A stretch of DNA of 62,344 bases from NCBI GenBank assembly GCA_000277445.1, contig AJWJ01000015.1, positions 37,669 through 100,012 of the forward strand, read 5' to 3'. The stretch comes from Polysphondylium violaceum. Lineage: Eukaryota. Of the stretch, positions 1 to 62,344 are shown piece by piece; positions within the stretch are counted from its first letter, which is position 1, and each line of letters begins with the position of its first letter. Under the pieces are notes generated by a model, which was not told the origin of the DNA, searched no databases, and saw only the letters and a list, made by a program, of their open reading frames with translations. The position numbers and the translations under genes are program-made.

Positions 1-1627
1 TTTTTTTGTCTGGATTTGGGCCAAAGAAAAAAATAATCAAATGTTTTATTAGAAGGCGCGAGATCACTACATATATATCAAACACACTCTATATGGTATA
101 TGATGGGCGCAATGGATATACAAATATACAATGTATGATATGATATTCACAGATAATGACAAACATGTGATATATCATATACATTGTGATATATTATGTG
201 CGAAATTAGAGTGGTGGGATGGGGGTATGAAATGCATTGATTGATGATTAAACAGATAAACACACTATACTTTGAAAACAACGTTTTACAACTACTCAAA
301 AGATGAAATGATTTCTTTGATTTACAAATATCTTTTTTTTCTTTTTATTTTTTACATTTTTATTTTTATATCAGTTGTTTTTTTTTGTGATCCATACACA
401 AAACTCTTTTTCGAGAAAAACTTTATACCTCCTTCCTTTTTTATTCAGACCTTCCTTTTTAAAAAATACCCCTTTAAGTCAAAGAGTTGCAAAGCATGTG
501 GAGTCTTTACACATAAATTATGATCAAGGGAATGATCAAAATGAAGAAAAAAAAGAAAAAAAAATAAAGAAAACACAGAGAAAAAAAGATTGAGATTTAT
601 ACCACCTTGCACCCAACGCATATGGATTTGTTGACAAATTTACACCAACAAGGATCTATCTGAATCTTGGCACGTTGTTTCATTTATTAAATATAATTTA
701 GTTAACCCCCTGTAGAGTGGTAGACTCGCCACTTGTAGGCCCCTTTCTGAAATCTTTGAAAATTTAATACAGCCCACCCTAAAGTGAAAAATTCGTTGTG
801 TAAAAAAAAAAAAAAAATTCAGTGATCACAATAAAATCTGGATTCGAAGTGGCCAATAAAATGTGAAATTTATTTTTAGGCCTAAAATAGGTATAATTTC
901 GTTCAGTAAAATTCACTCACAATATCCACTATGATGATGGAGATTTAAACAAAGCACTGCGACGTTAAAAAAATTATCATCACATCCTTAGCACACTCTC
1001 AAATTAGACCCTTTCTCTCTCCAAATATCAATATCTAGGCAAAGCTAAAAAAGAACCAATCACTTTTATTTTTAATAAGAATTGAAAAAAAAAAAATGGA
1101 ATAATCACAATAACAAAGTATTTTTAAATGGTTTCTAATCACTCTCAACAAACACTTCATTTGTAATAATAATAATAGTAATAATACTCACCACTCATCT
1201 ATTAAAATAATATATCTTTATTTGAAATTATTATTTTATTTGTAACATTCGATCTAGTACTATTGTGTGAAGATACTTTATCTGAATATCAACTTCATCA
1301 TCTCAACAAACTTTATTTGATTTTAATTTTTTCATTTTTTTTTTATTTTTTTTTTTTCAATTTTTCTTCGAGGCCTATATCTATAAAAGGATAAAGTTAC
1401 TTTATTGGCCCGTTTAGAATTTAATTTTAAAACGATTTATTTGTGTTTCTATAGCATTACATTTGTATCAGTACTTAATAGTAGTTGTTGTGGTTATCGT
1501 TCGTTGTTTGTTCACAATCATCATTAATATTTGTTTTTGGTATTGTGTGTCTGTGTTTGTTGTTGACAGCAGTGTATTTTTTTTTGAATCTAAAGATTTT
1601 TTTTTTTTTTTTTTCTAAATCAATCTC

Positions 1628-2779
1628 ATGGGCAACACTTCAAGCAAAAATAAATTTTTACAAAATCTCATTCAAATTGATGTTGATAATGGCCGTAGAA
1701 AATTTACAGAAAACCCAGACGTCTTGGAAAAAGATGGAGCCAGTATTATTGAAAACAATGATGAGGACAATCAAATAATTGTCCAATCAAAAAAGAAATA
1801 TAAAAAAGATAAAAAAAATAACAACTATAACAACAATGATAATAGTCAAATGAATTTAATTCATGTTCAAGATAGAATTGTTTTAATATCAAACAATGAT
1901 ACCAATCACAATAACCAATTAACAATTAATCATATGCCAGAGTCTTTGATTTATAAAATTATAAAATATGCGGTTGGCGATATTTTTCCATCAAAGCATT
2001 TTTTCAAAATCTCTAGAGTGAGTAGATTGTTTTGTAAACTGTCTCTAAAAAGCATAAAAAACCTATTCTATGATTTCCCCTATCTCTATGAAACCAACAA
2101 ACATGTCAACCACTGTAAAATAGTGTCAAGATTTTTGGCAATTGACAACCACTACTTTGTAAAGAACAACATTCAAAATGCAAGACTAGGCTTTGGATTA
2201 GACTCTGTTGGCTTTTGCTTAATGTATCCCCAATTGATGGAGTGCAAAACACTACGTTCACTTAGAATCCTATTTTACCATTCAATCGTTCCCAAAGAGA
2301 GAATCAAGTCTGTGTTAAATATTCTCATAGAGAATCATAATATCCGTAAACTAAACATCAGTCAAGATGTTGTACATGAAAAAACCTGTAAATATATATC
2401 AATGGTCATTGGTACTGATCTCACCAATATCAAAGAACTTGTGTATCAAAAAGCTAAAATCAATTCTGAAAAATTTGAACTCCTCATGAAGGGATGCACT
2501 CGTTCAACAACTTTAAAATTTTTGGATTTCTCAAAGAATGTCATCTCTGATGAAAATCTTGATCTCATAACCCATTACTTGGAAAACAGTAAAACTTTGG
2601 AATATCTTGATCTCTCAAACAATCAAATCTCTGATGTTGGTTGTCATCTAATCATTCAAGCCTGTAAAAAGAGTAAATCAATTAAAAAGTTAAATTTATC
2701 AGGCAACCTTGTACCAAATGATCAAATTGAATCTTTTAATATTGAATACTCTAAACATTTTGTATATTTTAGAATTTAG
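1628..2779 (+). CDS. F-box / RNI-like leucine-rich-repeat protein, single exon, 383 aa
   Basis: ATG-initiated ORF starting MGNTSSK (N-myristoylation consensus MGxxxS/K). F-box-like segment LIYKIIKYAVGD...ISRVSRLFCKL. C-terminal RNI-type LRRs (LKFLDFSKNVISDENLDLITHYLENSKTLEYLDLSNNQISDVGCHLIIQACKKSKSIKKLNLSGN). Confidence 0.8.
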   Translation: MGNTSSKNKFLQNLIQIDVDNGRRKFTENPDVLEKDGASIIENNDEDNQIIVQSKKKYKKDKKNNNYNNNDNSQMNLIHVQDRIVLISNNDTNHNNQLTINHMPESLIYKIIKYAVGDIFPSKHFFKISRVSRLFCKLSLKSIKNLFYDFPYLYETNKHVNHCKIVSRFLAIDNHYFVKNNIQNARLGFGLDSVGFCLMYPQLMECKTLRSLRILFYHSIVPKERIKSVLNILIENHNIRKLNISQDVVHEKTCKYISMVIGTDLTNIKELVYQKAKINSEKFELLMKGCTRSTTLKFLDFSKNVISDENLDLITHYLENSKTLEYLDLSNNQISDVGCHLIIQACKKSKSIKKLNLSGNLVPNDQIESFNIEYSKHFVYFRI

Positions 2780-3513
2780 AATATCACTATTATCACTACT
2801 AATTATATCATACAATTTTATATTTTATTTTATCATTGATTACCAAATTGGTAATAAATCAAATGATAGTAATTAAAAAATAAAAATCAAATACACTGCA
2901 TATTTATTGTAAATAACATATCAATATTTGTATCTCTCTTTATTTAGTACCTACTAGAGTATGTACAAAGTTGAAATCAAACCCACTCACAGATTTATTC
3001 ACAATCATAATTAATCACATCTAAATAGCCAATCAAATTCTATAAAAAGAAAAAAAAATAGATATTATTTTCAATCATCCCTTGTTCGAGGGTTAAAAAA
3101 AAAAAAAAAACTAAAAACCTCAGAAAAATCGAGGATATTTTTTTTTTTTATTTTTGGAAAATTTGAATCAAAATTTTTTGTAATCGCTTACTGTCCCACC
3201 CCCCTTTTGTCAGACGACAATTTTTTTTAAAAATAATCAACAATCGCTCAGAGTGTGCTCAACCCTCTTTCATTCCTCTGCACCCATTGTGATTATATCA
3301 TTCACACACACAGACAACACATATCACATTACATACATCAACATCACAGTTTAGTAATAATAATAATAGGAGTATAGTGTATCAAAACAGTCACCTTTAG
3401 AGTGCTTGTCAAGCTTATTGTTGTAATTGTAATTTTAGGGAGAGTCTCTGCAAGGCCACACATATACATACGTACACATATATAGTATATAGTATATAAA
3501 GTAAACATATAAA

Positions 3514-4911
3514 ATGGTGAATCAAGATATACATCTTAGAGACATTGAAAACAAGATGGAGAATGACACTGATAGTGATGACGATGCTGATTCAGTCAAT
3601 GTGGAGAATGCCAATAAGAGCAAGATACCATTTAGAAAGATTGGACAATTGTTTCTTGCAATTGCAATCGTTGTTGCCGTGGTATGTATAGCATTGCCAT
3701 CGAGTTTGGTGAATAAGCTGGAACCCTATTCATCGGGTGTGATATTCAAAGCGTTGTTTGGTAGTTTTATGGTATGTCTATTTATTTGTCTATGTTTTAT
3801 CTACTACCTGGGCAGCGAAAGCCAGGCCATGTGGGATGTCGACTCTGACTCGTTTGGCGACTTGAATCTCTCATTCTCCAATGTGACGGCTATCATTGGT
3901 ATTGTAATTGAGTTTGTTCAAATCTGTTCGTTTTCATTCAATGCCGAGAGCTCCTATCTCGGCTCCAAGTATTTGGGCTACTCCAACTATCTTGCCATAC
4001 CCTACAAGCCCGGCACACCGTTTAGGGTGATGTACTGGGTCATGTTTGTCATTGCTTTCTCGCCCTACATCTTTGTGGTTGTCGTTCGGTTGGTGTTGCA
4101 CTTTATGACTAAAAGGTTTGGTGAAGGTTACACTGCAACCTTTGTATCCAAGTACCAACAAAATATCTACTCTATTCTCTGGTTTCTCGTCAACACCATG
4201 TATCTTCCCGTCATCTCCACCATGTTTGGTGGTGTGGATTGCACGGTGGATGGCAGTCTAAACACCCTCGATTCCGATCCAACCATCAATTGTCTCAAAG
4301 GTCTCCACATCCCCTTCATCGTATGTTCATTGATCGCCTTGGTCATGTACTACCCTGCTGCCTCATTTGCCCAATCTCAAACTCAAAACATCTCTGATAT
4401 CAAGTTTAAACCACGTGTTGTATTTATATTTGTTCAAGTAAGTGTCTAGTCTATCTCGTAGTAATCTATCATATCATACTAACCAACAACACATCTACTC
4501 ATTCATTCATCTTAGGGTAAAGTTATTTTAGCTAGTATGACAGTGTTTGCCACCAATCTTATTAAACTTTACTTGGGAGCAGTGATAGCGGTAAACTTTT
4601 GTTTCTTGGTGATCAATGTCGCATTGAAGCCATGTCTTGTTGAATGGGTAAATAGAATGAGAACAGTGTTCTTTTCATTTTGTTTTTGGTGCACCATTTG
4701 CTCTTGGGTTGCATATGACGACAATACAAAGTCTTATGCACCCTTGGTACTCTTGATTGTAGGTTGGGTCGTACTAGCCATAGGTTTCTTTTTGTTTTAT
4801 ACATTTAGACCCATAGTCATGGAATACGTAAGCAAAGCTCCTTTTATGAGAAAATCAAATCGTTCACTCAAAGCTCCTTCCTCAGCAGCCAGTATGGATA
4901 TCTCTCCATAA
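3514..4911 (+). CDS. Multi-pass transmembrane protein of unknown family; 2 exons (3514-4437, 4516-4911)
   Basis: ORF 3514-4449 ends at a GTAAGT donor at 4438. The AG acceptor at 4514-4515 rejoins the same frame (..FVQ|GKVILASMTVF..). Acidic N-terminus followed by at least 8 hydrophobic helices. Relatively GC-rich codon usage. Confidence 0.7.
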
Positions 4912-6276
4912 CAGTCGTGCAATAGTCGTAGTCGTAATGCAATAGTAATAATATCTTTTTTTAAATATGTAACATTATTGTAACAATAATCATATAATAA
5001 CATAATAGTGTAGTACTAGTAACAACATAATAATAATAATAATCATAATACAATAAACCTATAATATACTATCTCGTGAATAGTATGGGGTATCGAAATC
5101 TCACTTTCAAACTTTTGATTTTTTTCCCATTCCTAGAATGACATGTGAAATACAAACACACTAATAAATACACGCCATACAATATCTATCTATCTATCTA
5201 TCCATCACCTTCTATTCGATAGAAATCCGACTTTGATTCATTCATTGATTTTGTTTTTTTTTATTTATTTATATTTTTTTGAAAATTTATTTTTGTTTTT
5301 TTGTTTTTTTTTGCTTTTCTTCATCACGCCGTGTTTATTATAATTGCTCAACTAAACACCCCATAGATTTTTACAAGAATCCCCACACATACTCTCACCA
5401 CTCACACACTTTGGGCTTTCTAGTTGTAGTAGTAGTACTAGTCGTAGTAGTTTAGTGTACACCAATTTAGTAGGAGTAAATAGCTCAAGAAGGAAATAGT
5501 CGATATTCAAACACATTATCATTTGTCCCTTATTGAAATATACACACTCTAGCGATTTTCATAGCCGAACTTATATAGATGTCTTGAAAATCTGTGACAA
5601 AGATAAATTACCCGACGGGACGATATAATTAGCTTGTATAAACATTTACACTATATAATAGTGTTTAAAACTCCTTAACTTTGTACCATACATATCATCA
5701 CACATACACACACACTCTCTATATAGTACATATATCTACACATACTCTATATTTATTTATTTATTTATTTATTCACCCTCACAAACGTTAGATCACACAC
5801 AAAAATCCTTTCCGGTATCACACACCAAAATCTATCTTTAGTTGTTTTTTTTTTTTCCTCTTGTTTGTTTGGATCATAGCACCTTTGTTTATCAACTATT
5901 TTTTTATTTTATTTTCCAAATAGACACCTCTATTCACACACACACACACACTACATTTATATTTATATTGTCGTGCTGGATATATACTTTGGTGTTTAAA
6001 ACTAAAATCTTTGTTTTTCCTTTTTGTTTTGTTTTTTTTCATTTTTTTTAATTTTTAATTATTTTCAATTTTTTCCATATATTCTTGAATCCACCACAAC
6101 AATTGACACTTTTTCTAAATTTCGAAAAAATCAATCAAATTATAATAATAATAAAAATAAAGATAGGGATAGGAATAGGAATATAAATAGTAATAGTAAT
6201 AGCAACAACGTTCTACTACAACACAACATATCATCTATTTCAAATACAGCCATCTATAGTATAAAAACACAACAAT

Positions 6277-7828
6277 ATGGAGTATTTGGAACTCAACAGC
6301 ACCAAGGAGGGTTTAGCCTCTGCTGTCGATGATATGTGGGTTTTAAATGCAACATATCTTGTATTTTGTATGTATTTTAGTTTTTTTATTATTCCTGCTA
6401 TGATTAATTATTAACAAACATCATTGAAAACAATACAAATATAAATTTAGACATGCAGGCCGGATTTTGCATGTTGGAAGCAGGAGTTGTTAGAGCAAAG
6501 AATGCCAAAAGTATTATTATGAAGGTATACATCATTCATTCATTAACACATAGATAGATATAGATATAGATATTAATAATAATAATAATAATAATACTAC
6601 TATAGAGTATTATTGATACAGCTATAGGGTCATTATTATTTTGGGCGCTAGGTTTTGGATTGGCATTTGGTAATGCCAACAAAGCATCAAATTCCTTTAT
6701 TGGAACATCACATTTTTTATTAATTGGTTATGAAAATCTTTCTTTTTTTGCATTTCAATGGGCATTTTGTGCCACGAGTATAACGATAGTGAGTGGATCG
6801 GTGGCAGAGAGAGTGCATGTAAATAGTTGTTTGGTATATACGATTGTCATGTCGGCGCTGATATATCCGTTTTCAGCGCATTGGGTATGGTCCTATAATG
6901 GATGGCTAAGGAACATTGGCTACAATGGCATTATTGATTTTTCAGGCGGCATCGTCGTCCATATTGTGGGTGGATGCGTTGGACTGGTGGGCGCCTATCT
7001 GGTGGGACCCAGGATAGGAAGGTTTGACAGTGACAGCGGCAAACCCAAACCATTGCCAGGCCACAGCATCACACTGTCGACTCTGGGCGCCTTTATCATA
7101 TGGTACGGGTTCTATGGCTTTAACACTGGCTCCACATTGGGTGTCAGTGGTGGTAGAATCAATATCGCGTCGAGAGCGTCTGTCACAATGACCATCTCTG
7201 CCTGTGCGTCTTGTGCCACCACCCTCTTGGCGATAAAGATAAAGAGTGGGAAATACGATGTCATAAAGTCTGTCAATAGTCTGGTAGGTGGATTGGTGTC
7301 AAGTGCAGCCTGCTGTGCCATGGTTGAACCATGGGCTGCTTTTATCATTGGCTGTGTTGCCTCTTTTGTATATTTGGGTGGTTCAAATTTATTGCTAAAA
7401 CTAAGAATCGACGATCCTTTGGACTCATCGGCCATCCACTTGGGCTGTGGTATATGGGGTGCTCTTAGTGTTGGTATCTTTGCAACTGAAAGAGAATTAT
7501 CTTTAATACTAAGAAAAGAAACCACCGTCTATGGTTTATTTTTAGGTGTATGTATTTACATTTATTATCATCACCATCATCATCATGTCACTTTTACAAA
7601 TGATACTAATATTCAAATCAATTTTTGTAGGGTGGCTTTGAACAACTTGGAATTCAAGTTTTAGGTATAACAGTTGTTATTTTATGGTGTCTAATATCAT
7701 CATGTATATTATTTTTAATTATGAAAAAATTCAATTTACTTCGAATTGATCCAACCAAAGAATTGATGGGTATTGATATGGATCATCATGGTGGTCCTGC
7801 TTATCCAAACAATATATATGTGGTGTAA
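6277..7828 (+). CDS. Ammonium transporter (Amt/MEP/Rh family); about 4 exons (6277-~6364, ~6452-6526, ~6614-7547, ~7633-7828)
   Basis: Amt signatures: [99 protein letters not shown]-terminal [13 protein letters not shown]. Introns have GTATGT/GTATAC donors and AT-rich bodies. The specific paralog (amtA/B/C) could not be decided. Confidence 0.85.
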
Positions 7829-9819
7829 TAATAATAGTTTTTATTTATTTAATATATATATACTACTATTTATTGCACACACACACATATATACACCCAT
7901 TCCATTATATATATTATTATCAATACTACAAATATTAATATTATTTTCTTGGGGAAATTAATTAATTTCCAAAATGTTAAATAAATATAAAATTATATTT
8001 TTTCTTTTTTGTATAGTAAATATTAAATTTTATTGATATAGTATTTTTCTTTGTCTACTTTGAATAAGAAATAAAATAAACTCTAACCAACTAATCGAGT
8101 TTGAAAAATTTTAATTTAAAATCAATGTTTCAACACTACTATAGATGATATATATCTAATAATATTCATCATCATGTCTATATAAAAGCATGCTTCTCTT
8201 TTTCTAAATAGTTGGAATTTTTTTCTGCAAAAAATAAAAAACTCCTCATATTTTTTATTTTTTCCACTCTCTTACCTCCACCTTGTCAAATCCTTTCAAA
8301 TAAAATTTTTTTTTTGAAAAAAAAGAAAATTTAAAAAAAATTAAAAATTTTACACAATTAGAAACTACAAAGTTGGGAAGTAATAAATACTTTGACATTT
8401 CATTTCATTTCAATATTGCCTGTAAACGAAAGAGCAAATATATAAACTATTTTATTCAAATACCAGCACCACACTCTCAATCAAAAACTTTTTATATACA
8501 ACCACCCATTGAGGATTTTTTTTTTTTTAAAATACCATACCATCATTTCAATTTAGATTAATTTGTCCCTTAATTTAAATAGCTTCAACTCCTAAGGTAA
8601 TTAATTAAAATCATACAAACTTAGAAAATATTGTTTGTTTTTTTTTTTTTCATCGATGAATTTTTGTGTGTTGTGGTAGAAGTAGGAGTGTAGTCTAAGA
8701 ATAGTGAAAACGTGTGTGGGTAATATGTGTGTGTTTGATATTTCCCTTACAATTATTATTGTATATTTTTTGTGAATTTTTTTCTATTTTTTTTTCAATT
8801 TTTACATTTATTACACACTCTTACCACATCTTTCTTTTCTTTTCTATACATATCTATTATATTTTCAAAACTCTACACCTTTTCCTGCTTTCATAATAAT
8901 ATCAAACACGAAGTAGTAGTATTTTTATTTAACAATAATAATAAGGATTCAATTAACAACACTGTAAAGATTAGAGTAGCAAACATTGATTTATTATTTG
9001 TTGTTAAATATCTCTTTCTATTCTCTTTCTCTCTCAAATTTACTTTTAGGTTTACTTTGTTTGTATTTACATTTAGTTGTTTTAATCGTAAGGATGATTT
9101 ATATCGATAATCTCGAGTTATCAAAGTAGTTGATGTAGTAATATATCTATACTCAGCCTATGTGGTCCACTTGCATACTATCAAAAACAATTTAAAAAAA
9201 AAAAACCAACCAAAAAAAATATTATCATAATAGTAATAATTTTTGGATTCAAAAAAAAGATAGGCGAAAGCGTGTGTCTATAAAATTGGAAATATATCTA
9301 TCATTACATTATCATTCATGTATATTTCATTTATTATGTCAAAGAAAGGGCAGAGTCGGTCAAAGATTATGTGTCCATAATTATATATCTAGACTTGTGT
9401 GGTGTGTTGCACCACGCTTTTATTTTGAAATTTGGGTTTCTTTCAAACTCACCCTTCACCTTCAAGTCCCTCCTCACTCTGATTTGATGTTTGTTTTTTT
9501 TTTTTAAATTTTTTCAATTTTTTAAAAAAACATTTTTTTTCAAATTTTTGTTATTGAACCACCCCCCTTTTTTCGATTTTTTTTTTTTAATTTTCAATCA
9601 CATCCTTTTTCACATTAGATTCTAATTTTTTTTTTTTTTTTTTTTTATAGAATTTGTAATATTTAGCAATAAAAAATCCCACTCAACACACACAACAACC
9701 AGCAAACAAGTAGTACACTAAATTAGTATTAGATATAAGAAATCAAGTCAATCACAACTAGATCAAATAACACACGGTTTTAGGTTTTTACACATTCAAT
9801 ATATACAACAAACAACACA

Positions 9820-10900
9820 ATGTCTACAGGTCCCGCTACAGCTTCAAACAAAAGCGCTGCTTATGATTACTTAATCAAATTACTCCTTATCGGAGACAGT
9901 GGTGTAGGTAAAAGTTGTTTACTTTTACGTTTTTCCGAAGATTCTTTTACACCAAGTTTCATCACTACCATTGGGTAAATATATATTAAATATAGTAGAG
10001 TTCGATTTGTTAGAAAGAACAAACAGACACAAGAGAAAAAAAAAATGAAAAAAAAAAAAAAAAAAAAAAAAAAACTTAAAATATACTAATATCTTTATTA
10101 TTACTCTTATAGTATTGATTTCAAAATTCGTACTATCGAATTAGAAGGTAAAAGAATTAAACTCCAAATCTGGGATACAGCTGGTCAAGAACGTTTCAGA
10201 ACCATCACCACTGCCTATTATCGTGGTGCTATGGGTATCCTTTTAGTTTATGACGTCACTGATGAGAAATCATTTGGTAGTATGTATCATTTAGATTATT
10301 ATTCACTGATTATCATCATCATCATTACTACTATTATCTCTTTCAACATGTTGGTGTTGATGTTGATTTTTAAAATTTTTTAAAAAATTTTAAATTTTTT
10401 ATTTTTTTTTTAAATGATGATATTCTCTTTGTTTTATGTGTCTCTTGATGGAATCAAATCAACTAATCAATGTAATTCATTTTAATATTATTATAGACAT
10501 TAGAAATTGGATTAGAAACATTGAACAACATGCTACAGATTCAGTAAATAAAATGTTGATTGGCAACAAATGTGATATGGCTGAAAAGAAAGTGGTTGAT
10601 AGTGCAAGAGGTAAATCACTTGCCGATGAATATGGCATTAAATTTTTAGAAACATCTGCCAAGAATAGTATAAATGTAGAGGAAGCCTTTATTAGTTTAG
10701 CAAAAGATATTAAGAAACGTATGATAGATACTCCCAACGAACCACCACAACCACACAACACTACAAACATCACTCAGACTAATAATGGCAAAAAATCAAC
10801 TTGTAAGTATTATTTTTGTTGTTTATTATTGATTATCATTATCATACCTCCTGAATTTTCATATCTAACCCTTTCATTGATTTACTTAGGTTGCAAATAA
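9820..10900 (+). CDS. Rab8-like small GTPase (Dictyostelium Sas1/Sas2 family); 4 exons (9820-9974, 10113-10279, 10497-10802, 10890-10900)
   Basis: P-loop GDSGVGKS, effector [62 protein letters not shown] and ETSAKNS motifs. The spliced C-terminus is ...KKSTCCK (geranylgeranylation CC motif) through a phase-1 intron. Intron 1 carries a 27-nt poly(A). Confidence 0.85.
10048..10074. repeat. 27-nt poly(dA) homopolymer inside intron 1 of the Rab gene
   Basis: Direct reading of the sequence; typical dictyostelid intronic homopolymer. Confidence 0.9.
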
Positions 10901-11406
10901 AAACATTATTCCAGTTTTTTTTTTTTAGTATAACTTTCTATATAATAAATTAATAATCCTAATCAATCAAACTCAACCAACCAAATTATTACAATAATAA
11001 CAACAATAATAACAATAACAACCCTCCTCAGATGGAAATATGAATTTGAATCAAAAAACATGACATGTGTTTTAAATTGGTACACTATTTCTCATCGCAC
11101 CATTACATTAAACTTTACTCCCATGTGACATACTATTTAAAATAAAAAAAAAAGAATAAAAAAAAAAAAAAAGAATAATATTCCAATAATATCCAATCAT
11201 CATATTATTTGTACAAATCTTGTTTATGAGTTAAAGATTTTATAATATCCAAAACCATGCCATTTCCAACAGTATTTTTTTTTTTTCCCGCGCAAATTTG
11301 AAAAAAAAGAAAAAAAAAAAAAAAACAAATAACAATTTGCCATTTTCTTTAGCGGTTACTTAGGTACACAGAGATATATGTCATTGCTAAAGAATAGAGA
11401 TAGAGA

Positions 11407-14301
11407 ATGAGTCACCCTAATCCATCTATAGGAGGTGGTGTTGGTAGTATTGGTAGCAGCACTAATAGCAGTAGTAGTAACAATAACAATGATGACGATA
11501 AAACTCAAGTTATAAATTACACACCAGAGATATCAACCATTAGTAAAAGAGCATCGGTTATACCCAAAATGACAATCAGTAAATCACTGGATGATCCAGT
11601 TGCACCAAGCACAGGTTCATCAAATTTTCGAAGAGCATCAACTCCACATTATCATAGATCAGGAGCAGATGCAGATAGTAAATCATCACCACCATCAACA
11701 ACAACAACTACTACAACCACCACCACAACAACAGTGAAAACAATTATTCCAGAAACTGTACAAGAGGAAAAGGACAATGAATCAAAGGGCTCTGAAATAA
11801 TAGAATCAGCAGCAATAGTAACAAAAGAAACAATAACAACGACAGAACCACCATTTACAACAATAGAGGCATTACAACAGGATTTAGAAGAACCTTTTGA
11901 AGAGAAACCATCAATTGATGAAATTACAGAGAATATCAACAAATTTATTTCGTCTACACTAAACAATAAGAATTATATCCATAGCAATAGTAATTATGAT
12001 GACGATCATAAAGGACCATTTGTACCATCAGTTCCCATATCTACATCATCACCATCAACTGCATTAATAACTATACCAGAAGCCACAATACTTACAAAAC
12101 CAACTGTATTTGCAACCACATCAACAATTCCAGCTACATCATCATCATCATCATCATCAACAACAATATCACCAACATCAACATTAACATCAACAACCAC
12201 AGCTTCTTCATCAACAACATTCATCAAACAAGAGAAAATAGAAAATAATAATAATAATAATAATACTGATATAAAGATGGATGATGTCGTTGTTGATAGT
12301 AACAATAACAATAGTAGTAATAATAATGGTAATGAAGAATTGATTAAAATAGAAAAGCAGAGGGATGAGCAATTGGCTTTAATTTCACAATTAGAAGAAC
12401 AAATTGAAAATTTATCACAAACAAATCTAGATCAATCATATGAAAATTCAATTTTGGCTTTGGAATTAATATCTAAAAAATATGACAATGAAAAGTTACA
12501 AACCGAAAATGGTAATGTTGAATCATTTACTATTATTGTTATTTAGTATAAATATTAATGTATATATTATAGTAATTTTAAAGTTTGATATTCAAGATCT
12601 CCAGGATAAAGTAGTTTTACATGAAGAGGATCTTCTGAATAAAATAGATGCATATTATCAAGACAACAATAAAAGACTCTTGAATGCTTATAAAGAGACC
12701 ACCGAAATCCATAATAATATAGTTCAGGTAAGATTGATTGTATTATTCAATATTAGATATAATTGATTGATTGCTAATTATTATTATTAATTATAGGGAT
12801 TGGAATTAAATTTACGAAAAGAAGTTAAACAAAATGAAGTCAAAACTAATGAATTGAATCAAGAGATTGAAATATTAAAAGAGACAAAAGCAAATGCAGA
12901 GTCACAAGTGATAGAGGTCAAACAAAAATATAAACAACAACAAGAAGAGATTAAACAGAGACTAAAGACTGTCCAAGAGGAAAATATATCACTCAAATTA
13001 AAAGATGGCACATCTACAAGTCTGGGACATGTACAAGAAGAACTGTTTGAACAATTAAAGGTGGATGCTAAATTTATTGTCGACAAGAATAAAGAGTTGA
13101 AAACTACAATCAAGACAATGAGATCTCAACACAAACAAGATATAGATACTATTAAAAAAGCACATTTGGCTGAAATTAGGGCTTTGAAAGAAGAGATGGC
13201 AAATTATACCAAGGTTTATGAACAGGAAAAGAGATCAAAGGAAAAGCTTTCAGATCAAGTTATGCAAGACAGACTTAGATTAGAGGTAGAGTTGACTGAA
13301 CATAAAGGAAAGATTGATTTACTTCATTTGGAATTAAAAGTTCAAAAAGATAAAGTAAAGGATTTAGAGAAACAATTGATATCAACAAAAACAGCAAATC
13401 CTGTTATTATTTCAGCAAAGCCAGCAGTATCATCGTCATTGTCATCTTATCCCTCCTATCAACCTATAGTACCTTTGTCACCTTCTAAAAGCAAAGCGCA
13501 ACCAATAAAAAGAGTATATCAACCAGAACCCGAACCAGAGCCAGTGCCAGAGCACCCAATGGTTGAAGAGCATGTAAAAGAAAAGCCTAGAAGAGGAAGA
13601 CCAGTTAAAAAGAAAGAAGACATACCAGAACCAGAACCAGAACCAGAGCCCGAACCAGAACCAGAGCCAGAGCCAACAAAGACAAGGGCATCTCGTTTAA
13701 AAAAAATGAAAGAACCAATTCCAGAACCAGAGCCAGAACCAGAAGAACCAGAGTCAGAGCCAGAAGAGCCAACCAAAACAAAAAGAATATCTCGCAGAAA
13801 AGCCAAAGAGCCAGAACCAGAACCAGAGCCAGAACCAGAAGAGCCAGAAGAACCAGAAGAGATAGAACAACCAACTAAAACAGTAGCCAAAAGAGTATCT
13901 CGCAGAAAAGTCAAAGAACCAGAGCCAGAGCCAGAGCCAGAGACATCAATAAAGACAACTGCTAAAAGAAAACCACGTTCAAAACATGTCGAAGCAGAGC
14001 AAGAAGAAGAGGAGCAAGATGATTATAAAGGTAAAAAGAGTGAACCTGCATTGAAAAAATCCAAACTCGATACCTTTTTAACACAAAGTACACCAGGTAA
14101 GCTTATTATTATTATTATTAATTATACTCAATACTGAATTACTAATAAATATTTTTTATAGCTAAAAATAATCAATTTGATATGAGTTCCTACAAGGTTC
14201 CTGACAGAGGTACAACCAAGGCATTTATTCAAACCTTTATGGGCAGAGGTTTACCAATTCCAAGTTTTTCCAGTATGAACATGCCCAATGCCAAGAAATA
14301 A
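11407..14301 (+). CDS. Ser/Thr-rich, coiled-coil, PEPEPE-repeat protein with an AT-hook; 4 exons (11407-12511, 12573-12727, 12797-14096, 14162-14301)
   Basis: N-terminal poly-T/poly-S low complexity. The central region is heptad-rich (QLEEQIENLSQ..., EIEILKETKANAESQVIEVKQKYKQQQEEIKQ...). The C-terminal part has (PE)n runs separated by basic units (KTRASRLKKMKEP / KTKRISRRKAKEP / KRVSRRKVKEP) plus KPRRGRPVKKKED (AT-hook GRP). Exon joins were worked out by frame-consistent GTAATG/GTAAGA/GTAAGC donors and AG acceptors. Confidence 0.6.
13520..13935. repeat. Coding microsatellite-like array (GAACCAGAACCAGAGCCA)n encoding (PE)n
   Basis: Visible tandem hexamer repeats CCAGAA/CCAGAG; these explain the antisense GS-rich pseudo-ORFs on the minus strand. 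Confidence 0.8.
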
Positions 14302-14456
14302 ATTATTATCACACACCAATAATAATATTATTAATGTGTAAAGTTGTAAATATAAAATAGGTATTTGTGGGGTATAATTTTAATTATTATATTTCAATAA
14401 TGGGATACTCTGTTAGAGGTGATATATTTTAAATCTATTGTTTTTTTATTTTATTT

Positions 14457-15022
14457 TTAAATAGCTCTTTCTTCAAAGGTGGATGTTGTGGTTTTTGTAG
14501 CAGTATTTAAAGTTGGATCAATGGTTGTTGTGGTTTCTTTGGTGTGAGTGGTTTCAACAGTGTTGGCATTATGATGTGTTTTTAATTTATCTGGAACTTT
14601 TTCATTGAGAGACTCAAGTTTTTCTTTGGATACTTGGTAGCCTTCATTCATTTTCTCTTTGGAATAATCCCAACCTTCACCTAATTTCTCTTTGGTGACA
14701 TGACCGACCTCTTGAAGACCGTCCCAGGTTCTATTTAAATATTCTTTACTAAGATTACCCATTTCTTTGGCTTTACCTACTAATTGATCAAAAAATCCAT
14801 GTTCGGCTATTGTGTGATTTTACAATATTATTAAAAGTAGAAGTATTAGAATAAATTTGTCTTAATAGAAATAGATTTATCTCTTATGGAAATGGAAAAA
14901 ATGTTATATTTACTTTTTGGGGCGGTCACCACAGTGGGAGCGCCTGGAGCAACTGGGGCAACTGGAGCAACTGCTGGAACAGTGGTGGTAGTTTCGGTTG
15001 TAGTTGTTTTAATTGTTTCCAT
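14457..15022 (-). CDS. Small LEA-like repeat protein, paralog of the downstream CQHWT-repeat gene; 2 exons (15022-14914, 14806-14457)
   Basis: Exon 1 is METIKTTTTETTTTVPAVAPVAPVAPGAPTVVTAPK, followed by a phase-1 GTAAAT donor. The acceptor cacaatag then gives TEHGFFDQLVGKAKEMGNLSKEYLNRTWDGLQEVGHVTKEKLGEGWDYSKEKMNEGYQVSKEKLESLNEK.. with 11-mer K/E repeats. It shares the 'KEMG...KEKLGE' block with the neighbouring gene. An internal MGNLSK is in frame. Confidence 0.5.
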
Positions 15023-15628
15023 TTTGTATCTGTATATTAATTTATTAATGGTAATTATTGTTTCAGTGGAATAGAGTTTTTATATCCTGTTGAGAACAGT
15101 AAAAGTACAAATTAGTACATTTTTTTTTCCATTTATGTAATTTTTTTTTTTTTTTGAATTTTTTCATTTTTTTTGAAAACATTTCAACCAATTTGGAAGA
15201 TCTAATAATTACATTTATGAAAAATATTATTCGTCACAATAACAATAATAATAACCAAAATTCATCAATTTTTGGTGATTAGTAAAATAATCAGAGATTT
15301 AAGTAAATCTTTATCATTAGATACAGATAATATTTTATCTATATTATTGAAAGTCTTGTGAATAAATTGTTGTATGAATTTTGGTTATACATTGAGAAAT
15401 ATTTTAATTCACATAATTAAACAAGATCTTTTAATTTATTTTTATTCTGAAGATTGGAAAAAAACAATGAATTTCTTATCTTAATTTTAAAATAATATTA
15501 TTGAGTAGGACAAAATCGAAAAGAAATCAAAATAAAATACAATAAATGATTAAGGTGGGGAAAAATTAAAACTTTATATCTATATTTATTAAAATTAAAT
15601 GAAAATTATATACAATTAAACATTTAGT

Positions 15629-16978
15629 TTAGTTTTTCTTGGGTCTACCTCTACCTCTTGAAGCTTTCTTTTCAACTTCATCAGCGGCGTTATTTAAAGC
15701 TTTTTTGGCATCATCTGTGGTGTCTTTGATGGCATCAGCTGCTTTATCAATTCCAGTTTTGGCATTGTCGGCTGCATCTTTACAACCTTTACAGATAGCA
15801 TCCTTTGATTCAGCAGTCCAATGTTGACATTTTTCCATACCATCTTGAGTGGCGTGTCTGATGGTTTCTGCCATATTTTCACCCTTATCTTTGGCGTCAG
15901 CAGCTAAGGAGTCAGCTTTCTTTTTTGCGTCAGTGGCCATTTCTCCCATTTTATCTTTGGCTTCAGCAGCTTTCTTGGAGGCATCCTTGTTTAATTCAGC
16001 AGCTTTATCTTTGGCATCAGTGGCCATATGGTCCATTTTATCTTTGGCATCACCGGCCATTTTCTTGGCGTCTTTGTTTAATTCAGCGGCTTTATCTTTG
16101 GCATCAGTGGCCATATGATCCATTTTATCCTTGGCATCACCTGCCATATGGTCCATTTTATCCTTGGCGTCGCCGGCCATTTTCTTGGCGTCCTTGTTTA
16201 ATTCGGCGCATTTATTACAGATGGCATCCTTTTGTTCAGCAGTCCAATGTTGGCATTTTTCAACGGCATTTTCAGTGTTTTTCTTGGCATCTTGGAGCAT
16301 GGCTTCATTCTTATCTTTAGCATGAGTGGCCATGTTTTTGGCAGATTCAGCAAGATCAGCGCATTTATTACAAATGGCATCCTTTGATTCAACAGTCCAA
16401 TGTTGACATTTTTCAATGGCATTGGAGGTGGCATCTTGGGTGTTGTGGAGTAACTCTTTAGATTTTTCTACCATATTATTGGTGGCTTCACCAAGTTTTT
16501 CCATTGTGGCAGCACCCATTTCTTTGGTTTTGTCAAGGACTGGTTGTAAAGAAGAGGTAACATAAGTGATACCACTATTGATAGCATTCTTTGTAGAGTC
16601 AATGGCAGTTTGGGTACCTTCAGCAAGGGATTCAACCATACCTTGGGCTTCAACTTTAGCTTTCTTGGCATCTAATTCTACTTTTTCATTAGCATTTCTT
16701 TTTCCTTTTTATTATTATTATTATAGACAGAGAAAGTGAAGAGTGGAGAGAAAAAAAATGTTAGATCTTTATCGAAAATCCTAAAAAAAATAATATTCTT
16801 TTTTAAAAGAGTACTTTATTATTTAATTAAAAGGATGGAGATAAAAGATCATAATCATATTTTAAGGAAAATGTAAAGGATAGAGATTTATAGTAGTAGT
16901 GAAACACTTACCAAATTCATTTAAATTTGAAGAAACGGAAGTAGTTGATTGTTTATCACCTGGATGAATTGAAGACAT
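15629..16978 (-). CDS. LEA-like repeat protein with four C-Q-H-W-T...C-x2-C modules and a C-terminal AT-hook; 2 exons (16978-16912, 16704-15629)
   Basis: Exon 1 is MSSIHPGDKQSTTSVSSNLNEF followed by a GTAAGT donor. The acceptor aaaaag rejoins GKRNANEKVELDAKKAKVEAQGMVESLAEG... Four EKCQHWT(A/V)E(S/Q)KDAICxKC modules, tandem 11-mers (AGDAKDKMDHM / ATDAKDKAAEL), and it ends RGRGRPKKN. Confidence 0.65.
15900..16300. repeat. Imperfect tandem direct repeats (about 33-99 bp units) inside the LEA-like CDS
   Basis: Repeated DNA blocks ggcatcaccggccat(a/t)ttcttggcgtc(c/t)ttgtttaattc(a/g)gc... and ggccatatg(g/a)tccattttatc(t/c)ttggc recur several times; they encode the DAKDKMDHM 11-mers. Confidence 0.7.
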
Positions 16979-17611
16979 TTTGATATTATATATGTATGTA
17001 TTTTACTTTTGAAAGTATTTGTAAAAAGTTAATTATAGTTTTTTAAAATTAGATTTATAATTGTTGTTGTTGTTGTTTGAATTGAATAATGAAAATAAAA
17101 AAAAAAAAGAACTACTTAAATAGAAATTGTTCAACACGAAAAAATAATAAAACAAGAATTACTATAAAAAGTATATTAGATGAAAATCCTCTATTCATAG
17201 TAAAATTTGGTCTATGTTTGAAATCACATTGTTATCATAACAATAGTAGACATACTATTTCTGAAAAAGGAAAAATGTAAAAATTTTTGCATTTCATTTT
17301 TTTCATAATTTTTTTTTTATTTGAAAAGTGGGGGTAAATCTGCTTTTTTTTTTTATATTGCACAGATTTTCATTTGAAAAAGATACATACATATACACAC
17401 ATCATCAAAAAGTAATTAATTTAATTTAAAATTTAATTTCACATATGGTATCATTTTAAAAGAATATTTTATTACGTAAACATGATCAATTGTTTGAAAA
17501 TGATAACAAAATGAATTTATCTTGCCCGATTGATTAAGATTTATTTCGTGAGAGTGTAGCGGCATTAAGATTAATAATAATCTTGACAATTAATAATAGT
17601 GTTGGGAATAA

Positions 17612-18916
17612 AAATTATCGATTAAATCTTTCAGAGAAGGGGATAAGGGTTTCAGGAATGGAAGAGTAGGGCACCACGTTGAGGGTGGCACATACTCTGG
17701 GATGAGTGGGGAGATATTGAATGCACTCCATATTGGCTGGACAGGGATTGTTGAGTTCACATGAAGTGAATTCACATCTGTTAGTGGTGGTATTACAAAA
17801 TTGTTGAAATAGACATGCGTCTCCATCACATTCAATACCACCTCCATTTGAAAACGGATGCCATTCAATGCATAGCCCACCCCAACCAAATGTATCACAT
17901 CTCCAGTCAACGGGACAAAGGCTGCAATTGAATTGTGTGCCAAGTAAATCTATGTTCACTGGAACACAATCTGCATTTGAGAATACTCCTTTTTGACATT
18001 CAAATGTATCTGGACATACTTTGGTTTCACAAGTTAATGCTGGATCATCTATAAGAGAGAGAAGATTAATAATTACAAATACATATTATATTGTGAATAT
18101 AAAAATAAACTGTACCTAAAAAATCTATTGTTTTAAAGCAAGATACTACACCAACCCCAACAAGTTCTTGACATTCTGTCCCTTGGGAACAATTTAAATA
18201 TTTACATGATAATGGTAGACATGTTTGTGTTTCTGCTATATATCTACATATATGACCTTCAGGACAAGGTAAACTACAAAACTTTTCACCATTAAGTTCT
18301 AAATGTTTTGTTATACTATCTAAATATAAATATATTGTTAGTAATAATATCAAAAGACTAGTAGATTATTTAATCATAAATACCATCTTCTACACAAACA
18401 GGTTGTGGAGGACAACAAGGTGATTTTGAATCACAGTCTGTTCTACCTATTAATTTACATGCTAATCCCTTTGCTTCACATCCTATACTTTCACATGTAG
18501 CTATTTATAATCATTAATTAATAATTGTTATTTTTGCTATCTACTAATCTTATCTATTTATACATACCATTTGGTATCGGAAATACATCATAGCCTACAT
18601 AATTTGGGAATTCAGTGTTTAGTTCATAAGTGATTTCAGTTTGGGGATCAATAGCACATGCTACTGGTGTCGCTGATTTTTCATTTGTAGTATAAGTTAT
18701 ATAGGTTTCTATATCAACACATAATCCTACGCCACCGGGACAACAGGATTTTAAAATAAGTGGTGTACAATTGGGATATGAAGCAGAGCACACATTATAA
18801 TCTAAAGTTTCACATTTATATAATGCATCGACTATTACTCTATCAGGACCAACACAGCAATAGTATACCAAAACCAATAAAAACCAATTACTTGCTAATC
18901 GTTTCATCTTGATCAT
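17612..18916 (-). CDS. Secreted cysteine-rich (EGF-like / knottin-like) protein; about 5 exons
   Basis: Signal peptide MIKMKRLASNWFLLVLVYYCCVG. Successive Cys-rich exons (..CKYLNCSQGTECQEL.., ..CPVDWRCDTFGWGGLCIEWHPFSNGGGIECDGDACLFQQFCNTTTNRCEFTSCELNNPCPANMECIQ..). Minus-strand donors are visible as ATACATAC / CTGTACC on the plus strand. Confidence 0.55.
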
Positions 18917-19438
18917 TCTTTATAAATATTGAGACAGAGTCAAGTAATAAATAAACATTTGATATTTAACATTTGATAGATATAGAAAATAATTTGTTGT
19001 AAAATCACACACCACATTACAAAATATCACCCACATTCACACTCATCCACACTACAGCAGATTTTAACAAAACAAAAAAGCACACACATACTAAACTATG
19101 ATTAAAAGTTTATAGATATATAATTATGAATTTTCAAATTCCTCTCCAGCGACACTAATAGTATTTCTCTTTGATTTCACTAAAATGTGGTAATTCAATC
19201 TTGAGACGATTGTGTCGGTGAAACAAACAATTGATTTCCTTTCAATGTATCTGATATTCTGGATTTAACCATTCATCGCCCACCACATTCTAGAATTAAA
19301 AAAGAGGTGTGGTGAAACGTGTTTGAATTATTTTTTTTTTGTTTGAAATTTCCCTGTGTGCACTACTTTTTTTTTCGTCAAATTTCATTTTTTTTTGTTA
19401 TAAGAACGATACACATTTTTAAATATTACATAGATATA

Positions 19439-20839
19439 ATGAATAAAGCTTTTGGGCTACCTTTACATTTTAACAAGTCATCTCTCTCTATTAAATACAA
19501 TCCATCAACATTATTTACATCTTCACTATACAACCCTCTCTTATCTGCTGGTAAACAGCAACAACCGGTGTTAAATAGAGATGTAGTACACAATTTAAAT
19601 AAAACTAAATACTCACTGATATTTCTTCATGGACTATTTGGCTCGTCAGAGAATTGGAGATTAAGTAATAAATTGTTGCTTGATAAATTTAATAAACATC
19701 AACAACTAGACAACAGCAGTATTGGTAATGCTTATCAGCATAATGACAATAATACATTAGATATTGATGTATGTGCAAAGACATTATCATAGAGATAAAG
19801 GTTATTGTATATTATTTACTAATACTACTATGACAATATTAGCTTTATTCATTAGATTTAAGAAATCATGGAGGCTCACCACATTCAAATGAAATGACAT
19901 TTGATAATATCAATGATGATCTATCCCTATTTATTCATTCAAATATTTATAATCAAAGCAATAGTAGTAGTGATATTGATCATAAAATAGTATTGGTGGG
20001 TCATAGCATGGGTGGAAAATCATCTATGCTCTATTCATTATTTAATCCAACCTATGTGGATGGATTAGTTTGTGTTGATGGTAATGTATTGTAGCTAAAA
20101 AAAGGCAATTGTACATCTGTTCTAATATGAAACATTACATTATGTATACTCTTATTTATTCTATAGTTGCACCATCAAATTATGTTGGTATTCATAATCA
20201 TGATTCAAAGTTTCTTTCAATGTTTGAGGCATCGAAATACTTTGCACAACACGATATCGATAAAAAGAAAATTGAAGATATCATGGAGTCATTCAATCTA
20301 GATAAAGGTGAAAGATTATATTTATTAAATAATTTAGTCGAGAATAACAACAACAATAGTCTTGATAAATATTCATGGAAATTAAATGTACAGGTAAGTG
20401 TTCATCTACTATGACTACAACGAGATAAAGTTATATATATTAACGTGATTATTATTATCAATACTAGACTTTATATGAATATCAAAATGATATGTTGTCA
20501 TTTCCAAATGATATAGTCAATAGAGTAGAACCATTCCACAAAAAAGTATTATTTATTGGTGGAGGAGATAGTCACTACCTCTTACCAAAGTATAGAGGAA
20601 ACATTCAATATTTATTTCCAAACAATGAAATTCATTTCATAGCAGGCACTGGCCATTTCGCACACGCTCAAAAACCAAAAACCTTTGTTGAATATTTATA
20701 TAGATATCTTTTTGATCTTATAACTAATAATAATAATCATATTGGTATTCAAAATAGTAATAATAATCACATAAATTTAACAAATATTGATTTATCTTTA
20801 ATGAATAATAATAATAATAATAATAATAAACAAATTTAA
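19439..20839 (+). CDS. Alpha/beta-hydrolase, ABHD11-like; 4 exons (~19439-19780, ~19870-20088, ~20161-20394, ~20469-20839)
   Basis: FLHGLFGSSENW (oxyanion region), LRNHGGSPHS, nucleophile elbow VLVGHSMGG, C-terminal IAGTGHFAHAQKPKTFVEYL. Order and spacing of motifs match ABHD11. C-terminal poly-N tail. Confidence 0.8.
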
Positions 20840-21222
20840 ATGGTACAATAGTGTTTGCTGTTTGTAACTTTTGCCATCGCATAACTCGAGTGGTGTTTTA
20901 AAATAGGAGAGTTATTATCTTGAGGAAGCACCAAAATATCACAGTGTTAAAGATAGAATTTTTGATTGAGATTTTCAAAGAATTATATCTACTAAAAACG
21001 CCATTTCATTCAAAAAAATGTGGTATGATGATAAATAATTGAATATCTCTTCTTGAGCAAAATAGTGTGCTTGATCAAGAGGAAATATTAAATTGATCAC
21101 TTTCAGTAACAAACATAGAAATGAAGAAAAAAAAAAGTCCGAAAAAGTTGAAGCGCGCCAAAAATTTTAAAATGAAATACTTCACATCACTTTTCAAAAT
21201 ATAGAATATGATCATCAAATAG

Positions 21223-23730
21223 ATGGATAAATATAGAATAACACCACATAAAATTACATTATGTATACTAACTGAATATTATCTTAATGGGAGAATACAT
21301 TATCATCAAAAACAATCTTTATCCCATTTATTAATCAATAACATTAAAGTATGTGTGGTGGGATGATATCGTGTCTATCTGTGTAAATAAATATTAATAC
21401 ATATAAAACAATAGAAAATAGATGATAATATAGATGAGATATCGTTGTCAACATTTATAAATACAGAGTTACAGAATATATTGTCTAGTCATTTTCTAAA
21501 CAATGAGTTTTTAGAGATGCTCTCTTTTGAGAGTGTAGATGATTTGTTTAGCTTTATAACATCGTTAAAGGATTTATTCCATAGTAGCAGTAGTAACGAA
21601 AACAATGGGAATAATACACAGCAGCAACAACAACAACAGCATCTATTGGATCCAAGGAGTATACTGGGTATGTTTGTTAAAAAGATTATATTAAACTTTA
21701 GTCAAATACTCTTTCCTGGCCTAGGTAAACTATATGATCAAATGGCATTTTATGTAAATCAGTTTTATCGTGATACTGGTCGATTAAGAGATGAATATGA
21801 TGACGACGAGGATGAAGAATATGAAGAGGATGAAGAAGAAGAAGAAGAAGAAGAAGAACAAGAAGAAATTGTCCCTAATAAAGTAGGTTTTCTTTCGCCT
21901 TTGGACGAAGAAAGATTTGTGTATGAACAGGTGATTAGATTAGAATCAAGGGTAAATAAAGAGCATCCAGAGAGAATTGGACAAGAAATAAAGAACCTAA
22001 AGAAGCTGTTACCAAATGTAAACAGAGTGCACTATATTGCATTTCTTAATCATCTTGCTCACCACGACTATGAATACAGTTTGGAGGAGCTACACAGGTA
22101 TTTTGATTACAGTAATAGTCATTCACTCAACAATGATAAAACCAATGCAATGTTGCCCTATGCCGTCCTCAATCTAGCCCAACTAGACTACCATTACGGT
22201 CATTACGAAAACAGTTTTCTGGCACTATGCGAAGCCATACGTATTGCACAAGAGAGAAGCGATCACTCTTGTTTGGCCATTGCCGAGAATTGGTTGGGCA
22301 AGTTTTTGCAACCGAGTATAGTCAAATCCATGCAATTGTCGAGTGGCGGCAGTAGAAATGACAATGGGTTCCTTGTATCCCAAAATCACTCTGAAATCCT
22401 GACAAAGTCCATCACTCGTGCTCATAATGTCGAGATGCCAGATTTGCTTGCACTCAATCTCAATAACCTGTCTAGTCAAAGAATATTCAATAGCAACAAC
22501 AACAACAACAATAATAATAGTAGCAATAATACCATATGGACAGATATATTTCAACCCCTCCAAGATAGTTCTTTGTTGGTAACATCACAAATCAATAGTA
22601 ATATGGTCAATAGTATTAGTACCACTGCTTGGGAGCTATTGGGAAATGTTGATTTATCTAGCTACTTTACAGAGCTTGTATTAAAGTCATCGTTCAACTC
22701 AAACAATGAATTATCATTACAGAATCCCATTTCATTGGGGACAAGTATTGGTGGTAAACAGAGTCAGGCATCAACACTTTCTGATGTAACTTCACTCTGT
22801 AGAATGGCATTGCTTAAAGCTAAAAAAGATGATTTCAAAGGAGCCATAAGTACTCTACTCACCTGTCACAATATATTTAAATACCATAGATTGGTAAATA
22901 CAACGGTATCGTTTACCACCCTATTGGTATTATATGATTGTTGTTCAATGGAAATAATCAACTCTTCAAATTGGTTAATTGATTTAGTTTTATCAAGCAA
23001 TAATAACAATAATAATAACAATAATAGATCAAAAGATTATTTACTGGAAATAATAATTGAACAAATGGTATCATTAACAGATAAGTTTCAACCAGATGAT
23101 GATGGACAAGGTTGTGGATGGTTGTTTATTATCAATGTCTATGAAAAGATATCTAGATACTATATATTTGAAAAACAATGTTTTGAAAAGGCCTATCGAT
23201 TCACAACCAAAGCCATTCAAATTGCCAAAACATATGGATATCATTACTATATTGCCCATTTTCATTCATTGTTGGCCAAAGTGTTTCAACAAGTATCACC
23301 ACCATACTCTTTTGTCGGATTGTCCAACACATTGTCTAGTGTCTCTCTCTCACAACAATACAACAACCATTGGCTCATTTCTGAATCAAATTTGGATTTG
23401 ATTCAAATTCATTTGGACGCCAATCAATTTGACAAAGCCTCTCTTCTCATTCAAGACACCGAAACATTTGTTTTAAATAATTTTAAACATTGTTGTACAT
23501 TTTATTTACTAAAGTCCAAATTATTGATAAAATCAAACAGCAACAATAGCAAAGAAATTATTAAATATTTGGATCAAGCGGAAATGTATGCAAGTAAATT
23601 GGAAATTACATTGACAAATTTATATTACAAGGAAATATTTTATTTAAAGAGTTGTTTGTACAACTCTATCAACGATACAGAGAAAAGAAATGAATATGCA
23701 TTAAAATTTAAATTAATTATTAATACATAG
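21223..23730 (+). CDS. anapc5: Anaphase-promoting complex subunit 5 (APC5); 2 exons (21223-21348, 21415-23730)
   Basis: Exon 1 is MDKYRITPHKITLCILTEYYLNGRIHYHQ.. (compare human APC5 VTPYKIAVLVLLNE). Exon 2 has LPYAVLNLAQLDYHYGHYENSFLALCEAIRIAQERSDHSCLAIAENWLG (compare human LRYAALNLAALHCRFGHYQQAELALQEAIRIAQESNDHVCL). GTATGT donor at 21349, acceptor caatag at 21413-21414. Confidence 0.85.
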
Positions 23731-23987
23731 TAGTACTATTATTTAAAATAAAATCTATATCTATAAATATATCTAGATTTATTTTATGTATCTCTTTTTT
23801 TTAAAAATTAAAAAAAAAGAATTCAAGTCTCGAAGGGGAATCGCAAAGAATTCGGAGATATTTATTTTTTTAAATTTTTTCTTTTTTTTTACTTTTTTTC
23901 GGATATTGATGGAATTGTTTTAGTATGTTTCATTGTTTTGTACTTTAATCAAAAAGATATATTTATCACTTTTAACTTTGTCTAAAA

Positions 23988-24626
23988 ATGAAATCTTTAA
24001 ATATTTTAATTTTAGTAGTCTTTTCAATCACTTGCATTGCAACCACCATCAATGCACAAACTTTATATGTAAATTTTATACCACACGATAATCCCACATG
24101 CACAGGGCCACCCAGTGGAATGGGATGGATATTTGTCACAGGACCATGTATCTTTTTCCCCGACCAAGACAACTCTTATTACTTTCAAGTCAATGCATTG
24201 AGAGCAGGATGGAAGATATTCAATGAGACTGAGCCACTGTGTAAGGGAAACTTTACCTTTGGGGGCTACAAGAATGGCACATGTATTCCAAATCAAAGCT
24301 TTATCAAAGGCATCGAAACACCCTACTCTATGATCACCATTAGTGACACACCCACAAAATATGCTATTCCACCAAACTCTGTCGTCATGACTAGATATGC
24401 TTCAAAGAGCTGTGCAAAGAGAGAGTTCCAGTTTAATCTCTACACTACCAATGGCACAGTTGTCACCAACACTCTCAATGACTCTACAGAAACATTTAGT
24501 TGTCCATCCTCTGGCGAACCCACTGTAAATTATTGTCAAGAGAATGAATGTAAAACCACCGAAATCTCTGCAACCTGTGCTTCCGATATCGACGATTCTT
24601 CCTATCACTCAATATTTTGTTCTTAA
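23988..24626 (+). CDS. Small secreted Cys-containing glycoprotein (212 aa), unknown family
   Basis: Signal peptide MKSLNILILVVFSITCIATTINAQ, multiple N-x-S/T sites, 10 Cys, no TM segment. Confidence 0.5.
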   Translation: MKSLNILILVVFSITCIATTINAQTLYVNFIPHDNPTCTGPPSGMGWIFVTGPCIFFPDQDNSYYFQVNALRAGWKIFNETEPLCKGNFTFGGYKNGTCIPNQSFIKGIETPYSMITISDTPTKYAIPPNSVVMTRYASKSCAKREFQFNLYTTNGTVVTNTLNDSTETFSCPSSGEPTVNYCQENECKTTEISATCASDIDDSSYHSIFCS

Positions 24627-24719
24627 TAGTGGTAATGCTAATAATAAGAATAACCAAATAAAACTATATACATAATTTAAATAATACTACTACGACTACT
24701 TTATTAAGACATCTTTAAA

Positions 24720-36036: not shown

Positions 36037-39000
36037 CTATAAAAAGAGTTTCATTGATGTAATGATATCACTAAATACAGAGGAAGGTGTGTCTTCTTCA
36101 GACAACATTGCCATAGGATAATCTATAAGGAAACCTTTAATTTGATTCAATTGATTCAATACTTCTGGTGTAGTTTTTACACGACCATTTCTTTGATATT
36201 GAGATACTTTGGTACAATTCTCTGGAATGTAGTTATTAAATATTGCTTTATAGATTGCAGTGTTTGATGTTGAGCAATGTTTCCAAATTCCTTTCCAAGT
36301 GGCGTCAACGATGGGATCTTGAATTTGTTGTAAAACCTCTTGATTTGGATAGAGCATTAGATTTAAATGATGTTTCCAGAGATCCATTCTCAGGTTGTAA
36401 GCAAAAGAGGCAGCCTTATATTGTTGGCCATTCATCCTGGAGTCTATTAAAAACTTGTCTTCAATGATTGAACATATCTCAGAGTCTCTAGAACCACTCA
36501 AACTACGATCGTTGATGTTGGCCGATCCGACGATAGCGACCTTGTCGTCGACAATCATGAGTTTAGAGTGGACATAGACTTGCTCCGTGAAAATAATGTC
36601 ACCATTGTCATCCCAATTTCTCAGAGAATTGATGACCAAGTATTGGTCAATGTCAACATTTGGAAACTTTTTCGTAATTTCATTCTTTATACCTTGGATC
36701 GATCGCTCAGTATACTTGATAATGAGTTGAGTGTCAACCTCGTAAAAGTCGCCCTCACATTGTACCGGTAACATAATGTAGACACGGAAATTTTGATTTA
36801 ACAAAATTGCCTTTTCAATACGTTTGTAAATAGCAAAGGCGACTTGATTATTTGGTTGTGTGAATCCAACGGATGAGATAAAGAATTGATTTTGAATGTA
36901 TATAAAATGTTGACTAAGATTAATGAGATTGAGATAAGCTTTGTAGATAGAGTTTTCCAAGACTTGGCCAGCGGACCAACCGCAAACAGATCTTACAATT
37001 TGGACCTTACATGTTCCCATGGGGGCTGGGGGTGGCTCGATGGAGGTCAAGAGGTAGGGATAGTTTTTGTAATCTCTATTGGCATCTTTTGCATGATTCC
37101 ATCTTTGAATAAAATTATAGGTTACATCTCTTGCCGCCTTGCCATTCAAAGACACTGATACATCGTGCCAAGGCATACGTGGTTGAGTGTTTCTATCGAC
37201 AAGACAATCTTTTAAATTATTTACAGGTTTAACTATAGTGGTGTTGATGTAATCTGGACCAGGAAAGTTTAGTTCCAAGTTATCTTTGACTCTGTAGCTA
37301 GTGTCGTCGTATCTGCCAAAACACAAATCCAACCCACCCAAGAATGCTATATTTTGATCGACAACAACAATCTTTTGATGGTGTGACCAATAGAGTGGCA
37401 AGAGTTGTGGATGACGAATGACCTTGATGTTTCTACGATGAAGTTTTTCAAAAATACTCTTTACACCACGACTACCCAAATCCATGGCAATCATGGTTTC
37501 ATCCCAAATCAAAATGTAAATCTTTACACCCTCTGATGCTTTTTTCATCAATAAATTGTCGAGTCTGTATTTCTCGGGGTTCTTTGATTTCTTGCCTTTA
37601 CGATGCAAAGATACCGAGGGCGAGATCCACCATCCTGCGATATAGATTTCAAACTTTGCTTTCTTGATCTCTTTGTAAACGCGTCTAAAGTAATCGTGAC
37701 CATTGATAAATGCCTGCACATTGATATTGTCTTCTGGTGTTGCAAAGGAATGATATCTATAGGATCCTTTGGAATTCTCTCTAATTGCATTTACAAAGGC
37801 TGCTGCTTTTTGTGTACTCATAGAGATAAATGTTTGTTCTGTATCATCGTATCTTCTCAATGCAAAATCTGTTGCATCCTTACAATTGTCTATATTTTTA
37901 ATATTGGCACTTCTAAAGATATGTTTTAATCTCTTGTGATGTTTTGGATGTTCTTTTGGTATCACTTTTACATTTGTTTTAAATAAACATATTACTTTTG
38001 ATGGTTTACTCTATTATTATTTTTATATATTAATATAGATATAAAAAAAAGAGAGCTTTCATTTTATAATATTTAAAACTTACAAATAATCTTTTATATG
38101 CAATTAAAAACCCACTTCTAACTTCAAACCATCTTAATGAAAATGCTTTAATTATACCAATATATTTTTCATAATAAAGATAACCTGAACATTGCTGATT
38201 TTTTATACTTGATTTTAACTATACAAATTATAAATTATTAGTAAGTAATAATGATGTAAAAAGTAAAAAAAGAATTAAAACATACATAATCTTCAATTGG
38301 TTTAACAAAACAAAAATATACCAAATCAAAAAAACCAAAACAACGAGCAATATCTGGATTTGAAGGAGCCCTTTTAACAAAATCTCTACAATCTATAAAT
38401 GTATCTTTGAAATTAATTTGATCGGCAATTGTTTTTTGATGAACAAATGAATCTGTACTTGATCTTGGTGTTCTTTGAATGGAATTTACATTACTAGTTC
38501 CATCTCTAAAAATATTATTTACAATTTCTTCAGGTGATCCTAAATTACCAAAACCAAATGCATTTAAAACTGTTAATGAATTTATACTTTGTACCAATTC
38601 TAATAATTCTGTTTTATATAATATATTTTCACTTTTCTTTTTACATATTCCAAATACCACTAAATAAAATATTGTTAATAAACCAATAATAATAATAATG
38701 AATTAATTAAATATTTACATTCAGATTTTTCTTTAATTGTACCTCTAGTTATAATTGAAATAGTTTCAATGATATGAAGAGTAGAAGGACTTTTGTTTGC
38801 AGGTAAATTATATTTTTTTCGAATAAATATAAATAGATTTTCAATCAAATATTTTATAATCATTCGATATTTTAAAATCTCTGAAGAATTATCTACAAAT
38901 TCAAACTCGGGATCTTTAAGTGTTTTGCCACTCCAGAGATTATAAGATTTAATTAATGAAAATTGACCTTTATAAATTCTAATAGTCTCTGCTTTTTCCT

Positions 39001-40260
39001 GATCTACTTCGTCGATATCATGAGGTGATGGTCGAAAAACAGATATAAGAGAGGGATCCATTTGAATGGCTGATGATGATGTTGGTACTGATGCTGATAA
39101 TGGTACACTGCTGCTATTTATCATTTCTACACTTGCAAATATTTTTTTATTCTCTTCTGCTTCTTGTTGTTGTTGTATCTCTCTTTTCTTTGAATCATTT
39201 TTAATTAAATCATCTATGGATTTCATTCTTGGTGATTCAACTTCTTCAACAATAGTAACTGTGTGTGCTAGTATTGATGATGATGAATATGATGGAGATT
39301 GTATTTCTGTTGTTTCAAGAATAGATGGCTCTTGATCACCATGTAAAACTATTGTCTCTGTAGCTATTAAATGATGGTGATGACTACTACTACTAACACT
39401 ACTATTATCACTATCTCTACTATCATCTAAACGTTCAACAGGCACCGTTTCTGGTGTACTCTCGCAACCAACGCTAACATTGTCTTTGGCACCATCGATA
39501 ATGGGAGTCTTTGGTGGTGATTGGTACAAGAGTTTATTGGTAAAGGGTGAATTCTCTAAACTTGAGCCATTGATAATTCTAGATGCACCAGATGTTGTTG
39601 TTGTGGTGGTGGTTGTTGTAGGTGGATAAGTTGGATAGGTTGGTGTTGTTGCTGCTGGTGTATTATTACTTGTGTATTGGTAATTGTAATTATGTATTGT
39701 ACTATTGCTAATGGAAGATACATTACTTTTATTGAGTAAATGATACTTTGAATCCATTAAATGATTTTTAAATAAAATTCCCTCTGCATAAAACAACTCT
39801 GATAAAGTTTCTACACCATTGGGTAAATGAACCAAATATGATAAAATTTGATATATAATATTCTCTGTAAATCCATATAAATCTAAATCAATTCTATGAA
39901 ATAATTCGTATAAAAGTTTAATTTCTTCTTTTGAAACTATATTATTATTATTAATATCATTTTCTAATATATATCATAAATAATGTGCAACAACATACAA
40001 TAAGAAGTGTTATATAAATATTTTTCATCCTCGATTGGATGATCGTGTGAAGGTATGAATCTAGGAGCAGGTATTTTATCTAGAGAACTTCCAATACTCC
40101 CGCTGTTTGCGACAATACCACCACTCTGACTAATGTTATTAATAGGTGTGTTTGTACCTGTCGTGGTGGTAGTTGTAGTAGTTGTAGTAGTTGTAGAACT
40201 ATATATTCCTTCGACCACAGGTTTAATTGTCCTCTTTGTAGGTGGCGTAAAAAAGTACAT
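36037..40260 (-). CDS. Phospholipase D, PX-PH-HKD-HKD (PLD1/2-type); at least 5 exons (40260-~40000, ~39945-~38695, ~38660-38279, 38229-38089, ~37977-36037)
   Basis: Two HKD motifs: YWSHHQKIVVVDQNIAFLGGLDLCFGRYDD and YVHSKLMIVDDKVAIVGSANINDRSLSGSRDSE. PH-domain exon ..YYEKYIGIIKAFSLRWFEVRSGFLIAYKRLF| with GTAAGT donor. PX-like region ..EFEFVDNSSEILKYRMIIKYLIENLFIFIRKKYNLP. N-terminal poly-T. The paralog (pldA/B/C) was not assigned. Confidence 0.8.
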
Positions 40261-40396
40261 TTTAAAACACAAACTACTACAGTACTATATACTAAAACAT
40301 TAAATTATAAGCTACTATTACTAATCTCTATAAACACACGTGTTTTGTAATTCTGTATAAAATATAAACCGAACAATAAATAAATAAAACTAAGTA

Positions 40397-40433
40397 TATA
40401 AATAAATGAGTGAGTGAGTGAGTGAGTGAGTGT
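40397..40433. repeat. (TGAG)6 followed by (TG)n microsatellite just upstream of the PLD start
   Basis: tgagtgagtgagtgagtgagtgagtgtgtatgtgtgt read directly from the sequence. Confidence 0.9.
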
Positions 40434-41040
40434 GTATGTGTGTATAAATAAATAAGTTTGAGTGAGAGTAATACAATAGATAGATCGTTTGCAAAGCAAT
40501 TCAAAAAATTTTTAAAAATCTTTTTCTCACACAAAAAAAAAAATAGAAACCCACACACAAATTTACCACGCAGACCTTATCGGGTTGTTATGTGTTGTGT
40601 GTGAATATAAAAAATTTATATGGCGTGGAATGGTGTTTGTTGTTGAACAGTTTCTATAAATATGAAATCTTTAGTGATTTATTTGCGAGTCAAGTGGTCT
40701 AGTAGGTTCGATGCCATTAGAAATAATTTCTATTTTTTTTTTTTGAAATTCATTCATTGAATTCAAGAGGATGTCGACATGAAAAACACATTGTCATGAG
40801 AAAATATTTGCACATATTCTCAATAAAAAAATTTCAATTGTATTTTTTTTTTTTGTGATTTCTTTTTTTACGAAAAAGCTTTGGGGGTGATCACCATCCA
40901 TCTTATCCTTATCTATCTTATCATTGCAAAACATTCAATTCACAATCATCACAATTTCTTTTCACTGTGGGTTGATGTTGGCATGTTGGTAAAGCTTGTA
41001 TTCAGCCTAGGGACACAACAACTGATGAATATAATACAAG

Positions 41041-42631
41041 TCATTTAATTAATTTATTCGTAATAATTGATTTTGGTAGAAATTCAGGCTTTAGATCAAC
41101 GATATCTGTTTTTAAAAATAAACAGCCTTCGGGTATGACACTACTTGATGCTATAGCAAGGCCGGTCATGGAGAGGTCGGTTAGAGTGCGGGGCAGAAAG
41201 CCACAGTCGATTGTTATTGTTTGAGATACTGAATTAATTACAAGCTTTTCAATCGATGTATTTGATAGACTAACAGGCTGAGTACTGGTTGTTGTCATTT
41301 TTTGGAACTTTAGCGATACATCTTTAACATTTACCAATAGATTTGATATATATTGATCGATTTGGGCAATAAACACATTGTGCAGGTTGGGCAATGAGCC
41401 CACAGACTCGAGCGATTGGCAGAATGAGTCCATGGTGAGGTTGGTGAGAGAGGCGGGCAGGGAGGAGGCCTGGAGAGGGTGATTAAAGTTATTCAACCCC
41501 AGTTTGGTCAAGGATTGGGGCAGGACGTAGGGGTCGAGTGGTCTGGTGTAGCTGTTCAAGTAGAGCGCCTTTAGAGAGGGCGGGAGGATGTCGGGTTCAA
41601 GTTTTTTGTTAAAGGAATCCAGAGTCAAGGTTTTTAAATTGATTGGCAAGACACCTGGCTCGAGTTGCTGGTTAAAGGAACGTATTCTTAGATACTTGAG
41701 GGTATCGGGCAAGACGTCTCTCTCGAGCTTTTCATTAAATTTATCGACAAAGAGACTCGATAGCTTTGGAGGCACCATGCCTCTGACCAATGGCAAGATT
41801 CATGCATATCAGATTTTGCAATTGTGCAGGCAGGGCGCCTATCTCTACAAAGGTATGCATATGAGAAATGGAGAGCTTAACCACATGCGATGGAATGGGG
41901 TTGGTTGTTGTAATACACGATACATCATTTAGTAACACAGTATTGATCCAATTGTTGTCGCGCAGCCATTCCAAGCCTTGCACATCATTGATCTGTATCG
42001 TGCACCCGTCATACCTCTTGACCGAGGGAGGCACAACCAATTTCCTTAAATTGTCATACGTAGACGAATACTTTAGCTCACACAAACTATTGGGCAACAC
42101 CACCTGATTCCTTATATCGCAGTTGCTGGTCAAAGTGAGCGACACCAACTGTTGTGGGAGATTGGCGAGCACATGATCAAAGAATTTGCTACTATAGGTA
42201 CGCCAACTACTTCGGATCTCCAATTCCGTGATAGAGTCGGGCAGCTTGCCGTATCCCATTATCGCCTCTTCAATCCAAAACTTTAGTTTTGTCACAGTAT
42301 TGGGAATGAGCCTACAATCAAATCCAATCAATTTGGGTTGTTGTTTCTGCCTGAGTTTGGGCAAACGACAAATCTCTACCTTGGGGTCGATCTCCAAATT
42401 ACTGACTAAATATCCTTCACTGTGATCCAAGTATTCAATAAAATGCTCTTTACTCTTGATATGCAATTTCAACGATATCTTTTCATTTCTCAGTGTGGCA
42501 AGATATTGTTTATTGGCATTCAAATCTTGCAGATCCACCTTGATATCAAGATTTTCTAACACCTGTTTTCTAATTTGAATTGATAGAAATCTATTCCTCC
42601 ATATCGAATAAAAACTATTATCTATCGTCAT
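41041..42631 (-). CDS. FNIP-repeat (LRR-like) protein; two ORFs overlap by about 55 bp in different frames, so either a frameshift/pseudogene or a sequencing indel
   Basis: Tandem FNIP units (..SFNQQLEPGVLPINLKTLTLDSFNKKLEPDILPPSLKALYLNSYTRPLDPYVLPQSLTKLGLNNFNHPLQASSLPASL..). The upstream ORF (42631-41741, ATG start) and the downstream ORF (41796-41041, TTG 'start') are +1 relative to each other. The junction is GC-rich with no GT..AG intron candidate. Confidence 0.55.
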
Positions 42632-43001
42632 ATATTACATCTCCCAACGAAACGGGAGTTTTTTTTGATGACTTATTTTTATTTTTTTTTTTTGAGCCAC
42701 AACAAAAGGATTTAAATAGTAAATAAATAAATAAATAGTAGTTAGTAGAGAATTATTTTTATTTTTTAAAATTAAATAGAATACATTACCATACATCAAC
42801 TCTAAAAGAAATTATCGAATTTTTTTCATAAATAAAATCTTCCCGTATTTAAAATATTCCTAGGTTTGCAAGAATTTTACCTTGAATTTTTTTAAAAATT
42901 TGAAAAATACCACGTATAGTTGCTTACTCCACAAAAATTTTCAATTTTTTTACCATAATTAGCTTCAAGATTTGAGCGCAACATAGCGTGGCAAAACTAC
43001 C

Positions 43002-43038
43002 AATGCTTACTTGTGCACATTAATGACAAGTAAGCATT
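43002..43038. promoter_or_regulatory. Perfect 13-bp inverted repeat (AATGCTTACTTGT-n11-ACAAGTAAGCATT) about 90 bp upstream of the ATG at 43126
   Basis: Exact reverse-complement arms separated by gcacattaatg. It sits in the promoter region of the secreted-protein gene. Confidence 0.3.
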
Positions 43039-43125
43039 TTAAAAATGATCAGTATAAATAGAATAATCATAAAATTTTATTTCTTCATTTTTTTTCTATC
43101 TAATCTATTATCACACACACACAAA

Positions 43126-44444
43126 ATGTCAACAAACAACAAATTATTTGTATTATTATTCTTAAATCTCAGCTGTTTATTTATTTCGACTTGCACAGCA
43201 CAAGATCCATCGCCTTATAGTTTTGGTTTATCTGGGTGTACTTACTCGACAACGATACCAGCCTCTTATATGGGTGATTACTCTGAATTTGTTTTCACAA
43301 CCAATAATGGCACTGTAACTTTACCAAAATCGGTTTCAAAATGGAGTATCATGACATCGTCTACCTTGTATGCCACCCTCACACTTGAATACGAGCCACC
43401 TGTCATTTTCCACTATAATGGAAAGACATATGACATTACCGAACCATTCACAGGTAACTATAGTAAATAGTGTATTCAAACAGTTTTTCGAGGATAACAT
43501 ACTAACTCATTCTTTTAAATATAGGTTGCATTTACAATACCTCATCACTCACCCAAGCTGCTAGTCAAGTAGTCTCTGTAAATCTACTTAGTAATCCATT
43601 AAATGGACAATCTTTTGATATCTATGTCGATGATGTAAAGATTGGGACTCAAACCATTCCTGCTACCAACATGAACCGTTTCAATCTATTTTCAGTTAAT
43701 GTTCCATACACTCAATACACTCATTCTATAAAGTTAGTATCAAATAATCAATCATTTGCAACACAATTGTCTTATGTCGGTCCAGAAATCACAACATATG
43801 AATGTATTAGAGGATTTAAACAAATTGCACCATATGGCGGCCCAGAAGTTGTCAACTACTGTAAATTTGTTGGAAACAAGTTACACTCTTTCGGTCTTAT
43901 TAGTGGTGTTGCTACTGAGGATGCTCAAGTATCACTCACATCAATCAATGCTACCTTACTCGGTAACTTACCTCTTGGTGCTCTCATTACCTTGGATAGC
44001 CAAGCTGGAATCAACTATTATGCACCAGATAAAACCACTACCTATTTCCAACCACATCCATTACCAAGTGATTCAACATTTACCTATGGTAAAGATCCAA
44101 ATGACTACATCACCGCCACTATCCAAGGCACCTATTTAGATGCAGTTTTACTCAACCAAACCAAACTCAACCATGGCGGTCAAACATCAATGATCAATTG
44201 TCAATACTCTTTTGTCACATCTCTTGCCAACGGTTATCAAGAAAGCATTACATGCACTATTCCAGATATTAGTGATTACAGCGCAGCCACCATCTCACTA
44301 ACCCCAACCTATTATCCAAATGCACCACTTGTGTTGACTGCCGACAACTCACAACCATCAAGTAGCTACTTTATCCAGCCATCTATGTTTTTCCTTGTAA
44401 CCTTGTTATTGGTATCACTATTGTTTTTCAACAATCTTTTCTAA
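43126..44444 (+). CDS. Secreted, probably GPI-anchored glycoprotein, unknown family; 2 exons (43126-43454, 43525-44444)
   Basis: Signal peptide MSTNNKLFVLLFLNLSCLFISTCTAQ. Phase-1 GTAACT donor and acceptor aaatatag. Many N-glycosylation sites. A C-terminal Ser-rich stretch followed by the hydrophobic tail FFLVTLLLVSLLFFNNLF is typical of a GPI signal. Confidence 0.6.
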
Positions 44445-44984
44445 ATTACTCAATAAACATATCCTTTATAATTTATTTAAACTCTCTGCCTTTTTTTTAA
44501 TTATTATAATTATTTTGACAGAATGCTAAATCCAGACACTGTAGTGCTTGATATCAACTGGCTTTTTGTCTTTCTATAAAGATCAGATTATGGGACTCAT
44601 TCTCAATGGCAATAGTTGGCATTCCTATGACACAACTATTTAAATAGTTTGTGATGAAGTCATAACTTACTCTGATGAATGAAATAGATCGACTCATTCA
44701 ATTCTGCCATCACATTTTAAAAATATATTGCCTCTGATATATAAAGCTTATTTAAAAATTTTCAAGAATTAGTAAAAACACTGATGGGCAAAGAAGTAAA
44801 AATTCAGAAAAAAATAAAAAAAAAAAATCAAATGAGAAAAATAGAAAATTTCTAGACACAATGAAAAAACAAAACAATGAAGGAAAAAGAGTTTTATTAT
44901 AAATTAAATTGAGATTAGTTGTCATTTTCATAATTCGCTTTACACAATACCCTTTACTCAACTAACAATTAAATTTATATCAAA

Positions 44985-46085
44985 ATGACAAAAGCTATCT
45001 ATTTATATCTTCCAATTGATGTCAATTTCAGAAATCCAAACTATCAAATTCCCACCATTGAGAATCAAAAGGATCTACTTTGTGCCGGACTCAATACATC
45101 CGCCAGTGTACCACCACCAACTACCCCCACCAATGCTCCAAGAAGAACACACATGATGGATGATGATGAAAAAAAAGTATGTTTTCATTTAATTTTATAC
45201 AATCAATTGATGATCATTCAATAATTGACACACAATCTATAGGTTCTTTCAGCTATTCACGATGGATGGATGGACGTCATGTCTTTTTCCCATAATGTTG
45301 CTGCACAAAATAAAAGAGGAAGGGGTGACAATGATGATGATGCCATACATTTGGGAGAATTAAGTTGTACCAAATTTGTAACTGCTGATTCACCATCAAT
45401 AAACTATCTCTGTCTTGCTTCTCAAATCCTTCCACATGCCATTATCCGTTCAGTTGGAGATGTAAAAAATAACAAGGTTAACATTATTGAATATGAACTT
45501 GAATATGTACAAATCACCAACGTTTCATTGAGTGGTGGTGCTGGTGGCAAACCTGTAGAAAATCTTAATATTAATGCTAAGATTATCAAAACCAAATACA
45601 TCGATATGGATATCCTATCATCAGAATTTCAAGTGAGTCAAGTCTATAAATGGGATAACATCAACAAAACTGGTTCAAAAACTGTTCATTCAACCAAAGG
45701 TGAACCTACCAAAACTCTGTTGGAGTATGCCAAAAAAACTTTGATGGTAAACTTAAGCTCTCACGATCCATCTATGGTTGCATTAATTAAAGAACTTGGT
45801 TTGGTTACAGACTATGATTTACCAGAAGTTAAACCATCCTCTTACAAAATTAAAGTACTTTCCAACAGTGCACCACTCGTCTATAAAGTTATTCAAGTTG
45901 ATAGTTTTGATAAAAAATCAATTGTCTCTGCTATCGCTGAAAAGTTTAATATCCCACTTGAAACTATTGAATCTATTTATTCGCAAGAGGATCATTGTGA
46001 AATCGAAGCTGATCAATCATTTAATAGTGTTGTACCTACTCATATTTTATTTAGAACCTCTGATGGTAAATTCTACGGTTATTAA
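44985..46085 (+). CDS. Hcp-like (type VI secretion tube protein, PF05638-like) domain protein with a about 120-aa C-terminal extension; 2 exons (44985-45176, 45243-46085)
   Basis: Alignable to bacterial Hcp1 over the whole core. MTKAIYLYLPIDVNF.. corresponds to MAVDMFIKIGDVKGES. AIHDGWMDVMSFSHNV corresponds to HAEEIDVLAWSWGMSQ. GELSCTKFVTADSPSINYLCLASQILPHAIIR corresponds to QDLSFTKYIDKSTPNLMMACSSGKHYPQAKLT. IEYELEYVQITNVSLSGGAGGKPVENLNINAKIIKTKY corresponds to VEYLIITLKEVLVSSVSTGGSGGEDRLTENVTLNFAQVQVDY. A canonical GTATGT..TATAG intron of 66 nt splits the Hcp fold. Confidence 0.7.
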
Positions 46086-46833
46086 ATTTTATGCGTATAA
46101 AATTTCAATTAATAAATTCATTATTTGTAAAATATATTAATAATTAATTGGTTATTTAATTTTGATTTGCATATAAATCTATAGATAATTTGTCTATCAA
46201 TTTAAAAACCTTAGTTTAAATCTTGAATCTTTTAAAATAGAAATTCAACATTTTGTCTTTTGTAAGAAACCATTGAGTTTATCAATATGAACTTGATGAT
46301 GAGTCACATTGTCTATCTTATTTTTGAGAACGTCAATGGTGAACATATAGAATAAAAGGATGAGCAAAATGCTAAATCTCAAGATACACATGGACCTCCC
46401 AAAGAGAAAGATTTTAGTGAAATTGATCATGGAGATAATGATCAAGAGACCATTTATCAAATCCCCTTCTTGGTAAGGAAATTTATCAAAATGTCGAAGC
46501 TTTAATAAAGCTCAAAAAGTAACCGAAAAAATAAGAAAAGAAAAGGTTTGTAGAGATGAATAAACCTAATACACAAACTAACTCTTCGAAAACATGTCAT
46601 ACCAGGATGAAAAAACAATTTCACCTTATCCCACCAGCAATTCAAGCTCCTACTGCAAAACACTGTGTTACAAGCTCTCAAGATGAAGACTATGATACTA
46701 CTACTCAATATAAACTGCAAGAAGCCTTTGGTAAAATAATTCCCCAAGAGATCAAACAACAATATAGGCTATATAAAAACTTGTGTTGTTATAAACTATA
46801 CACTTTATTGAATGATAATAATAACGACGATAT

Positions 46834-48767
46834 TTATATTTCAAAATTAGATTGTTGTTTTCGATTCTTTTTCTGCATTTGAGGAGGAGGTGTAAAAGTG
46901 GGTGGTAGTTGTTGTGGTGGTTGTTGCGGCATAGGATTCATATTAATATTGTTATTTGGCTGTTTGTAAGGATGAAAGTTTTGATTTAAATTATTTAGGG
47001 GTGGTGATTGCTGTGGAAATTGATTAAAATTATTATTATTTGGAGGTGAATATTGAGGTTGAGCGTGGGGTTGGGGTGGTTGATAAAGATTTACACTTGC
47101 GAGGGTTGGTGATGATTGTTGGGCATTTAATGTGGGTGAGTTGGCTGTGGGTGGTGTGTTGGTGTTGCTGTGGCCACCGCTGGTGGCGGTGTTGGTTACG
47201 GGTTGAGAGAGACCTGGTAAAATAAAGTCGGGGACTTCGGGGGCATCTTCTTCGTTTTCTATGTCTTTGGAGGCGTGTGGATTGTTGTATTTGTCCTTCA
47301 TAGTATCGGCAGGTCTGTTTCTGCACCAAAATTTGGTGGTGTGGTCGTTGGACCCGCTGGCGAGAATGTGGCCAATCGGGTGCCAAGAGAGGGACCAGAC
47401 ACTGGCCTCGTGGGCCGAGTAGATCTCACCCTGGGGATTGTCTTGGCCGACGACCCAGTAGAGAATGGATCCGTCAAAACCTCCGCTGACAAAGAGGTCC
47501 TCGTGTTGGGGGTGCCAGGCCACCGATGTCATCTCTTTGACAACCTCTTTGTGTGCTTTAAACGTCTGGAGTTCTTTCATGGTACGAATGTCAAAGAGCT
47601 TGAGCAACGAGTCTCTGCTGGCGCTCACCAACCAGTTGCCATTCTGGTTCCACTGGACCTGGAGGACCGTGTTTTTGTGGCCGTGGAGGGTGGTTATATT
47701 TTCGCCCGACTTGGCATCCCACATCTTGATCAAGTTGTCTTTGCTTCCCGAGGCAATGATAGATTTCTGTGGATGCCATGACACACACTTTACATCCCAA
47801 CCGTGTCCGGTGATGACCTTCTCCTCTTTACAACGAGCAAAGTCCCAAATCTTGATGGTTACATCATCTGAACAAGAGGCAATCTTGAAATCTGTTGGAG
47901 AGAAACTAATGCCTCTCACAGACTCTTTGTGCGCTTGAAATATCTTTACATTGTTCATGTTTGGTTGCCAATATTTAATCAATCCTCCGTCGTCACCCGA
48001 CACCATCCAATCTTCATTGTGTGACCAAACCATTGCTCTAACTGCTGTATCATGTGCTTGTAAAATGGTTTCAAAATTAAATGTCAAACCATTCCATAGT
48101 GTAAACTCTCCACTTGATGATCCTGTAATTAATCTTCTACCTTCTGGTGTCCACTATAGTATAAATATATTTATTAATATCATTATTGATATGTTACATC
48201 TACATCCCCAGATACATACAGTTACACAATTGATTGGGTATTTAACTTTATTTGCAGATGTATGAATAAATCTTGAACATATACTTGTAATAGGATTCGA
48301 GTCCAATGCTAATGGCGGTAATATCTGTTTTATGTTTGTTTATCATCAAATTAATAATCTATCATAACTAGTATACAGTGTCTGTCTCTATTTACTTCTC
48401 TAATATACAATGAATCTGGTTGAACAGCTGAAAAATCTCTATAGTCTCTTTGAAACACTTTTGTTTGATTGTATTTAATTAAAGTGGAGTTGAAATCAAC
48501 AGTTTTACGAACAACTGCTTTTCTCATACGTTTACCATCATAGACAATCTTTGAAGCGTGATAGTTGCTATAGTAATGGTTATGGTAACCTCCACGTTCA
48601 CCACCTCCATGATGATGTCCGCCTCTTCCACCTCCTCCACCTCCATCTCCTCCTTCACCATGATGATGTCCGCCTCTTCCACCACCTCCATGATGATGTC
48701 CGCCTCTTCCGCCACCGCCACCACCTCCCTCACCTCCATCATGATCACGATTATAATTGTGTGACAT
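46834..48767 (-). CDS. WDR33 / Pfs2-like pre-mRNA 3'-end processing WD40 protein; 3 exons (48767-48419, 48283-48220, 48153-46834)
   Basis: Exon 1 has a Gly/His-rich N-terminus then [43 protein letters not shown] (human [43 protein letters not shown]). Exon 2 ..[13 protein letters not shown]. Exon 3 [35 protein letters not shown]..., seven WD repeats, a Pro/Gln-rich tail. Confidence 0.85.
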
Positions 48768-49244
48768 CGTGTATACTATTATAGAATCACTCCACTACTA
48801 TGATCACTGTCAATTATAGATATAAAATATATATAAATATAGATATAGATCTAGAAATGTGCACACACAATGTTATTACTTTCTTTTTTTATTTTTTTGA
48901 TCTGCATTCTTGAAAAAAAATCAACAAAATTTTTATTTTCATTTTTCCTCTTGTTCATCACCATTTTATATTAAAAGCAATATTGATATCCACACTAATC
49001 TATTCAAGAAAAGAATACTATTTCTCAATGTTTAAATATTGTTTGGTATATTTGTATCTTTAATTAATAGCAGAGCTAACTGGTTCGGCTACTCTGCTCG
49101 GGGTTTGAAAAATATTGATTATGGTAAGTGACTTGGGATTAGTCTATAAACGATGTTATAGTTGCATCTTTTGTATCATATATTTTGCTTCAATATAAAA
49201 TGTGCCACCTATAGAACAAATCTGTTTGTACAGGATATGTAATA

Positions 49245-49977
49245 TTATTCATCAGTCCAAGTCCAACTGTTTCCTTTTGAGTATGAGTATGGCATAGATT
49301 TAAATGCTTTCTTTTTTTTTTTTATTTTTTTTTTGGCTTGAGCTTCGAAAAGGATTTCAGCCATAGTTTTAGGTTTGGGAGTGATTTGAGCATTTTGAGC
49401 ATTTTGAGCTGTAGTGGTGTGGGTGGTGGTATGATGGGAGGTTTTTTGAGATGTAGTTTGATGAGACTCTTTCGTTGCTTCAGATGTTGTACTTTTGTCT
49501 ATCGAAGCATTGATAACTGACTTTATGAGCTTGGTGATATGATTTTCTGAAAAATCTAGATTTACTTCTGAATCAATCTCATGACAAAAAATGGTATGTT
49601 GTTTTACATCTTTACTTATCCCTTGACACCATTTTTCAGTTATTGTAAGCTGTAAAAGCTGGGTCTGGGCCCCATTGTCTAATTGAAATGTATCTCCTTC
49701 TTGAATCAGTGGTCCAATGGGTACGCTATATCTTTCAGGATTATCTCTAACATTATTTGGGACAGCTTCATCAGGTTTATTAGGATCAGTTGAAGATATT
49801 TTTACAGTTTTCAAACTGGCTCGATAATCCCTATTTTTTGATTAAATGGTGGTTATGTTAGAATTTTCAAAACATAGATATAGGTGCGCACAATACTCAC
49901 TCTCCTTCTTTGTCTAAATAATATTTAAAAGCAACCAAAGTATCTACATCTTTTTTTGTCAGATAGTATTCAGTCAT
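49245..49977 (-). CDS. Hypothetical protein (about 215 aa), 2 exons (49977-49901, 49830-49245); acidic/Thr-rich with a Lys-rich C-terminus
   Basis: Exon 1 is MTEYYLTKKDVDTLVAFKYYLDKEGE, followed by a phase-2 GTGAGT donor. The acceptor aaaaaatag rejoins DYRASLKTVKISSTDPNKPDEAVPNN... No recognisable domain. Confidence 0.5.
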
Positions 49978-50054
49978 GATGGACATTCCAACTTTTTTCC
50001 TTTGGAATTAAAAATTATTAGTATGCATTGAAAATTATTTATTAATTAAAAATC

Positions 50055-51128
50055 TTACCAACAACCAAAGTCCCATTTAAGACCGCAATTTGTAGAACAA
50101 AGAGGGAACCAAATTTTTTCAAGGAATAGAATCATTCTTACTTTTTTGTTTTTTATACTTGAATGAAACAAATTTAATAATGAAACATTGTTATTGAGTA
50201 CCTTTGGCTTTTCCATGGGTTTTTCTACATCATAAAAGGTAAATGTTTCTAAAGCTCTTTCTTGTATAGATTTTGGATCCCATGTAACTTTGTTGTTTGG
50301 TGTTGACCATTCATTGAATCCATAACGAACTAGATGAATTTTTGATTTTTGGAATCTTAATAGATTAGCATAATGATATTTATCAGTATCCCATTGGAAA
50401 CTATAGAAAACATAAAATGGGATAGCTTCTTTAAATGCAGCAAATGAATCTAATTGTTGAGACACTTTACCAGGTCTATTAATAGATTCTTGCTTTTTGT
50501 TTAATATTTCTTCTAACAGTTTTCCAGAACATGTACTACATGCCATAAATTTGGTAAAGAGATAAAACCCCCCTTTTTCACACTTATCCTTTAAACCCTT
50601 ATAGGTATTGATAGCCTCTAACATAATCGATTCAGAATGAAAATGGTCAGTCTTTGTATCACCCATCATATGTTGAATTACAAATTCACTGTTTTCAAAA
50701 CTCGGTAATATTTCAAGAAATTTAGCTTTTTCGTCTCTTATTCTAACTGGTTCTTTGCCACCATCGATTAAAACGGTCCAATCATAGATAATTTTCATAA
50801 TAGGTTTCCCATCTGGACCTTTTATAGGGTTTCCATCTTTATCTTTCTCTTCCACTCTTTCTGATCCCCATTGGACTGTTCTCAAACTTTGACTTGGATT
50901 AAAGCAAAATCCTAGGTAAAGTAAAGTAGATTTAGAGTTAATATTTGTAGTAGATAACAAAAGCTTGAAATACAAACCAAATTGAGAAATAGGAGCTTTG
51001 GAATGCCTAGGAAAAATAATGTCGTATGATATATCAAGTTGTTTCTTAATATTACCAGGAACAGCGTTCCATTGTTGTGAAATAATCACTGGTACTAAAA
51101 GTATAAATATAGTAAAAACCTTTATCAT
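50055..51128 (-). CDS. Secreted protein (357 aa) of unknown family with an H-x-E ... C-x2-C motif pair spaced as in cytidine/dCMP deaminases
   Basis: Signal peptide MIKVFTIFILLVPVIISQQ. HSESIMLEAINTYKGLKDKCEKGGFYLFTKFMACSTCSGKL has H-S-E then A-C-S-T-C 34 residues later. No TM segment. Confidence 0.5.
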   Translation of the reverse strand: MIKVFTIFILLVPVIISQQWNAVPGNIKKQLDISYDIIFPRHSKAPISQFGLYFKLLLSTTNINSKSTLLYLGFCFNPSQSLRTVQWGSERVEEKDKDGNPIKGPDGKPIMKIIYDWTVLIDGGKEPVRIRDEKAKFLEILPSFENSEFVIQHMMGDTKTDHFHSESIMLEAINTYKGLKDKCEKGGFYLFTKFMACSTCSGKLLEEILNKKQESINRPGKVSQQLDSFAAFKEAIPFYVFYSFQWDTDKYHYANLLRFQKSKIHLVRYGFNEWSTPNNKVTWDPKSIQERALETFTFYDVEKPMEKPKVLNNNVSLLNLFHSSIKNKKVRMILFLEKIWFPLCSTNCGLKWDFGCW

Positions 51129-51445
51129 CTGAGATAAGAAAAATTATTTCTTTTTTAATAGAGGGCATGAAAAAATGAATCCTAGGATTGCAGGATCAAT
51201 TTTTTTTTTTTTTGTACTAGCCAAAAATTGCCAAAAAAAAAATACCGGTATTTGTGGTAGCCGACAACTAATCGTGCACAAAAATAAAAAAAAATAAATA
51301 AAAGAAATAACCCTTATTTATTAATAAAGCTACATCAGTAACTACCATTTATATTTCATTCTTGTCAAATGTAATTCTTCCATCCACAAATAGCCTTGTT
51401 TTTTTTTTTTTTTTTTTCCGAAAATAGCACATATCAGGCATTGCA

Positions 51446-52783
51446 ATGACCGATCAATCACAACAACAGCAACAACAAGGAGATACAAAGAGGTGTAATT
51501 TAAATATACAGTTGAATAATGATATAGTGTGGAACAAGAACCTGTGTGTATATGATTTCAGTGACACGGGCAGAGGTGTTGTGGCGTTGGACGATATCGA
51601 GGCAAATGAGGTGTTGATCTCTGTGCCTACAGCATTACTCTTGCACTCGCGCTCATTGTTTTCTATCCAAGAGTTCAACGCACCTTCGCATACACTGCAG
51701 CTGATCAATGCAAAGTTAGACTCGAAACAAAGGATTTGTTTACGTTTGGTTGTAGAGAGATGTTTAAAACAGAGATCGAAATGGTACACATACTTGCTGG
51801 ATGTGCCCGCAAGCTATCAGACGATATCAAATTACTCTGATCAAGATATACAGTCTCTCTACTACCCACCGTATATCGCCGAGGCTGTCAAGCTAAAAAA
51901 TCAGTTACAAGACAGTTTTAGTAGATTCACAGCAATAGTAGATCAGGTAATAGCAACAACAGCAAATTCAAATATAGATCACGATATAAGTAAATCAGAT
52001 ATAACAAACAAAGAATCATATGAATGGGCCTGGGGAATAATTCAGACCAGAACCTATTATTATAGCAAGAATCTTGGTGGTGGTAGTAATAGTAGTAATA
52101 GTAATAACAAGGATAAAGACGACTGCACAGTAGTGCCCTTTGCAGATTTCTTTAACCATAGTTGCAGTGTAGATACAGAGGCATCGTTTAATGACAAGAC
52201 AGGGTATTATCAAGTGATCACCAAAACACCGTTTGCCAAAGACGCTCAGGTGTTTATATCGTATGGCAAACATTCAAACTTTACCTTACTTTCTCACTAC
52301 GGGTTTGTCGTTCAAGACAATCCATTTGAAGATATATCGTTGATCCAGAGTGATGCAGTGACGCCCAACCTATACACACCCACCACGGGCGATCAAGTCA
52401 AAACCCACGAGAAAAAGATCAAAATCCTCGAGACCTATGGTCTGGGTATCAGTGGCAAATTCATACTCTGTCTCGATGACGCTTTACCCGTGTCTTGGAA
52501 TTACCTTTCAACACTAAAGGTATTGTTTATGAGCAAACAAGAGATCAATCAAGAGAAAGAACAGAATCTATTTTACTATGATCAGTCTATCAGTGTGGAA
52601 AACGATAGACTTGTGTACACATATCTATGCAATCTGGTTGAATCGCTGCTCAAGGGTTTTAATCACCATTACCAAAGTAACAGGAATCGTCTGAAATCTG
52701 AAATCCAAACTATCATACTCTCCCACATCAATATCCTCACAAACTGTTTACATTGGTTAACAAAAGAAATGCCTAATAAATAA
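51446..52783 (+). CDS. SET-domain lysine methyltransferase, RBCMT/SETD6/SETD3 class, single exon
   Basis: GRGVVALDDIEANEVLISVP, ...VVPFADFFNHSCSVDTEASFNDKTGYYQVIT..., VFISYGKHSNFTLLSHYGFV (SET post-motif), C-terminal substrate-binding-like region. Confidence 0.75.
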   Translation: MTDQSQQQQQQGDTKRCNLNIQLNNDIVWNKNLCVYDFSDTGRGVVALDDIEANEVLISVPTALLLHSRSLFSIQEFNAPSHTLQLINAKLDSKQRICLRLVVERCLKQRSKWYTYLLDVPASYQTISNYSDQDIQSLYYPPYIAEAVKLKNQLQDSFSRFTAIVDQVIATTANSNIDHDISKSDITNKESYEWAWGIIQTRTYYYSKNLGGGSNSSNSNNKDKDDCTVVPFADFFNHSCSVDTEASFNDKTGYYQVITKTPFAKDAQVFISYGKHSNFTLLSHYGFVVQDNPFEDISLIQSDAVTPNLYTPTTGDQVKTHEKKIKILETYGLGISGKFILCLDDALPVSWNYLSTLKVLFMSKQEINQEKEQNLFYYDQSISVENDRLVYTYLCNLVESLLKGFNHHYQSNRNRLKSEIQTIILSHINILTNCLHWLTKEMPNK

Positions 52784-52888
52784 ATAAATAACAAACTCGC
52801 TCAGTACTCAATCGTGACTAGTCTTACTCTCTTCAAAAGTATTAATACATAAATGTTATTCAATGAATTGTGTTGATTTATTATGAAC

Positions 52889-55800
52889 TTATTTCAAGTA
52901 CTTTCTATTGGCACCAGCATAGATCTCTTGTTTGACCTTTTCATTGGTTGGTTTGTTTTTGATAGAGGCAATGTTACGATACACATCGTCAATAACAATT
53001 TTAGATAGAATCCAATCAGTACTAAAATCAAAAGAGTCTTTTAGGTTTGTGACAAAGATATAGATGTACAATCGAACAATCGAGTCAAAGGATTTAAAGA
53101 AATAGAATGGTTTCAGAATATTCTCATGAATACCAAGAACAGAGGCCAGATCTTTGGCAGTGCACGAATTGTTGTTTAAAATGGTCAAGAGACTATTCAA
53201 GATCTTCATTACGGGGACTCTATCTTTTTCATCTCTAGGTGCAAGAGGGGCCTTGACGCTTGAAACAGAACCAATTACTTTTTTGTCGACAACTGAGCTA
53301 ATGCTATTAAAGCTACCGCCACTGTTAGTGATACTACGAGTAAAACTAACAATACCAGATTTAGTACGACCTGAGGCTCCTCCATGTTTACCCCCAAAGA
53401 ATGATGGGGTTGAGGCTGGAGCTGGAGTTGGAGCTGGAGCTGGAGTTGGAATTGGAGCTGGGGGTGCTTGACTCTTTTTCTTGGATTTGAGTTTTTCATT
53501 TTTCTCTTCCTTTACAACGGGCTTTAATCTTCTTCTCGAATATTCTCCAAGAATCATAGGTGCGATCTCTCTTTCTTCTGAGCTTTCGGCCCAATTGCCA
53601 AGACTCTTTTGAATGCTTTCCATAGAGAGTGAAGAGGATTTTAATCTACTATCTTCGTCCTTTACTTTGGATGGTGCATAGGATGGAGAGGTTGGTGAGT
53701 ATGATGGGGAAGTTGGTGAGTATGATGGGGAAGTTGGTGAGTATGATGGAGAGGTCGGTGAGTAACTTGGCTCTTCATCAAACAAACCGAAACCACAATC
53801 TTCTTCTTCGGATTCCTCTTGTATTTTTGTATTTAAAGATGAGTAGCTGGGTGTACGGGTTGAATAGCCACCGCCACCATAACCACCTTCATCACCAAAG
53901 AGACCGAATGCCATCTCTTCTTCTTCATCGCTCTCCTCCTTTATTATTTCTTGTTTTCTGGGAAAAGAGGCAGCTGCAGCTGCGCCAAATACTTGTGGTT
54001 GAGGTTTAGGTTTAACTGGTTCGTCTGGATAGTCACCAAAGAGATCGAATCCCATATCTTCATCAGAATTATCATCATACTTGGCACACTCTTTTGGTTT
54101 ATTGGCAGCGGCTAGAAATATATGTGATTTTTCTTGAATAGGTTGGGCAACATCAAATGAGCCGCCACCAAAGAAAGAGTCTTCGTCATCGCCATCGCCA
54201 TCGTCATCGCCCCATCCTTCATCTTCTGATTCATTTTCCAAAGCAGACATACTGGCTCTTCTGTGATATAAAGCGGATGAAAGATTATTAAACAAATCTG
54301 TTGATTGGGGTTCCGGTGCCTTTTCTAGAGCTTTGTAGGCCTTGTTGAGTGTGGTTCCACTTTGGATTTGAGACAGCAATGAGCTTCTTGGTTCAACAAC
54401 ACCACCAGATTTGGCAGCTGGAGGTGGAGGAGGTGGTGCACCCATAGCACTTGCAAATCCAAATCCACCTCTAGAAACACCACCAGTTGAAGGGGGAGGT
54501 GGTGGAGGTCCACTACTCATTGAGTTTCCAAAGGCAAAGCTTCTTGGAGCTCCTGGTGGTGGAGGTGGAGCTGATATTGGTTGAGATAAAGATGAAGGAC
54601 CTCTGGGAACTTCATCAGCTCTTGTGGACATATATCTCATCTCCGTTGGTCTTGATGAAAGTGGTACAGGTGGTGGAGTTGGCAAAACAGGCTTGGGAGG
54701 TGCAAGTGGTGCTGATGCTTGTGGTGCTTGCATTCTAAACATACCCTTTGGTGCTGCTCTTTCCATATCATCAACCCTCAAACTTCTATACCTAAGCGAT
54801 TCACTTGAGACCGATGTAGATGTTGTTACTGGTTGTTGAGGTTTTCCATCAGAAAACATTGATAAAAAGCTGTTATTGTTATTGTTATTGTTATTATTAT
54901 AGCTGAGACTTTGCATTTGTTGAGGTTGTTGTTGATATTGCATTTGTTGTTGTGGATAATGAATTTCTTGTTTTTGTGATATAAATTGTTGTTGTTGTTG
55001 ACTCATTTGCTGAATAGGAGCGGGAAGTGGAAGATTGAGTGGAATATCAGGACTACGATCTCTTTTATCTACAGAATAGGTAACAGAACTCTTTCTACCG
55101 AGCTCTAGATCTGAGCCACTACTTCTACCTCCAACGCCACCAAAAAAGAGTCCCATATCTAGACCACCTTTGCCAGACAGTGAAGGTATCTCTTGAGATT
55201 GAGGAGCGATCGATTTAAATGGTGATTGTGATGATGAAGAGGAATCTTTTTTCTTGACAGGGGTGCCCCAGACAACAGTTGGTTGGGTTGGAGCGTTGAC
55301 TTCAACAACAGGCTCAACATTTGCCTCAATTGAATCGAGTAAACAACTTTGTTCACTCACCATTGAGCTCATCTCGTGCATAAGCATGGTTATGTCTCTC
55401 AACTCTTGCATGAGGAAAGTGGTTTGTGTGTAGCTGTCTTCAGAAAGAGTATCCAATTCAGAGATACTATCGTTGAATGCTCTGTGAGATATACTAGCAG
55501 ACTTGGCAACGTCGCCAATCTTGGCATAAAACTCGGATGCAGATTTGGCAATCATCAATCTCACTGGATGCATTGGTGGAAGAGATTCAGCAGAGCCTTT
55601 GATAGATTGGTCAATGAGGGATTTCGTCTTTTCAATCAATGAATTCTTGGCGATCTCGTTGTCTTCACATTGAATCAAGCTAGTGTAGAGAATGTACTCC
55701 TTTTCCAAAACAGAGAGCTTGGATTCCTCAGAGTTTTGGTTCTTTGGTAAACTGCTCTCGACCAATCTCAAGAGGGTCTTTGTTTGGTAGCTGAGATCCG

Positions 55801-58800
55801 ATTTAACCTTTTTTTGTTTTCTAATCAAGTTTTTAACTGCCAACGAATTTGGTGTCTTTGTTGGTGTAGTTGTCAAGGTTGAGGAGCCACCAATTTGTTT
55901 ATCGAGTTGGTCAATCAATTCAACAGAGGGATTGATAATTTCTTTGACAGTTGTGTTGAGTAAATCCAATTCTTGAGAAGAATATTCGCCAAAAGTATCC
56001 AAAATTTGATGGAATACTCGGACAGAGTCGTTGAATTGTTTCTTTTGGTGATAGTCTTTGATGAGGTTCACAATCTGTTCACGTCTACTCACAAGAGATG
56101 GGTCAGAGGGATCTTGGTCATTGCCAGACTCTTTTTCTTGGTAGGCGATATTGGCCAGAGCATCAACGTTGGTTTTGGAGACAATTTCCATGATGTTGAG
56201 AGTCACTTTTTGTTGTTCATCCTTTTCTCTCTTTTCCACTGCGACAAAACTGGTGAAAGGAGTGACGATGCTATACTTGATGCTAAGATCGATAATGTCG
56301 TCCTTTTTCTTTTGCTTAATGAGGTCGTGGTCAAATTTGTTGGTGCTGTAGGTACCGTCGTTGTATTCTCTGATCATGGAACGAGCAGCGAGTTTGTGGA
56401 TCAAGTCGCCTTTGATGAACCCAATTTCAGGTGTGTTGACAATGTTGCTGACCTGACCACCGCCTGGGGCTTGGGCGACCAATGTGGCCCTGCTGCAAGA
56501 TCCGGAAAAGGCGTATACCACTTGTCTCTCTTGTCTAAACACAGAAGTGATGGTGGAAGGCGACTGAACAACGGCAGCGGTAGTGTCAAATTTTACACGA
56601 ATATTGGACATGGCCGGTTGAACGGTTCTTTGGAGTTGGGCAATGATCTTTTTGGGATTTGGTCTCTTGTTTGGCACGACAAACTCTGCATAACCGGCAC
56701 CCAATCTAGAAATAGATTTGATAAAGTGTCGAGAGACATTCTCGCCAATACCAAAAGTAAAGAGACGACAGAATGGTGATGCTCGTTTGGCCAACTGCTG
56801 CACAGTGTCTTCATTGGCAACGTTACCATCAGTAAACAAGAGAATGTTGTGAGGGTTGTTGGACTGGGCCTTTTCTGCCAAGAGGTAAAGCGATTGCAAT
56901 GGGAGGTGAAGGGTTGTGCCGCCATAGGATGGGGTGAGACGATTGATGTGGTTCCAGGCAATTTGTAAATTGGCCTCGGTGGGTGCAACGTCCTCAACAA
57001 ACAGCCAATCAAAGAAATCACCAAACTGGACGATATTAAATAACACCTTTAATCCTCTGAGATTGGAAATAGTGATACGGACAGCTCTCAACATATCCTC
57101 AAAGGCATCGCCTTTCATTGAGGCGGACAAATCAAGCAAGATGGTGAGATGGGTGGCAGCATCCTTGGATGTGTCGATATCAAGCTTTGGATAAAATGCC
57201 AACATGGAGGCCAAGTGGTTGTTGCTATCGCTTTCGATCCACATTCTTGGCGAATAGGGTTCCTCGAGACCGACTAGCAATTGGAAATTCTTGTTACCAA
57301 AGCTGCTTTCTTCTGTGACAAGACAAACGGTGGCCTTGGTGTGAGTCTTTTTCACCTTGATTTGATGGGTAGGCGAGACAAGCTTGACGATATTGTAAGG
57401 CATATCGACACCGATTTCCAAAGACAAGTGACCTTTTCCTGCGCCAACTTGGACAGTGCCAGTGGTGGATTGGGTGACAACGGATCCAGATTTCTTTTTT
57501 TGATCTGGGGTGATTGAACGTGGCAAAATAAAGCTGATATCCAATCCATCGACTGACAACTCTGTGATGTATGTGATCTTGATCAATACGTCTGCCTTGG
57601 GCGGCAAGTTTCCAACACTGACGGTAAAGACGTCTGGTTTGTCCTCGTCCATGAGATAGGCCCCGTGACCGGCGGCAACAGCCTCACGGTACTCTTTGTG
57701 AGCCTTTTCCTTTTCCTTTACCTCACCAATGATATGTTTTCCATTGATAAAAGCCTCAAAGCCACAGACAGCCCCCATCTCGTCCAGAGGAAACACATAC
57801 TTGGCCTCAAGATTAGAGGCACTGTGGTTCTTGTAGTGTTGAAAGATGGTTACCTCGCCAATGAGATCGAGGAGTCTGGTCTTGACATGAACAGATTCAA
57901 GCGAGATATCTGGTGTGGGTGTGCCAGACTTTGAGACAAGACCACATACTTGGTCATCCTCTGTGGCCTCATCTTTGTCGGAATTGGCAGCAGGAACAAT
58001 GGTTGGTGCACTGGTGACTGGCAGAGTGGTGGCTTTCTTGGCGTCACTGATTTGAACAGTTAAATTGGCATTCACACTGCTGGACTGAGCGGTTGAGCTA
58101 TTGTCTTTAAACTCAATCATGTATTCAATCCTTTGTTGATTGGCATCAAAAATGACAATTTCGTCATCCTTGAATTGTGATTTATTGCTCGAGGTGTGAG
58201 CTACACCTTGGATGCTGTGAAAACCCTTTGGAGGACGATCAAGTTGTGGTTGGTGGGTGGTGTATTTTTTGATACTGCCCAAAGCAACTTTGCAAATAAA
58301 CATGTATTGTCTTTGGTTCACTGGAGAAGTACGACAATATTGAGCAGATGTTGCACTCTTTGTACCAAAGTAAATACCGCTACCCAAGTAGCCAATATCT
58401 CTTCTATTTGCACCCATAACAGTGGATAAATTTGGTGGCAATAGACCTCTACTCAAAATACCCAATATATTACTTGAATTACTGCCATGATACAAACTTT
58501 TGGTGTTTGGGAATTGAAATACTCTATTTTCTTCATCATTTCTATTAATTTTAAATACATTATGAATAGTATATACCTGTGTAATTATTATTTACTTGTT
58601 AGTATATGAATAGCCACTTTTGGCCAAGATCTATTACTTACATCTAAATTGAATTGATTTAAAATATTTTTAAATTCTTTGCTAGATTTATCCAAGACAC
58701 TTATATTACACTTGAGGGATTTGTAACGGGTTTCGGTGGTATTTGAACGATTGGCTGTACCAAGAGATTCACCAAAATTTAAAATATCCTTCATTAATTG

Positions 58801-60249
58801 AATAGCTTCCTGGATATCGGAAACACATTCAAGAGTGTATTCTTTTTTAATCTTGTTTAATTGTGGTAAACAGGTATATAGATCATCGTAAAGCTTTTTA
58901 ATGGATGGGGTTGGAATTAATTCTTTGACTGTTGGCTGTTGATCCCCGGCTAAGGTATTGCTTGGTTTGCTAGTACTAGTGTTAGCCAAGACTCTTAGTT
59001 CATTTGATAACTGGAATAAAATCAATTCAGCTTTCTCGACTTGGCTGAGGGCAATTTCACCAAGGGCGGTTTTAATGGAACCCTCTGGTGAGAGAATGAG
59101 TGAGTTGGATCCCAGTTTGGAGCCGAGACTAGTGGTTGCATCGGTGTAGACGAGATTGACCAAACGCTCGACTTCAAGGTCAAGTGTTGGAATTCCTGTA
59201 CGCTCAATCGAGGAACTTTGCTTGAGTTTATCTGAACCGATAATCACAGAGGATAAACTAATCTTTGAGTAACCTCTTGTGGAATAGTCGAGGAATATTT
59301 GGTTGTATATAGTCATTGCTTGATTGATATCCGATGCTAAAATCCATTCCTTTACACTTTGCTCCATCTTGTTTGATGTTCCATAATGAAGAAACACTCT
59401 AAACTTACTGTTGCCGCCACTAGACACAGTACTGTCGTCTGATGCCTGGCCTGTTTGAATCAACTTTAAGCAATCTCCTGCGGCATGCAACTCGACACAC
59501 ACAAATTCACTGCCAGGGGCAACCAAAAGGTTGTATTTGACAATATGATAAGCATCCTCTGGAAATTCGTCCTTGATGGCTGGATTGTATGTCTTCCTTT
59601 GGTGCTGTACTTGCTGCTGTTGCTGGCCATCTTTCCTTTTATCGTCATCCATAACATCAGAGAAATCAAAAGACTTGTAATGGTCCTCTTTGATATTATA
59701 CTGAGACACCAAAGAGTATTCGTCCGAGGACAACAAAGATCCATGTAATATGGAATCCTCCAAATATCTCTTACTAACCACCGGTATATTTAATTTGAGT
59801 GCCTTCTTTATATTGAATGACAAACTATCCAACAAAATATCTTTTTTCTTTTCTCCCTTGTAAATCTCTTGATTCTCAATATTTACCAATAAATTGAAAT
59901 CTCCATTATAGATATAAAAATGGACCTAATTATAACGTATATGAGATTAGTATTGTAAATCTAAATCCAACTTATACATCTATTTTAAATATCTAAATAT
60001 ATCCAATTTAATCAATCGATCTATATCTCAATATTGACAATGACACATATGACTGACACTTACTTTATTATTCAATATCATGGATGTTGTTCCACCATAC
60101 TTTTCAATAAATTCAATCAATTCCTTTTTAACTTTATATCCTTTGGCATCACCACTATCGATATAATAAACAAATGGTGATAGGGGCCCTTTTTTTACAT
60201 TTGCCCCACTATCACTACTATCAACTGATTTCAAAGGTGAAGGTACCAT
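52889..60249 (-). CDS. Vault-PARP-like poly(ADP-ribose) polymerase (BRCT - PARP regulatory - PARP catalytic - VIT - vWA) with a about 900-aa disordered C-terminal tail; at least 3 exons (60249-60064, 59925-~58610, ~58570-52889)
   Basis: [38 protein letters not shown]. Catalytic: [98 protein letters not shown]. v[25 protein letters not shown] donor after exon 1. The junction between the regulatory and catalytic parts (around 58540-58610) needs either a very short (about 41 nt) intron or a frameshift. Confidence 0.8.
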
Positions 60250-60585
60250 TTTATTTATTTACTACTTTTTTATTACTATTTACTACAAACTATACTACAC
60301 TGCACTTTACACAAACAAATACATAAATCTGATACTACTATAAACTTTTAAGAAAAAACTTTGATTTGAAATCAGATCAAATTTACCAACTTTAATTTAA
60401 AAAAATCAAAAAATATTTTTATTTTTTTCTCTTTTTTTTTTTTTTTAATAGGTCACATTCTAGATATTTTCCGATTTTTTTCAGAAAGAGATAGATGTGT
60501 GTGATCTGTGTATATCTAATAAGAGATATGCAGAGTTTGATATAAAAGGAATAAATACAAGAGTGTGGGGGTGGGTGCGGTCTAG

Positions 60586-62105
60586 TTAATAGAGTTGTTG
60601 TAATTGAGGTTTACCATTACTGTTGCTGCTGTTGTTTGGTGGTGGTGGACCAAGCGATGAGGTAGAGTTGGTTGGCGATTGTGACGAACGAATGACAGAT
60701 TGTACTTTTTTAACAGTGGCTTTAATCATAAATTGATCCCTAGAGAGTGATCTAACATTCTTTATATACTCTTCCAATGAGATACGATTGCTGTGGAGTG
60801 CTTTGTCCAAGTAATAGAGTAAATCCTCAATGGTCGAGTCGTCAGACACCAATTTCAACAATTGTTTGGAAAGTGAGTCCTTTGGTCCCAATATACTGTC
60901 GACATCAATCTCTCCCTCACTCTTGTCATTTTCTAATAACCAGTCATCCAATTGTTTAATCTTTTCTCTCAATTGTTGAATTTCATTATCATTTTGATTC
61001 TAGAATTTAAAGAGTGGTTAATAAGATGTCTTTATCTATATGTCTACCTCTACTACTGCGACACCAATACATACATTTTGCTGATTAATAGTTTGTTTTT
61101 CCAACTCGTATTTCTTTTTCAATTCAGACAATGAATCGTTGTGAGCTAAAAAGTTTTCAATCTCTTTGCCAGTGGTGTCATAGTACTTGGACAAGAGTTC
61201 TTGGAGTTTAATTGTACATTTTGAGAGTATCTCAATCTTGGGATCGACTGCAGGTATGGAGGGTAGGGGTTTGGCGATGGGTTTGGTGTCTGTGGGTTGC
61301 GTGGGTGGAGGAAGTGAGTTACTATTATTGTTATTGATTGGTGCTTTTTTAGAGATGGATGAGTCATATGAAGGTGGGGGTTGTTGTGTCGGTAATTGCT
61401 GTTGTTGCCAGCTGTTGTTGCTGTTGGTGTTGGGTGGTGCTATATAGTTTTTGTTTGTGGGTGAGGTACTGGCGTAGTTGTATGAGGGAGGGGGTTCGGT
61501 GGTGGCAGGAGGTGGTGGAGGCTGTCTGGTGGGTGGAGGTGAGGTATTTGTGTTTGACTGTTGCTGTTGTTGTTGAAGTGGAGGTCTGAGACTAAATGTA
61601 TCGCAAAGTAGCTTGATATACTGTCCCAATGTCGAGCTCATTGTCCAATTGTTCATGTATGGATGAAACACAATACCCTGCTCATTTACATGTGGATGGC
61701 TTTTAACAATATACATATCGGGTGTTGGATCCAACACCACCATCGGTGCCTCCATAGGATATGCCAGCGGCATCCAAATAACCACCGGTATGTAATAGGT
61801 TACATTATTATAATAGATGGGTATCGTTCCTTTCAAGAATATCAAGTTTCCTCTATCTATATACACAACACATGATTAATTAATATCTACTCTCTCACTC
61901 TCCTACTGCTGTGCTCACACACCTATACACTATACATACGACCTGCATTACCATAGTATGGTAAAAGATTTGGGAACAAATGAAAAGACTCTCTAACGTC
62001 TCTTTGTAATCGTACAGAGTCTCTGTAGATTTTAATCAACATTAAATAACTATTCAACGTAGATATCTTTGAATCGACATGAGAGGTTGTATACATGTAA
62101 TTCAT
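60586..62105 (-). CDS. tsg101: TSG101 / Vps23 (ESCRT-I) with UEV domain, Pro-rich linker, coiled coil and steadiness box; 3 exons (62105-61943, 61856-~61049, 60999-60586)
   Basis: Exon 1 ..YRDSVRLQRDVRESFHLFPNLLPYYGNA|. Exon 2 DRGNLIFLKGTIPIYYNNVTYYIPVVIWMPLAYPMEAPMVVLDPTPDMYIVKSHPHVNEQGIVFHPYMNNW (compare TSG101 [58 protein letters not shown]). Last exon ..ISLEEYIKNVRSLSRDQF (steadiness box). Confidence 0.85.
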
Positions 62106-62344
62106 TCTCTATCAATTTACAAAACTATGTCTAAATATATCCTACTATATTGATACTATTACTATTACTCTTACTATTCTAACTATTATGCTGATATTAT
62201 ATTACTATATGTAAACCTAAATTCTGATGTTGTATTGATGCCTAATCTTTATATTCTATACACTATACACACAATATCATTTATCAATATGAAGACACAC
62301 CAAAAAAAGTTATATTTTTAAAAAAAAAAAAAAAAAAAAAAAAA

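Follow-up and report, generated by a model that had tools for sequence, protein, structure and literature searches.

What do two adjoining minus-strand genes of the dictyostelid Polysphondylium violaceum encode, and how has so unusual a pair of proteins evolved? The locus lies in a 62,344-nucleotide stretch of contig AJWJ01000015.1 (the window), and both of its two-exon genes specify hydrophilic 11-mer helix proteins. An initial annotation, made from the DNA sequence, had proposed this adjoining pair, and its outer coordinates hold up: the stop codon of the small gene ends at 14457, and the large gene's ATG starts at 16978. Each gene has two exons. The reading that we favor, tentatively and at slightly less than an even chance, is that these are two tandem genes of the P. 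violaceum lineage for amphipathic-helix protectants, the large one being equipped with Cys3-His clasps and a putative AT-hook.

Gene models and splice sites

The exons and introns of the two genes, together with an alternative splice acceptor, are as follows.

16912..16978, minus strand: exon 1 of the large gene (CYY_000748), MSSIHPGDKQSTTSVSSNLNEF plus the first base of the next codon; ATG and GTAAGT donor read directly
16705..16911, minus strand: intron of the large gene, 207 nucleotides, GC 0.22 (against 0.415 in exon 2); donor GTAAGT at 16911, frame restored
16679-16678, minus strand: alternative, NCBI-annotated acceptor of the large gene's intron, 27 nucleotides downstream of that in the initial annotation
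15629..16704, minus strand: exon 2 of the large gene with the stop codon, GC 0.415
14914..15022, minus strand: exon 1 of the small gene, METIKTTTTETTTTVPAVAPVAPVAPGAPTVVTAPK plus the first base of the next codon; rich in Thr, Ala, Pro and Val, GC 0.51, donor GTAAAT
14807..14913, minus strand: intron of the small gene, 107 nucleotides, GC 0.196; frame restored, phase 1
14457..14806, minus strand: exon 2 of the small gene with the stop codon; amino acids 37-112 (14580-14806) are an 11/3-periodic K/E-rich helix, and the tail is Thr-rich

The large gene is annotated as encoding a hypothetical protein (KAF2077947.1). The donor at 16911 is also that of the public P. violaceum annotation, which is RNA-seq-guided (PMC7259674), whereas the acceptor annotated there is the downstream one and not that at 16705. 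A metagenome scan with the Cys/His/Trp module described below recovered one ortholog (L001, on an environmental contig; 81% amino-acid identity), in which the AG at 16706-16705 is kept and the AG of the NCBI acceptor reads TG. L001 and the large gene have the same exon structure, and exon 1 is 94% identical between them. With the acceptor at 16705, the large protein has 380 amino acids (41 kDa, pI 6.4, GRAVY -1.01, net charge about -3) and is 98% identical to KAF2077947.1; the small protein has 152 amino acids. Exon GC is 0.35-0.51, compared with 0.19 for intron and intergenic DNA. A possible third member of the family, suggested by a tblastn match at 27334-27402 of the window (E=0.19), was dismissed: the match sits in an unrelated ORF and is attributed to chance.

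A long 11/3 amphipathic helix

The 11-mers cited in the initial annotation, AGDAKDKMDHM (three copies) and GWDYSKEKMNE, are both found, and the helical period to which such units correspond is pronounced. In the large protein, amino acids 24-372 give a hydrophobicity power of 462 at 3.65 residues, versus 24 ± 10 in shuffled sequences, and no shuffle comes up to this value; for amino acids 37-112 of the small protein it is 105 versus 20 ± 10. Ranked by 11/3 periodicity, the two genes stand first and second among the 173 ORFs of the window, and in the large protein the periodicity remains phase-coherent across about 350 residues. Face analysis places Ala (35/15/15) and Met (13/2/3) on the apolar face and Asp (5/12/23) and Glu (3/8/17) on the polar face, with Lys spread evenly round the helix. 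The apolar stripe is composed of Ala, Met and Thr, and the charge pattern, with Asp and Glu at the center of the polar face, is class-A-like. We found neither a hydrophobic segment (maximum 19-residue Kyte-Doolittle mean of 0.3) nor a signal peptide in the large protein, which AlphaFold models as all-helical over its full length (pLDDT 57).

The two proteins had also been described as sharing a KEMG..(K/M)EKLGE block. This block is not colinear, the gap between KEMG and EKLGE being 3 residues in the large protein and 20 in the small one. Their Smith-Waterman score is 58, versus 32-39 ± 5-6 for shuffled sequences, and was equalled by 1-11 of 1000 shuffles; overall sequence likeness between the large and small proteins is weak.

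The earlier comparison to LEA proteins, which are known from seeds as desiccation proteins, stands for architecture (GRAVY, 11/3 helix and units of 11, 29 and 40 amino acids) but not for family membership, as neither the window protein nor its ortholog matches Pfam LEA_4 (PF02987) at E≤1. In architecture the large protein resembles LEA or YtxH proteins, but it does not belong to Pfam LEA_4. It shares with group-3 LEA proteins the tandem 11-residue units, extreme hydrophilicity, 11/3 amphipathic helix, Ala-rich apolar stripe and class-A-like charges, and 3 of its 28 weak HMMER matches are true LEA_4 proteins. Unlike group-3 LEA proteins, it has a unit sequence of its own (AGDAKDKMDHM / ATDAKDKAAEL), nine Cys and three Trp in three modules, an AT-hook-like C-terminus and a family confined to one lineage. 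Cys and Trp are typically all but absent from classical LEA proteins and hydrophilins.

The best-scoring Pfam model is YtxH (PF12732), at 36.0 bits for our own gene model, 36.8 for KAF2077947.1 and 37.5 for L001, against a cut-off of 37.5; the precomputed Pfam list for KAF2077947.1 names PF12732.13. General stress proteins of the YtxH family have the same LEA- or apolipoprotein-like helix repeat. They typically carry an N-terminal membrane-anchoring helix, which the large protein lacks, and they are mostly bacterial and have neither the modules nor an AT-hook.

Other likenesses are to apolipoproteins. The Apolipoprotein (PF01442; 34.2-34.6 bits versus a cut-off of 90) and ApoLp-III (PF07464; 27.4-27.5 versus 36.3) models score below threshold, a search of PDB sequences with the whole large protein returned only ApoA-IV (E=1e-3), and NCBIfam gave only matches far below threshold. 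The large protein might then be a lipid-surface coat of the apolipoprotein, perilipin or alpha-synuclein kind, its 11-mer helix attaching to lipid droplets or to membranes that have packing defects, with its modules serving as interfacial anchors or hinges and with no need for a link to desiccation. Exchangeable apolipoproteins (ApoA-I/A-IV/E and apolipophorin-III) are likewise built of 11/22-mer amphipathic helices, and a weakly hydrophobic Ala/Met/Thr face with class-A-like charges would suit such a role, as would the Trp and Cys of modules 1 and 2, which lie on or close to the apolar face. However, the scores of up to 34.6 and 27.4 bits are far under the family cut-offs, and the apolar face is very weak in a protein of GRAVY -1.01. 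The large protein, without a signal peptide, is also not secreted, lacks proline punctuation and is far more hydrophilic than the exchangeable apolipoproteins, and its AT-hook-like tail would be left unexplained. We consider a lipid coat unlikely.

Phase-preserving expansion of the repeat array

Internal tandem duplications had been noticed at 15900-16300, and Tandem Repeats Finder (TRF) resolves them as an in-frame array within the large gene.

15913..16215, minus strand: in-frame tandem array of 33/87/120-nucleotide units (11/29/40 amino acids: AELNKDAKKMAGDAKDKMDHMATDAKDKA and variants)

The periods of 33, 87 and 120 nucleotides, with 84-85% matches, are all multiples of 3, and family D1 of a second repeat search (find_repeats) spans the array. 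The array in L001 has four 29-amino-acid units and differs in length by 18 amino acids, a copy structure unlike that in P. violaceum. Units and indels alike (11, 18, 29 and 40 amino acids) approximate an integral number of 11/3 turns. We conclude that the helix array of the large protein expands and contracts by unequal crossing-over, in units that preserve helical phase. A candidate Met/His (MDHM) copper site was rejected: its three P. violaceum copies read LDNM or LNDM in the ortholog, and the site is therefore not conserved.

A Cys/His/Trp module at helix breaks

Every Cys (9/9) and Trp (3/3) of the large protein falls inside one of three copies of a short module.

16361..16408, minus strand: module 1, amino acids 122-137, CQHWTVESKDAICNKC; kept in L001; AlphaFold helix break at CQHWT
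16208..16255, minus strand: module 2, amino acids 173-188, CQHWTAEQKDAICNKC; kept in L001; modeled by AlphaFold
15782..15829, minus strand: module 3, amino acids 315-330, CQHWTAESKDAICKGC; kept in L001; modeled by AlphaFold

The initial annotation had counted the pattern C-Q-H-W-T-x7-C-x2-C four times; there are three copies, with Cys at amino acids 122, 173 and 315. Its view of the module as novel is borne out, as no counterpart occurs in any of the 28 weak matches from an exhaustive HMMER scan, in PDB sequences or in Pfam. A profile of six module copies (three from the window and three from L001) has no match in the PDB at E≤10, Foldseek with the hairpin model described below returned generic helical hairpins only (E>3), and the zinc-finger families of Pfam gave only noise (Zn_ribbon_15, zf-C4_ClpX and Zn_Tnp_IS91, E>0.1).

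The six copies share the consensus E-K-C-x-H-W-T-x-E-x-K-x-A-x-C-x2-C, with 14 columns invariant across the two species and a ligand spacing of C-x-H-x9-C-x2-C that is strict in 6/6 (3/3 in each protein). A comparison of paralogous copies shows a core much more conserved than the flanks (pN 0.10-0.20 versus 0.35-0.57); with pS at 0.3-0.4, the duplications that produced them are not of very recent date. In the full-length AlphaFold model the helix is interrupted precisely at each CQHWT, and so it is at the motif in the model of a 61-amino-acid fragment (pLDDT 75), a hairpin of antiparallel helices that turns there. A four-ligand site along one continuous helix is unlikely, since the first and third Cys would lie on one face and the His and the middle Cys on the other. 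In the hairpin, the CxxC lies 8-11 residues from the C-x-H loop, and single-site tetrahedral geometry is thus not evident.

Three sites of the HCCC type staple the helices of the TAZ domain, and with these, as with the Rad50 zinc hook, there is a resemblance by analogy only: His and three Cys at a meeting point of helices, three sites per protein. The spacing C-x-H-x9-C-x2-C differs from theirs, the large protein has no zinc-family match in sequence or fold, and any metal site remains putative. Under our preferred reading of an amphipathic-helix protectant, each module would form a helix-loop-helix turn, its Cys3-His set acting perhaps as a structural metal (zinc-type), redox or disulfide clasp.

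Alternatively, the large protein might be a helical-bundle or hendecad coiled-coil protein whose modules form disulfides, within or between molecules, that cross-link it into a stable matrix, for example in spores or during oxidative drying. Phase coherence over about 350 residues, the hairpin fold of the fragment model and the restriction of nine conserved Cys to three sites would all be in keeping with such a scaffold. Its core positions, however, are filled largely by Ala, Lys and Thr, residues ill suited to holding a coiled coil together; confidence in the full-length model is low; and a protein without a secretion signal would meet a reducing cytosol. A cross-linked matrix is very improbable on this balance.

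The C-terminal tail

The RGRGRPKKN that the initial annotation had read as an AT-hook is present at the exact C-terminus of the large protein.

15632..15658, minus strand: AT-hook-like motif RGRGRPKKN, amino acids 372-380, read directly

Together with the preceding Ser (SRGRGRPKKN, amino acids 371-380), it has an R-G-R-P core with basic flanks. L001 carries the identical residues, although synonymous substitutions have accumulated close by. The Pfam AT_hook model (PF02178) scores 10.6 bits with the window protein and 10.4 with the ortholog, below the cut-off of 17.4. AT-hooks of the HMGA type read RGRGRPRK or RGRPKK, and the tail is alike in its R-G-R-P core in basic context; it differs in that it occurs only once, right at the C-terminal end of a protein that is otherwise acidic to neutral. 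Given a net charge of about -3, general affinity for DNA is not expected.

One might nevertheless suppose a chromatin or DNA-architectural protein, in which Cys3-His zinc units and the AT-hook engage AT-rich DNA while the helices serve as spacers, a coiled-coil scaffold or a DNA-protecting, Dsup-like cloud; both the TAZ domain and tardigrade Dsup offer parallels. The strict ligand spacing in all six copies, the retention of the tail at the exact C-terminus and the position of the modules at predicted helix-helix junctions are compatible with this. Weighing against it, neither a zinc-finger model nor a solved structure matches, the protein is acidic to neutral (pI 6.4), it has only one AT-hook, and the models do not make a ligand geometry evident. 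We regard an architectural role as distinctly unlikely. For a protectant as favored here, the conserved RGRGRPKKN may be an AT-hook or a nuclear-targeting signal, and could tie the protein to the AT-rich genome.

Lineage restriction and selection

No ortholog of the large protein turned up among 1.84 billion proteins scanned exhaustively with HMMER; the scan returned only the 28 weak matches, which are apolipoprotein-, YtxH- and LEA_4-type repeat proteins. When these and the query (29 sequences) were scanned against Pfam, 24 matched Apolipoprotein, 18 YtxH and 3 LEA_4. The weak matches are probably due to convergence in composition or periodicity and not to homology. Word-index searches, run with the complete large protein, with its module region and with the small protein, returned the self-match or nothing; these negatives weigh little, because the index missed KAF2077947.1 for an exact sub-sequence, and it is the HMMER scan that counts. 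As far as these sequence searches reach, the Cys/His/Trp inserts and the AT-hook-like tail are found nowhere beyond P. violaceum and one environmental relative. CYY_000748 is named in no paper that we found, and the top results of our literature searches contained neither a link between LEA proteins and AT-hooks nor any LEA-like proteins of Dictyostelia.

Retention of the module in orthologs had been proposed in advance as a test, and its outcome favors the initial annotation. The sole ortholog keeps all 9 Cys, 3 His and 3 Trp, as well as the AT-hook-like tail, and dN/dS between the two genes is 0.15 (dS 0.73, over 380 codons). These values bear on a further alternative, that the locus is an annotation artifact or a decaying low-complexity ORF without function. 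Such a view could appeal to the lack of any homologue beyond one environmental contig and to the small gene model, which has no entry in the public protein collection. It is countered by the selection seen over the whole large gene, by repeat units that are every one in frame, by the clear GC contrast between exons and introns and, for the small gene, which has no ortholog for comparison, by strong helical periodicity alone, and is scarcely credible. The large gene, an extended ORF within AT-rich DNA, is real, lineage-restricted, under selection and unusual.

A proposed protective role

As amphipathic-helix protectants, both proteins would be cytosolic or nuclear and almost wholly 11/3 amphipathic alpha-helix, the design of group-3 LEA proteins, YtxH and exchangeable apolipoproteins. 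They may be largely unfolded in dilute solution and may fold into long amphipathic helices upon drying or on membranes or macromolecular surfaces; the folded helices would serve as a protective shield, probably while the organism is dormant or under stress. For the large protein, a part in stress, metal binding or DNA binding is inferred. Several findings tell against the protectant reading: the missing LEA_4 match, the presence of Cys and Trp, the probable convergence behind the weak matches, a ligand geometry that is not evident, the lack of a zinc-finger match, the low AT_hook score and the net charge.

A bolder version would make the large protein the first of a new class of genome-tethered protectants in social amoebae, joining a LEA-like shield, three metal- or redox-sensing hairpin clasps and an AT-hook that fastens it to extremely AT-rich chromatin; it would guard the DNA or chromatin of dormant spores and be an independent functional analog of Dsup. 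Tardigrade Dsup is lineage-restricted, hydrophilic and largely helical or disordered, with a C-terminal chromatin- or DNA-binding motif; it is basic and binds nucleosomes via an HMGN-like motif. By analogy only, the large protein is similar in its lineage restriction, hydrophilicity and short candidate DNA-binding motif at the C-terminus. It differs in having no sequence relation to Dsup, a near-neutral charge and an AT-hook-like motif, and we think this extended proposal improbable.

Should the protectant reading be correct, a hydrophilin of the desiccation or stress type would be a recent invention in one dictyostelid lineage, evolving by phase-preserving unequal crossing-over, and its conserved Cys3-His-Trp module and its DNA hook would be two gains unreported for LEA-like proteins. 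The locus would then be a tractable system for the origin of orphan protective proteins and their targeting to chromatin; methods for transformation and CRISPR editing exist for P. violaceum (PMC7259674, PMC12929561). Otherwise, the large gene would be another lineage-restricted low-complexity protein gene of unknown role.

The neighboring genes encode an ammonium transporter, a Ras-family GTPase and APC5. As these are housekeeping genes, there is no functional cluster around the locus. The 5' flanks of L001 and the window gene, when aligned, share a conserved block about 135-155 nucleotides before the ATG, a candidate promoter element of the large gene.

17110..17132, minus strand: conserved upstream block, GAACAATTTCTATTTAAGTAGTT

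Gene models

Intergenic GC in the window is about 0.19, and short introns break up the open reading frames in this AT-rich DNA. The two adjacent minus-strand genes lie at the coordinates where the initial annotation had placed them, with the following structures.

16978-16912, minus strand: large gene (CYY_000748), exon 1, as initially annotated
16911-16705, minus strand: large-gene intron of the initial annotation, donor GTAAGT at 16911, acceptor AG ending at 16705
16704-15629, minus strand: large-gene exon 2, giving a product of 380 amino acids with this acceptor
15022-14914, minus strand: small gene, exon 1
between 15022-14914 and 14806-14457, minus strand: small-gene intron, 107 nucleotides, GC 0.196 (small-gene exons, 0.35-0.51)
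14806-14457, minus strand: small-gene exon 2, product 152 amino acids

Translation of the large gene matches 'hypothetical protein CYY_000748 [Polysphondylium violaceum]' (KAF2077947.1) at 98% identity, which identifies the window as P. violaceum genomic DNA; PF28068.1 appears among the precomputed Pfam entries of that record. The small-gene product is absent from the public protein collection, both as the 152-amino-acid model and as the bare 101-amino-acid open reading frame.

A conserved, lineage-restricted gene

Searching JGI metagenome contigs with a three-module alignment returned one orthologous locus, L001 (Ga0256787_1018222, 1,804 nucleotides). Its gene shares the ATG context of the large gene and likewise has a GTAAGT donor after NEF+G, followed by a 214-nucleotide intron that ends in an A-run plus AG and then GKRNSNENIDLD...; the 398-amino-acid product is 81% identical to the large protein. 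By the Nei-Gojobori method, dS between the two genes is 0.73 and dN 0.11. The resulting dN/dS of 0.15, with values of 0.08-0.24 in every region, shows that the large gene is real and under purifying selection; that it could be a non-functional open reading frame is nearly excluded. The gene is lineage-restricted as well as selected, with no detectable homologue in sequenced dictyostelids outside the P. violaceum lineage.

The orthologue also bears on splicing. The public model, produced by BRAKER1 with RNA-seq guidance (PMC7259674), is 371 amino acids long; it has the same donor as the initial two-exon model, but its acceptor lies 27 nucleotides further on (AG at 16679-16678), omitting GKRNANEKV. 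In L001 the AG of the initial model is kept and the next 27 nucleotides are in frame without indels; the annotated AG reads TG. The disputed stretch is no better conserved between the two loci (81% identity) than the intron alignment (80%). Comparison of the two loci thus mildly favors the acceptor at 16705.

A helical design that survives repeat turnover

The hydrophobicity of the large protein (residues 24-372) has a single dominant Fourier peak at 3.65 residues, or 11/3, with a power of 462 versus 24 ± 10 in 300 shuffles; for residues 37-112, which make up the helical part of the small protein, it is 105 versus 20 ± 10. The window has 173 stop-free stretches of 70 codons or more, and ranked by this periodicity the large and small genes come first and second. 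The 11-mers initially reported, AGDAKDKMDHM (three copies) and GWDYSKEKMNE, are present, and identity autocorrelation peaks at lags 11, 18, 29, 40 and 51, all nearly equal to complete 11/3 turns. With helix faces set by the global hydrophobic moment, the apolar face is enriched in Ala (35/15/15) and Met (13/2/3) and the polar face in Asp (5/12/23) and Glu (3/8/17); Lys is even all round. Apolipoproteins and group-3 LEA proteins show this class-A-like pattern.

Internal DNA duplications had been noted in this gene, and indeed Tandem Repeats Finder identified periods of 33, 87 and 120 nucleotides at 15913-16215 (84-85% matches), all multiples of three. The array consists of units of 40, 29 and 29 amino acids in P. 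violaceum and of four 29-amino-acid units, in two nearly identical pairs, in L001, a net difference of 18 amino acids. Each lineage has thus reshaped the array on its own, and every step has preserved the helix phase: units and interspecies indel (11, 18, 29 and 40 amino acids; 15913-16215 and L001 986-1420) are close to whole 11/3-helix turns, so that array turnover has never broken the continuous amphipathic stripe.

A conserved Met/His metal site was considered and rejected because MDHM in P. violaceum is replaced by LDNM or LNDM in L001.

Cysteine modules at predicted helix junctions

The C-Q-H-W-T-x7-C-x2-C module occurs in three copies, with cysteines at residues 122, 173 and 315, rather than the four first counted. 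Their DNA lies within these intervals.

16336-16422, minus strand: module copy
16183-16269, minus strand: module copy
15757-15843, minus strand: module copy

L001 keeps nine of nine Cys, three of three His and three of three Trp; within the pentapeptides only module 3 shows a change, Q to E, and the complete cores share 76-86% identity across the two species. Aligned over 40 columns, the six copies never differ at 14 of them (T-7, E, K, C, H, W, T, E, K, A, C, C and two Ala). A profile of these copies had no match among PDB sequences at E<=10. The module is thus confirmed as both novel, as originally claimed, and conserved. Paralogous copies within the large gene differ in the 21-codon core by pN 0.10-0.20 and pS 0.29-0.43, and in the flanks by pN 0.35-0.57 and pS 0.54-0.99; by these proportions the copies are not very recent, with a retained core and diverged flanks.

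From the single full-length sequence, AlphaFold2 predicted an all-helical protein at low confidence (pLDDT 57) with three of four helix breaks on CQHWT. A 61-residue fragment, modelled from an alignment of the three copies (pLDDT 75), formed helix 2-25, a loop exactly at C-Q-H-W-T and helix 31-60; with this model Foldseek returned generic antiparallel hairpins alone, all at E>3. The three conserved Cys3-His-Trp modules thus fall at predicted helix junctions, and the most economical reading is a conserved, turn-forming punctuation carrying a Cys3-His set. Were the region instead a single unbroken helix, its apolar side would carry the first and third Cys, Trp, Ile and Leu, and its other side His and the middle Cys. 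The Cys3-His set may serve metal binding, disulphides or mere hairpin packing. In the proposed mechanism the modules would act as metal or redox clasps; a rival built on the same cysteines is a disulphide-linked structural helix bundle.

The C-terminal RGRGRPKKN was correctly described, and SRGRGRPKKN is identical in L001 though neighboring codons carry synonymous changes. This conserved AT-hook-type tail, which scores below the Pfam AT_hook cut-off (10.6 versus 17.4 bits), could target DNA or the nucleus. Tail and modules together would also suit a zinc-stapled chromatin protein, a rival to the proposed mechanism.

An architectural class without an established family

When the large protein was compared exhaustively with 1.84 billion cluster representatives by phmmer, only the protein itself fell below 1e-10. 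Another 28 weak matches (E 2.6e-9 to 8.6e-4), nearly all to the repeat region, are amphipathic-repeat proteins of mixed origin (bacteria, fungi and metagenomes), none with the C-x-H...C-x2-C module or a QHW tripeptide. A Pfam scan of these and the query matched Apolipoprotein in 24 of 29, YtxH in 18, ApoLp-III in 8 and LEA_4 in 3. The large protein itself is sub-threshold for YtxH (36.0-36.8 bits, cut-off 37.5), Apolipoprotein (34-35, cut-off 90) and ApoLp-III (27.5, cut-off 36.3). These scores and the mixed matches place it in an amphipathic-repeat architectural class, but in no established family. The initial description as LEA-like therefore holds for the design, a hydrophilic 11/3 helix (GRAVY -1.01, pI 6.4), but not for the family, as LEA_4 gave no match at E<=1.

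We propose that the protein would behave like LEA, YtxH or apolipoproteins, folding from disorder to helix on drying or on surfaces, with helices that might have a shielding function in stress or dormancy. A lipid-surface coat protein is a rival reading. By sequence, the best solved structure is apolipoprotein A-IV (E=1e-3). The large protein carries neither a hydrophobic segment nor a signal peptide, and no secretion or membrane signal. In the literature we found no paper mentioning the large gene, and none among the top-ranked results on LEA-like proteins with AT-hooks or on LEA-like proteins in Dictyostelia.

Two of the weak matches (P0009 and P0012, on JGI contigs of about 1.2 kb) resemble protist secreted proteins, each with a signal peptide, 11-mers of the KEKMGN type and a conserved domain at the C-terminus, and form a separate, unnamed 11-mer family.

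The small protein and neighboring loci

The KEMG..EKLGE block said to be shared by the two proteins is not colinear between them. Their best local alignment scores 58 versus 32-39 ± 5-6 in shuffles, a score reached by 1-11 of 1,000; this weak similarity hints at paralogy. It pairs RTWDGLQEVGHVTKE of the small protein with ATQDGMEKCQHWTAE of module 3, and the small protein may thus hold a cysteine-free relic of the module.

The window contains no tRNA genes. Housekeeping genes surround the locus, and other features lie closer by.

6660-7664: ammonium transporter
10436-10900: Ras-family GTPase fragment
21445-23730: APC5 (anaphase-promoting complex subunit 5)
11407-14137, plus strand: upstream neighbor (open reading frames 11407-12546 and 12800-14137), K/E-rich and coiled-coil-like protein that combines long Pro-Glu stretches (PEPEPE) with an AT-hook-like motif of its own, KPRRGRPVKKK; no Pfam match
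17590-17959, minus strand: two overlapping cysteine-rich open reading frames directly upstream of the large gene (for example ...CPANMECIQYLPTHPRVC...), probably exons of a secreted Cys-rich protein; no Pfam match
17110-17132, minus strand: non-coding block GAACAATTTCTATTT(A/T)AGTAGTT, about 135-155 nucleotides upstream of the large-gene ATG

This last block is nearly identical in L001 (48-70), with indels in the AT-rich DNA around it, and is a candidate promoter element.

Follow-up and report, generated by a model that had tools for sequence, protein, structure and literature searches.

What is the long disordered tail of a PARP4-like protein for? PARP4 and the vault particle are textbook conserved components without an agreed function. 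The fast evolution of the disordered PARP4 tail is the one strong evolutionary clue so far (PMC4038475). We addressed this question at a locus of Polysphondylium violaceum, within a 62,344-nucleotide stretch of DNA (hereafter the window), for which the original prediction described a tail combining a WASP/Scar-like Pro-WH2-acidic/Trp layout, peptides resembling the C-terminus of the ribosome's P-stalk proteins and heptads of the RNA polymerase II CTD. Translating the minus-strand ORF 52889..58495 yields every string quoted in that prediction. As described below, a conserved peptide array sits in deep-branching dictyostelid PARP4 relatives, in the region equivalent to the fast-evolving tail.

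The tail is coding and belongs to an ancestral-type PARP4

The gene and its structured domains are as follows.

52889..60249, minus strand: whole gene, 3 exons, from the ORF listing and the splice sites as read
60064-60249, minus strand: exon 1
58642-59925, minus strand: exon 2
52889-58576, minus strand: exon 3 including the stop codon, tail-encoding, uninterrupted over 5.7 kb
58127..58677, minus strand: PARP catalytic domain (Pfam PF00644), split by the intron 58577-58641
57569..57901, minus strand: VIT domain (Pfam PF08487, E 4.4e-37)
56681..57148, minus strand: vWA domain (Pfam VWA_3 and VWA, E about 1e-14)
55394..56059, minus strand: 14-3-3-like domain (Pfam PF00244, E 4.7e-18)

The splice sites read from the sequence have the form GTAAGT...AG, and the spliced product is a protein of 2385 a.a. 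whose translation contains a single stop, at its end. Its architecture is BRCT (weak)-PARP-VIT-vWA, followed by the 14-3-3-like domain and a disordered tail of ~830 a.a. The tail motifs are located within the ORF 52889..58495, a frame of 1868 codons that joins the upstream exons across a GTAAGT...CAG intron, and the annotated orthologs also contain the tail. The concern that the region might be intronic is settled by its position inside a continuous exon, and the motif-bearing stretch is coding. That the ORF is an artifact, produced by an intron, by mis-assembly or by neighboring genes fused in the reading, can be practically dismissed, given the 1868 codons without a stop in DNA of roughly 40% G+C, the matching architecture in two other species with independently assembled and annotated genomes, and a 3' part of the gene in which no GTAAGT-type intron signal is visible as read.

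The best 120 protein matches are all PARP4 or PARP4-like (37-45% identity), and the protein is an ancestral-type PARP4. After splicing, the PARP domain is complete (PF00644 profile positions 3-191 of 199, E 8.4e-28), with a readable and intact H-Y-E triad (LYHGS, GIYFG and DDEIVIF), and the translation of the vWA domain shows an intact MIDAS-type D-x-S-x-S motif (LLDLSASM). The N-terminal BRCT_2 match in the spliced model (E 3.3e-4, 21.3 bits) falls under the curated threshold of 27.3, as does that of the D. purpureum ortholog (24.3 bits).

Adjoining the tail on its upstream side is the 14-3-3-like domain, which had been overlooked in the original prediction. It scores 66 bits against a curated threshold of 33.2 and covers PF00244 positions 3-217 of 223, and helices H-I of the dictyostelid domain are near-canonical. 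In an alignment to 14-3-3 zeta, R56, R127 and Y128 (zeta numbering) are replaced in all three dictyostelids and the lysine at K49 is retained in the P. violaceum protein alone; judged from this alignment, the phosphate-binding residues are not conserved.

PARP4-like proteins with VIT, vWA and 14-3-3 domains were reported by Perina et al. (2014) in dictyostelids, Acanthamoeba, lancelet, sea urchin and Capsaspora, with D. discoideum lacking this type, and actin or actin-binding domains were noted on PARP4-like proteins of several protists (PMC4245714). With the type absent from D. discoideum, the comparison with that species proposed originally has no ortholog to draw on. The Perina et al. survey covers domains only, and the WH2/VCA, P-stalk-like and CTD-like peptides are unmentioned (PMC4245714). 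Vertebrate PARP4 (vault PARP) shares the PARP-VIT-vWA body, at 37-45% identity, and has a long disordered variable insert after the vWA domain; unlike in the dictyostelid protein, neither a 14-3-3-like domain nor a VCA was found in the sampled vertebrate PARP4 sequences. The vertebrate insert shows recurrent positive selection in primates, bats and others, and a role in contacts with pathogens has been proposed for it (PMC4038475). With hhalign, no homology emerged between the dictyostelid C-terminal region and the C-terminal domain of vertebrates (MVP-binding) or fungi; the comparison with the combined vertebrate plus fungal alignment gave a probability of 0.4%, from a three-sequence dictyostelid profile of little power. 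We found no published report of a motif array in the dictyostelid PARP4 tail. What has already been published is the combination of PARP4 with 14-3-3 and the fast pace at which the tail evolves in vertebrates.

A V-C-A module, P-stalk-like peptides and CTD heptads map to the tail

The features of the tail are as follows.

52892..55375, minus strand: disordered tail of 828 a.a. (AlphaFold2)
54545-54571, 54479-54514 and 54401-54439, minus strand: three poly-Pro runs (34 residues together), kept in both orthologs
54332-54388, minus strand: V, WH2-like helix of 19 residues (Pfam WH2 E 0.032)
54239-54298, minus strand: C, connector helix of 20 residues (ortholog alignment and predicted helix)
54164-54238, minus strand: A, acidic-Trp block of 25 residues
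54017-54070, minus strand: P-stalk-like copy 1, 18 residues
53888-53986, minus strand: P-stalk-like copy 2, 33 residues, with an Ala-rich, hinge-like lead-in
53771-53818, minus strand: P-stalk-like copy 3, 16 residues
53669-53770, minus strand: four perfect YSPTSPS heptads and a partial YAPS, a 21-nt tandem repeat
53405..53545, minus strand: EYSRRRL motif, K-rich stretch and Ala-Pro repeats
52901..53218, minus strand: C-terminal helical region of about 105 a.a. (predicted helices, pLDDT around 50)

The tail is disordered, as predicted: the single-sequence AlphaFold2 model has a mean pLDDT of 38.5, no residue reaches 70, and short helices are predicted only at the WH2, the C region, the K-rich stretch and the last ~105 a.a. 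Q/N, poly-Pro and Ala-Pro runs are also present. The EYSRRRL motif is common to D. purpureum and the AP repeats to C. fasciculata. Intron read-through was considered for the C-terminal helical region and rejected on the basis of its predicted helices and its weak alignment among the three dictyostelid orthologs.

The WASP/Scar-like layout proposed originally was borne out for the whole span and not for the WH2 by itself. The order of elements (Pro-rich, WH2, basic amphipathic C helix, acidic plus Trp) is that of the WASP/SCAR-WAVE VCA, with similar spacing. The S, LL, I and SG residues of the WH2-like helix are invariant across the three dictyostelids, and the C helix, with its conserved pattern L.SAL..RR.S, aligns to the WAVE/WASP C region. 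This connector helix had also escaped the earlier description, and it completes the V-C-A layout. A V-C-A profile gave 14.4, 17.3 and 19.6 bits on the three tails, spanning V to A, and none of 3000 locally shuffled tails (1000 per tail) exceeded 4.6 bits. The WH2 alone is weak (Pfam E 0.03-0.2), and statistical significance, as computed from sequence, belongs only to the whole V-C-A span. In nearly all known nucleation-promoting factors, the VCA lies at the extreme C-terminus. The VCA of the P. violaceum protein is internal, with about 430 residues after the acidic block, and a WH1, SHD or WAHD regulatory domain was not found in this protein with Pfam.

The next element resembles the P0/P1/P2 stalk tails (SD[D/E]DMGFGLFD) in having a Ser in CK2-like acidic surroundings followed by an acidic run and then MGFGLF[D/G], and the likeness extends to the Ala-rich hinge-like lead-in in copy 2 and in C. 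fasciculata. Copy 2 shares 12 of 30 residues with the human P2 C-terminus (BLAST). The profile evidence is strongest in an ortholog: Pfam Ribosomal_60s scores 43.7 bits, in four stretches, in the D. purpureum protein (curated threshold, 28.1), 25.7 bits (E 1.8e-5, profile positions 48-88) in C. fasciculata and a sub-threshold E of 0.086 in P. violaceum, and the matches span only positions 48-88 or 65-88 of the 88-position profile. A strict P-stalk regular expression matched nine times in the three dictyostelid tails and not once in shuffled sequences. Unlike in P0/P1/P2, the copies are internal, three to four in number and without an N-terminal dimerization domain, and copy 1 bears an invariant LFGDYP extension that is absent from the P proteins.

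The heptads are tandem, perfect consensus units, as in the RPB1 CTD, and match RPB1 CTD entries in the PDB at E 2e-41. Unlike in RPB1, they reside on a non-polymerase PARP-VIT-vWA host and number only four to seven in dictyostelids. A weak continuation of the match in the RPB1 linker was not convincing. At the DNA level, units 2 and 3 are identical, and all four differences among the four units are synonymous, which by our estimate would occur by chance with a probability of about (1/3)^4, roughly 0.01.

The motifs are conserved islands in divergent disorder

Lineage-specific loss of the motifs had been named as an outcome that would count against them. Two further dictyostelid groups, represented by the orthologs of Dictyostelium purpureum (F0ZTJ5) and Cavenderia fasciculata (F4PYX9), keep all three motif classes, and these orthologs share the BRCT (weak)-PARP-VIT-vWA-14-3-3-tail organization. 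The body is 57% and 50% identical to these orthologs, respectively; in the tail, only the block from the VCA to the P-stalk-like copies is alignable with them, at 30-34% identity. Both orthologs retain the Pro-rich, WH2, C-helix and acidic-Trp elements (the last as DEDDEDDWSD and DDDEEWDDD), three to four P-stalk-like copies and five to seven YSPTSPS heptads. Invariant columns of the tail fall in the Pro runs, in the WH2 core, in the C helix and at the acidic and MGF.LF positions, and a ten-residue string in P-stalk-like copy 1 is identical in all three dictyostelids. The C helices of the three orthologs carry RRAS, RRMS and RRLS as conserved variants. Moreover, an 8-mer scan identified the Pro-rich, P-stalk-like and heptad segments as the only islands common to the three species. 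Thus, the motifs are conserved islands within otherwise divergent disorder in three dictyostelid lineages, and they are not lineage-specific noise.

The modules are not fixed in place. Spacers and copy numbers differ between the species. In both orthologs, the heptads come upstream of the Pro-rich/VCA block, and in the P. violaceum protein they are located downstream of the P-stalk-like copies. This difference in module order fits independent linear motifs.

Borrowed peptides recur in animals, fungi and other lineages

The combination had been described as unusual for a PARP4-like scaffold. The scaffold was already known (PMC4245714), and the borrowing of peptides is much wider than a single odd protein. 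Fish, frog and mollusc PARP4 tails contain five strict P-stalk-like matches against 0.055 expected, with none in 118,000 non-tail residues. CTD-like peptides also occur in these tails, and in some fish and frog PARP4 proteins the P-stalk-like and YSPTSP-like peptides lie close to the start of the insert. In fungal VIT-vWA tails, there are eight P-stalk-like (0.08 expected) and 13 CTD-like peptides (0.01 expected), some of the counted fungal proteins being close relatives and hence not independent observations. Overall, both classes are enriched roughly 100-fold or more over composition-matched shuffles. Of the animal and fungal homologs sampled, about 4-8% carry strict P-stalk-like peptides, and this patchy distribution outside dictyostelids indicates that the P-stalk-like motif is not essential to the family.

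The fungal proteins, annotated as 'von Willebrand domain containing protein' (e.g., in Lasiodiplodia theobromae), consist of the VIT-vWA body, for which the nearest solved fold is ITIH1, a variable disordered insert and a conserved C-terminal helical domain. Unlike the P. violaceum protein, they lack PARP, BRCT and 14-3-3-like domains. Their inserts contain P-stalk-like and/or CTD-like peptides, pieces of the synaptobrevin SNARE motif, FG repeats or an RA domain. In other lineages, the same insert position is occupied by actin residues 1-70 (58-73% identical to human), the C-terminal half of 14-3-3, ubiquitin, a piece of the HSP70 substrate-binding domain, calmodulin, the synaptobrevin SNARE motif, FG-nucleoporin repeats or an RA domain, and the actin and 14-3-3 fragments are 47-73% identical to the human proteins across several animal phyla. 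Within a conserved scaffold, copies of host proteins occupy a single variable position and turn over from lineage to lineage, the pattern expected of a bait array.

The tail probably acts as an array of mimic docking peptides

We consider it probable that the tail serves as a modular array of mimic docking peptides, independent of position, and that the readers of these peptides are tethered by it. The array would occupy the variable disordered insert between the vWA/14-3-3-like body and the small C-terminal helical region, with each peptide mimicking the working end of a core cellular machine (the WASP-type module, the P-stalk tail and the Pol II CTD). By molecular mimicry and multivalency, the reader of an original peptide could dock on its copy and be held beside the ADP-ribosyltransferase and VIT-vWA (MIDAS) modules, where modification, sequestration or sensing of the tethered client could follow. 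The Pro-rich/VCA module might be read by profilin, G-actin and Arp2/3, the P-stalk-like copies by translational GTPases, GCN2 or ribosome-inactivating toxins, and the heptads by CTD kinases and CTD readers. We infer both that the copies bind the readers of the original peptides and what the fate of a bound protein would be.

There are precedents for docking on stalk peptides: Shiga-like toxin 1 docks on SD[D/E]DMGFGLFD (PMC3280276), and free P-stalk tail peptides bind the ricin A chain and competitively block ribosome depurination (PMC6162817). As a counterpoint to mimicry, the P-stalk-like copies are internal, unlike the C-terminal motif of the stalk proteins themselves, and ricin is reported to depend critically on the peptide's C-terminal end (PMC6162817).

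As for the clients, we lean slightly toward a bait or decoy array whose clients include non-self factors, because no other single logic accounts for all of these eclectic borrowed pieces; that endogenous clients are recruited is almost equally likely. In its general form, we tentatively suggest that the PARP4/VIT-vWA insert may be a eukaryotic integrated decoy cassette presenting the host peptides and domain surfaces that are the most frequent targets of toxins and effectors, with P-stalk tails, actin, 14-3-3, ubiquitin, HSP70, calmodulin, SNARE motifs, FG repeats, the Pol II CTD and the WASP VCA as the displayed copies. An intruder would dock on the copy instead of, or besides, its real target, and would then be ADP-ribosylated, sequestered (in vaults where present) or sensed via the VIT-vWA body. 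Indirect support for such docking comes from the positive selection in vertebrates (PMC4038475) and from the competition of P-stalk peptides for the ricin A chain (PMC6162817). The dictyostelid tail would be specialized as bait for factors that subvert actin nucleation, the ribosomal stalk and Pol II. The integrated decoys of plant NLRs and the bait region of alpha-2-macroglobulin, which also carry host-protein copies on a scaffold, are functional analogies; there is no homology to the P. violaceum protein. If the clients are pathogen factors, the tail would represent an integrated-decoy system outside plants and a natural counterpart of the P-stalk peptide decoys that block ricin in vitro (PMC6162817). 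Such a cassette, if real, would be an innate-immunity logic common to amoebae, fungi and animals and would account for the positive selection on the human PARP4 tail.

Alternatively, the clients may be solely endogenous, with no pathogens involved. This is a possible reading, in which the protein would be a genuine Arp2/3 nucleation-promoting factor and a recruiter of translation factors and CTD-binding enzymes, with eEF2, eEF1A, eRF3, eIF5B or GCN2 as substrates or partners of the diphtheria-toxin-type ADP-ribosyltransferase domain. The full Pro-rich, V, C and A layout, including the Trp and the RR of the C helix, persists in three lineages, for which a decoy has no obvious need, and the catalytic H-Y-E triad is intact. 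The ribosomal stalk uses multivalency to concentrate GTPases, and the three to four P-stalk-like copies resemble this arrangement. The earlier-noted actin and actin-binding domains of protist PARP4-like proteins point in the same direction (PMC4245714). However, endogenous recruitment leaves unexplained the probably non-folding fragments in relatives (actin 1-70, the 14-3-3 C-terminal half and the HSP70 piece) and the loss of phosphate-binding residues in the 14-3-3-like domain. In addition, fungal VIT-vWA proteins bear P-stalk-like and CTD-like peptides without a PARP domain, and therefore the peptides are not tied to ADP-ribosylation, and D. discoideum apparently copes without the gene (PMC4245714). 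If the clients are endogenous, a diphtheria-toxin-type ADP-ribosyltransferase would be physically linked to translational GTPases and Arp2/3. To our knowledge, the identity of the cellular eEF2 ADP-ribosyltransferase is a long-standing open question. For either type of client, the dictyostelid array, its animal and fungal recurrence and the fragments in other lineages turn uninterpretable disorder into concrete, testable binding hypotheses.

The peptides might instead be autoinhibitory pseudo-ligands, the acidic-hydrophobic ones folding back to occupy the vWA MIDAS site or the 14-3-3-like groove of the same protein; the 14-3-3-like domain might, for instance, hold an RRxS phosphorylated in the C helix, and the enzyme or the VCA would be kept off until a signal frees the peptides. 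MIDAS sites bind acidic residues of their ligands, and this protein has an intact D-x-S-x-S motif; WASP-family VCAs are typically autoinhibited via the C helix, and the C helices of the three orthologs contain RRAS, RRMS or RRLS. We nevertheless regard this as improbable: in a fungal homolog modeled by AlphaFold2 with a 67-sequence alignment, the P-stalk-like/heptad segment has pLDDT values of 30-45 with no sign of docking, versus 80-95 for the flanking domains, the 14-3-3-like domain lacks its phosphate-binding residues, and neither the heptads nor the foreign fragments of other lineages are explained.

Finally, the tail could be non-functional filler, a tolerant low-complexity region that passively gathers slippage repeats and pieces captured, for example by retro-copying, from highly expressed genes. 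Simple repeats abound in dictyostelid proteins, the P. violaceum tail has Q/N, poly-Pro and Ala-Pro runs, and its heptad units 2 and 3 are identical in DNA; many donors (actin, ubiquitin, HSP70, calmodulin, 14-3-3 and the P proteins) are very highly expressed, as retro-copy capture would predict. This explanation is already disfavored and very unlikely, since the ten-residue identity and all motif classes persist in tails that are otherwise about 30% identical, the differences between heptad units are all synonymous, and the actin and 14-3-3 fragments stay close to their human counterparts (47-73%) across several animal phyla. Furthermore, the peptides exceed the expectation from composition-matched shuffles about 100-fold or more and are absent from the non-tail parts; capture may account for the arrival of the pieces, but not for their retention.

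The motif-bearing tail is part of an open coding frame

The motif-rich tail lies in a minus-strand open reading frame (ORF; 52889..58495, 1868 codons), and given the ORF length and the ~40% G+C of the DNA, such a frame cannot be non-coding by chance. Two GTAAGT...AG introns were read upstream of the ORF, and the spliced three-exon product of 2385 a.a. contains a sole, terminal stop. Splicing completes the PARP catalytic domain (Pfam, E 8.4e-28), and the N-terminus of the spliced model shows a weak BRCT match (Pfam).

Features of the PARP4-like gene
60064-60249, minus strand: exon 1
58642-59925, minus strand: exon 2
52889-58576, minus strand: exon 3
55394-56059, minus strand: 14-3-3-like domain, between the vWA domain and the tail
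52889-55300, minus strand: tail region with the motifs
54017-54070, minus strand: P-stalk-like copy 1

Every tail peptide quoted in the original prediction was found in the minus-strand translation and assigned coordinates, and the doubt that the region might be intronic was settled by its position (52889-55300) inside one long open frame. When the tail alone (828 a.a.) was modeled with AlphaFold2, the mean pLDDT was 38.5 and no residue reached 70. Helices were predicted for the WH2-like and C segments, a K-rich stretch and the final ~105 residues only. The C segment is a 20-residue connector helix that links the WH2-like helix to the acidic-Trp block and had not been listed previously.

Several other assignments were considered. 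The C-terminal ~120 a.a. are not supported as a PARP4 MVP-binding-type domain: with a low-powered profile of three sequences, hhalign detected no similarity between the dictyostelid C-terminal region and the vertebrate or fungal C-terminal domain (probability 0.4%). The idea that a stretch near the 3' end (15-residue start) is an unspliced intron was dropped, since it lacks a splice consensus, is predicted to be helical and has an equivalent hydrophobic helix in the orthologs. A 23-residue stretch right after the 14-3-3-like domain (~55379-55330, minus strand) resembles the syntaxin SNARE motif by eye only (compare MLVESQGEMIDRIEYNVE); neither BLAST against syntaxin-1A nor Pfam gave a match.

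All motif classes are retained in orthologs, in a different order

With the 14-3-3-like domain and the tail as the query, a word-indexed search for homologs returned zero matches at E<=0.001, apparently because low-complexity words swamped the candidate list. The body as the query retrieved only animal PARP4 and PARP4-like proteins, with 37-45% identity. When the tail was searched exhaustively with HMMER, most matches were RPB1 CTD fragments; two long proteins, recovered in this way only, are the orthologs, F0ZTJ5 from D. purpureum (57% body identity) and F4PYX9 from Cavenderia fasciculata (50%).

Within the tail, the VCA-to-P-stalk block alone was alignable (30-34% identity), and the invariant columns of the three-way alignment were exactly the motif positions. 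Both orthologs keep every motif class: several poly-Pro runs, the WH2-like helix (SSLLGAIKSGFALKK in C. fasciculata), the C helix pattern L.SAL..RR.S, an acidic run with Trp (DEDDEDDWSD and DDDEEWDDD), 3-4 P-stalk-like copies and 5-7 YSPTSPS heptads. These conserved islands remove the main refutation considered in the original prediction, namely that orthologs lack the motifs and the tail is noise. In an unbiased 8-mer scan, the islands present in all three species were the Pro-rich, P-stalk-like and heptad ones only, and one 10-residue P-stalk-like string is identical in all three dictyostelids. In both orthologs the heptads precede the Pro-rich/VCA block, and in the window protein they come after the P-stalk-like copies. 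Taken together, the conserved islands, the reshuffled order and the divergent spacers are a signature of probably functional short linear motifs.

Smaller shared elements also change place between the species. SFLSMF comes after an Asn run in the window protein (54872-55165, minus strand) and close to the C-terminus in the C. fasciculata ortholog. EYSRRRL is common to the window protein and D. purpureum, and FFGG/GLFFGG motifs recur in the window tail and the orthologs.

Strength of each resemblance

The Pfam Ribosomal_60s profile matched the window protein below threshold (E 0.086), the C. fasciculata ortholog with E 1.8e-5 over profile positions 48-88, reaching into the hinge, and the D. purpureum ortholog above the curated threshold (43.7 bits, four stretches), bearing out the proposed P-stalk likeness. 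The likeness to the Pol II CTD holds as well: in the PDB, the heptads hit RPB1 at E 2e-41. At the DNA level, they form a tandem repeat of 21 nt, and the four codon positions that vary among its four units carry synonymous changes only.

The proposed WASP/Scar-like layout stands as a whole, but not by its WH2 element, which by itself is weak (E 0.03-0.2 in the window protein and orthologs, Pfam). A profile of the V-C-A span, made from five mammalian VCAs, scored 14.4, 17.3 and 19.6 bits on the three dictyostelid tails, spanning V to A, whereas none of the 3000 locally shuffled tails exceeded 4.6 bits. In the window protein, the VCA and the P-stalk-like copies occupy internal positions, in contrast to the originals (stalk proteins, VCA), which are C-terminal.

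P-stalk-like copy 1 carries an invariant extension, LFGDYP. Its LFGDY is a candidate match to the overlapping AP-1 gamma-ear / GGA-GAE binding consensus (aromatic-G-[PDE]-[aromatic/L/M], acidic context), so this copy may combine two motifs or be another motif altogether. In some RPB1 matches, phmmer stretched the alignment upstream into the P-stalk-like copies; the posterior support was low, and therefore this extension was not counted as RPB1-linker mimicry.

Related peptides occur patchily in animals and fungi

Beyond the dictyostelids, P-stalk-like and CTD-like peptides are patchy.

P-stalk-like peptides in animal PARP4 tails
Cyprinodon: SDDESVDDMGFGLFDDD
Cololabis: two copies
Aplysia: SESDEDMGMGLFD, SEPDIGFGLFDDD
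Clam: SEEEMGFSLF
Frog Hyperolius: SEDMGFALYDD, followed ~20 a.a. on by a CTD-like stretch including YAPISPSY

The vertebrate P-stalk-like peptides lie 50-90 residues past the conserved FTSFVAVE anchor, early in the variable region, and precede YSP-like and poly-Pro stretches. A Botryosphaeriaceae VIT-vWA protein without a PARP domain, retrieved by the tail search, carries DSDDEDMGFGLFDGPPSSYSPTSPTYSPASPS. Among the 102 animal PARP4 homologs, the strict P-stalk-like pattern had five hits in the tails of four proteins, as compared with 0.055 expected from composition-preserving shuffles and none in 118,000 non-tail residues. In the tails of 120 fungal VIT-vWA homologs, strict P-stalk-like peptides were found in eight proteins (0.08 in the same kind of shuffles) and CTD-like peptides gave 13 hits in 10 proteins (0.01), both with none outside the tails, although these counts exceed the number of independent events, because some of the fungal proteins are closely related.

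The two peptides are adjacent in the window protein, in Botryosphaeriaceae and, at a distance of ~20 a.a., in the frog protein. They are more than 250 a.a. apart in both dictyostelid orthologs and the fungal co-occurrence represents a single lineage, so obligatory adjacency was rejected and co-occurrence alone is claimed. A 393-a.a. protein from a Logan contig (P0258) has three P-stalk-like copies with Ala/Pro hinge-like spacers; its gene model may be truncated or frameshifted.

Other borrowed pieces

The 14-3-3-like domain (Pfam 66 bits vs. a curated cut-off of 33.2), directly upstream of the region originally highlighted, had escaped that reading. Helices H-I of the dictyostelid domain are near-canonical (29-residue stretch). 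The phosphate-binding residues K49, R56, R127 and Y128 are not conserved, with R56, R127 and Y128 replaced in the window protein and both orthologs. Further pieces were found in the homologs. Beside the BLAST comparisons with reference proteins, Pfam independently backs the pieces from actin, ubiquitin, HSP70 and 14-3-3, as well as EF-hands in the calmodulin-like region.

Borrowed pieces at the corresponding tail position of PARP4-like and VIT-vWA proteins
Actin residues ~1-70: seven invertebrate PARP4-like proteins from several phyla (P0002, P0004, P0005, P0006, P0012, P0015, P0062), 58-73% identity to human beta-actin
14-3-3, C-terminal ~95 residues only: PARP4-like proteins of Branchiostoma (two), Ptychodera and, more weakly, the gastropod Gigantopelta, 44-62% identity
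14-3-3 piece: sea star Patiria, weak sub-threshold Pfam hit
Ubiquitin: eight mollusc PARP4-like proteins, with the RLRGG end retained in some
HSP70 substrate-binding-domain piece: oyster PARP4-like protein P0015
Calmodulin-like module: Pinctada (pearl oyster) PARP4-like protein P0004, 81% identical to calmodulin
Synaptobrevin SNARE-motif pieces (including the ER.xxL central layer), FG-nucleoporin repeats or RA domain: fungal VIT-vWA inserts P0281, P0289, P0304, P0295, P0365

The fungal inserts are all located between the vWA-associated anchor and the conserved C-terminal helical domain. As a family-wide rule, the variable insert would be occupied by hub-protein mimics. A 1392-a.a. JGI metagenome protein (P0055) adds a further version of the variable tail: behind PARP-VIT-vWA, it contains a protein kinase domain and a PTB domain of the IRS type.

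The family itself is known. Perina et al. (2014) described PARP4-like proteins with VIT/vWA and 14-3-3 in D. fasciculatum, D. purpureum, P. pallidum, Acanthamoeba, lancelet, sea urchin and Capsaspora, reported D. discoideum to be without this type, and noted actin, actin-binding or ubiquitin-related additions, with no mention of the WH2, P-stalk or CTD motifs (PMC4245714). The array was likewise not found in the literature on PARP4 (stalk peptide, decoy/mimic, antiviral, rapid evolution) and on VIT proteins with the ribosomal stalk, and we could not find an earlier description of the conserved array in the literature searched.

A putative multivalent array of docking peptides

The motifs, orthologs and profile statistics confirm the observation behind the original prediction and support its overall interpretation. 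The array is conserved, modular and recurrent, and the best-supported reading is that the tail would be a multivalent array of mimic docking peptides. We infer the binding by these peptides and its consequences: the array would tether the natural readers of the docking peptides to the PARP/VIT-vWA body.

Two variants of this reading are nearly equally likely. The clients may be endogenous, in keeping with a VCA that is complete, an H-Y-E triad that is intact and a multivalency like that of the stalk. Alternatively, the clients may be non-self and the array a bait or decoy, the sole variant that would give one logic to four observations together: the borrowed pieces are eclectic and often fragments; the 14-3-3-like domain has lost its ligand-binding residues and kept the helix H-I sequence; the peptides are present on fungal proteins without PARP; and the disordered region of vertebrate PARP4 (>300 a.a.) is under recurrent positive selection and was proposed as a pathogen-specificity interface (Daugherty et al. 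2014, PMC4038475). A bait would also fit the competition by P-stalk peptides for the ricin A chain: free peptides experimentally compete it off ribosomes (PMC6162817), and Shiga-like toxin 1 docks on SD[D/E]DMGFGLFD (PMC3280276).

It is less likely that the peptides are autoinhibitory pseudo-ligands, since an MSA-based AlphaFold2 model of the fungal homolog, whose VIT-vWA body resembles ITIH1, gave pLDDT values of 30-45 for the peptides against 80-95 for the folded domains, with no hint of docking. Passive filler is also less likely; it may explain the origin of the borrowed pieces but leaves their retention unexplained. An artefact is excluded for practical purposes.

Gene neighborhood

Neighboring genes and ORFs
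60586-61866, minus strand: TSG101/Vps23 homolog upstream (UEV and Vps23 core, intron-split, Pro/Gln-rich linker)
51446-52783, plus strand: SET-domain protein with a Rubisco-LSMT substrate-binding domain, convergent with the PARP4-like gene
50055-51128, minus strand: dictyosteliid-specific AID/APOBEC-like deaminase (DAAD) ORF (Pfam E 1.3e-6), a lineage marker that, along with the orthologs, assigns the window to a dictyostelid, one other than D. purpureum or C. fasciculata
48351-48767, minus strand: ORF with a Gly/His-rich 11-residue repeat in three copies

The last of these is overlapped by long ORFs in other frames on both strands. It may belong to the WD40 gene at 46834-48087 as its 5' exon, or else be a small gene in its own right.
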